DNA of 64,000 bases from an uncultured Acidimicrobiaceae bacterium (GTDB lineage: Bacteria > Actinomycetota > Acidimicrobiia > Acidimicrobiales > Bog-793): assembly GCA_963725215.1 (NCBI GenBank), contig CAVRXQ010000002.1, positions 400,205 through 464,204 of the forward strand. Reading direction: 5' to 3'. Shown here piece by piece: positions 1 through 64,000 of this stretch; within the stretch, counting starts at the first letter, position 1, and every line of letters starts with the position of its first letter. Made by a program: the position numbers and the translations under genes. The notes under the pieces were generated by a model. The model did not search any database. It saw only the letters and a list, made by a program, of their open reading frames with translations, and had not been told where the DNA came from.

Positions 1-66
1 GTTCGTCTTGCGGTGGCGCTCTGCCGTACGCCGAGGACGGTTTCCTGAACCTCCCTCATCGTTCAT
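1..66 (-). CDS. hisB: imidazoleglycerol-phosphate dehydratase, N-terminus only (runs off window)
   Basis: ATG at 66 overlaps the hisC stop (ATGA); translates MNDEGGSGNRPRRTAERHRKT, like the HisB N-terminal R-T-A-x-x-x-R-x-T motif; hisD-hisC-hisB order. Confidence 0.7.
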   Translation of the reverse strand, partial: MNDEGGSGNRPRRTAERHRKTN

Positions 67-1184
67 TTTGCGGGCTCCTTCGCGTACACAGGGACACTTG
101 CGTCACTGAGTGAGGCTTCGAGCGCCGCCAAGAACGCGTCGTTCTCCTGGCGGAGTCCTATCGTCACTCTCAGACAACCCGAAAGACCTCGCCACGACGA
201 AACGTTGCGGACGAGCACCGAGCGGTCGACGAGCCGGTGCCAGATCACATCCGCGTTTCGGTCGCCGAGCCGGATGAGAAGGAAATTCGCGTCGGAAGGG
301 ACCGTTTCCACGTCGAGTCGCCTGAGTGCCTCCGCGACGCGGTCTCGTTCGCGGACGATGCGCGCCGTGCGATCGTGTAGCGCGCCCTCGTGACGCAGGG
401 CGGCGATCGCGGCTGCTTGCTTGAACTGGTCCAAGTGGTACGGGAGCGCGACGTCGAAAAGCGTGCGCACGACTTCAGGTCTTGCGACCGCGTATCCGAG
501 ACGAAGTCCCGCGAGCGCCCACGCCTTCGAGAACGTCCGCACGACGATCAAGTTCTCGTGCACGCCGAGCGTCGGGATGACGCTCGTTCCGGCGAACGGG
601 GCGTACGCCTCGTCGATGACCACGTGCCCGCGCGCTCGACTGAGGACGGTTCGCACTGTCGCCTCGGGTTCGAGCCTGCCGCTCGGGTTGTTCGGCGAAC
701 ACAAGAAGACCACATCAGGGCTCCGCCCGTCCGCCCGAGCCGGCAGCAAACGATCGAGTTCATCCTCGGGGACGAGGAACTCCGCGTCTCGGTCACCGAC
801 TGCAATCCCGGTCCCCGTGAGTTGAGCGATGTGGGAGTGCAATGCGTACGTCGGTTCCCACAATGCGCAGAAGCGGCCCGGACCGCCGAACGCAACGAGA
901 ATGCACTGCAGGACTTCATTCGACCCGTTCGCGCAGAACACGTTGTCCGCGCTCGTTTGGTGATGAGAAGCGATTGCGTCGCGCAATGCGACGGCCTCGC
1001 GGTCGGGATAACGGTTCAATCGGAGGTCCGCGACGATCTCTTTCAGCTCGGCGATGAACTCTTCTGATGGAGGCTCAGGAGTCTCGTTCGTATTGAGGCG
1101 GACGGCGACTTCGAGCTGTGGAGAGTGGTAACCGCTCGGGAGGCCGCTCTTGTTTGAGTCCAACGCTTCGTCCGGTGCACCCAT
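63..1184 (-). CDS. hisC: histidinol-phosphate aminotransferase
   Basis: LNTNE, NRYPD, NGSNE, SPNNPSG, DEAY, RTFSKAWALAGLRLGY PLP motif; ATG at 1184 overlaps the hisD stop. Confidence 0.95.
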   Translation of the reverse strand: MGAPDEALDSNKSGLPSGYHSPQLEVAVRLNTNETPEPPSEEFIAELKEIVADLRLNRYPDREAVALRDAIASHHQTSADNVFCANGSNEVLQCILVAFGGPGRFCALWEPTYALHSHIAQLTGTGIAVGDRDAEFLVPEDELDRLLPARADGRSPDVVFLCSPNNPSGRLEPEATVRTVLSRARGHVVIDEAYAPFAGTSVIPTLGVHENLIVVRTFSKAWALAGLRLGYAVARPEVVRTLFDVALPYHLDQFKQAAAIAALRHEGALHDRTARIVRERDRVAEALRRLDVETVPSDANFLLIRLGDRNADVIWHRLVDRSVLVRNVSSWRGLSGCLRVTIGLRQENDAFLAALEASLSDASVPVYAKEPAK

Positions 1185-2483
1185 CACGCGCTCCACGTGG
1201 CAGAGCCGAGGCGCGTCCTAATCGCCTCGGCATGCGCGGGTAAGTGCTCGGATTCCGCGATCGCGACGACGTCGTGACCGAGGATTTCGAGTGCCGGCTC
1301 GCTCACCCGAATCACGTGCGTGCGGCGCAGGAAGTCCGTGACACCGAGCGCGCTCGCAAATCGTGCCGAACCAAACGTCGGCAGAACATGGCTCGGCCCC
1401 GCGACGTAGTCGCCGACGGCGGCGGACGAATAGGAACCGATGAAGATCACCCCCGCGTTCTTCACACCGGCCAACAGTGAGTCCGCGTCGTCGACCATCA
1501 GTTCGAGGTGCTCCGGAGCGATTGCGTTGGCGACATGCACGGCTTGATCCGGGCTGTTCACGAGGGCGACGAAACCTCCAGCACGAAGCGAACCCATTGT
1601 CTCGTCACGCCGAGGGGACTGCTCGGCGAGGCGTGCAACTTCCGCCGAGACGCGCTCGGCAACGTGTTCCGACCAGGTGATGAGCCAAGCGAACCCGTCG
1701 GGACCGTGCTCGGCTTGCACGACGAGGTCGATCGCCGCCCACTCGATAGGTGTCGACTCGTCTGCAATAACAGCAACCTCAGAAGGGCCGGCGAAACTCG
1801 AGGCGACGCCGACGACTCCGGAGACTTCTCTTTTCGCGATGGCGACCCATTTCGATCCGGGTCCGGCGATGACGTCCACACGCGGAATCGATCGCGTTCC
1901 ATACGCCATCGCGCCGATCGCCTGGGCGCCTCCGACACAGTAGACCTCATCGACGCCTACGATTCTCGCAGCGACGAGGATCTCAGAGGCGACGGCTCCC
2001 GTCGGTCCAGGCGGGCTGCAGCACACGACGGACGTGACGCCAGCAACCTTCGCCGGGATCGCCGACATCAACACGCTCGACGGGTACACCGCCCGCCCCG
2101 CCGGCGCGTAGATGCCAGCGCGTGAAACGGGAAGGTCGAGATGCGTGATCGTCACGCCGTCGTGGACGTAGTCGGAAGGCGTCCTGTGCTCGTGGCGATG
2201 GAATCTTTCGATCGCATCGGCCGCCGAGCGAAGCGCTGAGACCAGCTCGGCCGGCGTCTCCGCCAAGGCCTGCTCGAATTCCTGCTCGGAGACGAGGAAA
2301 TCTTCGACGTCGACGCCGTCGAGCTCTTTCGTGAGTGATCTCGAGCGCGTCATCGCCGAAGCCGCGAACCCGCTCGAGGATCTCCCGGACGCGGGCGACC
2401 GGTCCGTCGTTAGAAAGCTGAGGGCGCGGGAGGTCGAACGGACCCCCGGGAGCGCATTTTCTTAGGTCGATCAGCCGTAGCAC
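1184..2483 (-). CDS. hisD: histidinol dehydrogenase, with one frameshift near 2340
   Basis: GIYAPAGRAVYPSSVLM, GGAQAIGAMAYG, AGPSE, QAEHG, APEHLE, GDYVAGPSHVLPT; N-terminus (VLRLIDLR...VREILERVRGFGDDAL) is in another frame from GTG 2483. Confidence 0.9.
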
Positions 2484-2597
2484 CGAGCCGGGCCCTTTCT
2501 GGCGTGAACCGCCAGGATAAATGCCAAAATGTGCCCGCTCGCGCGGCGAGTGGCGCACGCGCACAATCACCAAAGAGAATGAAGGGAAAGCGTCGAC

Positions 2598-3473
2598 GTG
2601 CTCCGACTCGTCGTACCGAAAGGCAGTCTCGAGCGCCAGACGCTCGATCTGTTCGCTGCCGCCGATCTCGCGATCCTGCGCAGCTCGGACGTCGACTACC
2701 GAGGTTCGATCGACGACGAGCGCGTCGCGGACGTCCGTGTGCTGCGCCCACAAGAGATCCCGCTCTATGTGAGCAGCGGGCTGTTCGACATTGGCATCAC
2801 CGGGCGCGACTGGGTCCAAGAGACTCGAGCCGACGTTGTTTCGCTCGGTGAGCTCCGGTATTCGAAGGCCACCGATCGACCGGTCATGATCGTGATCGCC
2901 GTGCACGAATCCTCGCCGACACGGCGGGTCGAGGATCTCCACCGCGGCGCCCGTGTCGCCACCGAATACCCAGACATCACGCGGCGCTTCCTCGCCGAGC
3001 GCGGCGTCGAAGCCGAGGTGCTCGCTTCCTACGGCGCGACCGAGGCGAAGGTGCCCGAGATCGCAGACGCAATCGTCGAGGTCACCGAGACAGGTCGCGC
3101 TCTCGAAGCCGCAGGGCTGCGCGTCCTCGAGGTCGTCCTCGAGTCGTACCCGGAGCTCATCGCGAACCGCCAATCGTGTGCCGATGCGGACAAGGCACGA
3201 GCGATGGCGCAGATCCTGACGCTGCTTCAGGGTGCGCTCGACGCTCGCGGCAAGGTGCTCGTGAAGCTGAACGTGTCCGCGAGGGATCTCGACGCGGTCT
3301 TGAAACTGCTTCCGTCGATGAAGGCGCCGACGGTGTCCCAGCTTTCTGGGGACAGCGGGTTCGCCATCGAAACCGTGATTAAGAGAACGGAAATCAACGT
3401 GTTGCTCCCGGCTCTCAAAGAAGCCGGCGCGACCGACATTCTCGAGCTCGCGCTTTCAAAGATCGTCCACTGA
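2598..3473 (+). CDS. hisG: ATP phosphoribosyltransferase (long form)
   Basis: PKGSL, RPQEIP, DIGITGRD, VATEYP, SYGATE, ETG and C-terminal regulatory domain (PSMKAPTVS...GATDIL). Confidence 0.95.
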   Translation: MLRLVVPKGSLERQTLDLFAAADLAILRSSDVDYRGSIDDERVADVRVLRPQEIPLYVSSGLFDIGITGRDWVQETRADVVSLGELRYSKATDRPVMIVIAVHESSPTRRVEDLHRGARVATEYPDITRRFLAERGVEAEVLASYGATEAKVPEIADAIVEVTETGRALEAAGLRVLEVVLESYPELIANRQSCADADKARAMAQILTLLQGALDARGKVLVKLNVSARDLDAVLKLLPSMKAPTVSQLSGDSGFAIETVIKRTEINVLLPALKEAGATDILELALSKIVH

Positions 3474-3625
3474 ATCGCGGCGCGGCTTGGTGTCGCCGCG
3501 ACCGGCGCTCGCCTCAGTGGGCCTCGTACGGTGTCGTGTAGATTCTCCCAACCGGGGCCACAGGTGTCCGCGTTCGAGCGGGACGGTGCGTACCGGCGAC
3601 CGCTTCGACCACACGAGACCCCACC

Positions 3626-6600
3626 GTGAGCGAGGACACAACACACCGAGGCCTCTACGATCCCCGCTTCGAGCACGATTCGTGCGGCGTTGGGTTCGTG
3701 GCGGACTTGCGACGTGGCGCGACCCACGAGGTCGTCGAACTCGGGCTTACCGCTCTGGAGAATCTTGCACACCGCGGGGCCTTCGGAGCAGATCCCGATA
3801 CTGGAGACGGTGCGGGAATTCTTGTCCAGATGCCGGACGCGTTCTTCCGCGCGGTGTTCGACGACGCATTACCTCCGCTCGGCTCATACGCGAGCGGCAT
3901 GGCCTTCTTGCCTCGAGACGAAACTCAAGCCGAACACCGCAAAGATGACTTCACGCGCCTCGCGCGAGAAGAGGGCCTCCATGTCCACGCATGGAGAGAG
4001 GTTCCCGTCGAACTCGGAGTCGCGGGTTCAGCGGCGCGTGCGGTCGCACCGAGTTTCTGGCAAGTCGTGCTCACCGGCGATGGCGAAGGATCGTCCCGTG
4101 GGTTGTCGGGACTCCCCCTTGAGCGGTCGGCCTTCGTCCTGCGCAAGCGATTCGAACATGCGTTCTCTGACTGTTATTTCCCATCCCTCTCGATGCGGAC
4201 ATTCGTCTACAAAGGCATGCTCGCGACCGAGCAGTTGCGTCGCTTCTACCCCGATCTCTCGGACGCACGTCTCGCCAGCGCACTGGCGCTCGTGCACTCG
4301 CGCTTTTCGACTAACACGTTTCCGTCGTGGCCTCTCGCACATCCGTATCGGCTAATCGCTCACAACGGTGAGATCAACACGATTCAAGGCAATCGCAACT
4401 GGATGCGCGCCCGCGAAGCGCTCCTCGAGAGCGACCTCATCCCGGGCGACCTCCGCCGGATTTTTCCGATCGCCTCCGCCGGAGCGTCCGACTCGGCGTC
4501 ATTGGACGAGGTAGTCGAACTCCTTCACCTTGGCGGGCGCTCGTTGCCGCATGCGTTGTTGATGATGGTTCCCGCGGCCTGGGAAAACGACTCGGAGATG
4601 GATCCCCGCCTGAAGGCTTTCTACCGCTATCACTCGTGCTTGATGGAACCGTGGGACGGGCCCGCCGCGATCGCCTTCACCGACGGAACGCTGGTCGGGG
4701 CCGTACTCGACCGCAACGGCCTACGGCCGGCGCGCTACTGGGTGACGAGCGACGGCCTCGTCCTCCTCGCCTCCGAGGTCGGAGTGCTCGACCTGCCTCC
4801 CGATCGCATCGCGAGAAAGGGTCGTCTCTCGCCAGGGCGGATGTTCGTCGTCGACACGGCCGAGGGCACGATCCTCGAGGACGACGACATCAAAGCTCAT
4901 CTCGCCGACGGGCTTCCCTACGACGTGTGGCTTTCGGACAACCTCGTCCCGATCGCGGATCTGCCACCTCGGCGCGTGCTCGTTCCTCGGCATGAGACGC
5001 TCGTCCGCGCGCAGCGGCTTTTCGGTGTGAGCGAGGAAGACCTCCGGATGATCCTCGCGCCGATGGCCACACAGGGCGCCGAACCGACCGGATCGATGGG
5101 ATCGGACACCCCGATCGCGCCGATCTCGGACCGGCCGCGACTGCTGTTCGACTATTTCTTTCAGCTGTTCGCACAGGTGACGAATCCGCCCCTCGACGCG
5201 ATCCGCGAGGAGCTCGTCACCTCCTTGTCGACGTCGGTCGGACGTGAGCGCAACCTCCTCGAGCCCGCCCCGGAATCGGCGCGTCAGATCGCGCTCGAGT
5301 TCCCGATCATCGACACAGACGACCTTGCGAAGCTCGTCCACGTGAACGAACACGGCGAGACGCCCGGCTTCGAATCGGTGGTCATCCGCGGACTCTTCCC
5401 AGTCGATGGAGGGGCCGCGGCGCTCGAGGAGAGCCTGGAGCGGATTTGCGGCGACGTCCTCCGTGCGATCGGAAAGGGTGTGAACGTCGTCGTGCTTTCC
5501 GATCGAGAAGCAACGGCAGAACTCGCACCAATTCCGTCACTGCTGCTCGTGTCCGCTGTCCATCACCATCTCGTGAAGGAAAAGGCGCGCAGCCGCACCG
5601 GACTCGTCGCGGAGACGGGCGACGCCCGCGAGGTCCATCACATGGCGCTACTCGTGAGCTACGGCGCCGCGGCGGTCAACCCATATCTTGCGGTCGACTC
5701 GGTGCGCGAACTCGTGCGCAACGGCGCGATCGCGCTCACCGAGGATGCGGCGGTCCACAGCCTGATCCAGGCGCTCGGTAAAGGCGTCTTGAAGGTGATG
5801 TCGAAGATGGGAATCTCGACTATCGGCTCGTACACTGGGGCGCAGATCTTCGAAGCGGTCGGCCTTGACCAAGACCTCGTCGATCGGTACTTCACGGGAA
5901 CGACGAGCAAGCTCGGCGGTGTAGGCCTCGACGTCCTCGCAGACGAGGTCGCGCGCCGGCACGCGCTTGCGTTCCGGGCGCGTGATGGTGAGCTCGCGCA
6001 TCGCGAGCTCGAAGTCGGCGGCGAATACCAATGGCGACGCGAGGGCGAGTACCACCTGTTCAATCCACGCACGGTGTTCAAGTTGCAACACTCCGCACGG
6101 GCGAAGCGATACGAGATCTTCAAGGAGTACACGCGTCTCGTCGACGACCAGTCGGAGCGGCTCGCGACGCTGCGCGGGCTGCTCAAACTCCGCACCGGCG
6201 CGGACGCACCTCGGCCGCCCGTTCCGATCGACGAGGTCGAGCCGGTGGAGTCGCTCGTGCAGCGCTTCGCGACCGGGGCGATGTCTTACGGCTCGATCTC
6301 GGCGGAGGCGCACGAAACGCTCGCCGTGGCGATGAATCGCCTCGGCGGGCGTTCGAACTCCGGAGAAGGCGGCGAAGATCCAGCTCGCTACGTCGCCGAT
6401 CCGAACGGCGACTCGCGACGGAGCGCAATCAAGCAGGTCGCTTCGGCGCGCTTCGGAGTAACGAGCGAGTACCTCGTCAACGCGACCGATCTACAGATCA
6501 AGATGGCTCAAGGCGCGAAGCCGGGCGAGGGGGGGCAGCTGCCAGGAGCGAAGGTCTACCCATGGATCGCGAAGACCCGCCACTCGACGCCCGGGGTCGG

Positions 6601-8185
6601 GCTGATCTCTCCCCCGCCGCACCACGACATCTACTCGATCGAAGATCTCGCGCAACTCATCCACGATCTCAAGTCGGCAAACGACCGCGCGCGTATCCAT
6701 GTGAAGCTCGTCGCCGAGGTCGGAGTCGGCACCGTCGCCGCGGGGGTCGCCAAAGCACACGCCGACGTCGTTTTGATCTCTGGCGGTGACGGCGGTACCG
6801 GAGCCGCACCGCTCACCTCGATCAAGCACGCCGGCGCACCATGGGAACTCGGGCTCGCCGAAACCCAACAGACGCTGATCCGCAACGCGCTCCGCGACCG
6901 GATCGTCGTCCAAGTCGACGGTCAGATGAAAACGGGACGCGACGTCGTCGTCGCCACGCTCTTGGGTGCGGAGGAGTTCGGATTCGCGACGGCGCCGCTC
7001 GTCGTTTCGGGGTGCGTGATGATGCGCGTCTGTCACCTCGACACCTGCCCCGTGGGCATCGCCACTCAGAATCCCGAGCTGCGCCAGCGATTTAGCGGCC
7101 GGCCGGAATTCGTCGAGACGTTCTTCACCTACATCGCCGAGGAAGTGCGCGAGTATCTCGCCGCTCTTGGCTTTCGCCGGCTCGTCGACGCGGTCGGTCA
7201 TGTCGAGTGCCTCGACACCGAGAAGGCCGTACGGCATTGGAAGGCGAAGGGACTCGATCTCGCGCCGTTGCTCGCCCGCGTCAATCCCGACCACGGCACG
7301 ACCGATCTCCACCAGACAAAGCCCCAAGACCACGGTCTCGAGAGATCGATCGACCATACGCTGATCGAGCTCGCCAAGCCAGCTCTCACCCGCGGCGAGA
7401 ACGTGACGATCGGCCTCAGGGTGCGCAACATCGATCGATCCGTCGGCACGATGCTCGGTGCCGAAGTGACGAGGCGGCACGGCGCACACGGTTTGGCTCG
7501 CGACACCATCGCGATCAATCTCGAAGGATCGGGCGGACAGAGCCTCGGCGCCTTCGTGCCAGCCGGAGTCACGATCGTGCTCACCGGAGACACGAACGAC
7601 TATCTGGCGAAAGGGCTGAGCGGTGGTGTAGTCGTCGTCCGCCCGCCAGAGACGGCGGGGTTCGTCGCCAACGAGAACGTCATCGCCGGCAACGTCTGTG
7701 GGTACGGGGCGACGGGCGGCGAACTGTACGTCTCAGGTCTCGTCGGCGAGCGGTTCTGCGTGCGCAACTCGGGAGCGACCGCAGTCGTCGAAGGAGTCGG
7801 CGACCACGGATGCGAGTACATGACCGGCGGCACGGTTGTCGTGCTCGGAACGATCGGTCGCAACTTCGGTGCTGGGATGTCGGGAGGACTCGCTTTTGTC
7901 TTCGACCCGGATGATCGCCTTGGTGACCGAATCAACCGGGAGATGGTGGATGTCGAGCCGATCGATGCCGATGATCGCAACTTTCTCGCCGAAGCGATCG
8001 AGCGCCACCGATGTCTCACGAATTCCGCCGTCGCAGCGAGCGTCCTCGGCGACGCGCCATCGATCTTCGAATGCTTCAAGAAGGTCGTACCTCGGGACTA
8101 CCGCCGGGTTCTCGAGGTCACTAAAGAAGCGATCGCGCGGGGTGAGTCGGTAGACGAGGCGGTCATGGCGGTGGCACATGGTTGA
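3626..8185 (+). CDS. gltB: glutamate synthase large subunit
   Basis: [68 protein letters not shown] domain; 1519 aa. Confidence 0.98.
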
Positions 8186-9662
8186 CCCACGGGGGTTCCT
8201 GAAGTTCGGTCGCGAGGATCCACAGCGCCGTCCCGTGGCAGAACGCATCAGGGACTGGCGCGAGGTATACCTCCCCGGTCCGACAGAAGGCGTTCGACAG
8301 CAGGCCGCCCGATGCATGTGCTGCGGAATCCCCTTCTGTCACGAGGGCTGTCCGCTGGGAAACCTCATTCCGGAGTGGAGCGATCTCGTCGCCTCCAACG
8401 AGTGGCATCTCGCGGCTGAGCGCTTGCACGCGACGAACAATTTCCCCGAGTTCACTGGACGGCTGTGTCCCGCGCCATGCGAAGGCTCGTGCGTTCTCGG
8501 TCTTGTGGATCAGCCCATCTCGATCAAACAAGTCGAATTAGCAATCGCGGAATTTGCGCTCGCCAACCTGGAGCCGCACGCGGTCGCCCCTCGAACCGGC
8601 CGACGGGTCGCTGTGGTCGGCTCGGGGCCCGCGGGCCTCGCCGCAGCTCAGCAGCTCACCCGCGCCGGCCACGCCGTGACGGTCTTCGAACGGAGCGAGC
8701 GCGTCGGAGGTCTTATCCGGTACGGCGTCCCCGAGTTCAAGCTCGAAAAACAGGTCATCGACCGGCGCGTCGCGCAGATGATGGCCGAGGGCACGCGCTT
8801 CGAGACCCGAGTCTCAGTCGGATACTCATCTCACCGGCAGAATCCCGACTCTCCCCTCGGCCCGGTCATTCGTACGTCCCAAATCGTCGATGAGTTCGAC
8901 GCGCTCGTCCTCGCGATCGGCGCGGCACGACCGCGGAACCTCGACATTCCGGGACGGCATCTCTCGGGGATCCATTTCGCGATGGATTACTTGAAGGGCG
9001 CCAATCTCGTCTGTGAAGGCGCGATCGATCGTGCGCCGATCGACGCCGCCGGCAGGCGGGTCGTCATCCTGGGCGGAGGTGACACCGGAGCGGACTGCCT
9101 CGGAACAGTGCACCGCCAAGGCGCAACTTCGGTCGCCCAGCTCGAAATCCTTCCCGAGCCGCCACCCGCGCGAGGAGCGGACAACCCTTGGCCCACGTGG
9201 CCCCGCATCTTGCGCAGCTCCGCGGCGCACGAGGAAGGCGGCGATCGCCTGTATTCCGTGGCGACCTCGTCATTCGTCGACGGCGGCAACGGATCCGTCG
9301 CAGCGATCTCGGTCGAGTCGGTCCGCTTCCACAACGGAGACTTCAAGGCGATCCCGAATTCGCGCGTCGAGTTCGAGACCGACCTCGTACTGCTGGCGCT
9401 CGGGTTCCTCGGACCCGAACTCGGCGGAGCGGTTGGTGAACTGGAACTCGCAGTCGACGTCAGGCAGAACGTCGCGGTCGGGCCCGACTACATGACGAGC
9501 CGCGGGGGTGTGTTCGCGTGCGGAGACATGACTAGGGGCCAGAGCCTCGTCGTCTGGGCGATCGCAGAAGGGCGGTCGGCCGCGGCCGCGGTCGACCGGT
9601 ACCTCATGGGCTCGACCCGGCTCCACGCGCCGTTGCGACCTGGGGCGACGGCGATTAGCTGA
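8178..9662 (+). CDS. gltD: glutamate synthase small subunit
   Basis: [61 protein letters not shown]; overlaps gltB end. Confidence 0.97.
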
Positions 9663-9876
9663 TTACTTGGACGACGCCGACAGCCGACGCGACTCAGCCG
9701 AATGCGCCAAGCGGTAACCGCGTCAGTTCCTGCGAGTCGTCGGGCAGATCCTCGGGATCAAGTGCAACGGCTTGCCGCCGATTCCTTGTGTCCAATCAAT
9801 TGGCACGACTGAACTCAAGTGGACGGATGGTGCTGACAAAGAGACACAAATACCGTCTCTGTGCTGGAAATATGTT

Positions 9877-9894
9877 GTGTCGGAGGGGGGATTT
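9877..9894. repeat. left att core (18-bp direct repeat GTGTCGGAGGGGGGATTT; reverse complement of a tRNA-Leu 3' end)
   Basis: identical to 33041-33058. Confidence 0.85.
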
Positions 9895-10460
9895 TCCCAC
9901 CTGCGACACGCGCTGTTACCTGGGATCTCGGCCCCTGATCAGTCGTCCGCCGACCTTCAGGTTATGAGGGTGTGTACGGCCGTTCGCTGAGTGTTTGCCC
10001 ATCCGCCTACGTACCACCGATTCGGGGCTTGAGCAGCGCTTTTCTTCGAAACTGGCCGGCGAACTGGTTCTCGGTGAAAACACGAGTTAGGGCAAAAGTA
10101 GAGAAAAAGTAGGGATGGGACTTTTGCGGGTGTAATGGAGCATCGCGCCTGCTCGTGACTGTTCCAGACCTTCGGGTTACGTAAGGTCGCCCGTTGGTGG
10201 CGCGACGGGGACGGTAGGGATGCGGTAGGGACGGCGATCGGCCTTCGGGTTCGGTCTTCGGGTTTCGTGAGGGTCGCAACTGCTTCTGGAGCATCGGACT
10301 GCCGGTGTCCGTTGGACACCTCCACTTTTTCCGGGGCGGTTCACTCATCTGCAAGCGAGAACACGAGCTTGGGCGGCATCGAAGCGAGCGTCAGAAGTTC
10401 GACGTATGGCAGAGCAACCGGGCATCCCCACCAACGACGTAGCGGACATTGCCACGATCG

Positions 10461-11009
10461 TCACATGCGGAAGTAGTCGGCTCCGGGATTGATCGGATGC
10501 ACACTACGAAGGTGTCGGCCCGCACTTGTGATTGACGAGACGATGCCCGACGCGTCAGACGCCGAAACATAGCCCGCGGCCACGGCGTCCCGGAGAATGT
10601 GCACCGTGTCGATCACTCGACCAACGCTGAGGCGCCGCTCGGCGAAGTCGTACGCGGCGTTGTCGTCCGTCGCGACCAAGCCGCCGAGCTTTTCCGCAAA
10701 GTAAATACATTGCGCCTCGCCGGCGTGCCTGATCGGGGGCCGGCGACCGTCGTTGAGTCCGATCCAGATTCGCACGATGCGCTGTTGATCCGCGATCGTG
10801 GGCAACACAGAGCTTCCGAGCCAGTGGCAGGTCAATATGGCGAGGCACCCGGGCCATCCGGCGGCGTCACCGCGCCTGATCTCCGCCTCTACTTCTTCGG
10901 TCCAACGCGGCGCGTCCCGCCAGCCATGCACTTGTTCCAGGATTCCGAGGCGACCGCAGACCGCGAAATGGCACAGAGTGACCGCGTCGAACAGCACAGG
11001 GCGAGACAC
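10461..11009 (-). CDS. PIN-domain protein (DUF3368/VapC-like)
   Basis: N-terminal VLFDA, EVEAEI, AGEAQCI, ATDD acidic pattern; starts 9 nt after the HTH-ImmA gene. Confidence 0.75.
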   Translation of the reverse strand: MSRPVLFDAVTLCHFAVCGRLGILEQVHGWRDAPRWTEEVEAEIRRGDAAGWPGCLAILTCHWLGSSVLPTIADQQRIVRIWIGLNDGRRPPIRHAGEAQCIYFAEKLGGLVATDDNAAYDFAERRLSVGRVIDTVHILRDAVAAGYVSASDASGIVSSITSAGRHLRSVHPINPGADYFRM

Positions 11010-11018
11010 GCAACGTCC

Positions 11019-12218
11019 TTACACCGGACTACCGCTAAACCGTTCTACGTCGGTCGTCGCTTGATCCGCCCGCTCTTCGTAATCCTCTTCGAGGACTTCG
11101 GTGGCATCTTTTTCCATGATCGCCATGCGTACCAATAGGTCGTCCGGATCGACGCCCAGAAGACCTGCGAGCGGCCGGACGCTCAGCACTCCCTGGCGGT
11201 AGCCGGCGAACGCACGGACAGTGAGCCACTCAGGGGGGCGCTGCTCGGGTCGAGTGCCCAACCGGCCAAGCAACGTTCGTGCCTTCTCGTCATCCCCGAT
11301 CGCCGCGAGCACTCCGCGCCACCCAAGGGCCCGCATTTGATCCCGCCCACGCACGTTGATCAAACCGAGATTATGCAGTCGGTATACGAGCGACTCGAAA
11401 CTGACGCCGAACTTGTCGACCATTCGTGCCAGCGAGTGGGCCGTTCTACCCGATCGTTCGATTTCGGAACGGATCTCTTCCTCTGGCATCAGAAAGCTGG
11501 CGGCGAAAGCGTTGGCAAAACGCTCGCGATCGGTGTGAGCGGTGAGGTCGATATCGAGAGTCAACACCTCGCCCTGCCCCGACAAGACGTGCGCCAACTC
11601 GTGAGCGAGCGTGAACAGCGATCGAGTCGTTGGCTGCGCCGCGTTGACAAAGATCAACGGGAACGATCGATCAGTGATTGACGCGCCGGCGAGATGGTCG
11701 CTCGAATGCTCCTCGACGAGCACGTCCACACGGAATCTCTCTTCGATGGCCGCCACAAGAGCCGAGAACCGATCTTCCCCCTCTGCCGCCACCTTCAGTT
11801 GATGATTCGTCCAAGCGGCCAATTCGGTAGCGGAAGCCATCCATTCCGATTCGTCCACTTCCGGTACGTCGTCCAGTTGTGGTTGAGCGGGGATTCCTTC
11901 CTCCGACAACAACTGATGCAACTCCGTCAGAGCGGTCAGACGATCGAAGGCAGGGCTTTCGACGATCGCTCCCAATTCGGCGCGGGGCGCAACCGGGAGC
12001 CGAGCCAACAAGGAATCTTCATCAAGGATCGCGAGCGGCGAGACGTTGAGAGCGTCGGCGATCAGTGCAAGCTCTTCGGTTTTGAGCGCTCGCTTACCCC
12101 GCTCAATGTTCGACATCGCGTCGGGGTCGAGCCCAACGCGAGCGGCGAGTTCCTGAGACTGCAGACCAGCCCGTTCACGGAGCACGCGCACCCACGCGCC
12201 GACAGCGGCGGCGTCCAC
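11019..12218 (-). CDS. XRE-family HTH fused to ImmA/IrrE (DUF955) metallopeptidase
   Basis: LRERAGLQSQELAARVGLDPDAMSNIERGKR HTH; FTLAHELAH HExxH; ERFANAFAASFLMP; likely GTG start at 12218. Confidence 0.9.
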   Translation of the reverse strand: MDAAAVGAWVRVLRERAGLQSQELAARVGLDPDAMSNIERGKRALKTEELALIADALNVSPLAILDEDSLLARLPVAPRAELGAIVESPAFDRLTALTELHQLLSEEGIPAQPQLDDVPEVDESEWMASATELAAWTNHQLKVAAEGEDRFSALVAAIEERFRVDVLVEEHSSDHLAGASITDRSFPLIFVNAAQPTTRSLFTLAHELAHVLSGQGEVLTLDIDLTAHTDRERFANAFAASFLMPEEEIRSEIERSGRTAHSLARMVDKFGVSFESLVYRLHNLGLINVRGRDQMRALGWRGVLAAIGDDEKARTLLGRLGTRPEQRPPEWLTVRAFAGYRQGVLSVRPLAGLLGVDPDDLLVRMAIMEKDATEVLEEDYEERADQATTDVERFSGSPV

Positions 12219-12225
12219 TAAGCCG

Positions 12226-12310
12226 AGGTTACGCGGAGATTGCGATTTTTGCAACCTCTCAATTGCGATTATCACAAGTCAATGATACCATGAAGTTGTG
12301 ATTTCACCAA
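12226..12310. promoter_or_regulatory. back-to-back promoters with three 15-bp TTG-N9-CAA operator-like boxes
   Basis: boxes TTGCGATTTTTGCAA 12240-12254, TTGCGATTATCACAA 12263-12277, TTGTGATTTCACCAA 12296-12310; + promoter TTGCGA(12263)-17-TACCAT(12286) with TG extension; - promoter TTGCAA(12254)-17-TAACCT(12231). Confidence 0.7.
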
Positions 12311-12330
12311 TCCTGAGAAAGGAGGGACCC

Positions 12331-12585
12331 ATGAACCAGAGCGAAACCCAGGAGGTCGAGGCACCCGAACGTCGAGACGTCAACGTCTTCATCGACGACA
12401 AGAAATACGTCTTCGAGCAGGACGACGTCACCGGTCTACAGATCAAGCAGAAGGCCGGCATCCCCGACGACTACTCCCTGTACCTCCGAAAGCCCGGCGG
12501 AAACGAGCCCATCCGCGACGACGAGCCAGTTGAGCTGCGCGATGGAGAGCACTTCTTCTCCCGCCCGCCTTCCAACGTGTCGTGA
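12331..12585 (+). CDS. multiubiquitin-type ubiquitin-like (beta-grasp) protein
   Basis: RBS AAAGGAGG then ATG 12331; VNVFIDDKKY..VTGLQIKQKAGIP.DYSLY...I.DDE.V.LRDGEHFFS pattern typical of Multi_ubiq; upstream of E2 and E1 genes. Confidence 0.8.
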   Translation: MNQSETQEVEAPERRDVNVFIDDKKYVFEQDDVTGLQIKQKAGIPDDYSLYLRKPGGNEPIRDDEPVELRDGEHFFSRPPSNVS

Positions 12586-12956
12586 CCGAGGAGGAGTTCG
12601 AGGCGGGTGTTGCTGCGGTTCAGCGCGAGTACGCCGAAACACGCGTGCTGAGCCGAGAAGGCACCACGCGTCCGCTTCGAGTAGCGCCCATCCCGATCCC
12701 CACCGACTTCTGGGGAGGCGGTACGACTCGCCTCCTCGTGGTCTTCGACCTCGCAACTCACGAATCGCAGCGGCCACCCGGCTTCCTCGGCGACGAATGG
12801 AAACTGCCCGGCGGCGGCGCCCCCGTGAACGCGCAGCCCTCCTACCAGTTCGGCGAGGCGTGGCAGACCTACTCGTGGACATTCCGGTGGCCACCGGCGC
12901 TCAGCGTCCTGCAAACCGTCGAGGCGTACCTAGGCCGGTTCGATGACCACCGTTGA
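12582..12956 (+). CDS. prokaryotic E2-like protein (Prok-E2 family E-like), no cysteine
   Basis: GTGA overlap with Ubl stop; PIP..W...TTRLLV, PPGF, G.AWQTYSW..W pattern; 124 aa between Ubl and E1. Confidence 0.6.
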   Translation: MTEEEFEAGVAAVQREYAETRVLSREGTTRPLRVAPIPIPTDFWGGGTTRLLVVFDLATHESQRPPGFLGDEWKLPGGGAPVNAQPSYQFGEAWQTYSWTFRWPPALSVLQTVEAYLGRFDDHR

Positions 12957-14316
12957 TCTTCGTGTTCCAGGCGATGTGCAGCGCACGATGTTCACCGACT
13001 TGACGCGTGATCGCGAGTGGGCGGGCTACCTCATGTGCGGTGTGCACCAAGGTTCGGGTCACGACCTGCTTCTCGGCCGTGCCTGGCACCCCGTGCCGCC
13101 GAAGATGCAGATCACGGGCACCCGCCACGGATTCAGTTGGCACTCCGACTTCGACGTTGAGATGCTCAACCTCGCTCAGCGCGACAACCTCGCATGTGCC
13201 GTCTTTCACTACCACGGGGGCGCACGGCCATCGCTCGGGCATACCAGCGACCGCCAAACCGCCAACTCGCTCATGCCCTTTCTCTCCCGCGAGGCTCCCG
13301 ACCGGCCCCACGTCTTCGGTGTCCTCGGCGATCATGCGGCCACCGGGCTGGTCTTTCGTGACGGCGCCGAAGTCGGCTCGCTCTCCTCGTTCCGCGTAAG
13401 CACGCAATGCATCGACGACTGGAGTACGGGATCGACTCTTCCTCGGATCAGGAGTGACGGCGAACGTCACGATCGTTTGATCCGAGGGTTCGGGCCCCAT
13501 GCACACGAGCGCCTGCGTCGAACAACGGTCGGGCTCGTGGGGTGTGGAGGCGGAGGCTCTCATGTCGTCCAACAGCTCGCCTATCTCGGCGTCGGGTCGC
13601 TCCTTCTCGTCGATGCCGACATCGTCGAGACCTCCAACCTCAACCGCCTCATTGGCGCTCATCCCGCTCGCGCGAGCCGCTCACTCGTCGCCCGACTCCT
13701 TGGCCGTGGACGCGGGGACGTCGGATTGCCAAAGGTGACGGTCATGCAACGCATGGTCAACGCCATCGACGAGACGATCGACGTCACCTGCATCCAAGAG
13801 GCATTTCCCACCACCTCGACCGTCGAGGCTCTACGGCGCGTCGATATTCTCGTCGCCTGCCTCGACAAGTTGAGCGTCCGAGACGACCTCAACCGCCTCG
13901 CGAAGCGCTATCTCATCCCGCTCGTTGACATCGGCATCGAGATCACGCCAGATCCAGCCAAACCCGGCAGCATCTACGCGGTTCCGGGCCGGATCACCAA
14001 AGTCCTCGCCGACGGCCCATGCCTTCGCTGCCAAGGAGTGATCGACGAGAGCAAGTTGGAGCGCGAGCGAGGCGGACGCCCCAGAGGGTACGAGGGACCG
14101 GCTCGACTTCCTGACCCCGCCGTCGTCACCCTGAACGGGATTGTCGCGTCGATAGCCGCGACCGAGGTTCTCCGACTCATCACGAGCTTCGAGATCGAGC
14201 GCACCCCGAATTGTGGCTGGCTCTACGACGGGCTAACGGGTGCTATCGAAGGTGTGACCAAACGCTACGACGCTTCCCGAATTTGCGAGGTCGATCGAGG
14301 AGCAGGGGATCCGTGA
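12943..14316 (+). CDS. JAB-like domain fused to ThiF/E1 adenylation domain
   Basis: N-terminal REWAGY...HYH..S....SD JAB-like motif; GCGGGGS, DADIVETSNLNR, CLD, D.G, CLRC, PAVVTLNG ThiF motifs. Confidence 0.85.
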   Translation: MTTVDLRVPGDVQRTMFTDLTRDREWAGYLMCGVHQGSGHDLLLGRAWHPVPPKMQITGTRHGFSWHSDFDVEMLNLAQRDNLACAVFHYHGGARPSLGHTSDRQTANSLMPFLSREAPDRPHVFGVLGDHAATGLVFRDGAEVGSLSSFRVSTQCIDDWSTGSTLPRIRSDGERHDRLIRGFGPHAHERLRRTTVGLVGCGGGGSHVVQQLAYLGVGSLLLVDADIVETSNLNRLIGAHPARASRSLVARLLGRGRGDVGLPKVTVMQRMVNAIDETIDVTCIQEAFPTTSTVEALRRVDILVACLDKLSVRDDLNRLAKRYLIPLVDIGIEITPDPAKPGSIYAVPGRITKVLADGPCLRCQGVIDESKLERERGGRPRGYEGPARLPDPAVVTLNGIVASIAATEVLRLITSFEIERTPNCGWLYDGLTGAIEGVTKRYDASRICEVDRGAGDP

Positions 14317-14463
14317 CATCGGGCGCGGACGGCTAATCCAGTCCATCCCGATCGCCAAGCACCAACGAGTCGATCATCGGCTCGGCCGGCAAACGTGCCA
14401 ACGCCTTCACGATCCTTGCAATGGTGTGCGGAGACACCGGATTGCGCAGCGGAAGCTCGCGCC

Positions 14464-17400
14464 CTACTCGAAGTCTTGGCTCTTCGCTCCAAGCTGTTGA
14501 GCGTTCTCACCGACGACCCGCCTGACACGTTCGTCGAAGCGAGACGACGAAGCATTGATTTCGAGCGTCATTTCGACCGACCCGCCTGGAGCCTCGGCCA
14601 AATGTTGCACAACGTTGCGCAAGATCTCCTCCAACTGCCGGATCCCACGCACTGTGTCGAGTGGAAAACGACCGTAGAAGAATGTCGGATCGCCCGCAGT
14701 GTCCGCACCGAACAAATCGGATGGCGTCGATGCCGTACCGTCGGCGGCAACGCCAGATCCACGCTCATTCGATGACGGAGCGCCATCGCGCGCCTCGGAA
14801 TCTCGGGTGAGTTGCTCGCTCGCCGCATCAGGCGCCACGACGACCCCGCTCTTGCTGGCCGTCACGAGTTGAGCTGTGGCAAGCCCGACCCATCGAGATC
14901 CATCGAACACGTCCGCGTAGGCAAAGGTTTCGAGCTCCCAATCAATCTTCGCGACTCCGTCCGAGATCGCACGGGCCAAAACATCGAACGAAGCCAAGAC
15001 GCGGAAGGTAAAGGAACTGGCAGTAGGCCTTCCACAGTGCATCGACAGCGATATCGTGCCGCTCCGTCCATAGCGGGATGCGATCGAGATCCATCCGCAC
15101 ACGGGTTCCCCCGTAATGGTGATGAGGCGTTCTTCGCATTCGAGCTTCTTCGCAATCCGCTCGGCCAGAATTCCAACTCCGGTCGGTTTGGTCTGGTGCC
15201 AGCGGATCTCCCGGGTTCCCGGGGTCTGTTCCGGTACGAGAACGTGTTGGTAGGTCTCGGCGATCCGGTGGGTGACGGTCTCAGCGGTCTCGGAGAGCTT
15301 GGAGTCGCCTGGGCTTCGTCGCTGCGGTCAGTTCGAGCTTCTGTGTTGTGGTCGTCGAGGATCGACTTCCACGCGAAGTACTGGCGAGCGGCGGTGCGCA
15401 GCTCGGCGAGCCGTGCCTCTGATGCGGCGCTGAACACGAGCATGTTGCGGTTCAACCGAGGACCGGCGTTTCGTTGACAAAGGATTGATCGGCCATCGCG
15501 ATAGCCGGGGACTCATCCACGTTCGGAACGTGATGAGCTGTGGCTGGAAGCACAACGAGGTGTACGCCGTCGTCGTCGTCGGTGACGTCACCTGGACCGT
15601 CAGGGAAGGCGTGCACAGCGGCGAAGGGTCCGGGCGAGTCCGCCTTCTGCAGCCGCCGTTTGATCTCATCGTCGGCGTTGTCATCGGTGAAGTTGGAGAT
15701 GGCCCGATCGGCGGCGAGGCGCGTGATGTTTGCGCGCAGCGAGTACCAGTACTGGGCACCGTCGACGTAGAGGTAGGTGGCATCGCCGGAGAGTCGACGC
15801 AGTGCATCGGCGAAGGTGCCCGGCGCTTCGCCGGGCTGGGCAACACCGAGCGTGATCAGCTTGAGGTCGATACCACGCCGAGCCTCCTCTCGGGGTGCGG
15901 AGGCAAGGTAGACAGCACGAGCAACGCGGCGGGTGGCGGAATAGCGGCCGAGATTGGTGTTGTGCTGGTCGAGATGCAACGGAAGTGCGTTCGCGCCGTC
16001 GATGTCGGTGCGGATCACGGGGTCCCAGCCATCTTCGAGGTACTTGGTGAGTTCGGAGTTCACCTCGGGTCGTCCATCGGGATCGTGCCCGGCATGATCA
16101 GCAGGTTCTGGTCGCCCCGTTGCCACAGCACGGAGATCACCGTCGCCATGAGCCGCAGCACACCGCGGGTTCGCTGGAAGCGATCGAGCGTGGACCAGTC
16201 CTTGTACAGCCGGTCGAAGAGCTCAGGGTGGATCGGATAGGAGAGCTCCATCCGTCGTCGATAGTCGCCATCGGCGACCTCGCTGGGAAAGTCGGCTTCG
16301 TTCTCTCGGTAGTAGTCACAGAACGCCTTGATCACGCCGTCACGGACCCGAGCGTTCTCCGGGGTCATCGGCTCGAACAGCCGCCGGCGAACGATCTCGA
16401 AGCTCTCGTCGTCTTCGGCTGGCTTCCATTGAGCAGAATTGCGACGAACGACGTTGCGGAGCCGTGCCAGGGCCTCCTGGCCCTTGTCGCCGCCGACCTC
16501 GATGTCACTCGCCGGGATTGACACCAGCACGACGACGTTGGGCACGGACGCTGCGGCTTCAGTGAGCGCTTGCGCGAACGTGAACTGGGTGTCGAAGTGT
16601 CCGCCCACGACCTGCGCCTCGGCCTCGCGGGACGGAAGCTGCGGGCATACCAACCCACTCATCGATCAGAACAATCGATGGGCCGGCCAGCCGGAAAAGG
16701 TCGATGAGTTTGTTACCGGGGTTCGACCCGAGAGGTCTTCCGCCTCGACGAGCTGGTAGCCCTCAAGCCCGCGAGTTGGTAGGCGATCTCTCCCCAGATC
16801 GTGTGGATCGCCGTGCCGTCAGGCTTCACCGAGGGTGAAGCTGCTGAAATCCACTGCCCCACGACGACCGCTCGCGCAATCTTGTCCGGCAGCGACAACT
16901 CGTGCTCGGCAAACAACTCGCCCATCCCTGGAAGCTCGGCAGCCTTCATGCCCGACGCCAGATGGTACAGCGCAATCATCGAGTGCGTCTTGCCGCCACC
17001 GAAGTTGGTCTGCAGGTCGATGACCGGGTCGCCGTCCTCGCCGCTCAACCGCCGTGCCGCCCCGATCAACAGTTCACGTAGACCGTTCGTGAGATACGTG
17101 CGGCCGAAGAACGCGACCGGATCCTGGTACTCCAGGTCCGCGTTACCCGTGGCTACCTGGTAGAGGTCAGCAGCAAACTCAGCTTGCTTCAAACGGCCAC
17201 TCGCCACATCAGCGTGGGGGGTGATGATTTCTCGCCAGGGCGTGAAGCCCTTGAGCGGCTCGCCCTCGGTTGGCCTCGCCGCCGTCTTGCGGCGTTCCGA
17301 TCGCGCCTGCTCATCGAACAGCTGGCGCTGCAGATCCCGCTTGAGACCCTGAACAATCCTCACCTGCTCCGCGGCGCTGAACGCCTCCAGAAGTCGCTCT

Positions 17401-17726
17401 GCCGTATCGAGCATCCGATATGTGTCATCGGTCGAGAACTGGCCCTGGTGCGCCCACTTGTTTCGCGCTTCACGCAGCTCGCTCGTGTAGCCGCGCTCGG
17501 ACTGACCCAACCGCTGCCGCCACACTTCCTGCCAAGTGTTCTGCATTGCCTTCAGCAGAAAGATCAGATCGTTCGGATCCGCTACGCCAACAGCGCCCCG
17601 ATCTCGGCCGTTCATCTCGTCGAGCCAGCCTGGCCCGTAGGCGGCCTTCCATGCCGCTTCGCAGACAGGACGGATACCATCGCGCACCGCGTCGAGCCCC
17701 CGACTTACTCGTTCGTTGTTAGGCAT
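14464..17726 (-). pseudogene. Swt1-like HEPN plus DUF499 ATPase, split by several frameshifts
   Basis: ELREARNKWAH; PWREIITPH.DV..G....AEFAADL; LQTNFGGGKTHSM Walker A; SYPIHPELFDRLY, FQRTRGVLRLMA; spread over ORFs 16713, 16060, 15452, 14862, 14464. Confidence 0.85.
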
Positions 17727-17748
17727 TACCACGGCGACACGCACTCCA

Positions 17749-20491
17749 TCAGAACAACGTCCCGATCTCGTCACGCACGCTCGGCGACGTCGCGGCGAGT
17801 TTCGTGATCTCGGGCCAGGCGGTGGCCAGCATGTTGTAGGCGCCTGCCTCGTCGGCCCATTTTTTACGATCGCAGACGCCATATAGAAGATAGGCAAGCT
17901 GTCGTGCCCGAGCACCGAGGCCGCCACCTAACCGTGCAAGTAGGCGTGCTGCTTCGACTTCGCTACGGTCGACAGCGCGAATCAAGTGCTGCGTCGTCTC
18001 CCAGACGGTAAGGCGCCGGTCGGTCGCCGGATCCCAGCCCTCAGGCAACTCGGAGCGCTCAACCAGCCGAACCTTGCCATCCCGGCTGACGACAACACCA
18101 GCCTCGACAACACCAGCGACGTCGTGTCTTTCGCACGTGCCAGGAGGTCTGCGTTTCCGAACGGACCTGGGTTATGGCCATATTGCTCAAACCAGGTGAG
18201 GCGAAACGGGTGTCCGCATCGAACTCTGATTCCTCGCCGCTCAGCGCCTCGGCCAGCACCTCATTGATTAGGCCCAGGGCCGAGCTGACTGTCATCGGTC
18301 TCCCGTCGGCCTCGACGACCTTCGCATATCTGGAGAAAATGGCAATGCCTGGGCCCATCGCCGATTGGGCGAGGTCGACAGGGGCAATGTTCTCGACCTG
18401 TAGCAATCGCACTGCCGGCTCAAGTTCGGTGCGCAATGCGCCAATGAACTCGCCCCTCGTGGCCATCGGAGCGGTTGTCACGCGTGGCCTACAGGTAAGG
18501 ACAACCGACGAGGCCAAGGAGTTTCGCCGAGCATTGCGAACCCCGCCGGTCATCTCGGTTCGGATGGGCCACGTCGCGGTAATGGCCAGTCCGGCATCGA
18601 GGACGCCCTCCAGGAACGTCTCCCATCCCGTCGACGTATGACCGTCATCGGTCGACTCCGTCGCCTTGAAGGCATAGAAGATGGATGCGGGGTAGCGAGG
18701 GTCAGATCGAGGGATTGCGGCACGGAAGACTCTCTTGATTCCGTTCTCGAAATGCTCCTTTGCCGCCTGTCGCCCTCCGAACCGATACTGGTCAGCAACC
18801 AACTCTTCTGTCTTTGGCGTCAAGATTGTTGCGAACTCATCCGGCCATATCGGCCCAAGAGTCCGTCGCATCCAGACGTAGAAGAAGTCGGAAATATCTG
18901 AATACGGAACGTTGTCGTAGTACGGGGGGTCAGTCGAGAGAACGAACCTCTCCACCTCGCCTATGCGTGCTTCCCGCGTCGCGCTCCGCGACGGTTGCAG
19001 TCGAGTTCATCGGCAGATGCAAGAGCGCCTTCGTGACCCAGTCGATTTGGCCACTCCAGCCACCTGTAGCCGTGGAGAACGGATTCGCCTCCGTGAATGC
19101 CCAGGTCATCTGGATGGTTTGCATGCGAAATAGGTGTTCCAGCGTCTCGCGCAAAGGGTGCCAGATTGAGAGGGAATTCCAACGACTGATCGCTCGATCG
19201 AGGACGAAGGCTAGGTACATGGTCACTGCCTCGGAGTAGGCAAGCGCTCCGTCGCCACCCGAAGCCAAGGGCAAACCAAGTTCCATCTCCCTTCGGGCGG
19301 CATCCGAAAGGATCACCTCCCTCAGTTCGTCTAACGATCGGCAAAAGGCGTCTATCGCCAGTCGTTGCCGCGGGAGAAAGAGCTTCCACCATTCGTCCAA
19401 GCCATATCTGGGTGTGCCCATGTATTGCGAGTGGGTCGACATGGCGCCTGTTGGGCGCCAGCAGTCTCGGGCATCAACTGCCGCTGCCTCCGAATCCGCG
19501 GGAGTCGGAGACAAATACACGCGACCGCGGGCGCCCTGCACGGCAACCGCGATGAGATGCTGTGTGAGGCGGCCGGCCATCCCCTCGCTCTTGATGTAAT
19601 CGTTCGGGATCGCGGCGCCGGTCGCAATGCAAGTTCCATTACCTCGGGCGATGGTCCCTGGGATCGGATTGCCGCCCTCACGGACGTGGTAGGTGATGTG
19701 ACCGTTTTCAATAACAGGCTCTACCCACACTGTCGGCCTTCCGGGCTTCTTGACGAGTGTCCAAGATCCGACCAGCGGGACATCCCCATTCCACGAGGGA
19801 TCAGGGGACTGCACTGCTCGCGCCCAGAACCATGCCAGTACGTCGCCGCCCCCATACGGTGAGGGCGGGTGGGGGTAAAGCTTCCCTACTTCGGCCTGTG
19901 CCATGTCACCCAGCTTCGATCCGTATGCCTCAACGTCTGCAGCAAGGCCGCTGGCACCCTCCCAATCCGCAAGCTGAGCCGGGACCTCTGGGTTGACCGG
20001 GGATCGCCCCGAGAATCGTTGGGGAACCTCAAGCATCGCCCGCTGGATCATGACTGCCACCGGGTTGAGATCCCCCGAATGCGTATCGAGTCCGAGGCGC
20101 ACGGCTTCGACGGGAATCGCGCCCCCCCTGCAAACGGGTCGAGGATTATGGGCAGGTCGCCATCGCAGGACTTCTCGATCTCGGCCCTCGCTTCGCTGAG
20201 GACGCGCTGGTCGTTCGACGCCTGCCAAGGCACAAGTCGTTCAAGGATGTCGAAGAGTCGTTTGCGCTCGACGAGCTGATCTTCTTGGGTGGGGAATCTG
20301 TCTGGATGAGATGAGGGATCATCCACGAGTGAGGCCCAAAGCACGGCACGTGCGGCAGCGAGCGGGCGCCTAGCCCACCACAAGTGCAGGGTTGACGGAT
20401 GACCGTGGCGGATCGACTTCTCTCGTGCCGACTCCTCGTTGATCTTCGCCAGTGGAAGCGCGACCTCGATGAGCTTCTTCTTGTAGGTCAT
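17749..20491 (-). pseudogene. DUF1156-family DNA adenine methyltransferase, frameshifted
   Basis: [44 protein letters not shown]; pieces 20048, 18930, 18059, 17749. Confidence 0.88.
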
Positions 20492-23400
20492 TGGGGCTCC
20501 ACGGCGAAGGGCATGAGTTCAGCGACATCGAGGGGCACGTAGGTCTGCGCAAAGTGCAGCTCGTATCTGTCGAACGGCCGAATGAAGTAGTTCACAGTCG
20601 GCTGGCCATGTGGCTCGTTCGGGACGCGCACGACGGCAAGGCGGAAGCGCTCCGGGTTCTGTTGCGCCTGGCGCACCTGGCGAGCACGAACCTTGATCTC
20701 CGGTGTGTCGGGCCGATGGCCCTTGACCTCGATCTGGTACACCCTGCCACTGCGGGGGTCTTCCGAAAGGATGTCGAATCCTGGGTTGTTGTGATCCTGT
20801 TCGACGGGGAAGCGGCCAAGGACTCTTTCGGCCGCCATGACCGCGGCGACCGCACGGCGGTCCGTTTCGACGATCACGTCGTAGTCGATCTCGCGAGGTT
20901 GTTCGCCGCGCAGGCGTTGGATCAGACCAATGGGAATGACGAGCGCCGCTGCCACGACCGTCGGCGCATGGTTGACGAGGTCGGCTTCGAGATCGAGTTC
21001 GCGAAGGCGGCGGGCTTTGCGAGCTTCGAGGTCGTCGGCGCGTTGACGAGCGCGGCCTGAGTTGAGGCGGGGTTTCTTGCCGTGAAGCTCCTGCTGCTTG
21101 AGTTCAGCCGCGCGGGCGTCCCAATAGCGGATCTCGCTGTTGAGGCGTTCTTCGACGGCGCGCCGTGTGCGTTCGATCCGGGTGCGTGTGATGTCGGCCA
21201 CCTCGGCGTAGTGGGGTGTGGCGAGGTTGGCAGTGGCCCAACTCCGACCGGTGAGATCAATGCCGTCATTCGCCCAGGTCGTGTCGAGACCGGAGAGAAG
21301 CTTGCTCGTGGTGTCGTCGAGGGGCTCATAGTTGAGATACGGCTCGGCGCCAGGATCGGTGATGGCGCCGTGCTCGGTGATCTCGACGAACTGGAACCGC
21401 CGGGACACGATCCTGCGGCCGCCCCGTTCAAGACGGCCGTCAGTGATGGCGTGTTCGAGATAGATGAGGGCGCGGACGGTGTCGCTGTCGTCAGTCGGGT
21501 CGATGAGCGTCGTGCCAGCAGGAAGGGTGGCGCCGTGCCGGTCGAGCGTGGGTCGCGATTAGTGCGTTGAGCAGCGGGTGCCCAGGGCTGAGCAATTCGG
21601 CTCGGGTCCCGGCTGGACCGATCGAGACGTACCCGGTGTCGAAAGTGACGCGTTCGTAAGCGTTTTGGAGAGGGCCACCGGCGGCGACTTCACCGGTCGC
21701 GGGAGCGAACGGTCGCGGGAATGCGGGTGATCTCGAACCGGCCCGTCTCGCGGGGTGCGATTCGTCCGCCGACGTCGTCGAGCGCGGCGCGGAAGAATGC
21801 TTCGATGAAGGCTGGTTGAAGCTTGCGGGAAAGCGCTTCTTCCATTCGGTGGCGGATCTCGGTGATGCTCGACGGGTCGAGCACGTTCGTGGCCAGCGCG
21901 CGTTCATCGAGGACTGTCTTCAGCCGGTCGCCGATCTGCGAGTCGATGACCTCGTCGACGCGGCGATGACGGCCGGGTCCTTGCCGTACTGGATGGCTTC
22001 GAGGAGCAGCTCCTGTAGCGACCGATTGATCTCGGCGTCGCCGAGAATGTCGTAAACCTGATCCCCGTACGTCTCGCGTTGTGTTTCGATCTTAGCGAAG
22101 AGCCTCTCGAACACAACACCCTCTCTGGTGCCATGGGCTACGAGGTTCCAGAGGTGACAGACCTGTTCCTGGCCGATGCGGTGGATACGTCCGAAACGCT
22201 GTTCGATCCGATTCGGATTCCATGGCAGGTCGTAGTTCACCATCAAGTTCGCGCGCTGCAGGTTGACACCCTCGCCGGCGGCGTCGGTTGCGACGAGCAC
22301 CTTGACCGCCGGGTCGTTGCGGAACGCGTCCTGTATCCGGCGACGGTCCTCGCGCTCTTATGCCACCATGAATCGTCACGACTGCTTCGGGCTTGCCGAG
22401 CAGAGTGCGGATGCGCCCTTCCAAGTAGTTGACGGTGTCTCGGTGCTCGCTGAAGACGATCAGCTTGGTGGGATCGCCAGGAGCGTTGAATACGTCGGAT
22501 TGAAGGATCGTGCGCAGCTCAACCCACTTGCGGTCCTCCCCCGAGGCACGCACATCGGCGGCAAGGTCTTCGAGGAGTCGCAGTTCCGCGACCTCGCGCT
22601 CGGAGTTCTGCGATCGACTCGGCAGTCATTGCGCTCTCGATGGCTTCGTCTTCGAGGTTCTCAAACTCCTCATCGTCGAAGTCGTCAACATCGAAGCCGT
22701 CCGGATCGGCAAGACGTCCTCCGACGCGTTGCACCTCGGCAATTTCTCCGGAGCGTTGGGCATCGCTGAGCTGTTTGATGAGCTTGTCCTTGCGGCGCCG
22801 CAATGACTGGTAGATCGCCTCGGGTGACGACGCGAGCCGACGCTGCAGCGCAATGAGCGCGAATCCAACTGCGAGCCCACGGCGCCTGTCGCCACCATCT
22901 TGCATCGCCTGCGCCCGACCCATCCCTTCTCGCACGTAGTCGGTCACTGCTTCATAAAGGCGTTCTTCCAAGTCACTGAGGTCGTAATCACGGTCTTGGC
23001 GACGCGTCGGGGAACAGGCGCTTGCCCTCGAACGTGAGGAGGTTCTCCTTCACGTACCGGCGCATGATGTCGGAGACGTCGGGAACCTTGGCGGCGTGGC
23101 GCAGCCGCCCCGCGAAACGGTCGGGGTCGAGAACGAGAGGAACAACAGGAAGTCCTCGTTGCTGCCGCTGTGCGGCGTCGCAGTTAGCAGCAACAGATTG
23201 CGGGCGTGATCACGCAGCAGTTCACCGAGCGAGAAGCGCAGCGTCCGTGTGACCTCGTCGCCGTAAAGATGTGCCGACATCTTGTGTGCTTCGTCAACGA
23301 CCACGAGGTCCCAATCCGTGACACGCGAACTTCGCTTGGAGGTCTTCGCCTCTGGACAGTTGATCGAGTCGTGCGATCAGCAGGTTCTCTCTCGATGAAG

Positions 23401-23976
23401 GGGTTGCCGGTCCGGGATTCTTCGACCAGCGTGCGGCCCATAGCCGAAACCTCATTCCGAACTTGCTCGTCGAGTTCCTCTTGCCATTGCTCGACAATAC
23501 TTCCGGGGGCCACGATCAGGCAGCGGTCGAGGTCGCCACGGAGCATTGGCTCGCGAATGAAGAGCCGGACATGATGTCTGCCGGCTCCAGGGACATCGGC
23601 GAGCAGGAATCGGAGCGGCTGTAGTGGCAAAAGACGGTTGTAGACCGCTTCGATCTGGTGCGGAAGAGGTCGGATCGTCGATGATGCGACCCCGGCATAC
23701 GGGTCAAACAGGTGTGCCAGTTGGATCCGCCGTGCTTCACTGGCGAGCTTGAAGGCGGCTCCGTCCGCGTCGAAGGTCCAGCGAGGGCCAGACGCCACCT
23801 CGATCGCTGCCGCCTGATCGCAGCGAGAAGGCGATCTCCGATCTGGCCGTCGTCTGCCCGGTAGACGACATTGAGATCCCGTCCCCGTGCGGCTCGACGG
23901 CGACGATCGTCACGTCGCCGCCGGCGACAAGACCACGGACCCGAAGGCCCGCCTTGAGTTCGTGGAGTTCGATCAT
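20488..23976 (-). pseudogene. SNF2-family helicase with C-terminal DUF3883 (PD-(D/E)xK) nuclease, frameshifted
   Basis: [84 protein letters not shown]...IEVKG. Confidence 0.88.
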
Positions 23977-24122
23977 GGATACGGAGCCTGCCTGTCAGGC
24001 CCCTCGAACTCGTGGCGGCTCTCGTCGACCTGAACTGGGGAGATGTACGAGACCCCTATGACAATGAGGGCCGATTCCCCCACCAACGGGAATACCCGGC
24101 GGATGCGTGTCGTGCCGGGGAT

Positions 24123-24153
24123 CCTCCAGGGGAGGATCACCCTCCCCTGGAGG
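24123..24153 (-). terminator. 13-bp perfect hairpin downstream of ssb
   Basis: CCTCCAGGGGAGG-atcac-CCTCCCCTGGAGG, 9 nt past the ssb stop; no U-tract. Confidence 0.5.
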
Positions 24154-24161
24154 CAGGCTGG

Positions 24162-24563
24162 TCAGGCCGCCGCGTCGGCGGCCTGCCGGACCGACAGGGC
24201 CTTGAAGTGGTCGGCGACCACCTCGACCGTCCGGCGCTTGGAGCCGTCGGCGGCTTCCCAGGTGCGGCTCTGTTGCCGCCCCTCGACGTAGGCGAGGCGG
24301 CCCTTCGCCATGTACTGGCAGGCGAAGTCGGCCATCTGCCGCCAGAGGACCACGTCGTGGAACTCGGGCTGCTCCCGGTCGTTGGTGGCGATCCGGACGG
24401 TCGTGACGTGGATGCCCGGATGCGGTGGTGCGCAGCTCGGGCGTTGCGACGAGCCGTCCGACGAGGATCACTCGGTTGACGGATGTTCCCTTCGAGGAGC
24501 GCTTCGGTCTCCGTGCGTCTCGGTCGTGGACTTCGTGCTGCGGGTGTTGGGCTTGCTGGCCAT
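24162..24563 (-). CDS. ssb: single-stranded DNA-binding protein (two apparent frameshifts)
   Basis: SVNRVILVGRLVATPELRTTASG / EFHDVVLWRQMADFACQYMAKGRLAYVEGR..SRTWE..DG.KR.TVEVVA; GGAGG RBS before ATG 24563. Confidence 0.8.
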
Positions 24564-24963
24564 TGGATGTACCTCCTGTTGTGTGGATCGATGCAGCGGT
24601 GTCATCCAGACCAGGTGCCGAGCGGAATACCCCTCGCCGCAGGCGACACGCCTTGGGGGTTGCAGCGAACAGGCAGCGGTCTGGTAGCCGTGTGCGGTGA
24701 GATCCACGACAACGAAGGAGGGATCAGGCCAGCGAGTCCGCTCCGAAGCACGATCACGACGAGCAAGGGGACAGTGCTCAGGGGAAGCCGACGTCAACGA
24801 TGAACCCTGCCGGTGCGGTCAGGACGCCGAGCTCAGCCACCGAGGTCAAGGTCGGCACGGCGTGCCGGCGGAGCGAAACCTTGACGGAAGGGCACGATCC
24901 CACCCTCGGTGTCGGACCTCCCATCGGGAGGTCCTGGGTGCGAATTGGGAAATCTGGCCAGGA

Positions 24964-25793
24964 CTACGGGATGTCGAAGAGACGGTCGGACGGGAGCCGG
25001 CGGAGCTTGTCACTCACGACGACGCCACCCTGCCAACGGCCAGCTGCGTCTTGGTGGCGGAACTGCAGGGCTAACAAGCGGGCTGCGTACCTGGTGCGAA
25101 CTTCGTCGAAGCGGGAATGGGTGTGATTACCCGGCCACTGCGCGCAGTAGACGCGGGCAGCCATCGGGAAGATCAGCGCCGACGCCAAGGTATCCGCGAG
25201 CTGCAGGCCGGCGTGATTGCCGCTTGATCCGAAGACGGGCGCCTCCAGGATCCGGGGCAGCGGGTCGCCGGCGGAGCGGTGCTTCTGGGTGAAGATCGAG
25301 TGCGACACCTGCGAGTCCTGGTTGTGCATCCGGCTGTCGCAGAGCATGAAACCGGAGCTGCGCTTGGTATCGAGGAAGCGCTGGAAGTGCCTCGCCAAGT
25401 CCTGGATGGCGTAGGTGTAGCTCGGCGCTGGATCGAGGGGCTGCCCGACGGCCTTGATCCAGACTCGGCCGATGATCGCCGTCCGGCTCTGCTCAAGGAT
25501 TTGAACGACTCGGTCGAGGTATCCCTTCGCATGGCGTCGGTCGTTGCGGCTGCCCGACCGGAGCGACGAGCGGAGGTCAGCGCCTTTGACCTCGGCGAGA
25601 ATGTGATCGAGGCGCATGCGTGCATGGCACTTGTGGGGGAAGAATTGCGTTTGGCGTCAAGGAGGTGGTCGGTGGCGGCGCCGATCTGGCTGGTGTCGAC
25701 GATCAGCCCGATGATGACCATGAGCGGGGTCGCGGCCGGGTTGGATGCCGGGGCTTCGAAACCGCCCGACTCGTCGATGAAGCAGATGTGCAC
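24964..25793 (-). CDS. DUF3800 (RNase H-like fold) protein, frameshift near 25640
   Basis: N-terminal FIDESG; EVKG; MLCD; C-terminal GLQLAD.LA; two ORFs 25173..25793 and 24964..25617. Confidence 0.8.
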
Positions 25794-25797
25794 TGGT

Positions 25798-25873
25798 GAT
25801 GGCCCTCAAACACAACTATGACCGCCCGAAGGCGGCCATAGGGTGTGATGTTCGGCCTTTCGGCCTAGCCATC
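25798..25873 (-). ncRNA. putative structured RNA in the 5' leader of the DUF3800 gene
   Basis: minus strand: closing stem GAUGGC/GCCAUC enclosing GGCC-GAAA-GGCC and CUAUGGCCGCC-UUCG-GGCGGUCAUAG; TG-G-TAGAGT extended -10 ends 7 nt upstream. Confidence 0.6.
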
Positions 25874-26174
25874 GCTCATAACTCTACCAGGGAGCACCCC
25901 GTAGGACGATCGCGAGATTGCAACGAGAAGTCCCAGGTGCAGAGGCAGAGGCGCTCCGTGGAGAGGACGAGGTGATGCCGGAAGAGTGCGGTGACGTCGG
26001 TGACCGTATACATCAGGCCACACCGGCTTTGCCCAGGATTTGTGCTCAACGTGGTGTTTCTTGGGGGCGGTCGAATTCTTGGGCAAACAGCGCCTAGCGG
26101 ATCAGCCCTCACTGAGGGCGCACCGTGATCCGTTCAGTGCGGCCACCAGATGCCTGCGGGAGGCGGCGTGAAAT

Positions 26175-27050
26175 TCATGAGGTCCTCCCCGAACTCCTGC
26201 GCGAATTCGTCGATGAAGTCAGCAACGCACTTTTGCATCCGACGAACCCAGGCATCGAAGCTAATCCGAAGGATGGCGTCACAACGTCGCGAGGGAATAT
26301 CTGCACCATCGCGCCTGGGCTTGCTGCGAATACACATGGCGTCGTGTTCTTGACGAGGAAAGTCGCGACTAAGTCGCCGTCTTCGAGCGGCTTCCCAACC
26401 TTGGACTCATCCGGTTTGAGGTCCGTGATTGTGGCATTTCCCTCGATGACTTTGACATCGGGGTGCATGAAGACCGGGAACAGCGCCGTCACCGGCAACC
26501 GACGGTGACGGTCGAGAATCGCAAGTTCTTCGAGGACATAGTGCGCGGCGGTTGTATCAGCCTGCCGGAGTCCTGTCACTGGGTCCTTGTTCCCAGTCTT
26601 GTACGGCTGTACCGCCTCGATCTTGGCTACATCTGCCTTGGTCAGGCCCTTCAACTTGCCCTGTGCGTGGCCCCAGAAGGTTTCGGCGGATCCTGGTTCA
26701 GTCTTGAAGATTGGGAATCCCAGGTTCTTCCAGTTGCGCGGGACCTCAGTTTTTTCGCGCAGACAGGCGACGTGCCAGACCACGTAGTTCCGAGCCGCCC
26801 AAAGATTGCCGACAACCTCCCCAAAGTAGGTGGATGTCAGGCGGAGCAACTCGGGATCAACCCGGTCACGGAAAATGATCTTGCCGTTTCCGTAGGCATC
26901 GCAATCGGGTTCAAATCCGTAGCCGCCACTTTCCATAATTGCCTGGCAAGCGGCGTTCAAAGAGTTCACGTGTTCCCCAGCGCGATTCCAGCGGGTTTTG
27001 GCGTCATCGAGAGAAGGCCGGAACACCGGTCGCGACACTATGCGGCCCAT
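26175..27050 (-). CDS. hypothetical protein, possible HEPN-like helical fold
   Basis: RAGEH, GEVVGNLWAARNY, FPI, VQPY, L..L...DRHR pattern; resembles fragment at 49225. Confidence 0.5.
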   Translation of the reverse strand: MGRIVSRPVFRPSLDDAKTRWNRAGEHVNSLNAACQAIMESGGYGFEPDCDAYGNGKIIFRDRVDPELLRLTSTYFGEVVGNLWAARNYVVWHVACLREKTEVPRNWKNLGFPIFKTEPGSAETFWGHAQGKLKGLTKADVAKIEAVQPYKTGNKDPVTGLRQADTTAAHYVLEELAILDRHRRLPVTALFPVFMHPDVKVIEGNATITDLKPDESKVGKPLEDGDLVATFLVKNTTPCVFAASPGAMVQIFPRDVVTPSFGLASMPGFVGCKSALLTSSTNSRRSSGRTS

Positions 27051-27076
27051 GCGGAGGCGGGTCGCCCGTGTCGCCT

Positions 27077-27245
27077 CTACGCACTTACTGCGAACTCTGG
27101 AACATGCAACCCCATCTCGTGAACACACCAGACGACCACGCACAGGTTGCGGCAGATGACCTTTGCCAGCACCTCATTCACCTGCCCCTTGTGGGACTTG
27201 GACCTCAGCGACCCATCGAACTTCGCCTTGAAAGAGTAGAGAAAC
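27077..27245 (-). pseudogene. C-terminal remnant of a DDE (IS4/IS5-like) transposase
   Basis: FKAKFDGSLRSKS...QVNEVLAKVICRNL...VHEMG. Confidence 0.55.
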
Positions 27246-27337
27246 TCCTCACAACCGGCACGATCAGGGGCGTGATCACCGCTCGTTCGGTGGACGGAGC
27301 ACCCACGGTGCTCCGTCCACCTCGTCGAAAGCAAGAT

Positions 27338-27868
27338 TTAAGCGGCAAAACGTCGACGGCACTCCTCACGGAGTGCGTCCCTGGTCGACGCGTCGACATC
27401 GGACAGGCGGAAGAAGCAGAACATCTGATCATCGATCCTCCACGCGCTTGAGCGGGACAACTCGCCGACCAGCTCCTGGGCAAACCGCGGGCTGAGGAAT
27501 TCGATTGCGGCAGCTGGTACCGGCACATCTCCGTCGCGAACTAAGAGGACGTGCGGAGGCGCGCCCTTCTGTCCTCGAAGATATTCAGGGCTCGTTCTGA
27601 ACACCTTGCTGTAACAGCTCAGATAACACGGGCCGATTCCTTGCGTGCCGCGGCGATGCTTTACGAATGCGACGCGGAACGACTCCCGCTTAGGAGAGAT
27701 TTCAGCACCAGGAAATTCCGCAGCTGCCACCCGCATGGCTTTGTGAAGACGGTCGAGGCTCGCGCGTCCGTTCGTCGCCTTCCACTCTCTCCAGAGCCCC
27801 TCAAGACGCGGGCCGAGAAGATTTGAATCCTGTCTCCAGTTGCTCGGCCGACCATTCAGAGGGGTCAT
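27338..27868 (-). CDS. hypothetical protein divergent from the AICE backbone (possible regulator)
   Basis: 176-aa ORF; function inferred from position only. Confidence 0.35.
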   Translation of the reverse strand: MTPLNGRPSNWRQDSNLLGPRLEGLWREWKATNGRASLDRLHKAMRVAAAEFPGAEISPKRESFRVAFVKHRRGTQGIGPCYLSCYSKVFRTSPEYLRGQKGAPPHVLLVRDGDVPVPAAAIEFLSPRFAQELVGELSRSSAWRIDDQMFCFFRLSDVDASTRDALREECRRRFAA

Positions 27869-28069
27869 GCCAAGTACATCGGCACATTAGAACCTCGCCC
27901 CTGACCAAGTGCTTTCCGGTCGACGACGAGGGCTGGGGACGTCCACCAGCCCGCCGTAATGCCCGAATCACAACTTTGGGCTCAATGGCATAGCGACGCT
28001 CCGCGCTCGCTCGCCTTAATGGCTACGTCGCCAAGGTGGCGGTCACGCAGCAAGGAGGAAACGAACCAT

Positions 28070-28396
28070 ATGCGACTGCCGATTGATGTCACCGCGATCA
28101 CCTTCCTCGCCGCTGGCGAGGCCGAGCAGCTGACCGAGCACGAGAGTGACCGGCCGCGGCTCGACCGAGACGGGCAAACACTGTTCCTTGTCCGACTCGT
28201 CGCCTTGAGCGACGGACAGGCCGAGGTGCTGCCCGTTCGAATAGCCGGGGCAGCGCCGAAGGGGGTGGGCCAGGGCATCGCGGTCCGCTGCGTCGGCCTG
28301 ACAGCCACGCCGTGGTCGATGGGCGAGCGCTCGGGCATCACCTACCGAGCAGATCGGATCGAACCGCTCGCTCCGGCGGCTCGGCAAGCGAGCTGA
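28070..28396 (+). CDS. SCO3933/Pra-like AICE protein
   Basis: AAGGAGG RBS; MRLPID...GL.A.PW..GERSG..YRA.RI; first gene of the FtsK-RepSA module. Confidence 0.7.
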   Translation: MRLPIDVTAITFLAAGEAEQLTEHESDRPRLDRDGQTLFLVRLVALSDGQAEVLPVRIAGAAPKGVGQGIAVRCVGLTATPWSMGERSGITYRADRIEPLAPAARQAS

Positions 28397-28502
28397 GTGG
28401 CCCCGCCGGGATCGCGCCGGTTGCTCCCGACGCGATCCCGACCAGGGCCGAGTCCCTCCCATACGAGTCCGCATTCCTACGCACCGAAGGTGAGGAACAC
28501 CA

Positions 28503-29828
28503 ATGTCTAGCTACTCGGGTGAATCGTACGAACGCAACAACATCCACAAGGAGTCGACCGGGGTCGGGATCGCCACGTGTCAGGTCCTTTGGTCTTACCG
28601 CCTCGAAGTGGGGCTCATCACAATCATCACCGGCTCCTGGTTCGGTCTCTCGCGTCTAATCGGTTCGGTACCCGCCGCGATCGTTGTCGCGGTTGCACTA
28701 TTTCTGCTGCTCCTCATCCATGGCGCACGGTCGTTTCTCATCGAGCGGCTCAGTCGTGCACGCTGGCGGCGGCGAGTCGAACGAGCGCTTGCGCGTCTCG
28801 AACACGATTTCTTCAGCGACCACAGTCCGTCAGTACGAAAGGTCCGGCGCACCGTCATCGGCGTGCAGCTCGTCGTTTGTCTTCGCACGGGCCATGCGGT
28901 CGCGCAGCTGGACAAGGCGGCCGACTACCTCGCGACTGCGCTGCGCGTGCGGGAGGTCCGGGTCGAACAGCGAAAGGATGACGCCAGCACTGTCGACGTC
29001 ACGATCATTGTTCGCGACCCGTTCGGAGGGGTGCCGATCTCCTGTCCGTGGGCCGGGATCGACCAATCGAGTCTGTGGGAACCGTTCGCGATAGGTGAGG
29101 ACGAGGTCGGGCGACCGATCCTGGCCACCTTGGTCGAGCGCAACCTTCTCGTCGGCGGAGAGCCGGGATCCGCGAAATCGAACTTGCTGCAACTGGTTGC
29201 GGCGATCGCCGCTCTCGATCGGCAAGCGAAGCTCTGGCTTCTCGACCCGAAGATTGTCGAGCTCGCTCGCTGGGCTCCGGTTGCCAAGGGGATCGCCGGG
29301 TCGGCGATCGACGAGGCAGTCGCGGTGCTGCAGGAGCTCACCGATGAGATGAGCCAGCGCTATGAGGTGCTTCAGCGTTGTGGTGCTCGCAAAGTCGATG
29401 CGACGCAGGGTCTCGGGCTCCACGTACTGGTTGTGGACGAGTTGATGCTCTACCTGACCGACCCGGACAAAAACGCGGTAGCGGAGTTCACCGCGCTTCT
29501 GCGCCGGCTAGTGGCACTCGGACGAGCTGCGGGGATCAGCGTCGTAATGGCGACTCAGAAGCCGTCGACGGAAGTCATCCCCTCCTCCATTCGGGATCTC
29601 ATGTCATTGCGCGCTGCGTTTCGTTGCACGACGCGCGACGCGTCAGACACGATCCTCGGCACCGGTTGGGCCGCGCGGGGAGTTGCAGCGAGTGACATCG
29701 CCATCAATCAACCAGGCGTTTGCTACATGCTGAGCGAGGGCGCTGAGCCGGTGAAAGTCCGGTGTTACCACCTCGCTGACAACGATCTCGACGCGATCGT
29801 CGGCCGTGCAGTCTTGCTCCGACGATGA
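28503..29828 (+). CDS. FtsK/SpoIIIE-domain (TraB-like) DNA translocase
   Basis: N-terminal TM segments; GGEPGSAKS Walker A, LLDPK, LVVDE Walker B, GRAAGI...ATQKP. Confidence 0.9.
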   Translation: MSSYSGESYERNNIHKESTGVGIATCQVLWSYRLEVGLITIITGSWFGLSRLIGSVPAAIVVAVALFLLLLIHGARSFLIERLSRARWRRRVERALARLEHDFFSDHSPSVRKVRRTVIGVQLVVCLRTGHAVAQLDKAADYLATALRVREVRVEQRKDDASTVDVTIIVRDPFGGVPISCPWAGIDQSSLWEPFAIGEDEVGRPILATLVERNLLVGGEPGSAKSNLLQLVAAIAALDRQAKLWLLDPKIVELARWAPVAKGIAGSAIDEAVAVLQELTDEMSQRYEVLQRCGARKVDATQGLGLHVLVVDELMLYLTDPDKNAVAEFTALLRRLVALGRAAGISVVMATQKPSTEVIPSSIRDLMSLRAAFRCTTRDASDTILGTGWAARGVAASDIAINQPGVCYMLSEGAEPVKVRCYHLADNDLDAIVGRAVLLRR

Positions 29829-31210
29829 CGACGCTCGACGCTCATCTTGTCGAGGCCATCGTGGCCAAGGCGAGCGACGAGGCAGGATACGCGGCCTTTC
29901 GCGCCTCTGGTGAGAAGTGTGGTTGGTGTGCCGAGCCGATCCGATTACGAGGGTCGTCGATGACCGTCGATTCCGGCACAGGCGAGATCATCGAATCATT
30001 CTCGACCGACGCGCTTCACGGGCGGGAAATTCTCAAACCGTGTGGCACGCGGCGAGCGACACGTTGCCCGGCGTGCGCGGCGGTTTACAAAGGGGACGCT
30101 CGGCAGCTCGTCCTTGCCGGTCTAATCGGCGGGAAGGGGGTGCCGAGCGCGGTCGCCGGCCGACCGATGGTCTTCGCCACGCTGACCGCACCGTCATTCG
30201 GTGTCGTCCATCGCTACGTCGCAAGCGGCGGTCCATGTCGGGCCCGTGGCCCGAGACGCTGCGAGCACGGTCGGCGGGTTTCATGCCTATCTCGTCACAC
30301 CGCCCTCGACCCGGCACTCGGAGAGCCGCTCTGCATTGGCTGCTACGACCACGAGGGCACCGTCTTGTTCAACGCTCAGGTGTCCGAGCTGTGGCGGCGG
30401 ACGACGATCTACACAACTCGCAATCTGGCGCGTGTGGTCGGGGTGAGTACGCGTGAACTTCACAGTCGCGTGCGCCTCTCCTACGTAAAAGTCGCCGAGT
30501 TCCAGAGCCGAGGCGTCATTCACCTGCACGTCCTCGCTCGCCTGGACGGCATCGACGATGAAGAGCCCGACGGGCGCTTCAGCGCCGAGACGCTCGGTCT
30601 ATCGCTGCGGATCGCGAAGAAACAGGTTCGCGTTCCCGGCATTCATGGGCGCCAAGCGGTGTGCTGGGGGGAGCAGTTCGACTGTCGAGCTGTCACGTCG
30701 GCGACGCCTGAGGAGAGCGTGAGGATCGCGAACTACCTTGCGAAGTACGCGACAAAAGGAAGCGACGATATAGGCGCCCTTGATCGTCGCCTCCGTTCCA
30801 TCGAGGAACTCGACAATCGAACACTTTCGCCCCACCGACGGGAATTGGTGTCGACCGCATGGCGGCTCGGTTCCGATCCGGCGCTCGCGAAACTTCGGCT
30901 GCGCGACTGGGCACACACGTTAGGACTGCGATCCCACTTTCTCACTAAGGCGCGCAGGTTCTCGACAACCTTCGGAGCGCTCCGTAACACGCGCCGAACG
31001 TACCAGCGAGCACAACACCTGAAACGACAAGGCATCAACATCGCGGAGAGCGATAACTCGTTGATCGAGGTAGGCGAGTGGTCGTACGTCGGACGGGGTT
31101 GGCGTAATCGCGCCGAGCGATTCCTTGCTCATAGCGAAGCCTGTGCCGCGATCGAAGCACGGCGGCTTGCCGCGGACGACGACCTAACTTCAAGGTGCAC
31201 CGCGGCATGA
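29825..31210 (+). CDS. repSA: RepSA-family rolling-circle replication initiator
   Basis: C..PIRL.G, CGTRRATRCPACA, FATLTAPSFG.VH, KVAEFQ.RG.IHLH (HUH), YLAKYATK, WAHTLG. Confidence 0.9.
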   Translation: MTTLDAHLVEAIVAKASDEAGYAAFRASGEKCGWCAEPIRLRGSSMTVDSGTGEIIESFSTDALHGREILKPCGTRRATRCPACAAVYKGDARQLVLAGLIGGKGVPSAVAGRPMVFATLTAPSFGVVHRYVASGGPCRARGPRRCEHGRRVSCLSRHTALDPALGEPLCIGCYDHEGTVLFNAQVSELWRRTTIYTTRNLARVVGVSTRELHSRVRLSYVKVAEFQSRGVIHLHVLARLDGIDDEEPDGRFSAETLGLSLRIAKKQVRVPGIHGRQAVCWGEQFDCRAVTSATPEESVRIANYLAKYATKGSDDIGALDRRLRSIEELDNRTLSPHRRELVSTAWRLGSDPALAKLRLRDWAHTLGLRSHFLTKARRFSTTFGALRNTRRTYQRAQHLKRQGINIAESDNSLIEVGEWSYVGRGWRNRAERFLAHSEACAAIEARRLAADDDLTSRCTAA

Positions 31211-31392
31211 GAGGCGAGTCATCATCCAGTCGCGTGCCGGTGTCGGCCGCGCGCGCCGCGGAACAAAGTGATGCGACGATCGTCGAGTTCGTCGCGCCGA
31301 TCGATTACCTCGTTCCGGCTGGTGCTCTCAGGAAGGTGCTCGGCCTCATCGTCGAGCAGGCGAGCCATCAGAGTGAGCGAGCCGCGAGCTAG
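31207..31392 (+). CDS. small hypothetical protein between repSA and the integrase (possible directionality factor)
   Basis: ATGA overlap with repSA stop; stops 3 nt before the integrase; role inferred from position. Confidence 0.35.
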   Translation: MRGESSSSRVPVSAARAAEQSDATIVEFVAPIDYLVPAGALRKVLGLIVEQASHQSERAAS

Positions 31393-31395
31393 ACC

Positions 31396-33060
31396 GTGGC
31401 CATGCGCTTCGCTTTCTACGGACGAGTCTCGACCGAGGACGCGCAGGACCCCGCAGCCTCCAGGTCCTGGCAGCTCCGCCGGGCGAACGAGCTAATCCGT
31501 CCCACGGGGGGAAGGGTCGTCGCTGAGTACTTCGACATCGGTCAGTCCCGATCGCTCCCCTGGAAGCGCCGGCCTGAAGCGAGCCGACTTCTTCGCGACC
31601 TCGTGGACGCGGACCGCGGGTTTGACGCGGTAGTCATCGGCGAGCCTGCGCGCGCCTTCTACGGCAGTCAGTTTGCTCTGACGTACCCGCTTTTCACGCA
31701 CTATCGCGTCGCGCTCTGGGTGCCCGAAGTGGGCGGCGCCATCGATCCCGGCTCCGAGGCCCATGACCTTGTAATGAACCTTTTCGGCGGACTGTCGAAG
31801 GGCGAGCGCACGCGCATCCAGGTTCGCGTGCGAGCGGCGATGGAAGCGATGGCGGCTGAGGGCGACCGATTCCTCGGCGGTCGGCCGCCGTTTGGCTACC
31901 GGCTCGCCGATGCCGGTCCGCATCCGAACCCGGCAAAGGCGGGTGCCGGTCAGCGTCTTCACCGCCTCGAACCTGACCCCATCACGGCGCCGGTTGTTCG
32001 CGAGATTTTCTTGATGTACGCAAACGGCGACGGGCTACGCCTTATCGCCGACCGCCTTACCAGCGACGGCGTCCTCTCCCCCGCTGCATACGACAGGCCA
32101 CGAAATCGCCACCGAGACCCGCGAGGCTGGTCCCACACGGCGATCCGGGCAATCCTCACCAACCCCATCTATGGCGGCCAGCGCGTCTGGGGCAAACAGC
32201 GCCGCTACGAGGAGCTGCTGGACATCAACGACGTGTCCGCGGGCCACGTCACCCGTATGCGCTGGCGTCCCCGATCCGACTGGATCGAAGCCGCTCACTC
32301 TGGCATCGAAGCGCTGGTCCCGAAAGATGACCTCGTAGCGGTGGCGCAACGTCTCGGCACAAACGCCCGTCGAACGAAGCCCCGAGAATCGCCGCACCCA
32401 TACCTGCTCCGCGGCGTTATCTACTGCGGCCTGTGCGGTCGCCGGATGCAGGGCTCCGCGCGCCGCTCTCGTGCCACGAACGGTCACACCCGCGTTCTCT
32501 ACCGGTGTGAGTTCGGGAGCACGCGTTCCTTGCCACTCGACATGGACCACCCGCCGTCGGTCCATGCCCGAGAAGATGCGATCATTCCGCGCCTCGACGC
32601 CTGGCTCGCCGAGATCGTGACGCCCGAATCTCTCGCGTCCTCGCAGAGTCACCCAATCGAAGTCGCGGCGGGAGATGCCGCGGCGCGGGCGGCGATCGCC
32701 GACTGCGAAGCACGCCTCGAGAGACTCGTCGCGTCGATCGAAAGTGGGATCGACCCCAGACTGATTGCTCCGCGAATCCAAGCGATCGAGAAAGAGCGAG
32801 AGCGACTCGTGGCGAACCTAAGCAACCGCGCGGGTTGGCGACCAGCGACGGCGAAGGACATCGCCGAGTGGTCGGAGACGCTAGGCGGCCTGGTAGCAAT
32901 CCTCGAACGAGCGGAACCGGAGCAACGAGCAGACATCTACGCAGAGCTTGGCATTCGGCTCGACTACTACCCGGCAAAGCCGGTTCAGTCGGTGTCGCCG
33001 CGTGTCGAAGTTGTGGCCGAGCTGTCGCGTGTCGGCCGACGTGTCGGAGGGGGGATTTGA
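31396..33060 (+). CDS. large serine recombinase (integrase)
   Basis: AFYGRVSTED catalytic Ser, GRPPFGY recombinase domain, YLLRG..YCGLCGRRM zinc ribbon, coiled coil. Confidence 0.95.
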   Translation: MAMRFAFYGRVSTEDAQDPAASRSWQLRRANELIRPTGGRVVAEYFDIGQSRSLPWKRRPEASRLLRDLVDADRGFDAVVIGEPARAFYGSQFALTYPLFTHYRVALWVPEVGGAIDPGSEAHDLVMNLFGGLSKGERTRIQVRVRAAMEAMAAEGDRFLGGRPPFGYRLADAGPHPNPAKAGAGQRLHRLEPDPITAPVVREIFLMYANGDGLRLIADRLTSDGVLSPAAYDRPRNRHRDPRGWSHTAIRAILTNPIYGGQRVWGKQRRYEELLDINDVSAGHVTRMRWRPRSDWIEAAHSGIEALVPKDDLVAVAQRLGTNARRTKPRESPHPYLLRGVIYCGLCGRRMQGSARRSRATNGHTRVLYRCEFGSTRSLPLDMDHPPSVHAREDAIIPRLDAWLAEIVTPESLASSQSHPIEVAAGDAAARAAIADCEARLERLVASIESGIDPRLIAPRIQAIEKERERLVANLSNRAGWRPATAKDIAEWSETLGGLVAILERAEPEQRADIYAELGIRLDYYPAKPVQSVSPRVEVVAELSRVGRRVGGGI

Positions 33061-33094
33061 ACCCTCACGCCCTTGCGGGCACCAGCCCGTCAAG
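33041..33094 (-). tRNA. 3' half of tRNA-Leu (att remnant, not an intact tRNA)
   Basis: reverse complement CTTGACGGGCTGGTGCCCGCAAGGGCGTGAGGGTTCAAATCCCCCCTCCGACAC: long variable arm, T loop, acceptor 3' strand; 5' half missing. Confidence 0.8.
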
Positions 33095-33308
33095 TTCGCT
33101 GCGTCCGTCCTTCGAGAGCACTTGTGTCCGCGGAAGCGCCCTGAGCAGGCCACCCGAACGCGACTCTTCCATCGGGAAACCCGGCGTCCACCGGCCACGG
33201 AGACGTTCGTGTGCAATCCAACGCAGCTCCGGCTGCGTAGTGACCTGGGTTTGATCAGCTCACACGTTCGGACTTCACTGGGAGGCTTCCAGCCCGTCGC
33301 ATTCTGTC

Positions 33309-33758
33309 CTATGTCGTCGCGGTCGCGTTGGAGTACACGCGTTCTGGGTAGATGAAGACGGCGGTCCGACGTTCCTCAGCCATCACCCGATCGAACGTCG
33401 CCCAGTCGTCGTGCGCGCCACCCGCCGCCCGGAAGATGGCACGAATCAACTCGGGAAGATGGGATGGGTCGTAGCCGGACAGAGGATTGTCCGGCCCCAC
33501 AATCTCGCAGGGTCCCTCGACCGCGGCCCACTCCCATCCTGTCCGGAAGACAGCCGTCACCCGGGGGCGGGCGCGCAAGTTGGACAGCTTGGTCTTGCCG
33601 TAGGTGACGAAGGCCACCACACGTTCGTTGGAGACCGGGTGCAGCAGCGTGCAAGCGTTGACGACCGACGCCTGCACGCTGCCGTCGGCCCGGGTCGTGG
33701 CGATGACGGCCAGATAGTGGTCGCCTGCGGCTATGCGATCGATGTCATCGAGGTCCAT
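33309..33758 (-). CDS. PPOX-class F420-dependent oxidoreductase
   Basis: ATTRADGSVQASVV, KLSNLRARP, WAAVEG, HDDW..FDRVMAEERR. Confidence 0.85.
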   Translation of the reverse strand: MDLDDIDRIAAGDHYLAVIATTRADGSVQASVVNACTLLHPVSNERVVAFVTYGKTKLSNLRARPRVTAVFRTGWEWAAVEGPCEIVGPDNPLSGYDPSHLPELIRAIFRAAGGAHDDWATFDRVMAEERRTAVFIYPERVYSNATATT

Positions 33759-33846
33759 CGCCGACCACTATCCCATTTGCAGAAGGCAGGGCATGAGCGA
33801 CGGTGAGCAGGCGGTGCGTGGTCTTTATGGAATGGAGGCCGCCGGC

Positions 33847-34338
33847 TCACGGACCAGGATCACCGCGAATTCGGAAATCGATGGCGAAGGACACCGCTCC
33901 CTCGAGGACAAGATGATGCTTGATTCCAGGTGGAATCGGCTGATGGTCGCCGCCCACGAGCTGCCTCTCAAAAGGGGGGTCGGTTGCCATCTTGAACGTC
34001 ATCCGTCCCTCGAGCACCCGTAGATCTCCCCACGTCCGCTCTGCGACGACGTGGTCCTTCAGCAGAGCTGGGGGAATGCTCGCCTGGTCGAAGGGGCCTG
34101 CGGTTCTCGCGATCGCGAGATCATCGGGCAGCTCTGCGCGGTCGCACAGCGGGCAGTCGATGACGCTACCGAGGTGCGCGGTTCGCTCCACTTCGGAGAC
34201 GACCCACGACCGCTCGAGGAACGGGGGCCGGTGACGGACGTGCTGGTTGTGCAGACACGAGAGCTCGGCGACCCAGTCGCCCATGTCGTCGGCGTGAAAG
34301 CCGACAATGGCGCGCTCCACACCGCCGATCATTGCCAC
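33847..34338 (-). CDS. DUF3565 plus DUF1971 (TehB N-terminal-like cupin) fusion
   Basis: GFH.D..GDWVAELSC.H.QHVRH.PP...CPLCD then P.ALLKDH....TWG.L.VLEG...IPP...HH; real start probably GTG near 34320. Confidence 0.75.
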   Translation of the reverse strand: MAMIGGVERAIVGFHADDMGDWVAELSCLHNQHVRHRPPFLERSWVVSEVERTAHLGSVIDCPLCDRAELPDDLAIARTAGPFDQASIPPALLKDHVVAERTWGDLRVLEGRMTFKMATDPPFERQLVGGDHQPIPPGIKHHLVLEGAVSFAIDFRIRGDPGP

Positions 34339-34521
34339 GTCGGAATCGGGGTGCGAGGCCGGAGGAACCGGTCAGCGTCCCCGATCGCCGGGCTCGTGAG
34401 GCGCCCGGGGTCTGGCGGCCATCCTCGTGTGTATCTGCACCAACCAATGCGTGGCACCTCCCGCCCGCGAAACTGTTGGGCTGCTGTGGTGTTCGCATCC
34501 ATCTGCAGAATTGGAAGCTCC

Positions 34522-35667
34522 ATGTCCACAGAACTTCCTCATCACCCCCGATCGCCGAATGGCAGCGCTGATCGCGCTCAGGTGATCGGCCTCGGTCTCA
34601 TCGGCAGCTCCGTCGCCCTTGCGCTACGAGCGACTGGTTGGCACGTGAGTGGAATCGACACGGACGCGGCGCACATGTCCCGGGCCCTTGAGCTCGGCGT
34701 CGTCGACGAGGTCGTGAACGACCCTTCCGCAACGCTCGCCTTTGTCGCGACGCCGGTGGCGTCCATCGGAAAGGTGGCTTCGGCGCTGTTGCGCGAACGC
34801 GAGGGTGACTCGAGCTTCGTCGTGACCGACGTCGGCGGCGTGAAGAGCGAGGTAGTCGGGGCGGTCGAAGACCCCCGCTTCGTTGGTGGCCACCCGATGG
34901 CGGGATCGGAACAGCAAGGCCCAGAGGGAGCGGACCGGGACATATTCCTCGGCGCCACGTGGGTGCTGACCCCGACCGAGGCGACGGACAACGACGCGTA
35001 TGAGCGTGTCCGGGAAGTGGTGATGTCCTTTGGAGCCGACGTCGTAGAGCTCGCGCCGGCGCGCCACGACGCCCTCGTCGCGATCGTCTCGCACCTTCCA
35101 CGCCTCATCGCTGCCAATCTGATGGTGCTCGCGGCCGACGCCTCCGAGGAAAACGCGGTGGTGCTCCGCCTTGCTGCGGGCGGCTTCCGGGACATGACCC
35201 GCATCGCGGCTGGCAACCCGGCGATCTGGCCGGACATCTTCCGAGACAATGCGGCTGCAGTCATCGAAGCGCTCGACGACTTGCGCGAGCGTCTCGACGA
35301 GGCCCGCAGGATTCTCGTCGACCAGGACCGTGGCGCGCTCGTGGCGTTGCTCGATCACGCCCGCGCGGCGCGCCGCAATCTCCCGCCGCGTATTCCGCGG
35401 CCCGAGTCCGTTGTCGAGTGCCGAGTTCCGGTCCTGGACCGTCCCGGAGCGCTCGCCGAGGTCACGACCCTCGTCGCCGAGCGGAATGTCAACATCTACG
35501 ACCTCGAGGTCGCGCACTCGGCCGAGGGCGAACGGGGCGTGCTCGTGCTCGCGATCGACGCTGAGGCCGTTGATGACGTGCGCGCCGCGCTCATGGGTCG
35601 CGGCTACCGCGCAGCCGTCTCGTTAGCTCGGAGCCCTGGCGAGCCGTCCCCCACAACCAGCGGCTGA
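34522..35667 (+). CDS. tyrA: prephenate dehydrogenase with C-terminal ACT domain
   Basis: GLGLIGSS, TDVGGVK, GGHPMAGSE, HD..VA..SHLP, GFRDMTRIA, DRPGALA ACT. Confidence 0.9.
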   Translation: MSTELPHHPRSPNGSADRAQVIGLGLIGSSVALALRATGWHVSGIDTDAAHMSRALELGVVDEVVNDPSATLAFVATPVASIGKVASALLREREGDSSFVVTDVGGVKSEVVGAVEDPRFVGGHPMAGSEQQGPEGADRDIFLGATWVLTPTEATDNDAYERVREVVMSFGADVVELAPARHDALVAIVSHLPRLIAANLMVLAADASEENAVVLRLAAGGFRDMTRIAAGNPAIWPDIFRDNAAAVIEALDDLRERLDEARRILVDQDRGALVALLDHARAARRNLPPRIPRPESVVECRVPVLDRPGALAEVTTLVAERNVNIYDLEVAHSAEGERGVLVLAIDAEAVDDVRAALMGRGYRAAVSLARSPGEPSPTTSG

Positions 35668-35893
35668 GTCGGCGATCCGAACTCGGCCATCAATACACCG
35701 CTCCGATCCAGACTGACCCAAAACATTCAGAGGAGGCGCTGTTCCGAACTATCCCGGATCGCCGGGTGAGTGCGACGCAGTTCGGCTCGTGAAGGACAGG
35801 CGTGGCCGCCTTCATCGGCGGGTCATTGGGGTACTGCGGGCTCTTGGCTTAACACTGAGTTGCGGTCCCCGCAGCGTACGTGACCTCCTTGCA

Positions 35894-36484
35894 TTAACGC
35901 GAAGTGGAGCTGGAGCTGGAGCTGGCGAGTACCTGAAGCACCGTGTCGACCTCGCCGATGTGAATTCGAATGTGCGAAATGCACGGCCGAGCCAGAATTT
36001 CCCACGCGGGGATACCCTCCAGCCCCTCGATCTCAGCCCAGACCTTCGGATCGGTGTAACCGTCCACGCGCTCGTTGTGCTCGCGAAAGTCGGGCACAGC
36101 GTCCAGAGTCGCGTCAGATTGCGCGTCTAACCAACCGAGGCTTTCTGTCTTGACTGCCTCGAGGTAATCAGCCACCACGCTGGGAGAGAATGAAGCTGCA
36201 ACCTCTCTCGCGGCCGAGGGCGAAACGCCCGCGCCAAAGCGGAAACGGGCGGAGATCCGTGAATCCCACGCGGGCCGACGTGCCACTTCATCCACGCCAC
36301 GGATGGCGCACTCGACGCCCCAATCGATGGTTCGTGCGCAATGCCACAGCGTGAACCCGGCCGGGTTGGCGCGTTCGAAGGCGAGCTCGGTCCAGCGTTG
36401 AGAGACCTCCTTGGAGCCCAAGCGCTCGGCGATGAGGTTGAACGACCCGCTGAGCTGAAGCAAGAGGACGTCCTTACCGATCAT
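35894..36484 (-). CDS. DinB-family protein
   Basis: LWHCAR..D near the N-terminus and H...HIGE near the C-terminus. Confidence 0.7.
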   Translation of the reverse strand: MIGKDVLLLQLSGSFNLIAERLGSKEVSQRWTELAFERANPAGFTLWHCARTIDWGVECAIRGVDEVARRPAWDSRISARFRFGAGVSPSAAREVAASFSPSVVADYLEAVKTESLGWLDAQSDATLDAVPDFREHNERVDGYTDPKVWAEIEGLEGIPAWEILARPCISHIRIHIGEVDTVLQVLASSSSSSTSR

Positions 36485-36495
36485 GGAGTATGGCC

Positions 36496-36900
36496 CTACA
36501 CCGAAAAGGCGCGGATCATCGCTGCCGCCCCTTGGGTCATCAACCCCTCGATGACCTGACCAAGTTCGTCCGGAAGAAAGTCCGTGGTCCACACGATCCG
36601 AGACCCCGTGGCTGTCGGTCCATCGGCTGACACCTCCACCGAGCCCTGATGATGCTCAGGCGCTAGAGCGCCTTCGACCACCGTGTAGACGAGTCGCCTG
36701 TGTCCGTCATCTAGAGAAATCAGCCGCTCCCTGGCTGTCCCACCCGAGGCGAAGGTGATTACGCGATCGATACCTTCGAGGGAGCAGTCAACGACGAACC
36801 CAGGGACGACGCGCTGATGCACGGCACCGTAGTCCCGCATCGCGTCCCAAACGTCCGCCGGTGAAGCCGGCACGTCGATGTGTTTGGAGATTGAGCCCAT
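36496..36900 (-). CDS. SRPBCC (polyketide cyclase-like) protein
   Basis: ASPADVWDA.RD.GA.H.R..PGFV, R.VTF..G, RRLVY, W..D.LP. Confidence 0.8.
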   Translation of the reverse strand: MGSISKHIDVPASPADVWDAMRDYGAVHQRVVPGFVVDCSLEGIDRVITFASGGTARERLISLDDGHRRLVYTVVEGALAPEHHQGSVEVSADGPTATGSRIVWTTDFLPDELGQVIEGLMTQGAAAMIRAFSV

Positions 36901-37179
36901 GGCGACAGCCTCGCGCCTCCCCCTACGGGAGGGTCAAATGAACAGATCGCTCGTGAGTATCTGCCCTCGTGAACAAGCGCACGGAAATGATGGGCACTCC
37001 GGACGGTTCTCGCGCGGCCGACAGGTGCCGAAGGTCGCCCATAACACTCAAGTCAAGAGTGCGCTGAGACTGTCCGCTAACGCTGGGTTAGCGCGCGTCA
37101 GGGTTAGCCGCTAAAGGATGGCGCGGCGACCGAACGCGTCGGATTGCGGCACCGGTGTCGAGGCCAGGATGATCGGACC

Positions 37180-37743
37180 ATGACAGAGACCGCACTTCTC
37201 GTGATGGACGTCCAGCAGGGTGTGGTGGAGCGTGTGGCGGAAAGCGCGGGCCCGCTGCTCGCCACGCTCGGCCGCGCCACTGACGGCGCCCGTAAGGCTG
37301 GCGTCCACGTGATCTACGTGCGGGTGGCATTCCGCCCCGGCGCGCCCGAGGTGAGCAAGCGCAATCGCGCCTTCGCCGCGATCGGCGGGTCCGGATCCTT
37401 CGGGGAGAACGATGCAGCGACGCAGCTGCACCCAGATCTGGCGCCACATCCCGGCGACCTGGTGGTGGTGAAGAAGCGGGTGAGCGCATTCACCGGAAGT
37501 GACTTGGAGGTGGTGCGTCGAGCTCTGGACGTGCGCTCGCTCGCGCTGGCCGGGATCGCCACGAGCGGCGTCGTGCTCTCGACCCTGCGGCAGGCCGCCG
37601 ATCTGGACTACGAGCTCACCGTGCTGAGCGACGGCTGCGCCGACGCCGACCCGGAGGTCCACCGCGTCCTCATGGAGAAGGTCTTTCCTCGCCAGGCGAC
37701 CGTCATCACGGTCGAGGAGTGGGTGGGTCAGCTCTGCGGGTGA
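37180..37743 (+). CDS. isochorismatase-family cysteine hydrolase
   Basis: ALLVMDVQ, KKRVSAF.GSDL, GIATSGVVLST, D.DPEVH. Confidence 0.88.
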   Translation: MTETALLVMDVQQGVVERVAESAGPLLATLGRATDGARKAGVHVIYVRVAFRPGAPEVSKRNRAFAAIGGSGSFGENDAATQLHPDLAPHPGDLVVVKKRVSAFTGSDLEVVRRALDVRSLALAGIATSGVVLSTLRQAADLDYELTVLSDGCADADPEVHRVLMEKVFPRQATVITVEEWVGQLCG

Positions 37744-37933
37744 CGCTGACGACCCGTCGTCGACGCCGTGACTATCGCCGTGCCTGACCCGGAAGTGTCA
37801 CCTACCATTCACCTCAGAACAACGGGACCCTCTCACCGGACCTCGGGATCGTCATCGATTGAAGCGTTCGTCCCTCAGCTAGCGGCTGGTCGGCAAACCG
37901 GTTCCTCCTGGGCCGGGTCCCTAGCCTGGGTTC

Positions 37934-39823
37934 GTGCGCCTACGGGGTCGTATCACGAACGAGCGCGCGGCCTGGCCGCCGTTGTTGCTTGCGCTTCTGG
38001 CCCTCGCGGGTCTTCTCGCCGGGTGCGGGAGTGCGTCAGCCGGACCGCAGCCGACCATCGGGTCGTTCCTCGCGGGATGGGCGGCACGAGATTGGCCCGC
38101 GATGCGACACTTCGTGGCGGATCCACCCGCCGGATTCGCGAGCACCAACGCGGCGGCGCTGTCCGACCTCGGGGCGACGAGCGCGCGCTACGAAGCCGGT
38201 TCACCCGTCGTCTCCGGCACGGCGGCACGGGTCGCGGTGACCGAGCGCCTCACCATTCGCGGATTCGGCGCGTGGAAGGTCCGCACGACGTTGCACCTCG
38301 TGGAGCGCTCCGGTCGATGGCTCGTCCGGTGGTCGCCCGAGACGATCGACCCGTCCCTTCGCCCCGGCAGACACTTCGCCGTGACGACGACCTGGCCGCC
38401 CCGTGCCCCGATCCTCGGTGTTGGCGGCGTGCCACTCACGACCGAAGAGAAAACGGTGAACGTCGGCATCGAGGGGCACTACGTGAAGGATCCGTCTTCG
38501 CTGTCCGCGGCGCTCGTCGCGGCAGGGGCAACGAGCGCCGAGGTGAGCTCCTCCCTCGCCGCGGCAAAGATGAACCCGACGTACTTCGAACCGGTCTTCA
38601 CGGTCCCGTGGGCCCGGTACCTGCAGCTGAAGCCGACCCTCTATCCGCTACCCGGAACCGTCTTCCAGACCGCCGAGGCGCGCGAGGCGATCACGCCGCA
38701 GCTCGAGGCGCACCTCGTCGGGAGCGTCGGACCGATCACTGCCCAGGAGCTGCACGCGCTCGGCCCTCCCTACGACGCGACGAGCATCGTCGGCCAAACG
38801 GGCCTCGAGCAGTTCGACCAGGCCCAGCTCGCGGGAAGCCCCGGAGTCACGATCTCTGTCCTCAGCGACGACGGCGTGGCTCTGGCGACGCTCGCGCATC
38901 GGAAACCCGAACCCGGCAGGCCAGTGCGGACATCGATCGACCCCGTAATCCAGCGCGCGGCCGAAGCCGCGCTCGCGCGCGAGCGGAAACCCGCCGCCCT
39001 TGTCGCTGTGGACGCCAGCACCGGCCAGGTGCTCGCGTCGGTGAGCGACCCGAGCAGCGACGTGTTCGACCAGGCGCTCGACGGGGCGTTCCCGCCTGGC
39101 TCGACTTTCAAGACGATCACGAGCACCGCTCTCATCGAGCACGGCCTCTCCCCGAGCTCGTCGGCGAGCTGTCCGACGACCATTACCGTCGGCGGCGAGC
39201 TGTTCCATAACGCCGAGGGCGACACGCCCGTGCAGAACATGGACCAGGCCTTCACCGAATCGTGCAACACCGCGTTCATCGGTCTCGCGACCAAGAACCT
39301 GCGAGCGGCGAACATTGCCGCCGCCGCCGCCCAGTACGACATCGGCAAGTCGCCCGACATGGGCCTTCCAGTCTTCGGGGGAAGCGTGCCGACGCCGACC
39401 AGCGCCGCGGACCTCGCCGCGACAGCGATCGGCCAGGGTCGCGTCCTCGTCTCGCCGCTCGATATGGCGATGGTCGCTGCGGCGATCGACTCGGGCCCGG
39501 TGCGCGAACCGCGCCTCGTGCTCGGCGCGCCGGACGACCGGGCACCGACCCACCGGCTGCCGACCGACGTGGTCGCGGATCTACACCTAATGATGGCCGA
39601 CGTCGTGGCTAGTGGGACCGCTGCCAACGAAGGGCTGCCGCTTGGGACCTACGCGAAGACCGGGACAGCCCAGTACGGGACCGGCAACCCACTACCGACC
39701 GACGCATGGCTGATCGGCTTCCGCGGGAACCTCGCCTTTGCGGTCCTCGTCGTCGACGGCGGATACGGCGGTCCGACGGACGGACCCATCGCAGCATCGT
39801 TCCTCGACGGTGCATCCGGTTAG
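37934..39823 (+). CDS. penicillin-binding protein (NTF2/MecA_N plus transpeptidase), lipoprotein
   Basis: LAGC lipobox; PGSTFK (SxxK), SCN (SxN), KTG motifs. Confidence 0.9.
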   Translation: MRLRGRITNERAAWPPLLLALLALAGLLAGCGSASAGPQPTIGSFLAGWAARDWPAMRHFVADPPAGFASTNAAALSDLGATSARYEAGSPVVSGTAARVAVTERLTIRGFGAWKVRTTLHLVERSGRWLVRWSPETIDPSLRPGRHFAVTTTWPPRAPILGVGGVPLTTEEKTVNVGIEGHYVKDPSSLSAALVAAGATSAEVSSSLAAAKMNPTYFEPVFTVPWARYLQLKPTLYPLPGTVFQTAEAREAITPQLEAHLVGSVGPITAQELHALGPPYDATSIVGQTGLEQFDQAQLAGSPGVTISVLSDDGVALATLAHRKPEPGRPVRTSIDPVIQRAAEAALARERKPAALVAVDASTGQVLASVSDPSSDVFDQALDGAFPPGSTFKTITSTALIEHGLSPSSSASCPTTITVGGELFHNAEGDTPVQNMDQAFTESCNTAFIGLATKNLRAANIAAAAAQYDIGKSPDMGLPVFGGSVPTPTSAADLAATAIGQGRVLVSPLDMAMVAAAIDSGPVREPRLVLGAPDDRAPTHRLPTDVVADLHLMMADVVASGTAANEGLPLGTYAKTGTAQYGTGNPLPTDAWLIGFRGNLAFAVLVVDGGYGGPTDGPIAASFLDGASG

Positions 39824-40077
39824 GTCTCCGCCCACGGGGCCACGCGAGCTCAAGGTCTGAGTCGGCCTCACAACTAATTCGCGGCCTGCCGAGAACAATC
39901 ACCCCGCGGCAGCTCTTGCAGGCATCCCTAAACATTCACCCTCGGCACGGCATTGGGCTAGCCCACAACGCCGGGCGTGTCGCACTATCTATATGCCGGC
40001 GATCGGCACTTTGATGACGCATTGCACGTGGTGGATTCAAAGGGTCCCCGATCGCCGACCGGGGCGCGCGATCTCGC

Positions 40078-40824
40078 TCAGCGGGCGAACACCATCAGAT
40101 CCAGTTCTTCAACGATGGGTTCTGGCAATTCGTGTTTGTCGGCGGCTTCGGTTAAGCGCGCCAAGCCGCGTTCGAACTCTTCATCTGGGAGGACCTCCAG
40201 CGGGCTGTGGGCGCGAAAGCGAGTGCGTTCAACAAGCTCCAGAGCGGTAGCGGCCGATGTCTGACGAAACTTCTCGTGCGAGGAAAGGCGAAGGCCAGCA
40301 CGCGCAAACGCGCCGGTGACCTCTTGCAGCGAGGGGAACTGACTTTCGGCGATCGCGATCGCCGCGGGGAAAAAGGGTGCGAGCACCCACGCGCGGGCGT
40401 CGAACATCTCCCTCAGGATGACCCGGCCGTTCTCGGCGAGTATTCGATCCAGCTCTCGGGCGCAGGCATCGAGGTCCTTCACATGATGGATCGTCTGGGA
40501 TATCCACACGACGGAAACCGCAGATGCGCGGATTGGTATCTGCTCAGCCCTCCCCCCGACGATGCGCACCGACGGGTGGGTCTGCATGCGGGCCTGCTCG
40601 ACCATCCCGGCCGCTGGTTCGATGGCGACGACGGGCCGACTAAGGCGCGACGCAAGGACCGCCGAGAAGCGGCCGGTCCCAGAGCCGAGGTCACAGACGA
40701 CGCCCGCCGCGTCTCCGGCCAAATGCCGCGCCGCAGCGTCGACCCATGCCGCGACGACCGACACCGGGAGGGAGCGTCCAGCACGGTAGACGAACGCCAT
40801 CCGACCGCTGTAGTCGACCTGCAT
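40078..40824 (-). CDS. class I SAM-dependent methyltransferase
   Basis: DLGSGTGRF, IEP...M, GRAEQIP, HH. Confidence 0.85.
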   Translation of the reverse strand: MQVDYSGRMAFVYRAGRSLPVSVVAAWVDAAARHLAGDAAGVVCDLGSGTGRFSAVLASRLSRPVVAIEPAAGMVEQARMQTHPSVRIVGGRAEQIPIRASAVSVVWISQTIHHVKDLDACARELDRILAENGRVILREMFDARAWVLAPFFPAAIAIAESQFPSLQEVTGAFARAGLRLSSHEKFRQTSAATALELVERTRFRAHSPLEVLPDEEFERGLARLTEAADKHELPEPIVEELDLMVFAR

Positions 40825-41369
40825 CCGTCTCCGAACCTACGCGGGTCTTTTCCAGCGATAACTGTCTCACTTGTCCCGGTCGCGTGCATCTGTGGGCCTG
40901 CGTTCTGAGGGAAGTTCGGTCGCGACGGCGCCCTGCCCGAGGGACTTACTCCTCTGTTGCTAGGGGCGCGATGAGCTGTTCTCTTAGTGATGCGGTTCCC
41001 GGAGTGGAACTGGGAAGGAGGCCAACGGTTCTCGGTCAATCTCTTCAGCATCCTCGGGGTGATCAGAAGCTCGGAGGCACTTTGTAGGAGCAGCGGTCCT
41101 GCCGAGACTGGTGCTCAGGTTTGAGGTCTGCGGACATGCGCAGTACGGGCATCACGCAGCTGCCAGAGCGCACAAAGCTCACCTGAGGCCTCAAGCCTCC
41201 GGAAACTCGACGGCTCCCCCGGGATACTGAGACAACTACATAGACGAGTGTCCGTTCCCGGCAAGGAGCGGGCACTGTCGTGTTCGGGAGACGTCGACCT
41301 GCGCCGGACCTCTCTCGGTTGCCGGTCGATTAGTGCGGAGCTCCAATCAAGAGAGTTGGAAGTGGTGAT

Positions 41370-42827
41370 ATGGCTTTCTTTGTCGTCCTGTTCGTGGCAT
41401 TGGCAGCGCTTGGTGCGATCTTGCTCGCGCCGCTGATGCTCCCTGGCGCCTTATTCGTCGCCGCGATCTTTGGCCTTGTGGTGCTCGTCCGACACGTTCA
41501 TCGGCACCACGAGCTTTACTCGCAGCACGGCGAACGGCCCACCGCTCTCGACCGACAAGAAACCCGTCTGACCAGCGCATCCGAGGATGCGAGGGCCAAA
41601 CTCGGCGAGTCGCGAGATATCGATGTGCCCACACTGGACTCCCCGATGATTGGCGAGTCGACTGAGTCGACGATCGGCCTCGACCTCGTGCGAGCGCTGC
41701 ACAATGCCGTGCGGCCGTCGGTTGCCGTGCACGATCCCGTGCTGGAAGCGGGCGTATGCCCCATCCTTAATGGGTTATCCGGCGGGTCGGCGCTGGCCGA
41801 TCGGGTGCGGTGCGGATCTGACAAGCGAGCCGAGCTACTCGAGTCTTTCGAGGCGGTGAGCCGCCACTTCGCCCCCCACAACGTCTACCCGGTAGCGGGG
41901 GCGGAGGTCGAGCGCGTCCTCGACGGGTTGCGCCTAAGTCTCAGAGAGCACGCCGATGAAGAGGCATCCACCGTTTGCGATCTCTGCGCACGAGTGCTCG
42001 ATAGCGTCAGTGATTGGGACGACTCGCATTTTGGTTGCCGAGTCCACGACCGAACGGTTCATTCTCCGCGCACCGAGCTCGTCAACGTGCTGAAGCGCGA
42101 AGCGGACGCTTCGCCGTCTTCGGCCCGTCGAGTGCTCGAAGCCTGGGACGATTCGATCGACGCGATTGCCGCCGAACTCAAGTCCGCGCCAACGGATGTC
42201 GAGAGCGGCGTGGCAGCACACCGGCTGATGGCTGCCATTGCTATCCATGACTCCGTCGAGAGCGGCATCCTCTTTCCGATTCTGAAGCGCGCACCCGGAG
42301 GGGAGTCCCTCGCCGCTCGACTGCACGAAGGTTTCGCGTACCACGCTCTGCTTCAACGGTTCTGGAACGAGCTCACAAAGGGCGGCGTTGCGGCAGACGA
42401 CGTCTATCGGGAGCGCCGAAAGGAGGCAGAGGACGTCCTTACCGCAGTCGTCGAGAGCTTCCGATCCCATCGGCGCGACGACATGGGTGAGATTGCCGCG
42501 TTCTTCGACAACTTGCCGGCCGCCGCATACCGCACAGTACGGTCGCCGCTCGACGACGTCATGTGGACCTGGCATAGCGAAGGCCCAGCCCTGCTCGCCA
42601 TCCGGATGGCGCTCTGGGCGGGTTCCGCTCCGACCCGCGCCCATGCCCTCACCGTGAAACACCCCTCGAGCCGGACTCTCAGGAGCCTCACCCACGTTGC
42701 GGACCACATCCTCGATTCCTGGGGCGACACTTGGCTCGAACAGTTCATCTTGCCGAGACGCCACCCCCGCCCGTTCACGCGGGTTGGCCCTCCTTCCGCT
42801 GATCGCACACGCGGTTATGCGGCTTGA
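41370..42827 (+). CDS. membrane-anchored hemerythrin-like domain protein
   Basis: two N-terminal hydrophobic helices; H...E..LFP (AIHDSVESGILFP), APTRAH. Confidence 0.5.
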   Translation: MAFFVVLFVALAALGAILLAPLMLPGALFVAAIFGLVVLVRHVHRHHELYSQHGERPTALDRQETRLTSASEDARAKLGESRDIDVPTLDSPMIGESTESTIGLDLVRALHNAVRPSVAVHDPVLEAGVCPILNGLSGGSALADRVRCGSDKRAELLESFEAVSRHFAPHNVYPVAGAEVERVLDGLRLSLREHADEEASTVCDLCARVLDSVSDWDDSHFGCRVHDRTVHSPRTELVNVLKREADASPSSARRVLEAWDDSIDAIAAELKSAPTDVESGVAAHRLMAAIAIHDSVESGILFPILKRAPGGESLAARLHEGFAYHALLQRFWNELTKGGVAADDVYRERRKEAEDVLTAVVESFRSHRRDDMGEIAAFFDNLPAAAYRTVRSPLDDVMWTWHSEGPALLAIRMALWAGSAPTRAHALTVKHPSSRTLRSLTHVADHILDSWGDTWLEQFILPRRHPRPFTRVGPPSADRTRGYAA

Positions 42828-43035
42828 AGCGCCTCGAGGCGGGACTCGATCGGATGATGCCCTTCCGAAGCGCATTATGGGGGCGCCGGTAGCTCCATAA
42901 CGGTCCTTCATGTCTCATAGTCGCTGTTTCTGAGTGACACTGAACGCCGGAAGTGCGCACCCTTCGCGTACAGGCGAGGTCACCGCCGGGAGGAGCAGGC
43001 GCTTCTCGAATGACTCGCAACCGTACAGTCGCCTC

Positions 43036-43920
43036 GTGCCTCACCGCGACGACACCCACCGTTCGCACGACTTCGAATGGGACGCCGAGGCGACCGCGGT
43101 TCGGGCCGAGATGGAAGGCGAGGTTTTGGCAGCTCTGGTCGAGCAGGCGCTCGACGAGGTGGTCGTTACCTGCGCCGGCCGCAATTTGAACGTCCGCCGA
43201 GTCCTTGACCTCGGCTGTGGACCAGGAGTCGCCACGACCCTGATCGCCGGGCGCTTCCCCCGGGCAAACGTCGTCGCAGCCGACGGTTCGGCAGCGATGC
43301 TCGAGCACGCCCGTGCTAGGTCGCGGCGCTTCCGTGTTGACCAGCGCGTGAACACGCACCGCCTCGAGCTGCCCGCCGGCCTTGACACCTTGGACCCAGC
43401 TGATGTGGTCTGGGCATCGATGGTGCTTCATCACGTTGGAAATGAGTTGGCGGCGCTCCGTCAGATCCGTACGCTGCTCGAACCCGGAGGCCTCCTCGCG
43501 CTCGTCGAGCACGACGGCAAGACGCGTGTCCTCCCCGATGACGTCGACGTCGGCCGCACTGGCCTGTGGGAGAGGCTGGACGAGGCGGAGGAGGCGTGGT
43601 TTCGCGATATGCGGACCGGGCTTCCTGACGCCACCGAATCTGCCAGCCACGCGAAAATGCTCGGCGACGCTGGCTTTCACCTCCTTGTCGATCGAATGCT
43701 GGAGATCACGCTCGAGCCGCCCCTCGACGACTGCGCTCGTCGATTCGCTCATAGCTTTCTCCAACGCACCAAGACCGATCTGGAGCCCTACGCCAATCGG
43801 TCCGACCTCCAGTCGCTCGACCGACTTCTGGACGAGGAGTCACCAGACGGCATCCTGAAGCGGGAGGACGCGGTTCTCTCCACTTCCCGCCATCTCTACG
43901 TGGCGTCGGCTGCCGGCTGA
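43036..43920 (+). CDS. class I SAM-dependent methyltransferase
   Basis: VLDLGCGPG, DGS..ML, WASMVLHH, L.PGG. Confidence 0.88.
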   Translation: MPHRDDTHRSHDFEWDAEATAVRAEMEGEVLAALVEQALDEVVVTCAGRNLNVRRVLDLGCGPGVATTLIAGRFPRANVVAADGSAAMLEHARARSRRFRVDQRVNTHRLELPAGLDTLDPADVVWASMVLHHVGNELAALRQIRTLLEPGGLLALVEHDGKTRVLPDDVDVGRTGLWERLDEAEEAWFRDMRTGLPDATESASHAKMLGDAGFHLLVDRMLEITLEPPLDDCARRFAHSFLQRTKTDLEPYANRSDLQSLDRLLDEESPDGILKREDAVLSTSRHLYVASAAG

Positions 43921-44134
43921 ACAGTCGGCCGCTCCCTGGACCGAAGTCGCCTTCCGAAGAGAGGTTGGCTTTCGATTGCCTCGCCTCATGAGTTCACTAC
44001 CGATCGAGTAACGGGCGCCATATCGCCTATTGGCGCGACGCGCGTGGCTTCGCAGCGAACCGTCGAACGACGGCGCTGAAATCGAGTTGTGTCCCATAAT
44101 TGTGCGAGATCCCGCCTCGATGGGTGCCCACAAA

Positions 44135-44579
44135 CGCCGGCACGCGGGCGCTCCTCTTTCTGGTCAGGCAGGCCGAGCTCTTCGCTCTGAGCTCCGGAGT
44201 ATTCGCGTCGTGGTGAATGCGGGAAGCGACCGCGCTCGCAACAAGTAGCCCCAAACGTCGCTGACTAGACCTCGAAACTGGGCGAAGCGAGCTCGCCCTG
44301 GCACACAATCCCGAGATTACGCGTACCGATGGTTACGGTTCGCGAAACGTCGAATCCTCCTCGCGCGAGGCGCGAGTTCGTCCTCCAGTGACTGGGCGGC
44401 GCTCACGAGGATCTCGACGTCGCGGTCGTTGAATGCTGCACGCTCTCTCGAAGCTGCAATGAAGATCCCGATCGCTCGAATGCCGTCCCGCAACGGAACG
44501 CTCACGAAGGAGCCGACGCCGAGTCGTGTCGTCGTGGCGTGGTCGACGAACGGGCCCTTTGCGGTGTCGTCGCAGCGGA
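44135..44579. repeat. 445-bp inverted repeat, copy 1
   Basis: reverse complement of 45742-46186; the ORF track shows identical peptides on opposite strands. Confidence 0.9.
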
Positions 44580-44820
44580 AAGCCGAGCCGCTTAGAAATG
44601 CGAGCCCGGACATGCTCTCATTGATGCCTAGTCGCAACTGGTCGAGTCCGCCAATGTTTCCTGCTCGAGATGCCTCGACCAGTTGGTCTCCGACGACGAG
44701 AGCGACGCCGCATCCGTCGGCTTTCGGAATCAGCCGCAGAACCTCTTGAGATGCCCGAGTCATCGCGGCGTTCGACTCGCCACTTTTGCTCGCCTTTTGT
44801 GCTGCGGGTCGCTCGCTCAT
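44317..44820 (-). CDS. stand-alone GAF-domain protein
   Basis: ADGCGV, S.SGL....G....CDD, SF.SVPL..G.RAIG, AFNDRD. Confidence 0.7.
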   Translation of the reverse strand: MSERPAAQKASKSGESNAAMTRASQEVLRLIPKADGCGVALVVGDQLVEASRAGNIGGLDQLRLGINESMSGLAFLSGSAFRCDDTAKGPFVDHATTTRLGVGSFVSVPLRDGIRAIGIFIAASRERAAFNDRDVEILVSAAQSLEDELAPRARRIRRFANRNHRYA

Positions 44821-45036
44821 TGTCGAAAGCCTCCGCCTAAAAGGTGTGCTCCCTCGTACAAAACGACACTTTCCGAAGACGCATGAAGGGCCGAAAGTCC
44901 CGACCGGGCCGGGTTGTCGTTGACTACCCGGACCATCCCCGAACATTCACCGCCGATGGGACGAGGGGCATCACCGATCGCCGGCCCTGCGAGATCCTTC
45001 GGGTACACGTCTTTTCTACGCGGCGGGCAGACCGTT

Positions 45037-45645
45037 TCACTTGGAGTAAACCCCAGGCACGAGGGCGTCACACGCTTTCTGCGCGCCCTGGTATTGAGGA
45101 GAGTTCTGGTCGACGCCGATGTCGCGCACAACTCCGGCATTGGTCGGATCGGGGAAGTTCGGCACGCCATGTGAGCGCATGCACTGCACGAACTTCAGTT
45201 CCTTGGCGAGGGCTTGCTGGTTCTGCGCGGGGGTGGGTACCCCGCCTGGGAGGAGGTGGCGGCATGTCTGATCAGCCGAGATGTACTGAGGCGACATCCG
45301 ATCGATACCGCTCGACATCGGCGCACCATCCTTTCCGCCATACGCGAATTTGACGTTGATCTGGCCATCGCTGGTCGGGTCGGGGAAGTTCGACACGCCA
45401 TGTGAGCGCATGCAGTCGACGTACGCGAGAGCGGCCTTGTATTTCGCAGCGGTACTGCCGCCACTTCCCGCTGTCTGGGACGACGACGTCTGGGTTGTGG
45501 TCGTCGTTGAGCCGAGGTTTGCGACGCCGGTCGACGGTGACCCGCCGCAGGCCGCGCCTACGAGGCCACCTGCTGCCAGGGCGAGGATGAACAGTGCTTG
45601 TCTCAGCGGTCGGCGCGCGACCATCTGCTTACTCGTTACCTCCAT
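45037..45645 (-). CDS. lipoprotein with two CMRSHGV.NFPDP repeats
   Basis: signal peptide and GAAC lipobox, Thr/Ser linker, internal repeat; paralog at 53272. Confidence 0.8.
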   Translation of the reverse strand: MEVTSKQMVARRPLRQALFILALAAGGLVGAACGGSPSTGVANLGSTTTTTQTSSSQTAGSGGSTAAKYKAALAYVDCMRSHGVSNFPDPTSDGQINVKFAYGGKDGAPMSSGIDRMSPQYISADQTCRHLLPGGVPTPAQNQQALAKELKFVQCMRSHGVPNFPDPTNAGVVRDIGVDQNSPQYQGAQKACDALVPGVYSK

Positions 45646-45697
45646 CTCCCGCGTCCCGCGGTCGGAGCTGCCCGGTAGGCAGTTATAGGGTTTCGGA

Positions 45698-45735
45698 GGT
45701 CACAGCAGGGTCACAATTGTGACCCTGCTGTGACC
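45698..45735. repeat. perfect 38-bp palindrome GGTCACAGCAGGGTCACAATTGTGACCCTGCTGTGACC
   Basis: self-complementary; each half holds GGTCACA twice at 11-bp spacing. Confidence 0.9.
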
Positions 45736-45741
45736 CGCACG

Positions 45742-46186
45742 TCCGCTGCGACGACACCGCAAAGGGCCCGTTCGTCGACCACGCCACGACGACACGACTC
45801 GGCGTCGGCTCCTTCGTGAGCGTTCCGTTGCGGGACGGCATTCGAGCGATCGGGATCTTCATTGCAGCTTCGAGAGAGCGTGCAGCATTCAACGACCGCG
45901 ACGTCGAGATCCTCGTGAGCGCCGCCCAGTCACTGGAGGACGAACTCGCGCCTCGCGCGAGGAGGATTCGACGTTTCGCGAACCGTAACCATCGGTACGC
46001 GTAATCTCGGGATTGTGTGCCAGGGCGAGCTCGCTTCGCCCAGTTTCGAGGTCTAGTCAGCGACGTTTGGGGCTACTTGTTGCGAGCGCGGTCGCTTCCC
46101 GCATTCACCACGACGCGAATACTCCGGAGCTCAGAGCGAAGAGCTCGGCCTGCCTGACCAGAAAGAGGAGCGCCCGCGTGCCGGCG
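45742..46186. repeat. 445-bp inverted repeat, copy 2 (3' half of the GAF gene plus downstream DNA)
   Basis: reverse complement of 44135-44579. Confidence 0.9.
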
Positions 46187-46481
46187 ATAGGTGACGCTTT
46201 CAATTCCGAATGCTTGATGCGCGTTATGGGACGCGGGTTGCACTCCAGATCTGTCGTTGGCGAGGATGCCTACCGCGCAGCCTTCCTCGTGAACGGCACG
46301 GTTTGCATCGAGAGTTCGATTTGCCGTCTTGTTTCCGATCCAAGGTTATGGACGGGTTTCGAGTGGTTAGTACGAGATCATGAGTCCTTGACTGTCAGCG
46401 ACACCAACACGTCACGCGCAAGCGTGAGCGAATTCCTCGAATCCATTCGCCTCGTCGATAAATGAAGCCCCGGCTGTCTTT

Positions 46482-47782
46482 TGAATCGCCCTGGGTTTCC
46501 TGGAGGCTCCAAACCTTGGAAAGGTTGGAGACATGGGAGACCCACAAAAGAGGTACCCGCCTGAGCTGAAGGAGCGGGCGGTGCGGATGGTCCTCGAGGC
46601 CCGAGCCGCTGATCCGAACGATCACAACGCGATCCACGCGCATCGCCCGGCAGCTCGGTGTCGGGGCGGAGTCACTGCGCAACTGGTTGAAGCAGACCCT
46701 CATCGACTCGGGCGAGCGCCCCGGGACGACGACCGACGAGCGCAAGCAGATCACTGAGCTCGAAAAGGAGGTGAAAGAGCTCCGACGCGCCAACGCGATC
46801 CTGCGCTCTGCGTCGGCTTTCTTCGCGGCGGAGCTCGACCGCCCACAGAAGTGATGGTCCGCTACATCGACGAGCACAAAGAGGTGTTCGGGGTCGAGCC
46901 CATCTGCCGTCAGTTGCAGGTGGCCCAGAGCACCTACTACGCGGCGAAGTCACGGCCACCATCAGCGCGTGCACGGCGTGACGCGCTGTTGATCCCGATC
47001 CTCGTCGCGCTGTGGAGCGCGAACTTCCGGGTCTATGGGGCAAGAAAGCTCTGGAAGTCCGCCCGGCGCGCCGGCCACGACGTCGGACGCGACCAGGTCG
47101 CCCGCCTCATGCGCATCGCTGGGATCGAGGGCCTGCGCAGGGGGAAGAAGCACCGCACGACGAGGCCCGACGACAAGGCTGCTCGTCACCCCGATCTCGT
47201 CGAGCGTCGCTTCGTGGCCGATCGTCCGAACCGCCTGTGGGTGAGCGACATCACCTACGTCGCCACCTGGTCGGGCTTTGCCTACGTCTGTTTCATCACC
47301 GACGCCTTCTCACGGATGATCGTCGCCTGGCGTGTCGCCACCCACATGCGCACCGAGATGGTGCTCGACGCGCTTCAGATGGCGCGATGGAAACGGGGGA
47401 CGGTGCTCGAGGGGTTGGTCAGTCACTCGGATGCCGGCGGTCAGTTCACGTCTGTTCGCTATGGCGAGGCGCTCACGGATCTCGGTGCCGTGCCGTCGAT
47501 CGGCTCGGTCGGCGACGCGTTCGACAACGCGCTCGCCGAGGCGATGAACGGTGCCTACAAAACAGAGCTGATCCGCGGGCCCGGCCAAGGACCCTGGCGG
47601 ACCGTCGACGACGTCGAGCTCGCGACGCTCTCATGGGTGCACTGGTACAACTCAGAGCGCTTGCATGAGTATCTCGGCTACGTCCCACCGGCTGAGTTCG
47701 AGGAGGCGTTCCTCGCCAAGCAATCACATCAGCAACTCGTTGGAATCCAATAGCCCGAGTTCCATCAGACCCAGGGCGATTA
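46482..47782 (+). mobile_element. IS3-family element (IS6110/IS51-like); orfA 46533-46854 with a frameshift, orfB 46851-47753
   Basis: IRs TGAATCGCCCTGGG / CCCAGGGCGATT; RYPPELKERAV, FFAAELDR; W..DITY, HSDAG.QF, DNALAE DDE motifs. Confidence 0.92.
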
Positions 47783-47970
47783 TTTCTTATATGGTCACGT
47801 TCCTCGTGACGATGTATGAGAGCCTCGGTCAACGAGATCTCGTAGTTCGATTTGCTCAGCTGGAGTTAGCTCTTTCGAGCTAATTCCAACCTTTTTCTTT
47901 CTCTTCCCACTACGACGACGTCAAACTCCAACGAGTTGGGGCTGCCCAACGAGAGAGAAGGAATCGGACA

Positions 47971-48693
47971 ATGGGCTTACGTTCAGCGCAACACTTCAAA
48001 CTACGAACTGGAGCGCAAAACCTAAAGGAGCGACGTGCGCCACTGCGGAAGGGGTTACTCTTCGTCGCTGCAGTATTCATAACTGGACTGGTCGCCATCC
48101 CGAGTACAGCACTTGCGTCCGATGGGGGTTCCCACAATGGCGACCACCACCACGGCAAGCAGCACAACGGCGAGCAGCACAACGCCTCAGGATCGAGCTA
48201 TCCGTGGGCCTACACTTTCGACAACAACAGCGGACCAGACTCTGGCTACTGCACCAGTTACACGAATGCTTGGGCGAACGACAGGTACTCACGCACCTTC
48301 GTTGTTATCCCGCAAGTGGACGGCAGCTATCTCGTTGACGAAAGCTTTACGGGAAGATTTGTCACGATCGCTGGTAATCCACAACCGAACGCTTCGCCTT
48401 GCGGGGCGACAGAGACAGGTGGCGTGAAAGGTAACTACGTCGGCACTGAATCTTTTAAGATCAGCGGACCGGTGGAGTTCAATCCTGAAGCCACGTGCGT
48501 CGCATGCAATGCGACTACGACAAACTCGTCATCTGCCGAGGCTGGTAATGCCGCCTTCGTGGCAGCGTTCTTCCCTGGCGGCACGTACAGCGGAGTCGGT
48601 AACTTCGACTTCCGGTACACGACGGAGCACAACGGCTCGTGGATCGATTCGATCGCTACTCCACAAGCATCGAGCGGTAACATCACCGGCTGA
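47971..48693 (+). CDS. secreted hypothetical protein with His-rich linker
   Basis: signal peptide ending ALA; HNGDHHHGKQHNGEQHN; four Cys; followed by a terminator. Confidence 0.65.
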   Translation: MGLRSAQHFKLRTGAQNLKERRAPLRKGLLFVAAVFITGLVAIPSTALASDGGSHNGDHHHGKQHNGEQHNASGSSYPWAYTFDNNSGPDSGYCTSYTNAWANDRYSRTFVVIPQVDGSYLVDESFTGRFVTIAGNPQPNASPCGATETGGVKGNYVGTESFKISGPVEFNPEATCVACNATTTNSSSAEAGNAAFVAAFFPGGTYSGVGNFDFRYTTEHNGSWIDSIATPQASSGNITG

Positions 48694-48713
48694 CGCAGAC
48701 AGCTTCTTAACCG

Positions 48714-48755
48714 AAATCCCCCGGTCTCGTAATGGCGGCCGGGGGATTTTGTTTT
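48714..48755 (+). terminator. rho-independent terminator
   Basis: AAATCCCCCGG...CCGGGGGATTTT then GTTTT. Confidence 0.7.
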
Positions 48756-48812
48756 ACCGTCGCACGAATCAAGGCGAGCCCCTTCATCCCACGAACTACA
48801 TGATTCGGAGCT

Positions 48813-49166
48813 TTGTTTACGAAGACGGCGCACCACATTCCGCCTTTGTTCTTCTGGCCCATCAGCCGCCTCCGATCGATGACCGATCAAGCCGCTTATG
48901 CAATCCTTCGATCTCGTGCGAAAAAAGCGAAAGTGAAATTGTTCAGCCCACACGATTTACGCCGGAGCTGCGTCTCAGACCTTCTGGAAGCCGGTGTCGA
49001 CATCTCGATCGTGCAGCGTCTTGTCGGCCACGCAAATGTGACGACGACTGCTCGTTACGACCGTCGAGGAGAACAGGCAAAGAAGCGAGCTGCCAAGAGC
49101 CTGCACGTCCCGTTCGTAATCAATGAGCGTCTCGACCGGCGGGCATCGGACGGACGGGCCGACTAA
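48813..49166 (+). pseudogene. tyrosine recombinase C-terminal fragment
   Basis: [27 protein letters not shown]; N-terminal part absent. Confidence 0.85.
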
Positions 49167-49224
49167 TGACGGCGACCTCGGGAAGTGATGACTCGAATTA
49201 CGTACTTCTGCTCGTTTGTCCCTC

Positions 49225-49553
49225 ATGACCGTTCCTATCGAACTCAGGCCCCACATATTTCGAGGCGTCAAAGCGAAACTGGAGCGGGCAGAACACCATC
49301 GATAAGTCATTAACGATTGCTTGAGGGATACGGGGAAAGACACGGATACAAGGTTTCGTTCAAGCAGAACCCTAATGGCAGCATCGTCAGCGCCATCTTC
49401 ACGGTTGAGCGTTCGCCCGAAGTAAGTCTCGGCATCACAATCGGGGAGTTCTTGCACAACGCCAGAGGGGCGCTCGACCACATGGTCTACGCACTCCTGG
49501 AAACTCGACTTCGGGGCTTGTCCGGAGACCTTTTGCTCCTCCAATTCGATTAA
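49225..49553 (+). pseudogene. broken gene related to 26175-27050
   Basis: AKLERAEHH then frameshift, IGEFLHNARGALDH, then truncated. Confidence 0.5.
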
Positions 49554-49729
49554 CGCCTGGTCCTTACCCATGCGGGTGATAGCGCCGAAGGACACCTGGA
49601 CATCCTTCGGCTGGATGCTCACATCGATGGCACCGATGCCCGATCCGGGTGCCGCCATCGCATCGCGAGAGCACGAAGTTGTTACAGCTAGGCAAGTGAT
49701 AACTACATTGAAGGGCGGAGGGTGTTGCG

Positions 49730-50722
49730 ATGTCTGGTCAGGGCAGCCCCGACAACTTGGCAACGCCAAGAGGCGAGTACGAAATCATAGAGTCATTTGA
49801 GGAAAGCGAGGCTCGCCGCGAAGCCCTGCTTTCGTCACTCGACGACATCGTCTTCGAACTCGATCGTGACGGCGTGTACTTGGGTGTCTGGACCGCGAGT
49901 AACCATCTGCTTGCTAGGCCGCGGGGCGAGCTGATCGGCCGAAGCGTTCGGGAGGTGATCGGCGACGACCTCGGCGAAGATCTAGTACGAATCATCGGGC
50001 GCGTTCTCGACAAGGGTTCGCCCGAAGTCTGGGAGTACTCGCTCTTGGTCCCGACCGGCACACGCTGGTTTCAGGCAAGACTCGCCCCGATCAAGGTCCC
50101 ACGCGAGACGGCCGCCACCAGAGTGTGCCTTCTTGTACGCGACGTCTCGGATCAGAAGGTCGCCGAACAAGCCCGGACGCACGCCGAAAACGAGCTCAGG
50201 CGGCTAGCTCTCCACGACGGCCTGACAGGCCTACCCAACAAGGCCTTGTTTGCTGACCGGCTCGAGCACACGCTCGTTCGCAGTTCTCGGATTGGTGCGA
50301 CAACAGCGGTGCTGTTCTGCGATCTCGACAACTTCAATACCGTCAACAACACCTTCGGGCATCTGACTGGAGATGCCGTGCTCGTCGAGGTTGCACGGCG
50401 ATTGAAATCGGCGGTCCGCGCAGAGGACACGCTCTCCCGCTTTGGCGGCGACGAATTCGTCGTCTGCTGTGAGAACGTCCGCAATCAGGCCGAGGCGCGG
50501 GAGATCGCAGGGCGAATTTCAGCAGCGCTCGTGCCGCCCGTTACAGCCAACGGGAGTGAGGTGCAGGTACGGGTAAGCATCGGAATCCGCTTAGCTGAGA
50601 CTTCTGCAGAGAGCCCCGAAACGCTGATCCGCGATGCCGACATGGCAATGTACCAAGCCAAGGCGAACGGAAGGGACTGTGTAGCCGAATTCAACCAACT
50701 CAGCGACGACCAGGGACGTTAG
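49730..50722 (+). CDS. PAS-GGDEF diguanylate cyclase
   Basis: PAS domain; HDGLTGLPN, DLDNF..VN..FGH..GD, RFGGDEF, SIGI, AD.AMY.AK. Confidence 0.9.
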   Translation: MSGQGSPDNLATPRGEYEIIESFEESEARREALLSSLDDIVFELDRDGVYLGVWTASNHLLARPRGELIGRSVREVIGDDLGEDLVRIIGRVLDKGSPEVWEYSLLVPTGTRWFQARLAPIKVPRETAATRVCLLVRDVSDQKVAEQARTHAENELRRLALHDGLTGLPNKALFADRLEHTLVRSSRIGATTAVLFCDLDNFNTVNNTFGHLTGDAVLVEVARRLKSAVRAEDTLSRFGGDEFVVCCENVRNQAEAREIAGRISAALVPPVTANGSEVQVRVSIGIRLAETSAESPETLIRDADMAMYQAKANGRDCVAEFNQLSDDQGR

Positions 50723-50814
50723 CGACTAATTCAGCCTCGCGGCGGTTTCGTCCCGCTTTCGTGCTCCGGCCCCTCTCCCGGATCTATTCCGGCAGCGAGG
50801 ATCGCGTTAGCGCA

Positions 50815-52129
50815 GAAGGATCCGTCGCTTCGTTGATGGAACTGGCAGCGTGAGGGAGAGTGCCCAAACCAGGTCTGACCCAACGAATCCGGCTGACGTC
50901 CTTGCGGACTGTCCTTATATCGATCAGTCGGCCCGGCCGGGCACTCGCCCGACACCCACCGGTTGGACGGAGTGACCTCATAGGAGCCTGCCGAACAGGC
51001 CCATCGCTGTCTTGTCCGTCGTCCAGCAGGTCGGTGCCACCCCACCGGCTTTAGACGAAGGGATGACAGTGACCACTTTGACACGAAGCATCACAGGAGG
51101 CGTCGACACACACCTCGACGTGCACGTCGCGGCAGCACTCGACGATCGCGGCGCCCTTCTCGGCGTTGAGAGCTTTGCGACGAACCTCCGCGGCTATCGC
51201 GAACTGCTCGCCTGGCTAGAGAGCTTTGGAGAAGTCGAGCTCGTCGGTGTCGAAGGCACCGGCTCTTATGGAGCGGGACTCACCCGACACCTGCACGGCG
51301 CACAGGTCCGCGTCGTCGAGATCGACCGCCCCAACCGTCAGCGTCGCCGGCGCAGAGGAAAGTCCGACCCCGAAGACGCGGTCGCCGCTGCCCGCGCCGC
51401 AATGGCCGGCGAGGCGAATGGTGAAGCAAAGACGAGGGACGGAAACGTCGAGGCCATGCGGGTGATGCGGGTCGCTCGATCATCAGCGCGAAGGACTCGC
51501 ACCCAGGCGCTCAACCAGATGCGCAGCCTCATCTCGACCGCACCCGAGCCGATCCGCGAAGAGCTGCGCTACCTGAACGTCTATCGGCTCCTCGAGCGCT
51601 GCGTCGCTTATCGCCCCGCTGACAAACGCGATCTCGTCTCAGTCACCAAGCGCACGCTCAAGATGCTCGCCCAACGATCGGTCTCACTCGAAGAAGAGAT
51701 CCGCGAGCTCGACGCGATGCTGAAGCCGCTCGTCCGCGAAACGGCACCGGAGCTCATCTCATGCACGGGGGTCGGAACAGACGTCGCTTCCGCCCTTCTC
51801 GTCGCCGCCGGCGACAACCCGGAACGGCTCCGCAACGAGGCAACGTTTGCTCATCTCTGTGGCGTGTCGCCGATCGACGCGAGTAGCGGCAAGCACGAAC
51901 GACACCGCCTCAACAGAAGCGGCGACCGCCACGCCAACTCGGCGCTGTGGCACATCGTCATCACCCGCATGGTTTGTGATCCGCGAACTCGCCACTACAT
52001 CGAGCGTCGCATGAAGGAGGGGCTCACGAAGAAGGAGGCCGTTCGCTGTCTCAAGCGCTACGTCGCCCGCGAGGTCTACGACCTACTACCTCGTCGGCAT
52101 CTCGCTATTGACAGTCCATAGGAGCATCG
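50815..52129 (+). mobile_element. IS110-family element; transposase 51063-52121 with ~240-bp 5' non-coding end (left boundary approximate)
   Basis: GGVDTHLDVH, EGTGSYG, KSDPEDA (DEDD), ASSG serine, R.GDR.AN.AL. Confidence 0.9.
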
Positions 52130-52258
52130 GTAGGTGTCACTTCTCGCGAACACGTCCGATGGTCGTTAGGGCACAGTCGAGGTGATGCCCCTGAGCGATC
52201 GGACATCTCTCGTCTAGGTTCACGCGGGTCGAGTCAACTCCGAACCGAGGAGGTCGCA

Positions 52259-52594
52259 TTGCGCTTTCTCATGATCATCTGCCGCGACGACGTTCCCGTG
52301 GAAGGACCGTCACGTGCGTTGGGCGACGACGTCGAACAGTGGGTGACGGCGATGGACGCGAGAGGCGTCCGCATCACGGGAGACCCGCTCGCGCCTGAGA
52401 CCGAAGCGACGGTTGTGCGGGTGCGCGACGGCCAGCAGCAGGTGAGCAAAGGGGCCTTCCTGACGACCAACACCCCGCTCATCGGCTTCGACTTGCTCGA
52501 GTGCCGGGATGTGGACGAGGCGATCGAGGTCGCGTCGGCGCATCCACTCGCGCAGCGCTTCGTCCTCGAACTCCGCCCGATCGCGGCGGACTAG
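52259..52594 (+). CDS. YciI/DGPF-family protein
   Basis: G..L.P...AT.VRVR.G....GAF, GF.L.EC.D.DEAIE.A..HP, ELRP. Confidence 0.8.
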   Translation: MRFLMIICRDDVPVEGPSRALGDDVEQWVTAMDARGVRITGDPLAPETEATVVRVRDGQQQVSKGAFLTTNTPLIGFDLLECRDVDEAIEVASAHPLAQRFVLELRPIAAD

Positions 52595-52611
52595 TGCACG
52601 AAGGAGTGGCG

Positions 52612-53118
52612 ATGGCAGAGCCGGCGAGCGAGGAGGAGAAGGCGAACCTGCTCGGCGCACTCGACAACCAGCGCCAACACGTGATGGGCATCCTTGAGGG
52701 GCTATCAGAAGAGGACCTCCACCGAAGCGCCCTTCCGTCAGGGTGGACGTGTCTCGGGCTCGTCCAACACCTGGCCCTCGATGATGAGCGCTTCTGGTTC
52801 TGGCGCGTCGTCTGTGGTCAATCGGAGACCGGGGACACCGAAATAGACGACGCCTGGTCGGTCGGGCCGGACGTGCCAGCCGACGCCATCTTCGACCTCT
52901 ACCGGCGAGAGATCGAACGAGCGAATGCCGTAATCAGGGACACGCCCCTTGATGAGGCGCCGAAGTGGTGGCCCGAGGATCTCTTTGGGAGCTGGAGGCT
53001 CGACAACCTCCGACAAATCATGCTGCACGTAATCACGGAGACCGCTTGCCATTCCGGACACCTCGACGCGGCGAGGGAGCTGATTGACGGCCGGACCTGG
53101 CTGGTGCTCACGAGTTAG
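52612..53118 (+). CDS. DinB/DUF664-family protein
   Basis: LPSGWTCLGLVQHL...E.FWF, LH.I.ETA.H.GHLD..RELIDG. Confidence 0.85.
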   Translation: MAEPASEEEKANLLGALDNQRQHVMGILEGLSEEDLHRSALPSGWTCLGLVQHLALDDERFWFWRVVCGQSETGDTEIDDAWSVGPDVPADAIFDLYRREIERANAVIRDTPLDEAPKWWPEDLFGSWRLDNLRQIMLHVITETACHSGHLDAARELIDGRTWLVLTS

Positions 53119-53271
53119 CGATCGCTGCCCACCAGTCGGCATTGTCACTGGTCAGGGTCAGTCGCGAAAACCTGTCTCGACGCTCATTAGAGGACGCGCT
53201 GCGACTTTAAGTGTCGTCACTTCACAATTTGTTGTCCGTCCGGACTTCGCGACGAAGGCAGACTCCTTTTT

Positions 53272-53841
53272 TTACCCTCCAGGAGCGAACGACTTGCAGG
53301 CCTTCATCGCCGATTGGACCTGCGGAGAGTTCGGGTTCCCCGGCAAGCGCATGCCGACGCCGCCTTTGCTCTCGACCGGGTCCGGTGTGTTGGGGAGGCC
53401 GTGAGTGCGCAGGCACCGCACGTACTTCAACAGCTGGGTGAGCGCGTACTGCAGCCCCGCGGCGGTCGGCTTCCCGCCGTTCGGGAGGAGGTGCGTACAC
53501 GCCTTGTCGGCCGAGTTGTACTGGGCGGAGCGGACGTCGACGCGCTGACCGTTGAGAAGACCGCGGTCGTAGAGGAAGCTGCCGTCGCTCGTCGGGTCGG
53601 GCATGTTCGGCACGCCGTGGGTCCGCATGCACTGGGCGTACTTGACGGCGTCCAAGTAGTTGACTTCCTTGTTCCCGCCCGAGGCTCCGGCGGGTGGGGA
53701 GGTCGTCGTCGTGGTCGACGACCCGAGGCTCGCTACGCCCGGTCCGGAAGCGCCCCCGCAGGCGGCGAAGAGCGCCGCCACGGCAACAAGCGCGAGCCCG
53801 ACCGAAGCGGCACGCAGCTTCCTTGTGTGAGCGGCTGGCAT
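53272..53841 (-). CDS. lipoprotein with C(M/L)RTHG.PN.PDP repeats
   Basis: FAAC lipobox; paralog of 45037-45645. Confidence 0.8.
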
Positions 53842-53949
53842 CACCCTCGATCCTGGAAGCCCTCGCTTCATCGTCGCGTATTGACCTTGTACGCCGTAGG
53901 CGGTTGCGCCACGGTTACGAGGACGCCCACCCGCTGGCGATCGGTGACA

Positions 53950-54142
53950 CCTCGGCGCGGCGGATTCAACTGGATGGTGATGATCTCCGAGCGTCCGGCC
54001 GAGCTCGAAGATCGGGCCGTCCGAGGGCATTGGGAAGGCGACCTCATTCTCGGGAAGAACGGCCGCTCCACGGTCGGCACGCTCGTCGAGCACTCGACGC
54101 GCTATGTGATCTTGTTGCACCTGCCCGATGGCAGGGAGGCGG
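53950..54142 (+). pseudogene. IS30-family transposase fragment
   Basis: [21 protein letters not shown]......GTLVE..TRY..L.HLP. Confidence 0.8.
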
Positions 54143-54274
54143 ACTTGAGGGATACGCGAACGTCGCTGTCACCTGCGAACTCACTTGGATGTATCCGACA
54201 GACCCGGTCACGAAGCCGAACATTCACCCGAATCTTGCTGGCTATTCAACGATCGGTCCGAATTGACTTAGAGC

Positions 54275-54700
54275 ATGGAACCGCTCGAGTGGGTGCGTGA
54301 CCAAGGAATCGTGTTGCAGTCGGCGCGAGGCCCGGTCCCGAACCTTGCCGAGTTCATCGCTGGTGAACCGATCCGTGGCAGTTGGTGGGGGCACAGGGCC
54401 GGTTATGAGATCTTCAGGATCATCAATGAGGTCCGCAGTTCTCCGGACGTGGTAGCGACGCGTCTCATCAACGGCAAGGTCACTCTCATTCATCGTCGGC
54501 TCTGGCCGGCCGTCGTCCGACTCGCCGATCGTTTCCCGCCAGACCGGCTCGCTGCGGTTGATGAGGAGCACACCTCGACGGGCGCTCACCGAACGATAAA
54601 AACCCCGTTTCTGAGTTGGGTCCCGGCCGAGGACGTAAGAAAGGCGGCCGGGCTCAACCTCGAGGAAGCGCTCGAGATGCTCCCTGCGTGTCTGCGCTAG
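54275..54700 (+). CDS. conserved hypothetical protein (AlkZ/winged-helix-like)
   Basis: [32 protein letters not shown]. Confidence 0.6.
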
Positions 54701-55038
54701 ATCAGTTGGGTTCTCGGCATCATTTCTCGATCGACAGGGCGAGTCGAACAAATGTCCCAAAACGCGCTCCACTGAATCTCACGCACAGCATCCGAGACCG
54801 TCGGCACTGGGAGCCGCTAACTCGTCGTCCAAATTCGCCTTGGTTTAACAGGTGAGAGCCGAGCCCTCGTCGGTCCCCGGGCCAGCTCGCGATGCGCCAA
54901 ACGGACTTAAACCGTCTTTCCCGTTGGACCAGATCCGTGGAACTTGCTCCCGTCATCGCATTCGGCCGCTGGATGTGACCGAATGCGCAGAAGTCCGAGC
55001 CGTTTGATCCACTTTCTGAGTTCGACGGCGGGACCTCC

Positions 55039-55088
55039 TTTACAGCGTCGCCGCAGCTCTCTATAGTTCACTAGATATCTAGGGGAAC
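55039..55088 (+). promoter_or_regulatory. sigma70-type promoter with overlapping GntR/YtrA operator
   Basis: TTTACA(55039)-17-TATAGT(55062); palindrome CTAGATATCTAG 55071-55082. Confidence 0.7.
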
Positions 55089-55097
55089 AGGGGAGCC

Positions 55098-55487
55098 ATG
55101 ATCGAGTTCTACCTGGACGCGAAGTCGGGCATCGCCCCCTACCTCCAGCTCGTCCACCAGGTGCGCCGGGCCCTCAAGCTCGGCGCGCTGCGCGAGGGTG
55201 ACCAGCTGCCGACGGTCCGCGAGGTCGTGACCCGCATAGCGATCAACCCGAACACCGTGTCCAAGGCGTACCGTGAGCTGGAGCACGAGGGGCTGATCGT
55301 CGCTCGTGCCGGGGTCGGCACCTTCGTGACTGCCAGCACCAGCGAGGATGTCCTCGCGACGCTCGGGCCGATCCGCCACGACCTCGAGCAATGGCTCGTG
55401 CGGGCCCGAGCCACGGGCCTCGACGACGATTCCATCGAAGCGCTATTCCGAGCGGCCTTTCGGAACTCCGCCCCCGTAGCGTCGTGA
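55098..55487 (+). CDS. GntR (YtrA subfamily) regulator
   Basis: PYLQL, GDQLPTVRE, INPNTV.KAYRELE..G....G.GTFV. Confidence 0.92.
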   Translation: MIEFYLDAKSGIAPYLQLVHQVRRALKLGALREGDQLPTVREVVTRIAINPNTVSKAYRELEHEGLIVARAGVGTFVTASTSEDVLATLGPIRHDLEQWLVRARATGLDDDSIEALFRAAFRNSAPVAS

Positions 55488-56380
55488 GTGCCGCAGCGCT
55501 CGAGACCGTGGGTCTCGGCAAGCGCTACCTGCGTCGCTGGGCGCTCGAGGACTGCACGTTCCGCATCCCCCGGGGCCACGTCGTCGGTCTGGTCGGCCCG
55601 AACGGCGCTGGCAAGTCCACGCTGCTCAACCTCGCCGCCGGGCTGCTCGCGCCGAGCGCCGGCTCGATCGTGGTGCTCGGAGAGCAGCCGGCGCGCGACG
55701 CTGCCCAGCTCGGCCGCGTCGGCTTCGTTCCCCAGGACGCGTCCCTCTACGCGTGGCTCAGCGTCGAGGACCACCTGCGCCTCGGCGCGCACTGCAATCC
55801 CCGATGGGACGCGGAGGCCGCGCACGCACGCCTCGCCGAGCTCGGACTCAGTCCGCGCCAGCGCGCGGGGAAACTCTCAGGCGGCCAGCGCGCCCAGCTG
55901 TCACTCACGATCGCACTCGCCAAGCGCCCCGAGCTGCTCCTGCTCGACGAGCCCGTGTCCAGCCTCGACCCACTGGCACGCCGCGAGTTCCTCGGGCTGC
56001 TGATGTCAACGGTTTCGGGCCAGGACGTAAGCATCGTGCTCTCGTCGCACCTAGTGAGCGACATCGAGCGCGTGTGCGACTTCCTCATCGTGCTCGTGGA
56101 CTCCCGCGTCCGGGTGGCCGGGGAGATCGACGAGCTGCTGGCCGACCACCACCGGCTCGTCGGCACACGCTCGGCCGACGACGTCGCGCCGGTGAACCAG
56201 ACGGTGATCGCGTCCTCGGTCACCGACCGCCAGCGACTGCTCGTGGTTCGAAGCGACGGCCCGGTCGTCGAGCCCGGCTGGGTCATCGAGTCGATCAACC
56301 TTGAGGATCTGGTCCTCGCCTACATGGGTCAGGGCAAGGTCCGCCAGGACCCAAACGTGACGGCCCAGGTGGCGCCGTGA
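55484..56380 (+). CDS. ABC transporter ATP-binding protein
   Basis: GPNGAGKST, LSGGQ, LLLDEP, SSH. Confidence 0.93.
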   Translation: MSAAALETVGLGKRYLRRWALEDCTFRIPRGHVVGLVGPNGAGKSTLLNLAAGLLAPSAGSIVVLGEQPARDAAQLGRVGFVPQDASLYAWLSVEDHLRLGAHCNPRWDAEAAHARLAELGLSPRQRAGKLSGGQRAQLSLTIALAKRPELLLLDEPVSSLDPLARREFLGLLMSTVSGQDVSIVLSSHLVSDIERVCDFLIVLVDSRVRVAGEIDELLADHHRLVGTRSADDVAPVNQTVIASSVTDRQRLLVVRSDGPVVEPGWVIESINLEDLVLAYMGQGKVRQDPNVTAQVAP

Positions 56381-57450
56381 CGTGGCTCGCCTGGCGCCAG
56401 CTGCGCGCCCCGGCAGCCGTCGGAGCGCTCGGGGTCTTCGGGGTCCTCGTCGCGCTCGCCGTCACCGGACCACACCTCCTCCACGTCTACGACACCGTGG
56501 TCGTCCCCTGCGCCGCGCACGGTGACTGCTTCTCGGTCACTTCCCACTTCCAAGGACTCGACTCCCAGCTGAAGCACATGAGCTCGAGCGTGATGCTCGT
56601 CGCACCAGTCCTCCTTGGGATCTTCCTGGGCGCGCCGCTGGTTGCCCGGGAGCTCGAAGCGGGGACCTACCGGCTCGCCTGGACCCAGAGCGTGACGAGG
56701 ATGCGTTGGATCGCGACGCGGCTGACGTTGGTCACGCTCGCGACTTCGGTGCTGATGGCGTTGCTCAGCACTGCGGTGACGTGGTGGCAGCGCCCGCTCG
56801 ACCTGGTCAACAACGCCCTATGGCGCAACTTCGACCAGCGCGACGTGGTGCCGGTCGCCTTCGCCGTGTTCGCCGTCGCGCTCGGCGCGCTCTTCGGGGC
56901 GCTCGCGCGCCGGACGCTCGTTGCGATGGCGTCAACGATCGCGGTCTACGCCGGCGCGCGCTACTTGGTGGCGCAGTACATCCGGCCGAACCTCTTCGCG
57001 CCACTGAGGGCGAACTTGCCCTTCCGCTTCCGGGTGACCGCCACCGGCACCGAGTCCACCATCGGACCGCCGCAACCGAGCGACTGGCCGGTCTCGAATC
57101 AGATCGTGACTGGCACGGGGAAGGTTGTAGGTGAGAACGGGGAGATCGGTCCGAATGGCAACTTGGGTGGCTTCAATGTGAAGGGCAATGGGACGGCGGT
57201 GTTCACCGGCGTCGGCCGGTGCCCGAACCGGATCCCCGTGTCCCTCGGCGTGCCTCACTCGCACTCCACTCCGGCGACGCTGGCCGCTCTCCAGCGCTGC
57301 ATCGACAGCTTCCACCTGCGCGAAGTGGTCACCTACCAGCCGGCCAGCCGCTACTGGCCGCTGCAGTGGGCCGAGGCGGCGATCTTCGTTGCCCTCGCAG
57401 TTGCCCTCGCAGTCGGCTGCGTCTGGTGGGTGCGCCGGCGCCTGCCGTAG
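56377..57450 (+). CDS. ABC transporter permease
   Basis: W..WRQ.R, GAPLVARELE.GT.RL.WTQ, YQP.SRYW..QW.E; several TM helices. Confidence 0.88.
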   Translation: MTWLAWRQLRAPAAVGALGVFGVLVALAVTGPHLLHVYDTVVVPCAAHGDCFSVTSHFQGLDSQLKHMSSSVMLVAPVLLGIFLGAPLVARELEAGTYRLAWTQSVTRMRWIATRLTLVTLATSVLMALLSTAVTWWQRPLDLVNNALWRNFDQRDVVPVAFAVFAVALGALFGALARRTLVAMASTIAVYAGARYLVAQYIRPNLFAPLRANLPFRFRVTATGTESTIGPPQPSDWPVSNQIVTGTGKVVGENGEIGPNGNLGGFNVKGNGTAVFTGVGRCPNRIPVSLGVPHSHSTPATLAALQRCIDSFHLREVVTYQPASRYWPLQWAEAAIFVALAVALAVGCVWWVRRRLP

Positions 57451-57773
57451 CGGCAGTCGAACCTTCAGTAGTGGCTCGCGCCTTCGTGCGCTCGACGACG
57501 ACACCTCCCTGGCGCGATCCGTCTGACTTGAAGCGGCGACATGCGTCCCGGAACGCCGGATAAGCGCGTCGCAATCTGGCACTTCGGGGACGCTGATCGA
57601 ATTGTTGTTGCCCGTGGAGTGGTACTCGGCGGGAGATCGGACTAGCCCAGATCGCTGCCGGGTACGTGTGGCACGGTCCTGCGCTTCGGTGTGTCCTCTG
57701 CCCACTAGGCGAGCGGTCGACGCGGAGTCGCGTCGGCCAATCGGCTCTCGCCCGTTGGCCCCGCCGATGACCA

Positions 57774-58751
57774 TTAGACCGTGACGACGATCTTGCCGCC
57801 AGGGTGACCTAGTGCCAGGTACCGGATGGCCTCGGGCGCTTCACGAAGCGGGAAGGTCCGATCGATGACGGGAGTCACCTTCCCTTCCTCGATCAGCGTC
57901 GTCAGGTACTCGAGGTCTTCGGTGCGCTCCTTCGCGACCACGGCTCGCAGTCGTTGGTCCGAGAACATCGACCGAACGGGCGCCCGCAGGATCTGGCGGT
58001 CGAAGCCACCGAGCCACCGGCCGCCTCCTTCGCCGCCAACGATCACCAGGGTGCCGTGCGGCGTGAGGGCTCGGCCAAGCGAGGACAAGGGGCGCCGACC
58101 TGCGGTATCGAGGATGAGGTCAAACTGCGGTCCGCGGGCGTCGACCCCCTCGCGGGTGTAGTCGATCACGTCGTCGGCGCCGATGGACCGGACGAGGTCC
58201 GTCTTCGCGGTGCTACACATCCCCGTCACACGGGCGCCGAACGCGTGGGCCAGTTGGACGGCGAAGGAGCCGACGCCGCCTGCCGCGCCGATGACCAGGA
58301 CATCCTGGCCCGACTGCACGCGTCCAACGTCACGCAGGCCCTGCAGCGCGGTCATGCCCGAGATGGGGACCGCCGCAGCCTTCTCGAAGGTCAGATTGGC
58401 GGGCTTGCGGGCAAGGTCTTTGTCCCGCGAACGCGTGTACTCAGCGAACGAGCCGGCCATGGTCACGCCGTAGACCTCGTCGCTCGGACGGAATCGGGTC
58501 ACGCGCCGGCCCACCGCGTCGACGACACCTGAGAGGTCACGGCCTTTCACCCGAACCTTCGGGCGGCGCACACCCATCCCCATGAGGCGTACGAGGTAGG
58601 GACGACCGGTCATGAGATGCCAAACGCCGGGATCGACACCGGCCGCCAACACCTTCACGAGGACCTCGTCGTCACCAATCACCGGCATTTCGATTTCCGT
58701 GAACCGCAAGGTGTCGGGGGATCCGTAGATGTCCTGCACAACCGCCTTCAT
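57774..58751 (-). CDS. NAD(P)-dependent MDR-family oxidoreductase (quinone oxidoreductase-like)
   Basis: MKA....YG, GSFAEY, TALQGL, GAAGGVG, GAD.VIDY, GK.V. Confidence 0.9.
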   Translation of the reverse strand: MKAVVQDIYGSPDTLRFTEIEMPVIGDDEVLVKVLAAGVDPGVWHLMTGRPYLVRLMGMGVRRPKVRVKGRDLSGVVDAVGRRVTRFRPSDEVYGVTMAGSFAEYTRSRDKDLARKPANLTFEKAAAVPISGMTALQGLRDVGRVQSGQDVLVIGAAGGVGSFAVQLAHAFGARVTGMCSTAKTDLVRSIGADDVIDYTREGVDARGPQFDLILDTAGRRPLSSLGRALTPHGTLVIVGGEGGGRWLGGFDRQILRAPVRSMFSDQRLRAVVAKERTEDLEYLTTLIEEGKVTPVIDRTFPLREAPEAIRYLALGHPGGKIVVTV

Positions 58752-58963
58752 CTAGATCCTCCCTCGGCACCTCCTCTCGGATTCTCCCCCACGCCGGAAT
58801 GCGGCGTCGGAGGTCCCGGGTGCTGGCGCTGCTTCGCCATCTCATTCCTAGCCTCTTGATGTCCCTAAATGTGAGGAAAGGAGAGTTGCGCGCGTCTGCC
58901 CCACAACGCCGGCTCAGCGGCCATCTATTCAGTCTCGACCTCGAGAAACGAACGCGAGGGGGG

Positions 58964-58976
58964 GTGTCGGAGGGGG
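58964..58976 (-). repeat. third copy of the tRNA-Leu 3'-end att core, cut by IS481
   Basis: GTGTCGGAGGGGG matches the first 13 nt of 9877 and 33041. Confidence 0.55.
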
Positions 58977-61274
58977 TGTGCAACTGACAGTGATCGATTA
59001 CTTCGAGGTCAGTGTCTTTTGCCGTAGCCGTTCGTAAGGAGTCTGCCCGCCGAGGCCGCCGTGCGGGCGATCGTAGTTATAGAAGTTCTCCCACTCCTGC
59101 AGCCGCTCGTTGAAGAGCTCGGTCGTGTCGATGACCACGCCCTCGAGCCGGCGATAGAACTCTTCGCCGTCGATGCGGTGGGATCTCTCTACTTTTCCGT
59201 TGAGGCGCGGCGTGCGCGGACGGATGTAGACGTGGCGGATGCCGCGGTCGAGGAGGTGCCAGTGGAACTGCACTTGGAACTCGGATCCATTGTCCGTTTG
59301 GATCGACTCGACGTGGAAGGGGAGCTTCTCCAAGACGTAGTCGATGAACTGGATCGCGGTCTTCTTGTTGAGCCGGTTGTAGATGCGAAGCACCCGGAGT
59401 CTGGTGCAGTCGTCGATGGCGGTGAACTGGTAGTAGCGGCGCTTCTTGCCCCCGATCGGGGCGATGAATTTCACGTCGACCTGGATCTGATGACCGGGCT
59501 GGGGCTTCTCATAGCGCTTCCAGCGCTCGGCGTGACGCTTGTAACGCTGTGAGCTCGGCAGGCGGTTCATGTCGAGGCGCTTCAAGATCCGCCAGACACC
59601 GGAGTTCGAGATCTCGATCTCGTGATAGCGCTTCAGGTACATCGAGATCTTCAACGGGCCGAAGTGATAGTTCTGGCGCAGGTAGATGATCTTCCCGACG
59701 ATTTCGACCTTGGTCGCCCGGGGACTATTGAGCGGTGCCGCGCACCCGGTTTCGTTGGACACCGAATAGAGGAGGGCCAAGATGGCACTCGTGACGGTGA
59801 ACAACGATGAGACCGAGGACTTCAGAACCAAGCCGAGATGGTCGGCGAGCCGGAAGTTAGACGTCGTGATGCGGTTGCTCCGTGGGGAGCGGCTCGATGA
59901 GCTTTCCCGTGAGCTCCAAGTCGAAGCACACCGGATCGCCGCCTGGCGTGACGAGTTCATGGAAGCCGGCAAGGAAGGCTTGAAAGGTCACCGCCCCCAG
60001 ACAGAAGACGAACGGCGTCTCAGGGACGCCGAGCGAAAGATCGGCGAGCTCACCTTGGAGAACGAGATCTGGAAAAAGGTGGCAGAAAAAAGGGGGCTCC
60101 AGATGCCGCCGCAGAAGCGGCCGCGATGAGCGCGGAGATGGAGGTCCCCCTCGCCTTGGTCTGTCGGGTCACCGGTGCTCCTCGCTCGACGATCTACGAG
60201 CGACGTTCACGAGGTGACGTTCGAAGCCGCCCCGGCCCGAAGTGCTCGGTCTCGGACTCAGAGGTGACGCAGAGGATCCGCCAGGTGATCAAAGAGAGCC
60301 CGTTTTGTGGTGAGGGACACCGAAAGGTGAGGGCACGACTGCGCAGAGAGCACGAGCTCGTCGTCGGCAAGAACCGGGTGCTCCGCCTGATGAGACAAGA
60401 GGGCCTCCTCGCCCCGCAACGCGAGCGTCGCCGGCACCGTCCAAGGATCCACGACGGACAGGTGATCACGAACCGGCCGAACGAGCGCTTCGGCACCGAC
60501 GCGACGATGGCGTGGACGAGAGCCGACGGCTGGGTGTGGGTGTTCGTGCTCGTCGACCACCACACCGACGAGGCGTGGGCACATGTCGCGAAGGTCGGCA
60601 ACCGCTTCGCCGCGCTCCAGCCTCTCTACGACGCCGTCATCGATCGCTTCGGAAAGCTCGGACCGGACGTCGCTCGAGGGATCAAGCTGCGTCACGACTG
60701 GGGCAGCCAATACCGCTCGTTCCACTTCCAAGGGTCGCTCAAATGGCTCGGGATCGAAGACGATGCCGCATTTGTCGGCGAGCCGCAGGGCAACGGCGTC
60801 GCCGAACGGTTCATCCGCACCTTGAAAGAGCAGTGCCTTTGGTCGCGGCTCTTCATCGACGTCGACGACCTCCGTCAAGGTGTCGCCAACTTCATTGGGA
60901 CCTACAACAACGAGTGGCTGATCGAGCGCCTCGGCCACCGCACGCCACGAGAGGCGTTCATCGAGGCGACGGCGGAGATGGCCGCGTGATAGTCAGTGAA
61001 TCTGTCCGGCGAACCGGGGCCGCAACAGCGGGCGCTTCGAGCGATCCCTGAGGCCGCTTTCCCCCTCTGAGTCGTAGCGGCGCTTCCATTTGTAAAAGGC
61101 CGGCCGGCTGATCCCGTAGTAGCGGCAGGTCTTTGCGACACTGCCGCTGACCTCTTCGGCGTGACGGATGACCGCCAACCGCCGCGCCGCGTTCCTCGTC
61201 AGCTCTCGTTCCGTCACCAGGTCTTCCCCCATCTCGGAAGACCTCATATGTAAACGATCTCAGTCAGTTTTAGA
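58977..61274 (-). mobile_element. IS481-family element; transposase split (61028-61232 and 58998-59735) by a nested IS3
   Basis: imperfect IRs TGTGCAACTGACAGTGATCGATTA / TAAACGATCTCAGTCAGTTTTAGA; CRYYGISR..FYKW..RY, Q.DVK, TDNGSEF, NGKVER.H, YN..RPH. Confidence 0.88.
59736..61027 (+). mobile_element. IS3-family element (orfA 59782-60129, orfB 60126-60989), 4-bp target duplication GCGG
   Basis: TG...CA ends, IRs TGCCGCGCACCCGGTT / AACCGGGGCCGCAACA; GCGG at 59732 and 61028; D.T, HDWGSQY, AERFIRTLKE. Confidence 0.92.
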
Positions 61275-61276
61275 AT

Positions 61277-61335
61277 TGGGGTGACCGAGGGGACTTGAAC
61301 CCCCGAGCCCTTGCGGGCACCAGCCCCTCAAGCTG
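61277..61335 (-). tRNA. 3' half of tRNA-Leu(GAG) with a different, His-like acceptor 3' strand; not intact
   Basis: reverse complement CAGCTTGAGGGGCTGGTGCCCGCAAGGGCTCGGGGGTTCAAGTCCCCTCGGTCACCCCA. Confidence 0.7.
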
Positions 61336-61530
61336 TGGGGAACCGTCCAAAGTGTGCGGCCCAGTGCCGTTCATCCTGATCCGAGCGGCCATTGAGTCCA
61401 GCGAGTCGGATCTCACGACATGGGTTCCATCTCGTTGATTAGGTGACATGTAGCGGGGACCCCCTCCGCTCGAGTACTGCAATCAGTACTTGGTAAGTGC
61501 TCAAGGCACGCGGAGCCAGAGGAGGTCCCC

Positions 61531-62550
61531 ATGCGGATCGTAGGTGGATTCGATATTCACCGCGCCCAGATCACCTATAACTACGTCGATCTCCGAACCG
61601 GCGAAGAACACCGTGGCGTCATCCGACCAGCGACGCGCGAGGAAGTTCGCGCCTTTTTGGCGAATCTCGGCCGGAAGAAGATGGCGTTCGCGCTCGAAGG
61701 AACGACCGGCTGGCGCTTCGTCGTCGAAGAACTCCGACGTGTCGGCGCCGAAGCTCACCTCGCCGAACCGGCAGAGACGCGCGCCCGGCGCGGACCGAAG
61801 CGCCGTGCGAAGACCGATCGCGCCGACGCCCGATTGCTGCGCGACCTATTGCTCGCCGGCAACCTCCCTGAGTCATGGATCCCGCCCGATCACCTCGCCG
61901 ACCTGAGAACACTCGTCCGGCTGAGAAGGGTCCTCATCTCCCAACGCAGTGGTTGGCTGCGCCGCATGCACGCCCAGCTTTTCCAACACGGTGTTCCGCT
62001 CCCTCCGAACCTGAAGACGATCGCCGGGCGCGACTACATCAAAGATGTCGAGGTCCCAGCAGCCGCCCGTCGGGTGCTCGATTTCGGTTGCGCGACGATC
62101 GACCACCTCGATCGCTCCCTCGACGAGCTCGATCAGGAGATCTTCGCTCTCGCCCGTGGACTGCCCGGCTGCGCAATCCTTCGCCGGCAGTGGGGAGTGA
62201 GCCATGTGCTCGCCGCGACGATCCTTGCCGAGCTCGGCGACACCCGACGTTTTTCCAGTTCACGCCAAGCGGTCCGCTTCGCCGGCCTCGACGTCACCGT
62301 CTCAGAGTCCGACGGCAAACGTCTGCGGGGGCATATCTCGAAGCAGGGATCGTCGACGCTTCGCTGGGCTCTGTATGAGGCGGCGAACGCGGCGTGGCGG
62401 GTGAAGTCGCCCGACCACGAGTATTACGTCGCGACGAAGGCGCGCCTTGGCACCGTTCAGGCACGCCTCGCCGTCGCACGCCGGATCTGTCGGCGCATCC
62501 ACCACGAGCTCAAGGAGGCTGGAGACCTCGTCTTAGAACACGCTGCCTGA
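61531..62550 (+). mobile_element. IS110-family transposase with long 3' non-coding end
   Basis: GFDIH, ALEGTTGW, KTDRADA, ELGD..RF, GL....SES, G.ISKQG...LRWAL. Confidence 0.9.
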
Positions 62551-63116
62551 CTGGCACAGCCCAACGTCCGATGTCTTGCGGCCAGCTCCCTCGATTGTTT
62601 GTCGTCGCTAACGCGAGCGACCCTCATTAGTACGTGCGGCCGCAGGTTCACCACGGCAGTTCGGCCCGATCACTCATCATGTCGCCGGGCACACCACCCG
62701 AGCACCGAGATAAGCCGGGGCAATTGCTGGGGCCAGGCAACTCATCTTTTTGTCCGCTTGAAGTTCTCGCGCGCACTCAACGCGGTCGTGTCCACGGGAA
62801 GAAACAGGAACACCTGGTCTTGACACGGATCCCGCTACAGATAAGCAAGTGATTAGCAGCGCAATGCCGATGGCACGTCGTCCGAACAGCTGACGCTGAG
62901 CGTCGAAATCGCGTCGCCGCACGCTGTCTAATAGGCGGGCGGACCGAGTCGAACGCCGCCTCGGGAGCGCCGCTACCTCCGACGACGCCCCGTCGGAATC
63001 CGTTCAGCGAGTGAGCCTCCGGCGCGAACTCCTCGACGCACGACGAGCACCCGCCGGTGAAGAACCGGACCTCTGAAAACCGCATGCATGTGTCGGAACC
63101 TGCGTCGCGACCCCGT

Positions 63117-64000
63117 TTACACCAGCGGTGAGACGCGATCGGGTACCGCGGGATCAACTGAAGTTGACTTGTGAGTGGTATCGCGACGCAATTCCTCAAC
63201 CAGCTTGGTCGTCAGCGGAACCGACACTTCGAGCCGCTTCGCCGCCCGCAAGATCGCGCCGCCGATGGCTTCGATCTCGATGCGTCGGCCCGCAGCAGCA
63301 TCACGTTGCATCGACGATTGCATCATTTCAGGCGCGTTGTCCAACAGTCGGAGGAGCTTTTCGGGAGCAATTCGGGCACCGTCCTTCTCGGCGACGGTAA
63401 CGACTTCATCAACAAGAGTCAAAAGTTCAGTTCGATACTTCGTCCGGATAACACCGACTGGCGCAGCTTTATGGGTTGTGAGCAACGCAAGAGGCGCAAC
63501 GAAGGCTAGCTTTCCCCACATCATGGATTGCTCGTCTTCTCGAAACTCGACGTCAACCCCCGCTGCAGCAAGGTGCGCTCCGAATGCTCGTACCTGCTGA
63601 AAGTGGATTGCTTCGGTACCACTGGAAAGGCCGATTTCGACGGCAACAAATGGGCTCGTGCTTTCGATCTCTCCCGGCGCAATCCGTGTGGACTCAACTC
63701 TAATGGTCGCGGCAACGACGGCGGCCCCATACCGATCCCGGAGTAGGTCAAGGTGTTCGATACCGTTAAGAAGTGGAACAACGAGCGCGTCGCCCAGTGC
63801 GCCTATTGGCAGGCGGTCTAAGGCTCCTTCTAGTTGAGTTGCCTTGACCGTTACGAGGCACACATCGACTGGCATCTCAAGGATCGGGGTTGCATCGACC
63901 CTGACGCTGAAGTCCCCCATACGTTCGCTATGGACGGAGAGGCCGGCCACGCGCAGCTGCTCGCAAGTCGATTCAGAAGCGATGCAGACGACTGGATCTC
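63117..64000 (-). CDS. panE: ketopantoate reductase family protein (5' end beyond window)
   Basis: VTVKA, PLLNG, MWGK, SSMQRD..AGR..EIEAIGG. Confidence 0.85.
   Translation of the reverse strand, partial: DPVVCIASESTCEQLRVAGLSVHSERMGDFSVRVDATPILEMPVDVCLVTVKATQLEGALDRLPIGALGDALVVPLLNGIEHLDLLRDRYGAAVVAATIRVESTRIAPGEIESTSPFVAVEIGLSSGTEAIHFQQVRAFGAHLAAAGVDVEFREDEQSMMWGKLAFVAPLALLTTHKAAPVGVIRTKYRTELLTLVDEVVTVAEKDGARIAPEKLLRLLDNAPEMMQSSMQRDAAAGRRIEIEAIGGAILRAAKRLEVSVPLTTKLVEELRRDTTHKSTSVDPAVPDRVSPLV

Follow-up and report, generated by a model that had tools for sequence, protein, structure and literature searches.

The ubiquitin-like protein (Ubl) of this locus ended in serine in place of the usual glycine and, judged from sequence comparison, this end is real, conserved and coupled to an intact Bub-like machinery. 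The three-gene operon that carries it is likely a variant of the cysteine-free Bub pathway, neither a mutation nor a wholly new system. By the usual teaching, nearly all ubiquitin-like tags end in Gly. The window (the whole stretch of 64,000 nucleotides that was analysed) held the following features.

10461-11009, minus strand: 182-aa gene behind the HTH-M78 regulator (no Pfam match)
11019-12275, minus strand: divergent HTH and IrrE/M78 peptidase fusion, likely a CapH/CapP-like regulator (Pfam, PADLOC)
12331-12585, plus strand: single-domain multi-ubiquitin-type Ubl (BubA-like), 84 aa (ORF translation, PF14452, homologues)
12553-12582, plus strand: last strand and tail of the Ubl, F75-S84, FFSRPPSNVS (register alignment, predicted E1 interface)
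12582-12956, plus strand: cysteine-free E2 (BubB-like), 124 aa (family alignment, model, fold match)
12943-14316, plus strand: JAB peptidase-E1 fusion (BubCD-like), 457 aa (Pfam, BubCD match, 95-sequence alignment)
14464-22300, minus strand: Hma system with HmaA helicase, HmaB methylase and HmaC ATPase (PADLOC)

The serine end and its conservation

The ATG of the Ubl at 12331 was preceded by AGGAGG, a Shine-Dalgarno-like sequence, and the translated reading frame ended in HFFSRPPSNVS followed by a stop. The Ser84 codon was TCG (12580-12582), and the TGA stop (12583-12585) overlapped the GTG start of the E2 gene at 12582. The final Gly of the Ubl, G72, lay N-terminal to the last strand, and its sole GG (G56-G57) was inside KPGGNE. 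The translation thus bore out the original prediction that the protein ends in PPSNVS with no C-terminal Gly, that its only GG is internal and that its stop overlaps the next start. Pfam Multi_ubiq (PF14452) matched residues 18-76 at 7.3e-10, above the cut-off. The C-terminal Gly-Gly of ThiS/MoaD-type sulfur carriers was absent from the Ubl, which was not one of the four PF02597 matches in the host genome. A sigma-70 promoter search at the operon gave no match, and there was no RNA run among the listed public runs containing the stretch.

The chance that Ser84 arose by private mutation or by an error in the sequence is practically nil; the homologues, their two codon sets and a contig from a second study all refute it. 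This run contig spanned 12544-12802 without gaps and with a single differing letter, at 12641; its Ser codon and stop were identical, which ruled out an assembly error. A private mutation or a chance serine was ruled out by the aligned C-termini of the homologues. RPPSNVS closed 20 of the 21 close-family proteins (query counted; the remaining one runs on), so the close homologues do not all end in Gly and, with the second contig in agreement, the earlier judgement that a truncation is improbable was sound. Ser was also the last residue at 48 of the 60 related loci with a readable stop, out of 63 examined (2 genomic and 61 metagenomic, some of them near-duplicates, one spurious genome match excluded), three of which ran off the contig; the patterns used to find these loci omitted the last residue of the Ubl, one profile in the homologue search had Ser in its final column, giving a slight Ser bias, and an alignment set picked for Ser ends (A4) was excluded from the counts. 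Among the 48, the serine codon was AGY in 27 and TCN in 21, and since no single base change connects the two sets, selection on the amino acid is indicated. Gene overlap was rejected as the cause of the serine because it constrains the codon at its third base alone. A GGA or GGG (Gly) codon would give the identical overlap, and in AGY-coded relatives the E2 start is separate from the Ubl stop.

The terminal Ser was kept in Ubls down to about 30% identity. Among the best 150 cluster representatives, 56 ended in Ser and 21 in Gly; for the 72 representatives ending no more than two residues from the register, the counts were 44 and 14, respectively. Ser84 lay nine residues past F75, the same spacing as that of Gly in FYAVPPATFG-type kin, and Ser and Gly ends could be paired in register (PPGTIS with PPGTFG, PSGNVS with PPGNFG). 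In ubiquitin, L67 and G76 are separated by the same nine residues.

Neighbouring genes were compared at the 55 loci with at least 250 bases downstream. With an E2 or E1 neighbour, 43 of 49 loci were Ser-ended, 5 were Gly-type (a label assigned by position, in some cases to an internal Gly in register) and 1 had Ser plus one residue. Without such a neighbour, five of six loci had lost the Ser and one had kept it, two of these six orphans being the same protein. The Ser end is tied to the conjugation machinery. The orphan Ubl relatives (L018, L019, L020, L023, L024 and many cluster representatives), with degenerate tails and no E2 or E1 downstream, form a family of lone beta-grasp proteins. Two further arrangements were seen: a Ser-type Ubl-E2 fusion (P0068) with the junction ...RDGSS-ADH, and a Ubl ending in PTPAS-R (L058:4902-5174). 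Together they suggest cleavage after Ser by certain JABs.

The E2 and the JAB-E1 fusion

The E2 held no Cys. Its Ser98 (12873-12875) was invariant (39/39) and was the sole invariant residue in the E2 alignment. Thr100 occupied the Ser+2 site of the type I BubB His, so that the motif reads S-x-T/N against S-x-H; His at this site was found in none of 33 Ser-type E2s versus 5 of 6 Gly-type E2s. The E2 model built from 39 sequences reached a pLDDT of 93, and its top fold match was BubB (9eav; Z 11.9, rmsd 2.9 A, 119 aligned); a model from the single sequence (pLDDT 54) was not used. Foldseek with the E2 model gave no match at E 0.001 or better, with BubB as its top row, and no PADLOC model covered the Ubl or the E2.

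The best PDB match of the JAB-E1 was Citrobacter BubCD (4.9e-19, residues 24-422, both domains). The fusion carried the JAB residues E25/H89/H91/D103, the adenylation residues R178, D224, R235 and K264, the crossover Tyr383 and a GCGGGG P-loop that includes G204. H89, H91, D103, R178, D224, R235, K264 and Y383 were invariant in all 95 aligned E1s, taken from 120 listed homologues, and a Cys within the crossover loop was present in 1/95. In the alignment, Y383 corresponded to BubCD Y370 and R235 to BubCD R227. The query JAB motif showed a one-residue insertion and lacked the S-x-x-D serine, as did 21 of the 95, and Ser445 replaced a Cys present in 88 of them. These JAB-motif and zinc-site departures, together with the fragmented Hma genes adjoining, could mean that the family works as proposed while the query copy is decaying or inactive. 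The likelihood of this is remote, as all three operon genes were intact and of family length, and relatives carried the same departures. An archaeal JAB-E1 of like kind was observed on a Natrinema plasmid (L076), behind small genes, one of them with GRIFG and a short tail.

The predicted E1-Ubl complex scored 0.84, with 0.17 for the best control. The 0.84 mark was attained by 116 of 157 solved pairs and by 2 of 215 mismatched ones; these figures apply only approximately to E1-Ubl, where own alignments were used and ATP/Mg was added. The runs shared at least 94% of contacts, with a partner pLDDT of at least 89. The predicted interface included the Ubl tail 78-84 and the E1 P-loop residues 200 and 202-205. 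S81 faced E1 331/348/349, and the model output left the E1 partner of Ser84 unnamed. Since a BubCD-BubA complex is already solved, the prediction shows likeness and not binding.

Comparison with Bub and activation of Ser84

The reference for type I Bub (6E.1) is the BubAB-BubCD-BubE operon of Citrobacter sp. RHBSTW-00271 with its structures PDB 9EA4/9EA8/9EAE/9EAV; in the available preprint text, the E1 adenylates the Ubl, which passes by a Tyr oxyester to the E2 Ser and on to Lys conjugates (Ye et al., bioRxiv 10.1101/2024.11.21.623953). The query operon shares with it the JAB-E1 fusion, the crossover Tyr, the lack of a catalytic Cys, a Ser E2 of the same fold, a multi-ubiquitin-type Ubl and a CapH/CapP-like regulator. 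Its Ubl and E2 lie on separate genes, as in some type I operons listed in the accessible part of that source. Unlike type I, the query Ubl ends in Ser and not Gly, the E2s of its branch have S-x-T/N in place of S-x-H, the P-loop is GxGGGG in place of GxxGTG, and there is no BubE. BubE (DUF6527, PF20137) had no match in the window or in the host genome (90% complete), and among loci with at least 1 kb downstream it was present in 0/18 of the Ser-type versus 9/12 of the Gly-type. On its gene content and motifs the operon is a branch of type I Bub without BubE and the E2 His. As three type I features (E2 His, Ubl Gly and BubE) are missing, we set it beside type I and not as a member. In the Gly-type Bub operons L078, L079, L081, L083 and L086, a phosphotransferase or hypothetical gene stood between E1 and BubE.

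The type II reference (6E.2) is E. coli ZDHYS365 BubA-BubBD-BubE (PDB 9CD2). According to the portion of the preprint available, N-terminally tagged type II BubA yielded an apparent, ATP-dependent BubA-BubA conjugate when BubBD and ATP were the only additions. The conjugate was lost in R219A, Y342F and S106A and not on K108 mutation; it is a band in a supplementary figure, called 'apparent' there (10.1101/2024.11.21.623953). This BubA (222 aa) ends in FYVTQTDKS with no Gly in the tail, and all eight type II BubAs fetched were Ser-ended. Neither 'C-terminal serine' nor 'S222' had a match in the accessible text of Ye et al. (10.1101/2024.11.21.623953), and activation of a Ser-ended Ubl was likely already achieved with type II BubA, unremarked in that text. 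No discussion of bacterial Ubls that end in Ser came up in the literature search; the journal articles by Ye, Gong and Chambers et al. may discuss the serine. Like type II, the query has a Ser-ended Ubl with a Gly-free tail, Tyr and Ser oxyester residues and no His at E2 Ser+2. It differs in that type II fuses E2 to E1, lacks JAB and has BubE, whereas the query E2 is separate and JAB is fused to E1.

Among other bacterial systems, the Cap2 of type II CBASS is likewise an E1 for a non-Gly terminus, in its case Ala. Cap2 accepts a Gly or Ala terminus, and in the text available a Gly-to-Ser change left Cap2 unable to form the thioester or to conjugate (Jenson et al. 2023, PMC10097602). As Cap2 takes Gly or Ala and not Ser, a real specificity shift is implied for the query. 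Cap2 also differs from it in using Cys thioesters and a CD-NTase substrate that is not beta-grasp. The ISG15-like Bil systems have the same gene set of Ubl, E2, JAB and E1 but, as described in the accessible parts of two Corbett preprints, use catalytic cysteines, and the query E2 and the crossover loop of the query E1 are both free of Cys.

The E1 probably adenylates Ser84 untrimmed; on the model of Bub, the tag would then be carried through oxyesters of Tyr and Ser and end on lysines. The Ubl would be made with its terminal Ser where the usual Gly sits, and the JAB-E1 would adenylate the Ser84 carboxylate directly. The tag would move to E1 Tyr383 and then to E2 Ser98, and the end product would be a seryl-lysine isopeptide on target proteins. 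Because there would be no precursor to process, JAB would mainly remove the tag, a job that BubE may do elsewhere. We infer the chemical steps, the acceptor and any stress or antiphage role by analogy with Bub. Ser84 is most likely the residue activated by the E1. Against this stand the rejection of Gly-to-Ser by Cap2 and a precedent conjugate that is 'apparent' and comes from a distant E1 lineage; further counterpoints are the E2 without the type I His and the departures of the query JAB motif and Ser445 from the family.

The original prediction was that the E1 may adenylate either the C-terminal Ser or a residue exposed by trimming. The first part stood, as the Ser is conserved and in the Gly register. 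The second found no support, as the Ser holds the Gly register and a relative ending in Ser underwent conjugation in vitro with no peptidase added. Trimming by JAB, with activation of an internal residue such as position 81, is highly improbable. The JAB zinc ligands are invariant, and many distant Ser-ended Ubls carry Gly at position 81 (e.g., PPGTIS), but Gly or Ala also stands there in Gly-ended Ubls (PPGTFG, PPATFG), three residues before the activated Gly. Position 81 is Ser in the query clade and pairs with the E1 in the predicted complex. The disposable tails of Gly-type kin vary (G-I, G-A, G-HGNH) whereas the query-type tail is fixed, and type II Bub has no JAB. The new activation specificity that had been proposed is not supported in the strong sense, given the Ser-ended type II BubA conjugate and the acceptance of Ala by Cap2.

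Hub1/UBL5 is an example of a non-covalently acting Ubl. That the query Ubl likewise binds the E1 or another partner and is never conjugated is very unlikely: a binding tail could be conserved too, and Gly-to-Ser abolishes conjugation in another bacterial E1 system, but the ATP-site residues, Tyr383 and E2 Ser98 are all invariant and Ser-ended type II BubA undergoes conjugation. It is also unlikely that Ser84 is adenylated while the acceptor is a lipid, small amine or hydroxyl in place of a protein lysine, or that the tag stays on the enzymes. Neither BubE nor the E2 His is present in the branch, and the preprint, in the text available, reports no natural Bub target or phenotype (10.1101/2024.11.21.623953). 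However, type I Bub formed a product that depended on Lys and numerous conjugates in E. coli, according to the same text (10.1101/2024.11.21.623953), and the E2 fold and its Ser are retained here.

Conjugation through Ser84 could also mark a BubE-less third Bub branch co-evolved with its serine, a reading that we regard as rather doubtful. Replacement of Thr by Gly204 in the E1 P-loop would have removed a side chain and made room for Ser, and the terminal hydroxyl of the tag would substitute for the missing E2 His in substrate-assisted catalysis. If so, seryl-lysine links would lie outside the reach of Gly-specific E1s and peptidases, and Gly-remnant proteomics would not see them. The P-loop residue was Gly in 19/19 Ser-type E1s outside type II and Thr or Leu in 13/13 Gly-type E1s. 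Gly204 as a general need for Ser was rejected, since 8/8 type II E1s keep Thr despite Ser-ended tags. In the E1 tree, which excluded near-duplicates and loci lacking a read Ubl and was unrooted, with the direction of change unassigned, type II E1s formed a separate long branch (100/100). Of the Gly-loop E1s, 18 rows grouped at 88/94 and the full 19 at 50/58, which makes them one lineage or two; the covariation of Gly204 with Ser thus amounts to about one event, and Gly204 is at most this branch's own solution to Ser. Alphaproteobacterial four-gene plasmid operons, with three-domain Ubls ending in GQSS, GHSS or GGSS, nested inside the branch (99/97) and showed the same traits as the query branch.

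Setting of the operon and meaning

The divergent HTH-M78 fusion matched capP (6.7e-21), capH (1.9e-6) and RmrA (2.7e-23), and the related locus L007 had the same regulator layout. The 182-aa gene behind the regulator was also kept beside it in L007, had only a weak PADLOC match (PDC-S70) and is, as we take it, PIN-like in appearance. Three TTGYGATT copies (12240, 12263 and 12296; span 12240-12303) around the divergent starts are possible operator sites. The Hma locus lay head-on downstream of the operon with each gene split over several ORFs, through either decay or indels in the assembly. The flanking regulator and Hma locus would fit a defence or stress role; in the preprint text available, phage protection is reported for no Bub operon (10.1101/2024.11.21.623953). 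Sulfur carriers with a Gly-Gly end and a second E1 of the ThiF family were also present in the host genome (L099, L102), and the Ser end could insulate the tag from them.

The impact of the finding is tempered by the Ser-ended type II BubA, which the available preprint text in effect already shows conjugated in vitro. With Ser in the Gly position across a wide family, the Gly rule can be put to a direct test using three small proteins and a handful of point mutants. If the proposed activation is true, the E1-E2 pair would be orthogonal to Gly-ended tags, its conjugates would be missed by Gly-remnant proteomics, and the operons would add a Bub branch that a census of Bub operons keyed to DUF6527 omits by construction.
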